Below the pieces are notes generated by a model. It was not told the origin of the DNA, did not search any database, and was given only the letters and a program-made list of their open reading frames with translations. A program made the position numbers and the translations under genes. Of a stretch of DNA of 5,333 nucleotides, positions 1 to 5,333 are shown one piece after another (positions within the stretch are counted from its first letter, which is position 1; every line of letters starts with the position of its first letter). This DNA comes from a virus (lineage: Duplodnaviria; Heunggongvirae; Uroviricota; Caudoviricetes): IMG/VR virus record IMGVR_UViG_2548876863_000010, positions 1 through 5,333 of that record; one strand, 5' to 3'.

Positions 1-557
1 ATCCTGTTTACCTCTTTCTCAGGGAGTTTAGTCTCCAGGATTCCCGGGGCGGTTCATCGCGCCCTCAACAATGAGTTTTGTGATGCGGTGCCTGGTGCCT
101 CCAGGTGACGTTAACCAGTTAACAATTAACGCCGGATACAGAGAATCCACCCATAACACTGTTTTTGGTTTTAACTGTTCCGCGTGCGCTTAGCCGCATT
201 CACCGCATCACAAAATTCACTTTAAAAAGGGCGGCAGAGCAGTCACGGAGTAAAACTGATACCGCCAAACGTCACCAGAAAATTGATAACAGAGGGCGTT
301 GCAGCGGGGTTGTCACTTAAGCGTATGGTCAACCTGACAACCCGGTGTCCTCAAGGGGAAGGAATAACCCCGCCATACTTACCGCCGCGCCATTTCGCGG
401 AGTGCCACAACCGGAAGCGCACGTTCGAAGAAATCTAACGACAAGCCTTCTAAGGGAAAGAGCTTCGCCGTACGCTTTCGCGTTATGCCCTGACTTTTCA
501 GGGAAATATCCTTTCAGTAAACTGTCAGTACCGGATTCTTATCCGTGTCCGGCGCAC

Positions 558-591
558 GACCACACGTGACAGCGTGTTGGTCTCCATTTTT
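558..591 (+). terminator. Possible intrinsic terminator (imperfect hairpin plus T-run)
   Basis: GACCACACG (558-566), 6-nt loop, CGTGTTGGTC (573-582), then TTTTT at 587-591, just upstream of the 618 ORF. The stem is imperfect (needs a bulge). Confidence 0.25.
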
Positions 592-617
592 AACCCAGAA
601 CCTCAATGGAGGATAAA

Positions 618-827
618 ATGCCAAACAAAAAAAGAAATCCGCTTATTGAAAAACAGATTGAATGCCTGGTAAATCAACTCAGGCAATCAGGGTTATTAAA
701 AACTCATTCAGAGTTGAGGCTCACAGAATCAGCATTCGACGATAAATTAAATAATGTCCTTTATAATGGCATTATTGATTTTAATCGTTCTGTTGGTCGC
801 CGCGGCCCTGCTGGTGTTTCCTTATAA
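618..827 (+). CDS. Hypothetical small protein (69 aa from ATG 618; track ORF starts at 606)
   Basis: ORF 606-827 in the track. ATG 618 is preceded by GGAGG (608-612) at 5-nt spacing; ATG 606 has no SD. AT-rich. The C-terminal 13 aa (RSVGRRGPAGVSL) look like off-frame translation of a hydrophobic segment encoded in the +1 frame (see findings). Convergent with and abutting the 216-aa gene (stop 825-827 vs stop 828-830). Confidence 0.35.
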   Translation: MPNKKRNPLIEKQIECLVNQLRQSGLLKTHSELRLTESAFDDKLNNVLYNGIIDFNRSVGRRGPAGVSL

Positions 828-1478
828 TTACCAGTCAATCCAGAGTGGACCGTGTTCAGCGTAAATATAACTGTACACATCCAGATTATATTTGTGGTCT
901 GTTAAGAACAGGCCGCAAATACATGCCGAAGCTTCCAGTGCAGCGGCTCTGTTACTGAATAACCATGTAGCAACATTCCAGCGTTTTTCTGCATCCCAGT
1001 CTTTCTCAAGGCCTGATACCATGAAGAAACCGTTAGTGTTGCCATCAAATAATTCTGTTTCCAAATTTTTAAGCAATGCCTGATGGACTCTTGCCAGGTA
1101 TTCCGCCGGAATTTCGCCACGAATTCTGATGAGATTGTCATAAACAAACATGTTCCCCGCATATGGCGATTTTTCTTTCTTGTTTTTTAAACCAGCATCA
1201 TGAGCAAACTGATCAATTTCTTCTTCCGTTGGTTTCGTATTGATGTTTTGCGCTGTCGTTTCTGCAATTTTATTTGCCACACTCTCTGAGTCGTGTTTAT
1301 TTATAGACGCACAGAAATACAATCCGGTAAACGCATCGCGCACATTACGAGCCATATTATCAGTGTCTTTTTTCGTTACCGATTCCAATTCAAGTTCGTT
1401 CAGACGATGACGAAGTGTGTGTGCTGCAATCTCCTGGATTGAAGGAGGTAAATCTTTAAATTCCATCGTCAACCTCAT
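828..1478 (-). CDS. Hypothetical protein, 216 aa (212 aa if started at internal ATG 1466..1464); no recognisable domain
   Basis: Longest ORF in an AT-rich block. The internal ATG (codon 5) has GAGG 6 nt upstream. The first ATG overlaps the TGA stop of the upstream 50-aa ORF by 1 nt, suggesting translational coupling. Charged, soluble-looking, non-repetitive sequence with no Walker, HxH or HTH motif that I can see. Confidence 0.7.
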   Translation of the reverse strand: MRLTMEFKDLPPSIQEIAAHTLRHRLNELELESVTKKDTDNMARNVRDAFTGLYFCASINKHDSESVANKIAETTAQNINTKPTEEEIDQFAHDAGLKNKKEKSPYAGNMFVYDNLIRIRGEIPAEYLARVHQALLKNLETELFDGNTNGFFMVSGLEKDWDAEKRWNVATWLFSNRAAALEASACICGLFLTDHKYNLDVYSYIYAEHGPLWIDW

Positions 1479-1630
1479 CAGTCAGTGTTTCTGGCTAACC
1501 AGCGACGCGCGCCAGCTTCAGTTTTAAACGTTTTGCTTTTGGTATACGTCATCGCGGTGAACGTACCGTCCTGGTTGGGGAACACGCCACATACCAGAGA
1601 TTCGTTGTTGCCAAGATTGAGCGTATCCAT
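1478..1630 (-). CDS. Small conserved prophage protein, 50 aa (MDTLNLGNNESLVCGVFPNQDGTFTAMTYTKSKTFKTEAGARRWLARNTD); possibly YdaF-like
   Basis: Not in the ORF track because it is under 60 aa. ATG at 1630..1628 is preceded by GAGG at 6-nt spacing; stop TGA at 1480..1478. It is the first gene behind the PL-like promoter. The resemblance to the ~50-aa YdaF/DUF1391 prophage family is recalled from memory and unverified. Confidence 0.55.
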   Translation of the reverse strand: MDTLNLGNNESLVCGVFPNQDGTFTAMTYTKSKTFKTEAGARRWLARNTD

Positions 1631-1703
1631 GTTGACCTCATTTGCCCTTAACGCCGGGGGGCGGAACTAAGACCTGTCGCACCGTTGTGCTTTGATGGGA
1701 TAT

Positions 1704-1732
1704 ATTGTTCTCTTAAGATGAACATATGTCAA
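1704..1732 (-). promoter_or_regulatory. PL-like early-left promoter with embedded inverted-repeat operator candidate
   Basis: On the minus strand: TTGACA (1732..1727), 17-nt spacer, AACAAT (1709..1704). The spacer contains TGTTC-N9-GAACA (1724..1706). The module is about 80 percent identical to the PR-like module at 2234-2262. Confidence 0.45.
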
Positions 1733-1753
1733 CATTGTGAATGCGCAAGAGGC

Positions 1754-1785
1754 AAAAAAAACCGCCTTCCGGCGGTATTGTTTTG
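1754..1785 (-). terminator. Rho-independent terminator downstream of the repressor gene (hairpin flanked by A-run and T-rich tract, so possibly bidirectional)
   Basis: CCGCC (1762-1766), loop TTCC, GGCGG (1771-1775). On the minus strand the hairpin is followed by 8 T (complement of the A-run 1754-1761), 22 nt past the repressor stop. On the + strand it is followed by TATTGTTTTG. Confidence 0.65.
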
Positions 1786-1797
1786 TAAAATAAAGAA

Positions 1798-2187
1798 TTA
1801 TTTTTGTCGCGTTATTGGGTCAACGTATTCTGAGTAAAATTCGGTCAGTTTTTGAAGGCGCATTTGAAAAGCTGCCAGCATATTTCTACGCTCTACAGGT
1901 GGCAGGTTTCTGTAAACATCAAGCAGGGCTTTCTCATCATCATCAAGCGCCTCTCTGTTTGTATCTTCTTTTCCTGTCAGTAGCCAGGAAAGGGAAACAT
2001 TTGTCGCTTCTGCAATTTTGGCTGCGGAATCTTTACTGATTGTCCCTCTTTTTTTCCAGGCGTTGACTGATGAGCGTCCTACACCAGCGATGCGCGCTAA
2101 ATCTGAACCGCTTAAATGATGCTGTTGCGAGATCGTATCTAACCTTTCTGCCAGCGGGGTGTCGTATTGCTTTTTTCTCATGTCCAT
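1798..2187 (-). CDS. Prophage repressor, DicA-like XRE-family HTH protein without a peptidase S24 domain (129 aa)
   Basis: HTH segment LSGSDLARIAGVGRSSVNAWKKRG...NVSLSWLLTG. The short acidic/helical C-terminal tail resembles the DicA architecture (from memory). Divergent from the cro-like gene. No SD; TATAAT sits 6 nt upstream of the ATG. Confidence 0.85.
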   Translation of the reverse strand: MDMRKKQYDTPLAERLDTISQQHHLSGSDLARIAGVGRSSVNAWKKRGTISKDSAAKIAEATNVSLSWLLTGKEDTNREALDDDEKALLDVYRNLPPVERRNMLAAFQMRLQKLTEFYSEYVDPITRQK

Positions 2188-2193
2188 TTAGCA

Positions 2194-2222
2194 ATTATAA
2201 CCGTTCAGTGAACACTAACAAT
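2194..2222 (-). promoter_or_regulatory. Repressor maintenance promoter (PRM-like), likely producing a leaderless mRNA
   Basis: On the minus strand: TATAAT at 2199..2194, then 6 nt (TGCTAA), then ATG at 2187..2185. A weak -35 candidate TTGTTA lies around 2221..2216. The palindrome GTTCAgTGAAC (2203-2213) sits in the spacer. Confidence 0.45.
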
Positions 2223-2233
2223 TCCTCGTAGTG

Positions 2234-2262
2234 TTGACTTATGTTCTCTTTAAGTGAACAAT
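2234..2262 (+). promoter_or_regulatory. PR-like early-right promoter with embedded inverted-repeat operator candidate
   Basis: TTGACT (2234-2239), 17-nt spacer, AACAAT (2257-2262). The spacer contains TGTTC-N9-GAACA (2242-2260). GGAGG at 2281-2285 precedes the cro-like ATG at 2290. Confidence 0.5.
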
Positions 2263-2289
2263 GTTGTGGCTGATTGAATTGGAGGTTGT

Positions 2290-2565
2290 ATGACAGCATT
2301 GGACAAGGCAATAAAGATTGCTGGTGGTATTCGTCCGCTAGGGCGTGCAATAGGGGCTTGGCCGTCTCAAATACACAAATGGGCAAATGAATACAATGGT
2401 CGAGTGCCGACAGGGGAGCGGGTTCGTCAAATTTATATTGCAACTGGGGTGACTCCTCATGAATTGCGACCAGATTTATATCCGAATCCAACCGACGGGT
2501 TGCCTGCTGGAGATAAGGCTAACACACAAAATACACCGGAGTTGATTCATGAAAATCAAGCATGA
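2290..2565 (+). CDS. Cro-like / YdaS-family HTH DNA-binding protein (91 aa)
   Basis: First gene rightward of the repressor. Strong SD (GGAGG). HTH-like segment ...GGIRPLGRAIGAWPSQIHKWAN.... Overlaps the next gene by 17 nt. Confidence 0.85.
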   Translation: MTALDKAIKIAGGIRPLGRAIGAWPSQIHKWANEYNGRVPTGERVRQIYIATGVTPHELRPDLYPNPTDGLPAGDKANTQNTPELIHENQA

Positions 2566-2974
2566 ACACATCCGCATGGCGATGAATGCTTGGGCGTATC
2601 CGGACGGTGAGAAAGTACCTGCAGCTGAAATAGCTCGGGCTTATTTCGAACTGGGGATGACGTTCCCGGAACTTTACGACGACAGCCATCCGGAAGCCCT
2701 GGCCCGTAATACCCAGAAAATTTTCCGCTGGGTGGAGAAGGACACGTCTGATGCTATTGAAAAAATTCAGGCGTTGTTACCGGCGATCGAAAAGGCGATG
2801 CCGCCTTTGCTGGTGGCCCGTATGCGCAGTCACAGTTCTGAGTATTACCGGGAGATTGTCGAACGGCGAGATCGGCTGGTGAAGGATGTCGATGATTTTG
2901 TTGCGTCAGCGGTCGTTTTATATGACCAGATAAATCGCGGCGGCCCGGCAGGGAATGCTGTGGTGATGCACTAA
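2549..2974 (+). CDS. YdaT-like prophage regulatory protein (cII-position protein; historically annotated as a toxin domain), 141 aa
   Basis: N-terminus MKIKHEHI... is typical of YdaT-family proteins in Rac-type prophages (from memory). GGAG lies 7 nt upstream. Operon position is between the cro-like gene and the replication gene. Confidence 0.8.
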   Translation: MKIKHEHIRMAMNAWAYPDGEKVPAAEIARAYFELGMTFPELYDDSHPEALARNTQKIFRWVEKDTSDAIEKIQALLPAIEKAMPPLLVARMRSHSSEYYREIVERRDRLVKDVDDFVASAVVLYDQINRGGPAGNAVVMH

Positions 2975-2996
2975 AAGCACGGTGTTCGGGGGTTTT

Positions 2997-3950
2997 ATGA
3001 GCAGCAAGCTTCATGGTCTTGTCTGGGAAGGGTGCGCCTTCACCGGCATGATCTTATCCAGGGTGGCAGTTATGGCCCGTCTTGCAGACTACAGCAATGA
3101 CGAGGGCGTGTCATGGCCTGCTATTGAAACTATCCGGCGTCAGATCGGTGCAAGAAGTGAATCCACCGTTAAATCTGCTATTGCAGAACTGGCGAAAGAG
3201 GGCTGGCTGACGAAGGAAGAGCGTAAGGTCGGTGGGCGTAATGTAAGCAATATCTATCGGCTTAATGTGGAAAAACTTGAAGCAGCTGCAGCGGCGGCGC
3301 GTGAGGCATATAAACCAAAAAGAAAAATTAGCCTGGCAAAAAATGACCCGTCAAATATTGACCCCTCAACGGTTGGCCCGTCAAATTTTGATGGATCAAC
3401 TGTTGATAAAAAACTGCCGATTAGGGGGGCGATGATTGACCCCGATCCGTCAGTATTAAAACCTGAACCGTCAGATAAAAGATCTTCTTGTCCGGACGTT
3501 TCACTGCCGGACGAAAAACAATCATCACCGGTTGAGCGATTTCTGGAGAAACACCCGGATGCGCATACCTGGAATGTCCCGAAGCGACAGTGGGGAACCC
3601 GGGAGGATTTGACGTGTGCACAGTGGATCTGGGGACGGGTTGTTGCGTTGTATGAACAGGCCGCCAGTGATGATGGGGAGGTATCACGCCCCAGAGAGCC
3701 TAACTGGACGACCTGGGCGAATGATGTGCGCATGATGCGTATGCTGGATGGACGTAGTCACCGACAGATTTGTGAAATGTTTGGGCGTGTTCAGCGGGAT
3801 TCGTTCTGGGTAAAAAACATCATGAGTCCGGCAAAACTCCGGGAAAAATGGGATGAACTGGTTATTCGCCTGGGGCGTTCGCCCGCGCAGCGTTGCGTGA
3901 ATCATATTTCTGAACCGGATACCGAAATTCCGCCTGGTTTCAGGGGGTAG
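2997..3950 (+). CDS. Phage replication initiation protein (N-terminal winged-helix DNA-binding domain; YdaU/O-like); alternative GTG start at 2982
   Basis: The track ORF starts at GTG 2982. ATG 2997 is preceded by GGGGG at 5-nt spacing and does not overlap the upstream stop at 2972-2974. N-terminal HTH-like region; central DPS/GPS repeat linker encoded by 15-bp tandem repeats (iterons). Immediately followed by the DnaC-like gene. Confidence 0.85.
   Translation: MSSKLHGLVWEGCAFTGMILSRVAVMARLADYSNDEGVSWPAIETIRRQIGARSESTVKSAIAELAKEGWLTKEERKVGGRNVSNIYRLNVEKLEAAAAAAREAYKPKRKISLAKNDPSNIDPSTVGPSNFDGSTVDKKLPIRGAMIDPDPSVLKPEPSDKRSSCPDVSLPDEKQSSPVERFLEKHPDAHTWNVPKRQWGTREDLTCAQWIWGRVVALYEQAASDDGEVSRPREPNWTTWANDVRMMRMLDGRSHRQICEMFGRVQRDSFWVKNIMSPAKLREKWDELVIRLGRSPAQRCVNHISEPDTEIPPGFRG
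3344..3403. repeat. Four tandem 15-bp iteron-like direct repeats inside the replication gene (candidate phage origin)
   Basis: TGACCCGTCAAATAT / TGACCCCTCAACGGT / TGGCCCGTCAAATTT / TGATGGATCAACTGT. Degenerate CCGTCAG-containing copies follow at about 3437-3475. An A-rich tract precedes (3311-3343) and a short one follows (3404-3412). Confidence 0.6.
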
Positions 3951-3956
3951 CGCACC

Positions 3957-4697
3957 ATGAAAAACATTACGTCAGGTGGTGTTCTGGCAAGAGTCAGCAG
4001 ATTTGTGCCGCAGGATGCAATCCCTCCGTACCGTACGGTGGCGGAGTGGCGGGAATGGCAGCTTGCTGAAGGGCGTAAGCGAAGCGAGGAGGTTAATCGT
4101 CTGAATCATCAGACGCGGGTTGAAAAAATCATTAACCGCTCCGGTATCCAGCCGCTTCACCGGAAGTGTACGTTCGGTAACTACCGGGTGCAGAACGATG
4201 GTCAGCGCCATGCCCTGAGTCAGGCGAAATCCATTGCGGCAGAGCTGGAAGGCGGCTGTACGAATTTTGTTTTCAGTGGCAGGCCTGGCACAGGAAAAAA
4301 CCACCTGGCGGCGGCTATTGGCAACCACCTTCTGGCGAAAGGTCGCAGTGTGATTGTGATAACAGTGGCGGATGTGATGCTGGCGTTACATGGCAGCTAC
4401 GACAACAAAAACTCGGGCGAAAAATTTTTGCAGGGATTGTGTGGCGTTGACCTGCTGGTACTGGATGAAATTGGCATGCAACGGGATACGCGTAATGAGC
4501 AGGTCACGCTGAATCAGATTGTTGACCGCAGAACGGCATCGTTACTCAGTGTGGGGATGCTGACAAATCTTAACCATGCAGCGATGAATACACTTCTCGG
4601 CGAGCGGGTGATGGACCGCATGTCCATGAACGGTGGTCGCTGGGTGACGTTTAACTGGGAGAGCTGGCGTCCGAACGTCAGCCAGCACAGGAACTGA
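3957..4697 (+). CDS. DnaC-like replicative helicase loader (AAA+ ATPase, IstB/DnaC family), prophage paralog, 246 aa
   Basis: Walker [16 protein letters not shown] and Walker B LLVLDEIG. Near-collinear resemblance to E. coli DnaC along its length ([54 protein letters not shown]), from memory. Confidence 0.95.
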
Positions 4698-4726
4698 GAA
4701 GTAATTTTTATCCGGAGGAAGTTTTA

Positions 4727-5333
4727 ATGGAAACCGTATTGCATGCACTGAAAGCGATGGGTAAAGCCAATTCTGTTGAACTGGCGGCGCGGCTTGATAT
4801 CAGCCGTGAAGAAGTTCTCAACGAACTGTGGGAACTCAAAAAAAATGGCGTTGTTGATAAAACGGGTCACACCTGGTTTCTGGCTGGTGAAGGTGAATCC
4901 GGGGTAACCGAAGAACAGCCAGCACAGTCTGAAGTACCGGATGTGCTGACCGGGGAGGTCGAACAAAAAGTTACTGCGGACATGATGATTGAGTTTATCT
5001 GTCAGGATGGGGCTAAAACGTGTGAGGAACTGGCGGATAAGTTCGGTGTTAGCATTCGCAAGGTTGCTTCCACGTTGGCGGTCGTAACAGCAACGGGGAG
5101 CCTGGCACGCGTAAATCAGAACGGTAAATTTCGTTACTGCATACCGGGCGCTGATTTACCGGCAGAGCCGGAAGCTGCATCGGTAACGGAAACCGATGGT
5201 AAAGCCTTTCCTCAGCCAACAGGTGTTGCGTTACCAGTCCGGGAAGCGGAAACACAGGAAGAAATAAAAACTGAAAGTGTGGCGGTCACAGTGCAGTCAC
5301 AGCCGTTGTTCACCAGAAAACATCCGGATGGTC
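4727..5333 (+). CDS. Hypothetical prophage protein, 3'-partial (runs off the window), with two winged-helix-like repeats
   Basis: ATG 4727 is preceded by GGAGGAA at 6-nt spacing. The frame is open to the end of the window (over 200 codons), which is why it is absent from the ORF track. Two similar ~40-aa segments ([28 protein letters not shown]... and [31 protein letters not shown]...). Confidence 0.75.

Follow-up and report, generated by a model that had tools for sequence, protein, structure and literature searches.

Sequence comparisons across prophages indicate that the C-terminal domain of the large protein encoded in the early-left operon and a convergent gene for a 69-aa protein, together with the leader of the latter (531-827), form a real low-GC, mobile and co-evolving cassette. 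The window (the whole 5,333-nt stretch of DNA that was analyzed) belongs to an E. coli O157-type prophage, in which this cassette adjoins the repressor gene. A previous sequence-only reading had drawn a cassette around two minus-strand ORFs of 50 aa and 216 aa (828-1630), and in doing so had paired the wrong genes, since the co-inherited partner of the larger ORF lies outside that interval and on the opposite strand. The anatomy of the region as described here (operon, domains, cassette and leader; Table 1) is regarded as highly probable. The best explanation as a whole, which joins this anatomy to a mechanism in which the two products act as a cognate pair, is held with a confidence somewhat short of even.

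Table 1. Features of the repressor-proximal early-left region, in coordinates of the window.
Feature	Coordinates	Strand	Evidence or remark
DicF sRNA	229..280	-	Rfam RF00039, 76.7 bits vs gathering score 48
Possible weak promoter of the 69-aa gene, TTTTCA-17-TAAACT	495..523	+	Candidate, read from the sequence
Conserved structured 5' leader	531..617	+	Hairpin 1, 531-552; hairpin 2, 559-581
69-aa protein gene, convergent with and abutting the 212-aa gene	618..827	+	GGAGG 5 nt before ATG
C-terminal alpha/beta domain, residues 98-212 of the 212-aa protein	831..1175	-	
Helical MEFKDLP head (residues 1 to ~60) and linker (61-97) of the 212-aa protein	1176..1466	-	
YdfA/YdaF-type DUF1391 protein	1478..1630	-	Pfam PF07151, 103.8 bits vs cut-off 27.3
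PL/dicBp-type promoter, TTGACA-17-AACAAT	1732->1704	-	Sigma-70-like, consensus scan
Repressor operator, 19-bp palindrome TGTTC-N9-GAACA	1706-1724		Within PL-type promoter region
G+C-rich hairpin, T-runs on both strands	1761..1776	.	Between repressor gene and PL
CI/DicA-like repressor	1798..2187	-	Pfam Phage_CI_repr, 1.8e-12

The region is the head of a repressor-controlled early-left (dicBF/PL-type) operon in a Qin/Rac-like lambdoid prophage, and both of the ORFs described earlier, at 1478-1630(-) and 828-1478(-), do exist behind its PL-type promoter. A second copy of the operator is located at 2242-2260, in the divergent PR-like promoter, making two matches versus 0.01 expected by chance. The repressor matched the NCBIfam DicA-subfamily model below threshold (38.7 bits, cut-off 101), and the hairpin that separates its gene from PL is, given its T-runs on both strands, terminator-like in both directions. 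Downstream, the presence of DicF identifies the operon in the window as an early-left operon of the dicBF type, and positions 56-558 are 94% identical to the ydfC-dicF-dicB spacer of K-12 Qin. The ydfA-ydfB-ydfC-dicF-dicB operon of Qin (PMC10448788) shares with the window a DicA-type repressor, the promoter, a DUF1391 gene in first position and DicF and DicB downstream, but carries between ydfA and the spacer the co-directional ydfB and ydfC, neither of them related to the 212-aa or the 69-aa protein.

The first gene of the Qin/Rac-type dicBF early-left operon is conserved, and the 50-aa ORF is that gene, hence backbone rather than cargo. Its PF07151 match covers residues 2-48 of 50, for a domain of about 48 residues, and the protein is 88% identical to K-12 YdfA and 84% identical to YdaF. 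With its start at 1630 it directly follows the promoter and operator at 1704-1732, as in Qin; in Rac, by contrast, ydaG stands between racR and ydaF. DUF1391 genes are backbone genes in Qin, in Rac and in most prophages related to them, their identity varies independently of that of the 212-aa gene, and ydfB and ydfC can separate the two. A plasmid gene also named ydfA, treated in the IbfA paper, is probably irrelevant here.

Features at the 5' end of the large ORF indicate that it is very probably 212 rather than 216 aa long, starting at ATG 1466 (codon 1466-1464). This ATG has GAGG 6 nt upstream, whereas ATG 1478 is without a Shine-Dalgarno sequence. The RefSeq PGAP annotation is a 212-aa CDS, the PHROG 2151 profile begins at residue 5 of the 216-aa ORF, and all homologues and head-only relatives start with MEFKDLP, even behind a different upstream gene. 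The TGATG on which translational coupling had been proposed is indeed present on the minus strand at 1480-1476, so that the DUF1391 stop and ATG 1478 have one base in common; with a start at ATG 1466, however, the two genes stand 11 nt apart without overlap, the TGATG becomes incidental, and the coupling is probably an artefact of choosing the longest ORF. The proposal that the 50-aa and 216-aa ORFs make up a horizontally acquired two-gene moron with translational coupling, which could draw on the TGATG overlap, the position of both ORFs behind PL and the AT-richness of the 212-aa gene, is therefore considered very improbable, given the downstream start and given that the 50-aa ORF is a DUF1391 backbone gene of 50% GC with an identity of its own, no strict co-occurrence of one DUF1391 allele with the C-terminal domain having been seen.

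The large ORF encodes a chimeric protein, in which a helical head of wide distribution is joined to a C-terminal alpha/beta domain (hereafter the C-domain). Over its full length it matched PHROG 2151, labelled as of unknown function (E=1.9e-147, ORF residues 5-216, profile positions 1-212/212), and nothing in Pfam, NCBIfam or PADLOC, in agreement with the earlier statement that it could be assigned to no family. The head alone matched PHROGs 1363, 9419, 6937 and 33007, and it occurs with unrelated tails in about 50 cluster representatives. As a neighbouring gene is labelled 'YdfB' in phage records, a YdfB/YdaG-like origin of the head was considered and rejected; direct BLAST against K-12 YdfB, YdaG, YdfC and SieB showed no relationship. 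The C-domain was modelled by AF2 as beta-beta-alpha-beta-alpha-beta, with a block pLDDT of about 70-80, and its dN/dS is 0.14-0.18; the folded model and the signature of selection together argue that it is not a read-through tail. C-domain relatives at 34-42% identity have another head, in one case supplemented by an HTH, and in the protein P0141, encoded directly after cox, the domain is fused to an Xre/CII-like HTH (HTH_3, with a match to the CII-like regulator PHROG 4836 over the HTH). Its invariant residues are mostly hydrophobic or structural and include no conserved catalytic-looking set of His, Cys or Lys, which favours a binding role. No relative of the C-domain was found in Pfam, NCBIfam, PADLOC, PDB or BFVD. 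A profile search of 1.84 billion cluster representatives returned one full-length cluster, two distant C-domain relatives and many head-only matches, none in an annotated family, and a second profile search with the C-domain gained only Salmonella relatives.

The protein encoded by the convergent gene matched PHROG 4274, also labelled as of unknown function, over the entire profile (E=1.4e-51, positions 1-69/69), and the dN/dS of the gene is 0.19-0.27. It is hydrophilic (GRAVY -0.53, maximum KD19 0.22) and without a membrane segment, and its AF2 model is a two-helix structure of low confidence (pLDDT 56). Searches of Pfam, NCBIfam and PADLOC returned no match, no HTH or RHH signature was seen, and a small-protein pattern scan of one genome per species yielded nothing.

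The leader of this gene is predicted, on the basis of RNA folding, to pair its ribosome-binding site. The heptamer CTCCATT (582-588) is complementary to AATGGAG (605-611), which holds the Shine-Dalgarno sequence (SD), and the RNAalifold consensus retains hairpin 1 and this anti-SD:SD helix. Hairpin 2 is present, with compensatory changes, in 9/12 unrelated sequence classes. The predicted pairing probability of the SD has a median of 0.78 (n=37 leaders), in a set picked by a pattern that itself required the SD and anti-SD motifs. The same leader lies upstream of at least 12 unrelated ORF families and was found in 964/5426 E. coli genomes; no Rfam family matched it. A sigma-70 consensus scan found no promoter for the 69-aa gene. 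Reading of the sequence points to a candidate whose -10 ends 6-7 nt before the leader; it scores 8/12, under the scan threshold, and is hence absent from the scan output. Hexamers resembling a -10 also occur just 5' of hairpin 1 in other upstream contexts.

Several observations tie the C-domain to the 69-aa protein. A C-domain gene is convergent and adjacent in 67/67 IMG/VR loci bearing the 69-aa ORF, and at least 80% of the combined query is present in 594/600 matching E. coli genomes. Pairwise identities of the C-domain and the 69-aa protein correlate (r=0.92), with the head and DUF1391 varying independently. Purifying selection acts on both genes of the pair. The same pair is found after cox in Salmonella and other enterobacterial Cox-type prophages, where the C-domain is joined to another head, in some cases with an HTH and in others without, and is encoded in the same direction as the early operon, and the 69-aa homologues are again convergent; the stops of the two genes, which abut at 827/828 in the window, overlap there by 11-53 nt. 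The pair thus persists, adjacent and convergent, at 34-53% protein identity across a different phage architecture. The partners can nevertheless exist apart, as seen in one strain in which the 211-aa gene remains and the small ORF has an internal deletion, and in a frameshifting A6 run at 12 loci. Base composition delimits a low-GC block at 618-1466 that takes in the 69-aa gene on the opposite strand (GC of 0.413 for the 212-aa gene, 0.371 for the 69-aa gene, 0.503 for DUF1391, 0.446 for the repressor and 0.515-0.538 for replication genes). The AT-richness ascribed earlier to the whole two-ORF block therefore applies to the 212-aa gene, and not to DUF1391, which is richer in GC than the adjoining repressor gene.

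The earlier inference of a variable accessory slot behind PL was borne out by neighbourhood comparison, in which the contents downstream of DUF1391 differ between prophages: ydfB-ydfC in Qin, a convergent sieB in Rac, another pair in mEp460 and the 212-aa gene in the window. The cassette lies between two conserved heads, flanked on one side by DUF1391 and the MEFKDLP head and on the other by the leader, and recombination in these heads could exchange the 3' halves of both genes together. Such exchange is also the basis of an alternative in which the two are unrelated accessory genes merely linked in a recombination hotspot, many of the tails carried by heads being read-through into the cassette. 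Cargo type and tail type correspond one-to-one in every cassette, as expected of linkage alone, a number of tails are short, with up to 131 nt of overlap with the cargo ORF, and the internal deletion and A6 frameshifts show that the partners are separable; within E. coli, co-inheritance could indeed be mere linkage inside a recombination cassette. The conservation of the pair at 34-53% identity in another architecture, with another fusion partner, and a C-domain that is folded and under selection argue otherwise, and this alternative is judged unlikely.

An experimentally established precedent for an antisense defence/inhibitor pair is Tha/Ith of Staphylococcus aureus prophages. Its overlapping antisense accessory genes lie by the lysogeny switch, one being expressed during lysogeny and its partner in the lytic direction; through transcriptional interference the two states exclude each other, and the first product is neutralised by the second, which avoids autoimmunity (PMC11087260). 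In the window, too, two protein genes on opposite strands meet beside the lysogeny switch, and the PL transcript must cross the 69-aa gene antisense to reach DicF. By analogy, the two products may be a cognate pair made in opposite prophage states, a lysogen-side effector and its lytic-side partner. In the lysogen, repression of PL would leave the 69-aa gene free of antisense transcription, with a low, leader-restrained output, and its product may act as an accessory effector that, for instance, excludes incoming phages or makes their infection abortive. Firing of PL, upon induction or upon infection by a phage with the same cassette, would send antisense transcription across the 69-aa gene and at once produce the 212-aa protein, whose C-domain could bind or neutralise the 69-aa protein and so confer self-immunity. 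This functional model is offered tentatively, as possible though somewhat unlikely, and which partner is effector and which neutraliser is a guess. The resemblance to Tha/Ith ends with the arrangement: its effector is a HEPN RNase activated by phage tail proteins, whereas the proteins of the window have no HEPN or other Pfam domain and no structural match, share no sequence or fold relation with it, and have their sizes reversed, the model assigning the lysogen side to the small gene and the lytic side to the large gene.

The roles could also be inverted, with the early 212-aa protein as a toxic or takeover factor, comparable to DicB, Kil and YdfD of the same operon, and the lysogen-expressed 69-aa protein as an antidote protecting from leaky PL expression or homotypic superinfection. 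Toxic early genes are a known feature of the dicBF operon (PMC10448788), and the evidence for pairing serves this alternative as well as the cognate-pair model. Against it, the leader is predicted to sequester the ribosome-binding site of the supposed antidote, the C-domain has no enzyme-like conserved residues, and there is no match to toxin-antitoxin (TA) families or in PADLOC. As in the mRNAs of type I toxins, a leader that sequesters the ribosome-binding site is more typical as a restraint on a harmful product than on an antidote. We consider the inverted assignment improbable.

Also improbable is a regulatory role, in which the pair would be a lysis-lysogeny accessory, the C-domain serving regulation or oligomerisation and the 69-aa protein being a regulator set by convergent transcription. 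The HTH_3 domain and PHROG 4836 match of P0141, its position after cox and the convergent promoters would suit such a role, but the E. coli and most Salmonella versions lack a DNA-binding domain, the 69-aa protein lacks an HTH or RHH signature, and the many unrelated cargos of the slot fit accessory functions better than core regulation.

Other systems share parts of this layout. The bstA and rexAB genes are described as lying downstream of cI, presumably on its promoter, at a repressor-adjacent mosaic hotspot (10.1101/2020.07.13.199331). BstA/aba and lambda RexAB thus offer a variable accessory locus by a lambdoid repressor and the idea of defence with cognate self-immunity, but they show no homology to the proteins of the window, where a terminator-like hairpin parts cI from the slot and the cargo is antisense to PL; moreover, aba is a DNA element and not a protein. 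Antisense orientation has been described as characteristic of moron loci, in a source that also describes the sas antisense RNA of P22 sieB (PMC7067206), and SieB has an exclusion phenotype (PMC10883804). SieB (Rac, P22; PF14163) is a lysogen-expressed exclusion gene within the PL region under antisense control, and in Rac, sieB and the DUF1391 gene ydaF are convergent and directly adjoin each other, so that sieB has the slot and orientation of the 69-aa gene. Neither the 212-aa nor the 69-aa protein matched PF14163 (control Rac SieB, 1.5e-31), however, and BLAST against Rac SieB found nothing; the 69-aa protein differs from SieB in lacking a membrane segment, and the sequence upstream of Rac sieB has no match to the hairpin-1 pattern.

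Among TA systems, type II loci do not fit, the genes here being convergent rather than co-directional and without a TA family in Pfam, NCBIfam or PADLOC. The type I loci bsrG/SR4 and txpA/ratA of B. subtilis prophages have convergent, 3'-overlapping transcripts and toxin mRNA leaders that sequester the SD. The window may resemble them in transcription units that converge at their 3' ends on a prophage and in a small ORF whose ribosome-binding site is predicted to be paired, but the hydrophilic 69-aa protein is no membrane toxin and the opposing transcript encodes the 212-aa protein, which is under selection. PADLOC-DB v2 returned nothing for the 212-aa and 69-aa proteins, P0154, P0124, P0153 or the other cargo ORFs, P0141 matching via its HTH only. 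Sequence-profile searches of the PDB were empty, and no structural relative was found. The literature yielded no mention of the accession numbers, of 'ybl81' or of the PHROG ids.

Repressor-adjacent slots of temperate phages have been a repeated source of defence systems (RexAB, SieB, BstA, Tha). If the two genes are an effector and its cognate neutraliser, they would constitute a new protein family pair in E. coli prophage-encoded immunity, and the antisense 'noncontiguous operon' logic of Tha/Ith would extend from staphylococci to enterobacteria. In a wider reading, which we regard as decidedly unlikely, the window would show one example of a family, not described before, of hot-swappable 'cognate pair' cassettes carried by enterobacterial prophages. 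The shared riboregulatory leader would then drive, antisense to the early-left operon, any of the lysogen-side effectors, a dozen or more in number and unrelated to one another, and every effector would have its own specific C-terminal module on the common early-protein head; the module would turn its effector off in lytic growth of the prophage or of a phage with the same cassette, and the specificity of exclusion and self-immunity would be exchanged by recombination in the two conserved heads. Should the genes instead be unrelated morons, the results still correct the annotation of the start codon, of the domain structure and of what the 50-aa ORF is. The shared leader would provide a simple sequence handle for collecting a dozen more uncharacterised cargo genes, and about one in six complete E. 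coli genomes have the slot itself, O157:H7 and other Shiga-toxin lineages among them, frequently in multiple copies.

The window corresponds to the immunity and early region of a Qin/Rac-type lambdoid prophage. E. coli O157:H7 and a small number of further strains share its segment 600-2300 at 99.5-99.9% identity, and in one O157:H7 genome the prophage adjoins ompW and presents the gene order int-xis-exonuclease-DUF1482-dicB ... repressor-cro-like-YdaT-like-replication. The PL-like promoter proposed by the sequence-only reading is well supported, since the promoter-like site holds, between its -35 and -10 elements, a 19-bp palindrome (TGTTC-N9-GAACA, 1706-1724) that recurs between the -35 and -10 elements of the divergent PR-like promoter (2242-2260; two matches versus 0.01 expected by chance). 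The K-12 Qin homologue of the PL-like promoter, dicBp, is under DicA repression, and DicF is released by processing of the polycistronic ydfABC-dicF-dicB transcript that it drives (PMC10448788). Between the repressor gene and the PL-like promoter, at 1761-1776, there is a G+C-rich hairpin that has T-runs on each strand; it is terminator-like in both directions, and is the first such site ahead of any + strand transcript of a small gene at 618-827(+). Downstream of DicF, a sub-threshold STnc100-like match (77-217(-), 38.8 bits versus a gathering score of 47) falls in a region about 80% identical to the Rac region beside kilS.

Coordinates of predicted genes, RNA elements and promoter in the window
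Feature	Position	Strand	Basis or remark
DicF sRNA	229-280	-	Rfam, 76.7 bits
Leader hairpin 1, CCGGAT...TCCGG	531-552	+	
Leader hairpin 2	559-581	+	
CTCCATT (anti-SD)	582-588	+	complementary to AATGGAG 605-611, covering the Shine-Dalgarno sequence
Promoter-like site TTGACA-17-AACAAT	1732 to 1704	-	sigma-70 consensus scan
CI/DicA-like repressor	1798-2187	-	Pfam
YdaS-type Cro	2290-2565		Pfam
YdaT-like protein	2549-2974		Pfam
O-like initiator with HTH	2982-3950		Pfam
DnaC/IstB-like loader	3957-4697		Pfam

Behind this promoter, the sequence-only reading had placed an AT-rich, translationally coupled unit of a 50-aa and a 216-aa ORF, both of which are present (1478-1630(-) and 828-1478(-)). TGATG is indeed present on the minus strand (1480-1476), but the upper ATG (1478), the start of the longest ORF, is probably not the one used, because several lines of evidence point to an ATG four codons in, at 1466: it is preceded by GAGG at 6-nt spacing, the RefSeq CDS annotation is 212 aa long, the PHROG 2151 profile match starts at residue 5 of the 216-aa ORF, MEFKDLP is the N-terminus in 21 of 21 aligned family members, and about 50 relatives sharing only this head also start with it, even with ydfC instead of DUF1391 upstream. 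Sequence inspection revealed no purine-rich motif upstream of ATG 1478, and this start and the overlap are probably artefacts. Starting at 1466, the 212-aa gene is therefore 11 nt from the 50-aa gene, so that the overlap is not a route for translational coupling; close coupling by other means is possible. Regarding composition, the 212-aa gene is AT-rich (41.3% GC) but the 50-aa gene is not (50.3%), with the flanking repressor gene at 44.6% and the replication genes at 51.5-53.8%. Since the most AT-rich segment is the opposite-strand 69-aa small gene (37.1%), the low-GC block spans 618-1466, and the object of interest extends partly beyond 828-1630. The 50-aa ORF itself encodes a full-length DUF1391 protein (Pfam PF07151, 103.8 bits versus a cut-off of 27.3), 88% identical to K-12 YdfA and 84% to YdaF. 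The DUF1391 gene is the first behind the repressor-controlled promoter in Qin, and in Rac ydaG is placed between racR and ydaF. Of 5426 complete E. coli genomes, 3830 match some part of window 600-2300; in many of these records the match is limited to a short segment with DUF1391 and the initial codons of the following gene. The 50-aa ORF is backbone, not cargo; the unit had been mis-assembled with a known backbone family as one of its members, and a functional pairing of these two ORFs is highly improbable.

The 212-aa protein is bipartite. Its head, residues 1 to about 60, is a helical hairpin in the AF2 model (helices 8-24 and 32-55) and a widely shared module: on its own it matches PHROGs 1363, 9419, 6937 and 33007, and among 1.84 billion cluster representatives a profile search found about 50 in which the same head is followed by unrelated tails of 0-150 residues. 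Residues 98-212 are predicted to form a beta-beta-alpha-beta-alpha-beta domain (C-domain; block pLDDT about 70-80), which is clearly under purifying selection (dN/dS 0.14-0.18, versus 0.36-0.69 for the head). A 147-aa protein of phage VT2phi_272 (L002, 5001-5444), also encoded by about 70 Stx phages, has a MEFKDLP-type head (42% identity over 86 residues). Its gene lies far into the early-left region of these Stx-converting phages (mostly Stx2a), and no DUF1391 gene is annotated nearby.

The C-domain is consistently associated with the small gene. In the window their stop codons abut (827/828), and the C-domain gene is convergent and adjacent in all 67 IMG/VR loci carrying the small ORF, where identities of the two co-vary (100/100, about 85/83 and 46/41%) and those of the head (53-100%) and the identity or position of DUF1391 vary independently. 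Across lineages, pairwise identities of the C-domain protein and the small protein correlate at r=0.92, and 594 of the 600 E. coli genomes (out of 5426) matching a two-gene query carry at least 80% of it. The small ORF presents GGAGG 5 nt before its ATG, and is a real gene as judged by its PHROG assignment (4274) and dN/dS (0.19-0.27). Its product (MPNKKRNPLIEKQIECLVNQLRQSGLLK...GRRGPAGVSL in the window; ...IEKQIECIAEQLIKSGLLK...GRRGPAGVGL in Salmonella) is hydrophilic (GRAVY -0.53) and is modelled, with low confidence, as two helices and a disordered conserved tail. P0141 (286 aa) and P0154 (220 aa), the two distant relatives of the C-domain, have a wholly different N-terminal region; their genes immediately follow cox in prophages with a P2-type int-repressor-cox switch and, as in the window, run in the direction of the early operon. 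All such cox loci carry a 64-69-aa ORF, homologous to window 618-827(+), convergent to the C-domain gene with a 3' overlap of 11-53 nt. Because the pair persists in a different phage architecture, we argue that it is probably a functional unit. P0141 additionally harbors an Xre/CII-like HTH, which suggests a regulatory role for the pair; we consider such a role unlikely.

An exception is the baboon isolate E. coli PapRG-04-4 (L011, 1058-2332), in which the small ORF is internally deleted and the 211-aa gene follows ydfA-ydfB-ydfC and a pseudogene fragment; this locus shows that the cassette is able to insert downstream of Qin-type genes and is subject to decay. An A7 run at codons 4-6 of the small ORF (627-633(+)) is A6 in 12 loci, cutting the protein to 17 aa; these variants may be sequencing errors or slip-strand on/off variation, and alleles of about 85% identity have no A-run. 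A strongly hydrophobic 36-aa ORF (754-864(+)), in the +1 frame of the small gene 3' end and extending into the 212-aa gene 3' end, remains open in the E. coli alleles with about 85% identity and is probably no gene, since it is absent in Salmonella versions.

The 87 nt directly before the small ORF (531-617) form a leader that is conserved, unlike the surrounding DNA. Its RNAalifold consensus consists of hairpin 1 and a helix pairing the anti-SD with the Shine-Dalgarno sequence, the median predicted SD-paired probability being 0.78 over 37 distinct leaders; these were gathered by a pattern requiring hairpin 1 and both motifs, whose invariance is thus partly by construction. In the window allele a nearer CCUC is predicted to compete as SD partner. 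Hairpin 2 differs greatly in sequence among lineages, yet folds into one hairpin in 9 of the 12 sequence classes and shows compensatory changes. One allele is the exact reverse complement of another (ACACGTGACAGCGTGT at 559-581 versus ACACGCTGTCACGTGT in L065, L069 and L079), and hairpin 2 has evidently been inverted in place, its stem kept and its loop flipped. Three single-base leader variants keep pairing solely as G-U on the + strand, a pattern that favors the mRNA sense. No Rfam family covers 531-617. A sigma-70 consensus scan found no small-gene promoter; by eye, a candidate weak promoter (TTTTCA-17-TAAACT) ends 6-7 nt before the leader, and -10-like hexamers also lie just ahead of hairpin 1 in other upstream contexts.

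In E. coli, 964 of 5426 genomes contain the leader, at 1576 places altogether. In prophages of E. coli, E. albertii, Salmonella, Edwardsiella and Pluralibacter it stands ahead of ORFs from at least 12 mutually unrelated families, belonging to several unknown-function PHROGs. All these cargos point against the repressor and the early-left direction. In one of them, a proline-rich peptide of 30-36 aa is succeeded by a two-TM protein of 156 aa (PHROG 6315); this cargo, in three loci (L085, L086, L088), is directly convergent with a CI-type repressor. Individual leader copies were seen in L003, L007, L078 (in tandem, 3227-3254 and 3898-3925), L079, L082, L085-L088 and many IMG/VR loci. For each cargo type, the convergent MEFKDLP-head protein has its own specific tail (for example, 64 aa with 112 aa, 80 with 179, 99 with 129, 57 with 133), the variable DNA being flanked by two facing conserved heads, with DUF1391 and the MEFKDLP head at one end and the leader at the opposite end. 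A single exchange would replace the 3' half of each gene. In E. coli, linkage by itself could explain the one-to-one match of cargo and tail, and some of the short tails may represent nothing more than read-through; that mere linkage accounts for the window's pair as well is rather doubtful. The slot architecture is unusual and testable.

Transcription from PL can reach DicF only by passing antisense through the small gene, so expression of the two genes would be expected in opposite states: that of the small gene in the lysogen, under translational restraint, and that of the 212-aa protein only upon PL firing. In view of the following precedents, we tentatively favor the possibility that the 69-aa protein is a lysogen-side effector and the C-domain its lytic-side cognate neutralizer. 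The closest worked example is Tha/Ith of S. aureus prophages, an overlapping antisense pair of defence protein and inhibitor beside the lysogeny switch, whose two states are made exclusive by transcriptional interference (PMC11087260). BstA/aba likewise combines defence with cognate self-immunity beside the repressor, and the lambdoid cI-N interval, which holds rexAB in lambda, is a recognized mosaic hotspot (10.1101/2020.07.13.199331). Finally, Rac sieB has exactly the position and orientation of the 69-aa gene. A toxin/antidote pair of reverse polarity is improbable. The cassette is best described as accessory cargo in a repressor-adjacent hotspot; a literature search returned nothing on the 212-aa protein, the 69-aa protein or the leader. 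Between the cassette and DicF, the early-left transcript carries a hairpin (489-504(-), CCCTGAAAAGTCAGGG), the first ten bases of which resemble lambda boxB (GCCCTGAAAAAGGGC).

Follow-up and report, generated by a model that had tools for sequence, protein, structure and literature searches.

A predicted lambda-style immunity switch with shared 19-bp operators in a dicBF-bearing Escherichia coli prophage

The DNA analyzed here (the window) is a stretch of 5,333 nt from the viral record IMGVR_UViG_2548876863_000010. Its closest complete-genome match is a prophage of an E. coli O157:H7 strain, with 98.7% identity across 99% of the length. In the matching genome this prophage adjoins ompW and an integrase, an excisionase, an exonuclease and dicB are found nearby, with dicB lying just outside the window start. 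To judge from the sequence, the region from 1700 to 2265 is quite probably the immunity switch of a lambdoid E. coli prophage of the dicBF-bearing, YdaS/YdaT type. The following genes and features can be distinguished:

229-280, minus strand: DicF sRNA, distal in the PL operon (Rfam RF00039, 76.7 bits against a gathering score of 48)
828-1478, minus strand: ORF of 216 aa with no Pfam family
1478-1630, minus strand: DUF1391-family gene, ydfA-like, first in the PL operon (Pfam PF07151, E = 3.6e-30)
1732..1704, minus strand: PL-like promoter (dicBp analogue), TTGACA-TATGTTCATCTTAAGAG-AACAAT, 17-nt spacer (promoter scan, 10/12 matches)
1706..1724: predicted OL operator inside the PL spacer, 19-bp 7-5-7 dyad TGTTCTC-TTAAG-ATGAACA (plus strand)
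1737..1742, minus strand: possible auxiliary half-site ATTCA(C), 4 nt upstream of the PL -35 (close-variant conservation)
1750..1776, minus strand: intrinsic terminator 3' of the repressor gene and before PL, hairpin 1761-1776 plus T-run (terminator scan)
1798-2187, minus strand: repressor gene, 129 aa, N-terminal HTH plus C-terminal two-helix hook (Pfam Phage_CI_repr/HTH_3; AlphaFold)
2221..2194, minus strand: PRM-like repressor promoter, TTGTTA, 16-nt spacer, TATAAT (promoter scan)
2196..2214: predicted weak third operator (OR3-like), TGTTCAC-TGAAC-GGTTATA (minus strand; conservation and register)
2234-2262, plus strand: PR-like promoter, TTGACT-TATGTTCTCTTTAAGTG-AACAAT, 17-nt spacer (promoter scan)
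2242..2260: predicted OR1 operator inside the PR spacer, TGTTCTC-TTTAA-GTGAACA, symmetric pairs 8/9
2290-2565, plus strand: Cro-like YdaS-family gene, first in the PR operon (Pfam PF15943)
2542-2559: predicted YdaT operator OM, TTGATTCATGAAAATCAA, at the ydaS/ydaT junction and without mismatch to TTGATT-N6-AATCAA
2549-2974, plus strand: YdaT gene, CII analogue (Pfam PF06254; about 91% identity to 8bt1, the crystallised CP-933P YdaT)
2982-3950, plus strand: O-like replication protein (ORF and Pfam)
3957-4697, plus strand: DnaC-like replication protein (ORF and Pfam)

This layout is typical of a lambdoid immunity region: a leftward HTH repressor gene, the divergent YdaS and then YdaT genes, a terminator, and a second leftward promoter for the genes from DUF1391 to DicF and DicB. 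The repressor and YdaS genes diverge from a gap of 102 bp. Only one of the 16 stem positions of the terminator varies among close variants, and the terminator is kept in all relatives. The immunity region (1640-2300) was found in 82 of 5426 complete E. coli genomes (about 1.5%), mostly of O157:H7 and other STEC. A DNA search of the same region against 50,697 phage records returned no matches, and a protein search of phage records gave only relatives of at most 59% identity; the immunity would thus be common to no characterised phage.

A consensus promoter scan of 1400-2400 yielded three sites only, namely PL, PR and the PRM-like promoter. It had originally been predicted that PL and PR share one promoter/operator module. 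The coordinates, hexamers and common geometry of the two promoters were all borne out on the sequence, as were the 13 of 17 identical spacer bases and the TGTTC-N9-GAACA dyad between the -35 and -10 of each. The -10 hexamer of both, AACAAT, follows the consensus at only 4/6 positions. No inverted repeat of the region is longer than this module (31 nt, 84% complementary, 1704-1734 versus 2232-2262), whose 26/31 matches also make it the best inverted match of the entire window, the maximum in 40 first-order Markov simulations being 25. Allowing one mismatch, the dyad occurs in the window at 1706-1724 and 2242-2260 only (expected count 0.27), and a count of two is reached in 2/200 shuffles. A further copy, at the same tolerance, is absent from 17 kb of the same prophage. 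Each early promoter therein has one full dyad, tandem triplets are absent, and the distance from OL to OR amounts to 536 bp. Another inverted repeat near PR, AGTGAACACTA / TAGTGTTGACT (2207-2217 / 2229-2239), was considered and discarded: positions 2229-2232 vary in close variants, and what remains is the PR -35 only.

Judged within the window alone, a chance origin of the dyads is unlikely, though not overwhelmingly excluded. These modest statistics would also suit an explanation in which PL and PR are two copies of one strong promoter, arisen by duplication or gene conversion, with the symmetry being incidental. The decisive support for reading the dyads as operators appears to be comparative, and it makes this explanation very improbable indeed. 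Among close variants the half-sites in the spacer are invariant and the spacer centres variable, the symmetry is kept in all relatives despite a changed sequence, and the 7-5-7 unit recurs in the same register in the unrelated PRM promoter.

The close variants were compared in an alignment of six sequences, the window and five E. coli variants that are 88-94% identical, in which the variable columns were counted. Over the four 5-bp half-sites only 1/20 positions is variable, versus 10/18 in the two 9-bp dyad centres (Fisher p = 0.0009). For OL this corresponds to 0/10 half-site positions and 6/9 of the N9 centre, and for OR1 to 1/10 and 4/9. In the same six sequences the -35 and -10 hexamers are almost invariant (a single change, in the PL -35), the repressor promoter stretch 2190-2223 is invariant, and 68/390 positions of the repressor coding sequence vary. 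The conservation of the promoter-distal half-site is the most informative, because spacer DNA between -35 and -10 is not normally constrained by promoter function. The check that had been proposed together with the original prediction, an alignment of related prophages, thus gave half-sites that are kept and centres that are free, with a layout that is also kept in 13 distant relatives.

A protein search gave graded homologues of the repressor, from 100% to about 55% identity, in Escherichia, Salmonella, Klebsiella, Enterobacter, Cronobacter and others. A profile scan of genome contigs with the repressor alignment provided 18 loci, and intermediate relatives were collected individually. In total, 13 informative distant loci were compared, whose repressors are 49-82% identical to that of the window. 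L029, in which a PR module is present but the 260 bp beyond the repressor stop contain no recognisable PL, was omitted from the PR/PL comparison; L010, with spacers of 18 and 16 nt, was tabulated and excluded from PR/PL scoring. In 13/13 relatives both PR and PL consist of a -35 (TTGACA), 2 nt and a 19-bp 7-5-7 dyad of which the last 4 nt are the first 4 of the -10. The repressor promoter of the relatives contains a 7-5-7 unit in the same register as PR and PL, and the distance from its -10 to the ATG is 6 nt, or 7 nt in two loci. Four operator classes were found:

TGTTC class, TGTTC(A/T)(C/T) ... (G/A)(T/A)GAACA: window, L026, L008, L038, L034
GTTAGC class, TGTTAGC ... GCTAACA-like: L035, L027, L028, L017
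GTTGA class, GTTGA/GTTGC ... TCAAC: L036, L030, L037
TTAGC class, TTAGC ... GCTCA: L031, L007

Within one locus, PR and PL have on average 12.1 of the 14 outer bases in common, compared to 8.0 between classes. When one representative per class is taken, the true PR-PL pairing has the top score among all 24 permutations. The half-site class tracks the repressor clade across the window and the 13 relatives. Because the operator classes coincide with the clades, the independent co-variation events are few, about four. Joint co-variation of regulator and operator is the expected behaviour of an immunity cassette.

The half-site class tracks the clade of the Cro-like YdaS, HTH included, as tightly as that of the repressor, so that the co-variation fits the repressor, YdaS or both as reader of the dyad. 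It may thus be asked whether the dyads are read mainly or only by YdaS, with the 129-aa repressor recognising something else. Besides the tracking by the YdaS HTH region, this would be in line with CP-933P, where the YdaS footprint covers both promoters (PMC8630535). We nevertheless regard it as improbable. DicA, itself a repressor, binds the closely similar dyad TGTTAG-N6-CTAACA (PMC3441716). A repeat search of the region gave no other repeated motif common to PL, PR and PRM, and the repressor is required for PL repression in the prophage state. To our knowledge, repressor and Cro moreover share operators in every characterised lambdoid switch.

In the mechanism proposed here, a dimer of the 129-aa HTH repressor would recognise a 19-bp 7-5-7 operator with the consensus TGTTC(A/T)C-N5-G(A/T)GAACA. 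PR and PL would each contain one strong copy in the spacer that separates -35 and -10, at 2242-2260 and 1706-1724, respectively. The promoter-proximal half-site GAACA|AT would double as the -10 AACAAT. As half-site and -10 overlap, the bound repressor is proposed to exclude RNA polymerase from both early operons, thereby silencing the YdaS-YdaT-replication genes in rightward direction and the DUF1391...DicF-DicB genes in leftward direction. The third copy (2196-2214) in the repressor's own promoter would only be filled at high repressor concentration, leading to negative autoregulation; the occupancy of this site is conjectural. These sites are probably also bound by the Cro-like YdaS, in keeping with Cro of lambda and YdaS of CP-933P. 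The sequence elements, the pattern of their conservation and their co-variation with the regulators are observed here; from these we infer which protein binds, the direction of the regulation, the transcription starts and, as discussed further on, induction by an antirepressor. The model as a whole, with one repressor, shared 19-bp operators at PR and PL and a weak copy at PRM, is considered likely. The half-site conservation, the co-variation of PR and PL with the clade and the gene layout lend computational support to the original notion of a lambda-style switch in which one repressor governs both early operons.

The repressor promoter is built differently. At PR and PL a consensus -35 is combined with a weak -10 (AACAAT) and a strong operator, whereas at PRM the -35 is weak, the -10 (TATAAT) follows the consensus and the operator is half present. 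The third site consists of the consensus half-site GTGAACA (2208-2214, plus strand), N5 and a weak half-site (2196-2202) that is fused to the -10. Given the consensus TATAAT as PRM -10, the third copy would possess one good half-site only. The unit TGTTCAC-N5-GGTTATA is kept in 5/5 TGTTC-class loci, its N5 being variable and its register to the -10 being that of PR and PL. On the repressor strand the four other loci of this class read TGTTCAC-TGAGA/TGCGA/TACGA/TGAGT-GGTTATA|AT. Other classes carry a nearly full dyad at this position, e.g., TGTTAGC-CAGTG-GCTTACA|AT in L007. The PRM -10 ends 6 nt before the repressor ATG (2187), by which the repressor mRNA is probably leaderless. The same was reported for paaR2 of CP-933P and for the lambda repressor (PMC8630535), giving a further likeness to these switches.

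It had also been predicted that extra half-sites lie in this promoter, forming GTTCAGTGAAC at 2203-2213. The palindrome is present, and perfect in the window; as a conserved unit it does not hold, as its TGAAC arm is lost in the four other TGTTC-class relatives. The repressor-proximal operator might still be this 11-bp palindrome (GTTCAgTGAAC), or else CGTTC-N9-TAACA at 2202-2220, rather than the unit at 2196-2214. The six E. coli variants cannot discriminate the palindrome from the 19-bp unit, with 2190-2223 being fully invariant, and relatives of the TTAGC and GTTAGC classes have a palindrome, AGCC-N3-GGCT, at the place of GTTCAgTGAAC. Yet this palindrome is the inner part of a full 7-5-7 operator whose position matches 2196-2214, and in the four other TGTTC loci the right arm of GTTCAgTGAAC is replaced by the N5 sequences given above. 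The CGTTC-N9-TAACA candidate was rejected, since neither its left half nor the partner at the right spacing is kept in L026, L008, L038 and L034. An operator other than the 2196-2214 unit is hence rather unlikely, and this unit is retained as the predicted third site.

The AlphaFold model of the 129-aa repressor (pLDDT 82) has a five-helix HTH domain that is followed by a two-helix C-terminal hook. Its N-terminal domain superposes on the DNA-binding domains of 434 repressor, 434 Cro and P22 c2 at 1.7-2.7 A over about 63 residues with 19-30% identity. The 434 and P22 c2 domains bind dyads as dimers, in which the outer bases are contacted and the centres are not. This matches the conservation pattern described here; their operators, of 14 and 18 bp, have another sequence and another length. 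Over its full length, the model finds its best PDB match in SinR of Bacillus subtilis (1b0n_A, E = 5.7e-4; TM-score about 0.4 to 0.5; 23% identity), which also has an HTH domain and then a two-helix hook, although only the fold is alike. SinR does not belong to a phage; it oligomerises through its hook, which is also the part that the antagonist SinI captures. A PDB sequence search gave no detectable match of the repressor to any PaaR2 entry, perhaps as none has been deposited.

In a BLASTP comparison the repressor shares 26% identity with DicA over 110 residues (pairwise E = 5e-7), and the aligned part extends to the C-terminal LLxxYxxLP...helix. The kinship, as seen in this alignment, is distant homology, and the label 'DicA-like' given to the protein originally is acceptable with the C-terminal part included. 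RacR aligns to the repressor over 28 HTH residues only. Across the immunity classes the hook is more conserved than the HTH domain. No S24 peptidase domain was found in the repressor, for which Pfam reports HTH families only, so that induction probably proceeds via an antirepressor and not by RecA-stimulated cleavage as for cI. The conserved C-terminal hook would be the target of such an antirepressor. Induction by antirepressor was shown for DicA with Rem and for the Gifsy repressors (PMC10448788).

The left arm of the window resembles that of Qin. Both have a short, non-cleavable and homologous HTH repressor (DicA in Qin), and both have the order of repressor gene, terminator, leftward promoter and DUF1391-first operon with DicF and DicB (ydfA-ydfB-ydfC-dicF-dicB in Qin). 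In both, the promoter spacer also contains a TGTT...AACA-type operator, dicBp of Qin in the K-12 sequence being TTGACC-GA-TGTTAGTCATGGCTAATC. DicA binds the operator Oc, TTGTTAGTCATAACTAACAA, in vivo (PMC3441716); it acts as a repressor of dicC and dicBp and as an activator of its own gene (PMC3441716; PMC10448788). The Qin operator TGTTAGT-N4-ACTAACA, however, comprises 18 bp, compared to the 19 bp of TGTTC(W)C-N5-G(W)GAACA here, and the rightward genes are dicC/ydfX in Qin and of the YdaS/YdaT type here. Oc itself is not present in the region. With a half-site core of TGTTC instead of TGTTAG and a dyad that is 1 bp longer, the immunity specificity would be different from that of DicA. The PL-like promoter of Rac has TTAGGC...GCCTAA dyads in and beside it.

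The right arm is closer to CP-933P (Sp12, O157:H7), which has a YdaS-YdaT rightward operon with a YdaT of about 91% identity and an identical OM site at the same junction. In CP-933P, YdaT has been footprinted on TTGATT-N6-AATCAA at this junction (PMC9986795). The footprints of PaaR2 and YdaS in CP-933P extend over PR and PRM, and the two proteins also repress a PL whose -35 and -10 are those of PR (PMC8630535). The sharing of these hexamers between PL and PR is found here as well, and so is a repressor promoter geometry that implies a leaderless mRNA. In contrast to CP-933P, where the paaA2-parE2 toxin-antitoxin genes are located 3' of the repressor gene, no such genes occur here. CP-933P also has four 18-bp operator repeats (consensus GTTTAGTAA), versus one strong 19-bp dyad per early promoter in the window.

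With lambda, the region has in common the divergent repressor and cro genes, operators that overlap PR, PL and PRM, and a weaker PRM site that would permit negative autoregulation. Lambda, however, has the tandem triplets OR1-3 and OL1-3 and a cI with an S24 autocleavage domain, whereas here single operators occupy the promoter spacers and keep a constant register to the -10, at the OL-OR distance given above, and the repressor is devoid of the S24 domain.

Overall, the window is a mosaic as far as these relationships go: its left arm resembles that of Qin, its YdaT that of CP-933P, and its repressor/Cro/operator cassette is its own. The cassette represents, on present comparison, an immunity specificity that is undescribed in the phage records and literature searched, within the known architecture of Qin, Rac and CP-933P. 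A literature search for the exact operator strings gave irrelevant primer matches only. The current understanding of lambdoid switches is left unchanged, and the region is an ordinary example of a well-known switch type. It controls, in the proposed mechanism, a prophage that bears the cell-division inhibitors DicF and DicB, and its operators would show how toxic genes of the dicBF type stay silent. Knowledge of the operators may further serve for the prediction of heteroimmune co-resident prophages, and the compact repressor/operator pair, with several natural specificity variants, could be used in synthetic circuits.

The residue after the invariant Trp44 of the repressor is K/R in 5/5 repressors of the TGTTC class, and H, Y or F in all others. 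The TGTTC versus GTTAGC specificity may be set by very few residues. More tentatively, the repressor family might be a natural series of orthogonal immunity specificities on one rigid scaffold, with -10-fused half-sites in fixed register, an idea that we hold to be possible and somewhat doubtful. As part of it, the fusion of a half-site to the -10 at all three promoters would entail a trade-off between operator strength and -10 strength, with GAACA|AT at PR and PL versus TATA|AT at PRM. If such a series indeed exists, single substitutions could re-target the switch.

Two minor points concern the surroundings of PL. RNA folding of the conserved PL leader gave a stability that is no better than that of shuffles (z = 0.69). 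Upstream of the promoter, the assignment of an auxiliary half-site at 1737..1742 is tentative. The ATTCA near the PL -35 is invariant amid variable neighbours in the close variants, and at the equivalent position the other immunity classes have the class-matching ATAGC/TTAGC and TAGAC.

The predicted repressor mRNA of this prophage resembles two characterised transcripts. In the window (2187-2199, minus strand) and in 12 related loci, only 6 nt (7 nt in two loci) separate the end of the -10 element from the ATG of the repressor gene. This short distance, found in every relative, implies that the repressor mRNA would be leaderless across the whole family, as judged from the sequences. The same arrangement is known experimentally for the mRNA of paaR2, the repressor gene of the O157:H7 prophage CP-933P, and for the lambda cI mRNA (PMC8630535, where the lambda result is restated).

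Within the repressor itself, Trp44 of the recognition helix is invariant and is directly followed by residue 45 (window ~2053-2055, minus strand). The latter is Lys or Arg in all five repressors of the TGTTC class (the immunity classes are distinguished by their operator half-sites) and His, Tyr or Phe in all others; by this comparison of sequences, residue 45 is a candidate specificity determinant. The C-terminal part of the protein is formed by the following element:

1798-1941, minus strand: C-terminal two-helix hook of the repressor (residues ~83-129), LPPxERRNMLAAFQMRLQxL..FY

Across the immunity classes, the hook is far more conserved than the DNA-binding domain, and SinR is the best full-length fold match of the window repressor. 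Taken together, the conservation and the fold match therefore suggest a shared oligomerisation surface or an antirepressor target.

In the PR operon, the junction of ydaS and ydaT (2542-2559) contains a perfect inverted repeat, TTGATTCATGAAAATCAA. The footprinted YdaT operator OM of CP-933P has the same form (PMC9986795), and the CP-933P YdaT structure (PDB 8bt1) shares ~91% identity with the window YdaT protein.

On the PL side, an ATTCA(C) motif is located just upstream of the -35 element (1737-1742, minus strand). The motif is invariant, its neighbours are variable, and class-matching motifs (ATAGC/TTAGC, TAGAC) occupy the equivalent position in other immunity classes. A possible role for the ATTCA(C) motif is that of an auxiliary OL2 half-site. 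In L027, a very common Salmonella locus of the GTTAGC class (>1000 contigs), the PL operator (TATTCGC-CAATG-ACAAATA) resembles the PR operator (TGTTAGT-TGCAA-GCTAACA) much more poorly than in the other loci, and the control of PL in this prophage may be weak or of a different kind.

Downstream of PL, two further elements are found:

1640-1697, minus strand: PL leader, ...CATCAAAGCACAACGGTGCGACAGG...GTTCCGCC-loop-GGCGTTAAGGG...
229-280, minus strand: DicF sRNA gene within the PL operon (Rfam, 76.7 bits)

The PL leader is kept in every immunity class despite the differing operators (window and L026-L038, including Qin, L032, and Rac, L033). Its predicted RNA fold is not more stable than that of shuffled sequences (z = 0.69). 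The leader might be a nut-like or a translational element.

A Pfam search yielded no family for either of two ORFs, one of 216 aa (828-1478, minus strand) and one of 73 aa (606-827, plus strand). Several variants that share the immunity region have ydfB in place of these ORFs, and the PL operon is thus mosaic. A weak STnc100-like match, scoring below the gathering score, is also present at 77-217 (minus strand).

Follow-up and report, generated by a model that had tools for sequence, protein, structure and literature searches.

The DNA analysed here, called the window throughout, is a stretch of 5333 nt representing the immunity region (switch) of a lambdoid E. coli O157:H7 prophage of the Qin/DicA type. 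The segment used for searching, positions 1650-2600, was 100% identical to chromosomal prophage DNA of E. coli O157:H7, and the annotated O157:H7 prophage record contains an integrase and an excisionase beside an ompW remnant, together with exonuclease, dicB, hokD, RusA and Q-like genes. The module was present in 82 of 5426 complete E. coli genomes, and there was no named reference strain among the 40 records listed. A megablast search against a phage collection gave matches that were confined to the ydaS/ydaT junction. The main features are the following:

229..280, minus strand: full-length gene for the DicF sRNA (Rfam RF00039; score 76.7 bits, gathering score 48 bits)
828..1478, minus strand: ORF of 216 aa, matched end to end by phage family phrog_2151 (E 1.9e-147)
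1478..1630: DUF1391 gene of the leftward operon
1704..1732, minus strand: PL-like promoter TTGACA-17-AACAAT from the promoter scan, with an operator-like site at 1706-1724 in its spacer
1761..1776, both strands: bidirectional hairpin resembling an intrinsic terminator, from the terminator scan, just past the repressor stop codon
1798..2187, minus strand: repressor gene, 129 aa (PF07022, PF01381, PHROG repressor families)
2281-2285, plus strand: GGAGG Shine-Dalgarno sequence of the cro-like gene (anti-SD duplex -10.0 kcal/mol)
2290-2565, plus strand: cro-like gene of the YdaS family (PF15943, phrog_35)
2549-2974, plus strand: cII-like gene of the YdaT family (Pfam and PHROG matches)

Rightward beyond the cII-like gene lie an O-like gene and then a DnaC/P-like gene. 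Since DicF is full-length, the leftward operon is of the dicBF type, as in Qin. The PL-like promoter is predicted to drive this DUF1391...DicF operon as the equivalent of dicBp, and the operon is presumably repressed there by the repressor of the window. The hairpin at 1761-1776 is GC-rich, is flanked by an A-run and a T-run and lies between the repressor gene and the PL-like promoter. In the O157:H7 record (L001), PGAP annotates the region of the 216-aa ORF as two shorter hypothetical genes, at 11220-11525 (plus strand) and 11512-11817 (minus strand); the 100% identity of this record concerns 1650-2600 only, and the region either differs from the window or is mis-annotated. The ribosome-binding region of the cro-like gene, GGAGGTTGTATG (2281-2292), is identical to that of lambda cro (L032, approximately 928-944), and the two proteins belong to different families.

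The initial annotation had called the gene a repressor, and the protein matches bear out that the ORF at 1798..2187 encodes a phage repressor: the product matched Pfam Phage_CI_repr (PF07022, E 1.8e-12), HTH_3 (PF01381) and the PHROG transcriptional-repressor families, and the gene is divergent from the cro-like gene. The Pfam matches were to HTH families only, with no S24 peptidase or self-cleavage domain. BLASTP aligned 110 aa of it with DicA of E. coli K-12 (26% identity, E 5e-7), the alignment extending into the C-terminal helical LLxxF/YxxLP region; it is a DicA-like short HTH protein, distantly homologous to DicA. A single PDB match, to the HTH of the CI repressor 2fjr (E 0.004), covered only residues 17-82 and is uninformative on expression. 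DicA has been grouped with the short non-cleavable Gifsy repressors under antirepressor control (Lemire et al. PMC3121763; Ragunathan and Vanderpool PMC10448788), proteins that are inactivated by small antirepressors (Rem, GfoA) and not by RecA-stimulated cleavage (PMC10448788, PMC3121763). An antirepressor gene would not fit into the window, which is too short.

The predicted repressor promoter and the absence of a Shine-Dalgarno sequence

The intergenic region between the repressor and the cro-like gene measures 102 bp and carries promoters on both strands. On the minus strand the sequence reads ...TTGTTAgtgttcactgaacggtTATAATtgctaaATGgacATGagaaaaaag, in the order TTGTTA(2221..2216)-16 nt-TATAAT(2199..2194)-tgctaa-ATG(2187..2185)-GAC-ATG(2181..2179), with these elements:

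2216..2221, minus strand: -35 hexamer TTGTTA, four of six consensus matches, followed by a 16-nt spacer
2194..2199, minus strand: -10 hexamer TATAAT, perfect consensus, from the promoter scan
2188..2193, minus strand: 6-nt discriminator tgctaa, between the -10 hexamer and the ATG
2185..2187, minus strand: ATG start codon (M1); A2187, the seventh nucleotide after the -10 hexamer, is the predicted +1
2179..2181, minus strand: second in-frame ATG (M3), two codons downstream, the start chosen by PGAP for the 127-aa form

The initial annotation had proposed that the repressor is expressed as a leaderless mRNA, on the grounds that its ATG has no Shine-Dalgarno sequence, that a perfect TATAAT precedes it by exactly 6 nt, and that lambda cI is made from PRM in the same way. 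All three observations were reproduced. No Shine-Dalgarno sequence was found at positions -20 to -3 of the repressor, where the best anti-SD duplex reached -2.4 kcal/mol, against -10.0 kcal/mol at the cro-like gene; the hexamer at 2199..2194 is separated from the ATG at 2187..2185 by the six nucleotides 2193..2188; and lambda presents the same -10-N6-ATG order (TAGATT-taacgt-ATG).

The pair TTGTTA-16-TATAAT makes 10 of the 12 consensus matches and was the sole promoter-like site that the scan returned on the minus strand of the intergenic region. By itself, the scan did not reach significance, with 3 sites in 1.1 kb where 1.7 were expected. Counting both strands, the 5333-nt window contains four perfect copies of TATAAT, the expectation being 1.39. 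At a frequency of approximately 1-4 x 10^-4 per position, a chance hit at the exact offset from the ATG is unlikely. Among close alleles from E. coli and Lelliottia, the -10 hexamer and its spacing are invariant, and the discriminator (tgctaa, tgccaa or tgctgg) is constant in length. The first 32 nt of the predicted repressor mRNA are unpaired in both the MFE and the centroid folds, and the fold is no more stable than those of shuffled sequences (z +1.04).

The full explanation that we favor, with a probability of about 80%, is that the repressor mRNA from the PRM-like promoter is leaderless and starts at the first AUG, which we offer as a strong prediction. In a lysogen, the sigma-70 RNA polymerase would use TTGTTA-16-TATAAT (2221..2194, minus strand) and would begin the transcript at A2187, the seventh nucleotide past the -10 hexamer and the A of the repressor's first AUG, or no more than 1-2 nt away from A2187. 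As the base preceding A2187 is a purine, A2188 or A2189 could also serve as the start, with a leader of 1-2 nt as the result. The terminator-like hairpin would leave this transcript monocistronic, at about 430 nt, with neither a 5' UTR nor a Shine-Dalgarno sequence, and its unstructured 5'-terminal AUG would be translated by the route established for lambda cI, giving the 129-aa protein MDMRKK... In this account the start nucleotide, the use of M1 and the mode of translation are predictions; what was observed is the arrangement of the sequence, the missing Shine-Dalgarno sequence, the conservation in the family and the accessible 5' end of the predicted fold. Our full-text literature searches found no transcription-start mapping for the repressor gene of the window or for its Salmonella homologues. 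Published EHEC maps of transcription starts are unlikely to cover the module, because only the 82 genomes of 5426 mentioned above carry it.

Conservation across the repressor family

By means of a genome scan and exact-protein look-ups, we assembled 24 loci encoding relatives of the repressor at approximately 30-80% identity, from Escherichia, Salmonella, Enterobacter, Cronobacter, Lelliottia, Raoultella, Erwinia, Serratia, Chimaeribacter, Sodalis, Xenorhabdus and Phlomobacter. A -10-like hexamer was defined as one with at least five of six matches to TATAAT, including A2 and T6 (TAnnnT). In 22 of the 24 loci, the first ATG of the ORF had such a hexamer upstream, at a distance of 6 nt in 14 loci and of 7 nt in 8 loci, and the two exceptions present weaker hexamers, TAAACT and TAATAT or TTTAAT, in the same place. 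Over the 115 nt upstream, the background amounted to 22 of 2664 positions (0.8% per position), so that the histogram of offsets is essentially one spike at 6-7. The naive binomial probability is approximately 1e-37, a value that treats related loci as independent and thus overstates their independence. When the upstream 100 nt were clustered at 70% identity, 14 of the 16 clusters, which have different operators, carried -10-N6/7-ATG. In all eight loci with the 7-nt spacing a pyrimidine directly precedes the A of the ATG, which would favor initiation on that A. The family showed further features: the start codon is ATG in 24/24 loci, the mean anti-SD duplex is -2.1 kcal/mol for the repressor genes against -5.4 for the adjacent cro-like genes, codons 2-11 have an A content of 47% against 29% in the remainder of the gene, and a TTGnnn -35 hexamer with a 16-nt spacer recurs in many loci.

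Two distant relatives from Pantoea (L014 and L015), which have no C-terminal domain, were left out of the family count. In both, the -10-like hexamer is TACTAT, some 23 nt from the ATG, and their repressors may be leadered; they would seem to form an exception, one that lies beyond the core family.

The same set of loci bears on which of the two ATGs is used. PGAP calls the 127-aa form (ATG2181) in most genomes and the 129-aa form (ATG2187) in KS-NP019 (loci compared: L033, L034 and L035), and both forms are abundant in the protein collection. Two PGAP starts for one gene are typical of a gene without a ribosome-binding site; the start is called inconsistently because gene callers that expect such a site cannot place it. 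The prevalence of the 127-aa call, and the many relatives that begin MKKK... in alignment with M3, would fit a situation in which transcription occurs as predicted and translation begins at ATG2181, after a 6-nt leader (AUGGAC). We consider this quite improbable. In the MKKKTY-type relatives that lack M1 and have only the M3 equivalent, the -10 hexamer is shifted along with the ATG, which remains 6-7 nt downstream of it (L023 and L024; in L023, TATAAT-tagtga-ATG), whereas the MNTKKK-type relatives have a Met at the M1 equivalent and none at M3. All the MDMRKK-type loci keep the -10 hexamer 6 nt from M1, PGAP itself calls the 129-aa form in KS-NP019, and neither ATG is preceded by a Shine-Dalgarno sequence. 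Moreover, in leaderless translation it is the 5'-terminal AUG that is reportedly recognised by ribosomes, a result attributed to Brock et al. 2008 (as cited in PMC8630535), and this would argue against a start at ATG2181. Because the -10 hexamer keeps its place relative to the first ATG in all the loci, M3 is disfavored, and M1 (2187) appears as the better-supported start. Among close alleles, codon 2 shows a synonymous change only (GAC to GAT).

Candidate operators of the switch and a probable establishment transcript

The PRM-like promoter forms part of a switch that includes the following elements:

2234..2262, plus strand: PR-like promoter TTGACT-17-AACAAT of the cro-like gene, from the promoter scan
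2242..2260: OR1-like 19-bp palindrome TGTTCTCTTTAAGTGAACA in the PR spacer (repeats D1 and I1)
2196..2214: OR3-like site with the octamer AGTGAACA, over the PRM spacer and overlapping the -10 hexamer (paired with the PR operator as direct repeat D4)
2229..2239: third AGTGAACA-like half-site, TAGTGTTGACT, flanked by the -35 hexamers of the two promoters (91% complementary to 2207-2217, inverted repeat I11)
2542..2559: exact YdaT (CII-equivalent) operator TTGATT-N6-AATCAA at the ydaS stop/ydaT start junction (1 match against 0.03 expected)

The predicted start of PR lies near 2269, 82 bp from A2187. A near copy of TGTTCTCTTTAAGTGAACA is found in the PL spacer (1706-1724), and the PL-like and PR-like promoter-operator modules as a whole (1704-1734 and 2232-2262) form a 31-nt inverted repeat, 84% complementary, with the AACAAT -10 hexamer and the spacer palindrome TGTTC-N9-GAACA in both. 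The OR3-like site and the PR (OR1-like) operator are 46 bp apart, and OR1 and OR3 of lambda are 47 bp apart. The OR1-like and OR3-like sites are candidate operators, to which binding is predicted from these repeats, and the half-site at 2229..2239 is a possible equivalent of OR2. The PRM-like promoter is back to back with PR, and its spacer and -10 hexamer lie under an operator-like site, through which it could be shut off by the repressor, by the Cro-like protein or by both, as at lambda OR3. The palindrome GTTCAcTGAAC in the PRM spacer was also considered as an operator and was rejected, since the Lelliottia locus, which is 74% identical, does not preserve its right arm; the element conserved in that comparison is TGTTCAC / AGTGAACA.

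The YdaT operator raises the question of a second source of repressor mRNA. The motif TTGATT-N6-AATCAA is that of YdaT (PMC9986795), and in CP-933P a promoter in the corresponding region, PRE933P, is activated by YdaT (PMC8630535). The YdaT protein of the window is nearly identical to that of CP-933P, as shown by primer matches and alignment. Homology with CP-933P begins abruptly at position 2538 of the window, and leftward of the operator the two prophages diverge in sequence; we read 2538 as the seam of a mosaic, where the immunity module meets a ydaT-O-P module that is shared. By analogy, the operator probably marks a PRE-like establishment promoter giving a leadered repressor transcript, and leadered repressor transcripts therefore probably exist too, as a counterpoint to the leaderless one. 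Such a transcript would still have no Shine-Dalgarno sequence before the repressor AUG.

That both transcripts are made as in lambda, a leaderless one from the PRM-like promoter and a long leadered one from the PRE-like promoter, translated without a Shine-Dalgarno sequence, has in our opinion about even chances. The operator, the near identity of the two YdaT proteins and the activity of PRE933P in CP-933P speak for it; against it, no -10/-35 pair for PRE was located in the window, the DNA on the left side of the operator is unlike that of CP-933P, and the prophage may be defective. This possibility complements the leaderless PRM-like transcript and does not exclude it.

A more radical alternative is that the TATAAT at 2199..2194 is not a working promoter, being a chance occurrence or part of an operator, and that the repressor is made only from an upstream, leadered transcript, arising at a YdaT-activated PRE-like promoter near 2540-2560 or at a promoter inside the cro-like gene and translated without a Shine-Dalgarno sequence by another route. 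This would agree with the exact YdaT operator at 2542-2559, with the activity of PRE933P when YdaT is expressed and with a single-locus promoter scan that is not significant by itself. However, it is difficult to account in any other way for a -10 hexamer at a fixed offset from the ATG in 14 of 16 sequence clusters, in CP-933P and in lambda PRE coexists with a leaderless PRM and does not replace it, and a lysogen needs a maintenance promoter that is independent of cII. Exclusive expression from upstream is thus highly improbable, and we retain the leaderless transcript from the PRM-like promoter as the preferred explanation.

Comparison with mapped leaderless repressors

The -10-N6-ATG signature of the window is found in four repressors that have been experimentally mapped as leaderless, namely lambda cI (TAGATA-17-TAGATT-taacgt-ATG in the reference genome), PaaR2 of CP-933P (GATAAT-taccac-ATG), RacR of K-12 (GAATAT-taagca-ATG) and YmfK of K-12 (TTTAAT-ttcgtt-ATG), all of which start on the A of the ATG. 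In dicA of K-12, the -10 hexamer TAGCAT lies 9 nt from the ATG. For PaaR2, 5' RACE together with mass spectrometry and N-terminal sequencing (MQKKE) established that the mRNA has no leader (PMC8630535). In K-12, dRNA-seq identified five leaderless mRNAs in all, three of which correspond to the prophage repressors ymfK (0 nt), racR (0 nt) and dicA (3 nt) (PMC4681348); PracR3 was confirmed as leaderless by primer extension, and racR has two additional promoters upstream (PMC9638921).

The likeness to lambda extends beyond the -10 hexamer, the 6 nt, the ATG and the missing Shine-Dalgarno sequence. Both systems have a divergent PR back to back with PRM, the predicted starts lying 82 bp apart in the window and, when placed by the same rule, 83 bp apart in lambda; both have an operator or operator-like site that overlaps the PRM spacer and the -10 hexamer; and both repressors begin with A-rich, Lys-rich codons. 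In contrast, the repressor of the window has 129 aa and no C-terminal S24 self-cleavage domain, detectably resembles lambda CI only in its HTH class, and is associated with different operator sequences. The promoters also differ, TAGATA/TAGATT in lambda against TTGTTA and a perfect TATAAT here. Lambda PRM is a weak, CI-dependent promoter, and given its consensus -10 hexamer the PRM-like promoter of the window may depend less on activation.

The cryptic sister prophage CP-933P (Sp12) of O157:H7, with PaaR2 and PRM933P, shares with the window the layout repressor / ydaS-ydaT-O-P, the ydaT gene with its operator, and the O and P genes, and GATAAT-N6-ATG in PaaR2 is experimentally leaderless (PMC8630535). 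It differs in its cro-like gene and operators, so the two prophages are heteroimmune, and in that PaaR2 is co-transcribed with the paaA2-parE2 toxin-antitoxin pair, whereas the repressor gene of the window is followed by a terminator-like hairpin. PaaR2 was considered as a homologue of the repressor and discarded, since BLASTP gave no alignment; it is an analogue in the same genomic slot. DicA of Qin (K-12) is the distant homologue, with the same two-part architecture and the same leftward DUF1391...DicF operon, but its -10 hexamer is 9 nt from the ATG with a mapped 3-nt leader, against 6 nt and a predicted 0-nt leader in the window. RacR (Rac) and YmfK (e14) are prophage repressors with a mapped 0-nt leader and -10-N6-ATG. 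RacR is likewise paired with ydaS-ydaT; unlike the gene of the window it has two more promoters upstream, and only a short HTH match links the two proteins (E 3e-4).

A leaderless repressor in the window is well supported as a further example of a known design, not as a new kind. It would add a case to the concentration of E. coli leaderless mRNAs in repressors of prophages and other mobile elements, and it would correct and explain the inconsistency between the 127- and 129-aa annotations. In prophage annotation, the -10-N6/7-ATG signature of the family could be used as a predictor of leaderless repressor genes and of where they truly start. A wider proposal is that leaderless expression is an obligatory, selected feature of short DicA-like repressors across Enterobacterales, not an individual quirk, and that their YdaT-activated PRE-like transcript has a leader of approximately 350 nt without a Shine-Dalgarno sequence; we judge this generalization unlikely. 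With such a leader, establishment synthesis would need SD-independent internal initiation or processing to a 5'-terminal AUG. A leaderless maintenance message would imply low-level, SD-independent synthesis of the repressor, which, by analogy with lambda cI, may persist when canonical initiation is impaired, and this would bear on the stability of prophages with dicBF-type toxic genes in STEC.

Follow-up and report, generated by a model that had tools for sequence, protein, structure and literature searches.

A putative lambda-style replication origin with 15-bp repeats inside the initiator gene of a Rac-like Escherichia coli prophage

Introduction

Several lambdoid phages have replication origins that are mapped inside the initiator gene itself, as in O of lambda, gene 15 of phi80, and gene 18 of P22. 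The lambda sites are 18 bp long and spaced at 20–24 bp, and the annotated iterons correspond to residues 117–145 of O, between its N- and C-terminal domains. Phage phi80 has four annotated gp15-binding sites at the equivalent linker position (residues 122–147), composed of TTCCCGAAAACGGGAA iterons with a 21-bp period; gp15 has a lambda O-type N-terminal domain and its partner gp14 is P-like.

Tandem initiator-binding repeats that are read by winged-helix domains are also characteristic of the iteron plasmid origins (the pSC101, R6K, RK2, P1, and F class). Plasmid iterons are direct repeats of 17–22 bp situated outside rep, recognized by monomers of Rep, which has two winged-helix domains, and usually accompanied by DnaA boxes; their copy number is variable and GATC sites are sometimes involved.

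Phages SfIV, SfII, phiNP, LLS, and Klebsiella ST101-KPC2phi6.3 are functional, isolated phages with initiators annotated as 'O-like' or 'primosomal protein'. The K-12 Rac prophage is of the same type as the prophage described here and has the same gene order (repressor, ydaS-like, ydaT-like, initiator, DnaC-like ydaV, DUF1627), and its origin, oriJ, is known to be active (PMC3945230; Potrykus et al. 2000 as referenced in PMC11014345). However, oriJ was rejected as a precedent: K-12 YdaU belongs to the DUF1376 proteins, differs in its N-terminal domain and middle, and has only an IPPGFRG tail in common with the present initiator, and Tandem Repeats Finder reports no comparable array in ydaU, so that oriJ data are not transferable. 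An origin inside the initiator gene is the expected arrangement for a phage of this kind, and none was found described for this initiator family in the literature covered (oriJ, ydaU/ydaV, lambdoid iterons, Eru-type Stx phages, and SfII/SfIV/SfV), although older papers lie outside this coverage and a prior description is possible.

Here we describe a candidate origin in a 5,333-nt stretch of viral DNA, referred to as the window (IMG/VR record IMGVR_UViG_2548876863_000010, positions 1 to 5,333). A preliminary description, made from the sequence alone, had proposed an arrangement like the lambda ori, with iterons and A-rich flanks inside the initiator gene and a repeat sequence and period differing from those of lambda.

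Results

Organization of the initiator gene

The features of the locus are listed in Table 1. The initiator gene matches PHROG 391 ('replication initiation O-like') over its full length (residues 1–317; E 3.9e-106), and the RefSeq start is identical in a 99.7% identical prophage of E. coli 2013C-3181. As in lambda, the gene is situated in a rightward early operon following cro-like and cII-like genes. Its product is predicted to be a chimera of an HTH_36 winged-helix N-terminal domain, a disordered linker, a lambda O-like C-terminal domain, and a DnaT-like tail. AlphaFold2 modeling from an alignment of 48 sequences, replacing a single-sequence model that was unusable (pLDDT 39.8), gives two confident domains with the disordered linker (residues 109–172) between them.

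Table 1. Positions of the initiator gene, its predicted domains, and the origin-like DNA elements in the window.
Feature	Position	Strand	Basis
Initiator gene, 317 aa, chimeric lambda-O-like	2997..3950	+	ORF; PHROG 391; Pfam HTH_36
N-terminal winged-helix DNA-binding domain, aa 1–105, presumed iteron reader	2997..3311	+	AlphaFold2, Foldseek
Left A-rich flank, 73% A+T	3302..3331	.	Least stable 30-mer of gene
Linker-coding segment, aa 109–172	3321..3512	+	Predicted disordered; pLDDT 26–41, without secondary structure
Degenerate iteron-like unit 0, CTGGCAAAAAATGAC	3333..3347	.	Lag-15 periodicity maximum begins at 3323
Four 15-bp iteron candidates, CCGTCAAATATTGAC, CCCTCAACGGTTGGC, CCGTCAAATTTTGAT, GGATCAACTGTTGAT	3348..3407	.	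11-bp dyad core TCAA-N3-TTGA in each
Box 1, GATCCGTCAGTA, iteron-like half-site with GATC	3444..3455	.	Near-invariant DNA across genera
Candidate unwinding region and origin right arm, GTATTAAAACCTGAACCGTCAGATAAAAGATCTTCTTGTCCGGAC	3453..3497	.	Alignment with lambda and phi80 origins
Box 2, GAACCGTCAGATAAAA, 21 bp from box 1	3465..3480	.	GATCC(A/G)TCAG in most relatives
C-terminal domain, aa 178–294	3528..3878	+	Homologous to lambda O C-domain; pLDDT 90–98
DnaT-like C-terminal tail, RCVNHISEPDTEIPPGFRG	3885..3947	+	Matches last 21 residues of DnaT chains
DnaC/IstB-like AAA+ helicase loader gene, presumed initiator partner	3957..4697	+	Pfam IstB_IS21, PHROG 50

The N-terminal domain is unlike that of lambda O. 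HTH_36 is the sole Pfam match of the initiator (27.8 bits; cutoff 25) and is also carried by homologues (PF13730), whereas Phage_rep_O, the Pfam family of lambda O-type N-terminal domains, is absent. The modeled domain (pLDDT 79–91) has helices and a beta-hairpin wing, and its best Foldseek matches are winged-helix regulators of the MarR, ArsR, PadR, and GntR types, with weak scores (E 3e-3 to 3e-2); comparison of an N-domain profile with PDB sequences gives generic weak winged-helix matches only, with E values of at least 0.02. BLASTP finds no sequence similarity to the N-terminal domains of lambda O, phi80 gp15, or P22 gp18, and P22 gp18 was rejected as an N-domain homologue accordingly.

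The C-terminal domain is homologous to that of lambda O (43% identity over 100 aa by BLASTP; E 1e-25), the part of O that contacts the helicase-loading partner. Phage phi80 gp15 has the closest characterised C-domain (35% over 147 aa; E 2e-27). The terminal tail matches three DnaT chains (2ru8, 6aep, and 9zbt; E 0.002–0.007), the match being limited to their last 21 residues with no homology over the N- and C-terminal domains of DnaT. YdaU of K-12 Rac and the initiators of SfIV and LLS end in the same tail, which accounts for the annotation of relatives as 'primosomal protein'; no function is assigned to the DnaT tail in a 2026 preprimosome structure paper (PMC13377028). Immediately downstream of the initiator gene, in place of a lambda P-type partner, is a gene for a DnaC/IstB-like AAA+ protein (Pfam IstB_IS21, E 6.5e-16; PHROG 50 'DnaC-like helicase loader', E 4e-79), which is missing from some relatives, including several of the SfIV group.

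A 15-bp repeat array in the linker-coding segment

Every origin-like DNA element is contained within the segment encoding the linker, and the array itself corresponds to residues 113–137, a position similar to that of the lambda iterons within O. The preliminary description placed four near-identical tandem repeats at 3344–3403 (in that register, TGACCCGTCAAATAT, TGACCCCTCAACGGT, TGGCCCGTCAAATTT, and TGATGGATCAACTGT) with a five-codon period encoding DPSNI/DPSTV/GPSNF/DGSTV. The tandem repeats are real and the coding period is borne out, the units being in frame with the 317-aa open reading frame, but 'near-identical' is an overstatement as units match at 8–13 of 15 positions in pairwise comparison. 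In the codon register CCGTCAAATATTGAC the units occupy 3348–3362, 3363–3377, 3378–3392, and 3393–3407, and the whole array (3333–3407) has these four clear units plus one degenerate one, encoding ND-PSNID-PSTVG-PSNFD-GSTVD. The dyad TCAA-N3-TTGA is perfect on both strands in units 1, 3, and 4.

Tandem Repeats Finder recovers the 15-bp period at 3337–3385 and a 30-bp period at 3347–3405 (score 76; 79% matches), the latter being stronger because two unit types, TCAAAT(A/T)TTGA and TCAAC(G/T)GTTGR, alternate. Self-matching at a lag of 15 reaches 32/45 at 3323 and 29/45 at 3344, the window maximum over all positions and lags of 6–60; in 300 dinucleotide-preserving shuffles the maximum averages 24.9 (sd 1.06), with a largest value of 30. 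The periodicity of the array is thus the strongest in the window and statistically exceptional. A position-weight-matrix scan for iterons that covered the window and 13 kb of the matching prophage finds strong matches in the array and nowhere else.

The arrangement resembles lambda in having four dyad-symmetric candidate sites followed by A-rich DNA inside the initiator gene, but the units are 15 bp and abutting, with an 11-bp core, and the proposed difference from lambda in sequence and period therefore stands. A spacing of about two helical turns (20–24 bp) is present only between two outlying boxes (21 bp). A period of 15 bp does not correspond to a whole number of helical turns, in contrast to the ~21 bp of lambda and phi80, so that a wrapped complex of the lambda type cannot simply be assumed. 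The locus also differs from iteron plasmid origins, in that there is no Pfam match to a Rep family, the repeats are inside the gene, their period is 15 bp, and DnaA boxes are not enriched.

Conservation of the repeats among relatives

Relatives were found at the protein level, as a megablast search of the gene against a phage collection matched only its last 62 nt, in phage Tritos. The array is present in all 78 distinct relatives, with 2–9 units, and is also kept in 80/80 close IMG/VR relatives, most of which have one unit more than the window. The relatives come from Escherichia, Klebsiella, Enterobacter, Yersinia, Providencia, Proteus, Pantoea, Erwinia, Edwardsiella, and other Enterobacterales, and the N-domains of the compared genera are 52–77% identical.

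An array within a predicted disordered linker, varying among close relatives by whole 15-bp units as is typical of slippage, could be a peptide repeat made by slippage and devoid of a DNA function, with the likeness of its copies due to recent duplication or to protein-level selection for a DPS/SKS-type motif. Codon usage argues otherwise. Among 339 units taken from the 78 distinct linkers by amino acid pattern only, the first serine is encoded by TCA in 300 (88%, vs 16% elsewhere in the same genes), Lys2 by AAA in 233/233 (vs 63%), Asn2 by AAT in 42/44 (vs 38%), and Ser3 by TCT in 170/232 (vs 9%). This choice is nearly fixed across genera and extends to bases retained through amino acid replacements, such as the third-base T at unit position 9, which persists whether the residue is Ser, Phe, Ile, or Val. 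To control for shared ancestry, the conserved N-domains of the same 78 genes were compared at the 46 columns in which the residue is at least 90% conserved. Synonymous sites are not conserved there, the majority third-base fraction averaging 0.54 (maximum 0.86), compared to 0.88, 0.84, and 0.74 in the repeats and 0.94–1.0 in box 1. In the sub-lineage to which the window belongs (Erwinia, Mixta, Edwardsiella, and Morganella) the peptide varies (PPIID, PSNID, PPTVE, GLTVD, GSNIE) while the DNA core YCAA-N3-TTGA is constant. By these codon comparisons the repeats are constrained at the DNA level, not the protein level, across the family. Such codon fixation proves selection on DNA or RNA, and in itself leaves the reader of the sequence unspecified.

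The identity of the reader is suggested by a comparison of initiator types. Initiators of the mEp460 type, a sister lineage, have the same C-domain but a different N-domain, and carry a different repeat, GGTCAAAATG, in five copies at 23–24 bp; this motif is read in all three frames to give unrelated peptides, which is further evidence against a repeat maintained for its peptide. The slippage reading is strongly disfavored by these sequence comparisons, and we consider it highly improbable. In the SfIV group the N-domain is of the same family as in the window (~65–67% identity), although phiNP and LLS have a different C-domain, and a 15-bp period is found at the same place with five to six copies of TCAAAATCTGACSCR, together with the same GGGGATCCGTCAGTAA box. 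The iteron core of the SfIV type is TCAAAATCTGA compared to TCAAATATTGA in the window, and the putative recognition helix is STVRTAIARL compared to STVKSAIAEL. Across the initiator types compared, phi80 included, the repeats track the DNA-binding domain of the initiator, a different N-domain being accompanied by a different repeat. With selection at the DNA level and this tracking combined, the repeats behave as iterons would.

Sequences flanking the array

The A-rich flanks noted previously are real but modest, and are weaker evidence than had been implied. The least stable 30-mers inside the gene are at 3302–3331 (73% A+T), 3384–3413 (77%), and 3454–3483, with local minima of stability on either side of the array; the leftmost is specific to the lineage and missing in SfIV-type relatives, and so is not a family-wide feature. 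There is no counterpart at the array of the 40-bp A+T block of lambda: A+T content next to the array is 55–77%, and a G6 run at 3424–3429 interrupts the right flank. The most A+T-rich DNA of the window is intergenic (1776–1805; 90% A+T), with further low-stability DNA at 1699–1738.

Two conserved GATCCGTCAG boxes that have no equivalent in lambda are situated to the right of the array. Each base of box 1 (GATCCGTCAGTA) is the majority base in 87–100% of the 78 distinct relatives, third codon positions included, and in one relative (L167) a clean deletion has removed 21 bp between the boxes. GATC sites are located at 3394, 3444, and 3481, and most relatives have GATC in both boxes.

Box 1 overlaps the start of a region (3453–3497) that can be aligned to the lambda and phi80 origins over their A+T-rich block and right arm (AAAAGAT(C/T)..TTCGTC(C/A)G) and overlaps the local stability minimum at 3454–3483. 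Rightward of the array, the A-rich block and TTCGTCCG motif can be matched up across lambda, phi80, SfIV, mEp460, and the window, and the phi80 motif TTAAAAGATCTTCGTCCG to the right of its iterons is a close match to ATAAAAGATCTTCTTGTCCG at 3476–3494. From this alignment we infer that 3453–3497 may be the region that is unwound.

The modest A+T content to the right of the array, and the location of the strongest A+T-rich, low-stability DNA between genes, would also be consistent with repeats that bind the initiator but act mainly in regulation (through autoregulation, a transcriptional roadblock, or copy-number control by handcuffing), with opening and helicase loading at a different site, such as the A+T-rich intergenic stretches. 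Plasmid iterons fill both roles, origin and copy control. However, the sequence immediately rightward of the array shows homology to the right arm in the origins of lambda and phi80, the layout is that of the phage origins located within O, gene 15, and gene 18, and the intergenic A+T-rich DNA is a promoter and terminator region by the repressor gene, outside the conserved module of N-domain, repeats, and boxes. A mainly regulatory role is for these reasons considered unlikely.

The conserved DNA might instead be read by something other than the initiator, either a host factor (Dam/SeqA at GATC, IHF, or DnaA) or a structure in mRNA or antisense RNA through which translation or stability of the initiator message is controlled. 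The three GATC sites and their recurrence in both boxes of most relatives are compatible with a host factor, as is a single DnaA-box-like site (TTTTCCACA; 3266–3274), although such sites are not enriched (8 found, 12.3 expected). Plus-strand RNA folds better than 200/200 shuffles (z -4.1; SfIV, -5.8), but the excess is within the range of the proven origins of lambda (z -6.5) and phi80 (z -4.6); foldability common to these origins is a by-product expected of arrays of palindromic repeats and does not discriminate, and RNA structure was rejected as the explanation. It is moreover the sequence itself that is conserved, and not pairing through compensatory changes, and no promoter-like site that could serve as an internal promoter was found in 2900–4000. 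Neither a host factor nor an RNA structure would require the repeat to switch with the type of N-domain, and a reader other than the initiator appears quite improbable.

Discussion

The segment at 3333–3497, inside the linker-coding part of the initiator gene, is probably the replication origin of this lambdoid (Rac-like) E. coli prophage, with its 15-bp repeats most likely serving as binding sites for the initiator in an origin of the lambda style. Every comparative test that was run supports the proposed layout, with iterons inside the initiator gene.

A plausible course of initiation can be outlined from the gene content and from homology to lambda and phi80. Derepression would lead to rightward early transcription from the operon containing the cro-like and cII-like genes, and thus to synthesis of the initiator. 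The N-terminal winged-helix domain would then bind four to five dyad-symmetric 15-bp iterons, through the core TCAA-N3-TTGA, as well as the two outlying GATCCGTCAG-type boxes, to form a multimeric nucleoprotein complex. This complex would destabilize neighboring A-rich DNA, most likely at 3453–3490, which is homologous to the A+T-rich region of lambda and phi80. Through the lambda O-type C-domain and the DnaT-like tail, the phage DnaC-like loader and host DnaB may then be brought to the open strands, after which host primase and Pol III would take over. Binding, unwinding, loader recruitment, and origin activity are all predicted here by comparison with related systems.

The departures from lambda could together reflect a distinct origin design, a reading that is somewhat doubtful in its entirety and is offered tentatively. 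An HTH_36 initiator would coat abutting palindromic 15-bp sites which, being ~1.4 helical turns apart, would spiral round the helix and not share one face. The near-invariant, GATC-containing GGGGATCCGTCAGTAA box would be a nucleation site or a methylation-sensitive control site, and recruitment of DnaB would go through the DnaT-type tail at the C terminus and a DnaC paralogue.

The replication module is met with very frequently: sequences that match the initiator gene are present in 1816/5426 complete E. coli genomes, including O157:H7 prophages, and relatives are carried by phages and prophages from many genera of Enterobacterales. Knowledge of the origin position and of the bases constrained at the DNA level would be useful for building or disabling prophage-derived replicons, and the position would help in reading copy-number peaks after prophage induction in Stx strains. 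For annotation, it gives meaning to a linker that otherwise resembles low-complexity protein, and in recoding designs synonymous changes within the array should not be regarded as neutral. The DnaT-like tail common to unrelated phage initiators provides a separate lead on a DnaT-type hand-over to DnaC/DnaB. If the distinct design is true, the hand-off from DnaT to DnaC in the replication-restart primosome would have been taken over by an origin-specific initiator.

Genome organization

The window is the early-right portion of a Rac-like lambdoid prophage of E. coli. Across the initiator gene it shares 99.7% identity with a prophage of strain 2013C-3181, where the matching stretch has integrase, exonuclease and dicB to one side of it and RusA and Q to the other. 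DicF is typical of the dicB region in Qin/Rac-like prophages. Two further leftwards ORFs adjoin each other. The longer separates the dicB region from the repressor; the shorter is probably the DUF1391 protein, to judge by an approximate 19-bp offset to the DUF1391 gene of the 2013C-3181 prophage.

Features of the window discussed in the text
Feature	Coordinates	Strand	Comment
DicF	229-280	-	Antisense sRNA; Rfam RF00039, 76.7 bits, full length
216-aa ORF	828-1478	-	No Pfam match
50-aa ORF	1478-1630	-	Probable DUF1391 protein
CI-like repressor	1798-2187	-	
YdaS/Cro-like gene	2290-2565	+	
YdaT/CII-like gene	2549-2974	+	
Initiator, 317 aa	2997-3950	+	Pfam HTH_36; PHROG family 391
DnaA-box-like site	3266-3274	-	TTTTCCACA
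Degenerate repeat unit	3333-3347		
Four repeat units	3348-3407		CCGTCAAATATTGAC, CCCTCAACGGTTGGC, CCGTCAAATTTTGAT, GGATCAACTGTTGAT
Box 1	3444-3455		GGGGATCCGTCAGTAA
Box 2	3465-3480		GAACCGTCAG
DnaC/IstB-like loader	3957-4697	+	
DUF1627 gene	from 4727	+	

The initiator and its loading module

The initiator is a mosaic protein. It matches PHROG family 391 (replication initiation O-like) over its full length (E 4e-106), and BLASTP relates aa 198-297 to the lambda O C-domain (43% identity, E 1e-25) and aa 155-301 to phi80 gp15 (35% identity, E 2e-27). The N-terminal HTH_36 domain has no match to lambda O, phi80 gp15 or P22 gp18. An AlphaFold2 model built from a 48-sequence alignment is confident for a winged-helix N-domain (aa 1-105), whose fold matches are generic winged-helix regulators with weak E-values, and for the C-domain (aa 178-294); the linker (aa 109-172) has pLDDT values of 26-41 and no secondary structure. 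From these matches and the model, the repeats and boxes lie wholly within a linker predicted to be disordered.

The last 21 residues (RCVNHISEPDTEIPPGFRG; 3885-3947) match the C-terminal end of DnaT from E. coli (PDB 2ru8, 6aep, 9zbt). In E. coli dnaT precedes dnaC, and the initiator followed by a DnaC paralogue mirrors this chromosomal pair. Otherwise different initiators (K-12 Rac YdaU, SfIV gp41, LLS gp44) have the same tail, and the final 62 nt of the gene are 93-95% identical to the 3′ ends of genes in other genomes annotated differently, as hypothetical protein or phage replisome organiser. The tail may be a portable peptide for hand-over to DnaC or DnaB. A phage-encoded loader seems optional, because several relatives have no DnaC-like gene downstream, and host DnaC may take its place; five loci (L010, L012, L013, SfIV and the mEp460-type L005) have the same initiator C-domain and tail, but the initiator is followed directly by a DUF977, PerC-like or other gene.

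The repeat array

Tandem Repeats Finder detects two periodicities, one of 15 bp at 3337-3385 and one of 30 bp at 3347-3405 (score 76); the longer one arises because two unit types alternate. The preliminary description had called these four near-identical 15-bp tandem repeats; the repeats are present, but they are not near-identical, sharing 8-13 of 15 bases pairwise in its register (3344-3403). In codon register the four units encode PSNID, PSTVG, PSNFD and GSTVD and are directly preceded by a degenerate unit, and an 11-bp dyad core, TCAA-N3-TTGA, is present in each unit of the array. The lag-15 self-match (32/45) is the highest in the whole window across lags of 6 to 60 and was not reached in any of 300 dinucleotide shuffles, whose maxima averaged 24.9 (sd 1.06, largest 30). 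Across the window and 13 kb of matching prophage, iteron-matrix matches above 12.7 bits occur in the array only.

The three least stable 30-mers of the initiator gene (3302-3331, 3384-3413 and 3454-3483) flank or overlap the array; their A+T content is just 65-77%, and a G6 run breaks up the right flank. Overall, the window shows no enrichment of DnaA-box-like sites. One perfect match to a relaxed consensus lies ~60 bp left of the array; going by the amino-acid residues of SfIV, SfIV-type relatives seem to have it in changed form. No promoter-like site was found in 2900-4000.

Conservation of the repeats as DNA

A profile scan with the N-domain, using one genome per species, identified 80 loci in many Enterobacterales genera, and 80 close relatives were found in IMG/VR; homologues are present in the isolated phages SfIV, SfII, phiNP, LLS and several Klebsiella phages. 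Each of the 78 distinct linkers carries two to nine five-codon units at the equivalent place, and after them comes a conserved G-G-D-P-S-V ... D-P-S-D-K segment. Absence of the repeats from close relatives, named in the preliminary description as counting against an origin, was not seen in any relative. Most of the 80 IMG/VR relatives have one more unit than the window (CCGTTAACAGTTGAC), and two have its shorter form.

Codon choice was examined in 339 units picked solely by amino-acid pattern (consensus TCAAAATCTGAC). Serine at the first codon of the unit is TCA in 300/339 (16% elsewhere in those genes), lysine AAA in 233/233 (63%), asparagine AAT in 42/44 (38%) and serine at the third codon TCT in 170/232 (9%), and T is retained at unit position 9 across Ser, Phe, Ile and Val. 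As a control for shared ancestry, 46 N-domain columns with degenerate residues at least 90% conserved in these same 78 genes have a mean majority third-base fraction of 0.54 (maximum 0.86), compared with 0.88, 0.84 and 0.74 in the repeats and 0.94-1.0 in box 1. Because codon choice is near-fixed relative to this control, selection acts on the nucleotides and not the peptide. In the window sub-lineage (Erwinia, Mixta, Edwardsiella, Morganella) YCAA-N3-TTGA is retained through varying peptides (PPIID, PSNID, PPTVE, GLTVD, GSNIE); Edwardsiella anguillarum has about ten units.

The mEp460-type initiators share the C-domain and junction sequence with the window, but their N-domain is unrelated. Their linker (L005 1717-1822; L006 1763-1890) contains five copies of GGTCAAAATG spaced at 23-24 bp and then three of a 12-bp unit, ACAGAGAATACA, which end just ahead of the shared junction CGTCCGGA. 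The arrangement suggests a second candidate type of origin, one whose A-rich element is repeated. GGTCAAAATG occurs in all three reading frames (GQND, EVKM, GSKW), which together with the codon fixation contradicts the reading that the repeats reflect slippage alone or are a peptide repeat and no more. Among HTH_36-type initiators the core is TCAAATATTGA in the window sub-lineage and TCAAAATCTGA in that of SfIV, and the putative recognition helix differs along with it. In these comparisons, initiators that differ in their DNA-binding domain differ in their repeat as well.

Comparison with proven origins

The layout follows the classical lambdoid plan, with the origin nested in the initiator gene. 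GenBank annotation puts iterons at the equivalent inter-domain position, residues 117-145 of lambda O and 122-147 of phi80 gp15, each phage having iterons of its own, and the P22 rep_origin is inside gene 18. In an alignment anchored at the last iteron, GTATTAAAACC...GATAAAAGATCTTCTTGTCCGGAC of the window lines up with the A-rich block and right arm in the lambda (AAGAAAAGATTATTCGTCAGAG) and phi80 (ATTAAAAGATCTTCGTCCGAG) origins. Position, right arm and DNA-level conservation thus support the lambda-type origin proposed in the preliminary description. The initiator is already named O-like by annotation resources; what departs from the classical arrangement is the DNA-binding domain family, the iteron sequence and period, the invariant GATC-containing boxes and a loading module built on a DnaT tail and a DnaC-type protein. 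Searches of the accessible literature, in which older subscription papers are not included, turned up no account of such an origin.

The linker message folds better than shuffled sequences (z -4.1 in the window, -5.8 in SfIV and -6.0 in a Klebsiella phage). However, the proven lambda (-6.5) and phi80 (-4.6) origins do so too, and since any array of palindromic sites gives such an excess, it is non-specific and an RNA structure is not supported.

Proposed mechanism and the downstream boxes

We propose that the initiator, through its winged-helix N-domain, binds the contiguous dyad units together with both outlying boxes, that this complex opens adjacent A-rich DNA, probably at 3453-3490, and that the DnaC-like loader, together with host DnaB, would be recruited by the lambda-O-type C-domain and DnaT-like tail. 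With a period of 15 bp, or ~1.4 helical turns, consecutive sites do not share one helix face; the complex therefore need not look like the wrapped lambda O-some. The initiator could conceivably bind these sites chiefly for regulation, with strand opening elsewhere, although the right-arm homology to lambda and phi80 speaks against this.

Both boxes are more strongly conserved than the iterons. Box 1 and a second GATCC(A/G)TCAG located ~21-30 bp further downstream hardly vary at the DNA level in many genera (L015-L094), usually with one Dam site in each; the second box of the window has lost its GATC. In the IMG/VR relative L167 a clean deletion takes out 21 bp between the two direct CCGTCAG boxes (equivalent to 3447-3467) and with them SVLKPDP; this natural variant could reveal whether both boxes are needed.
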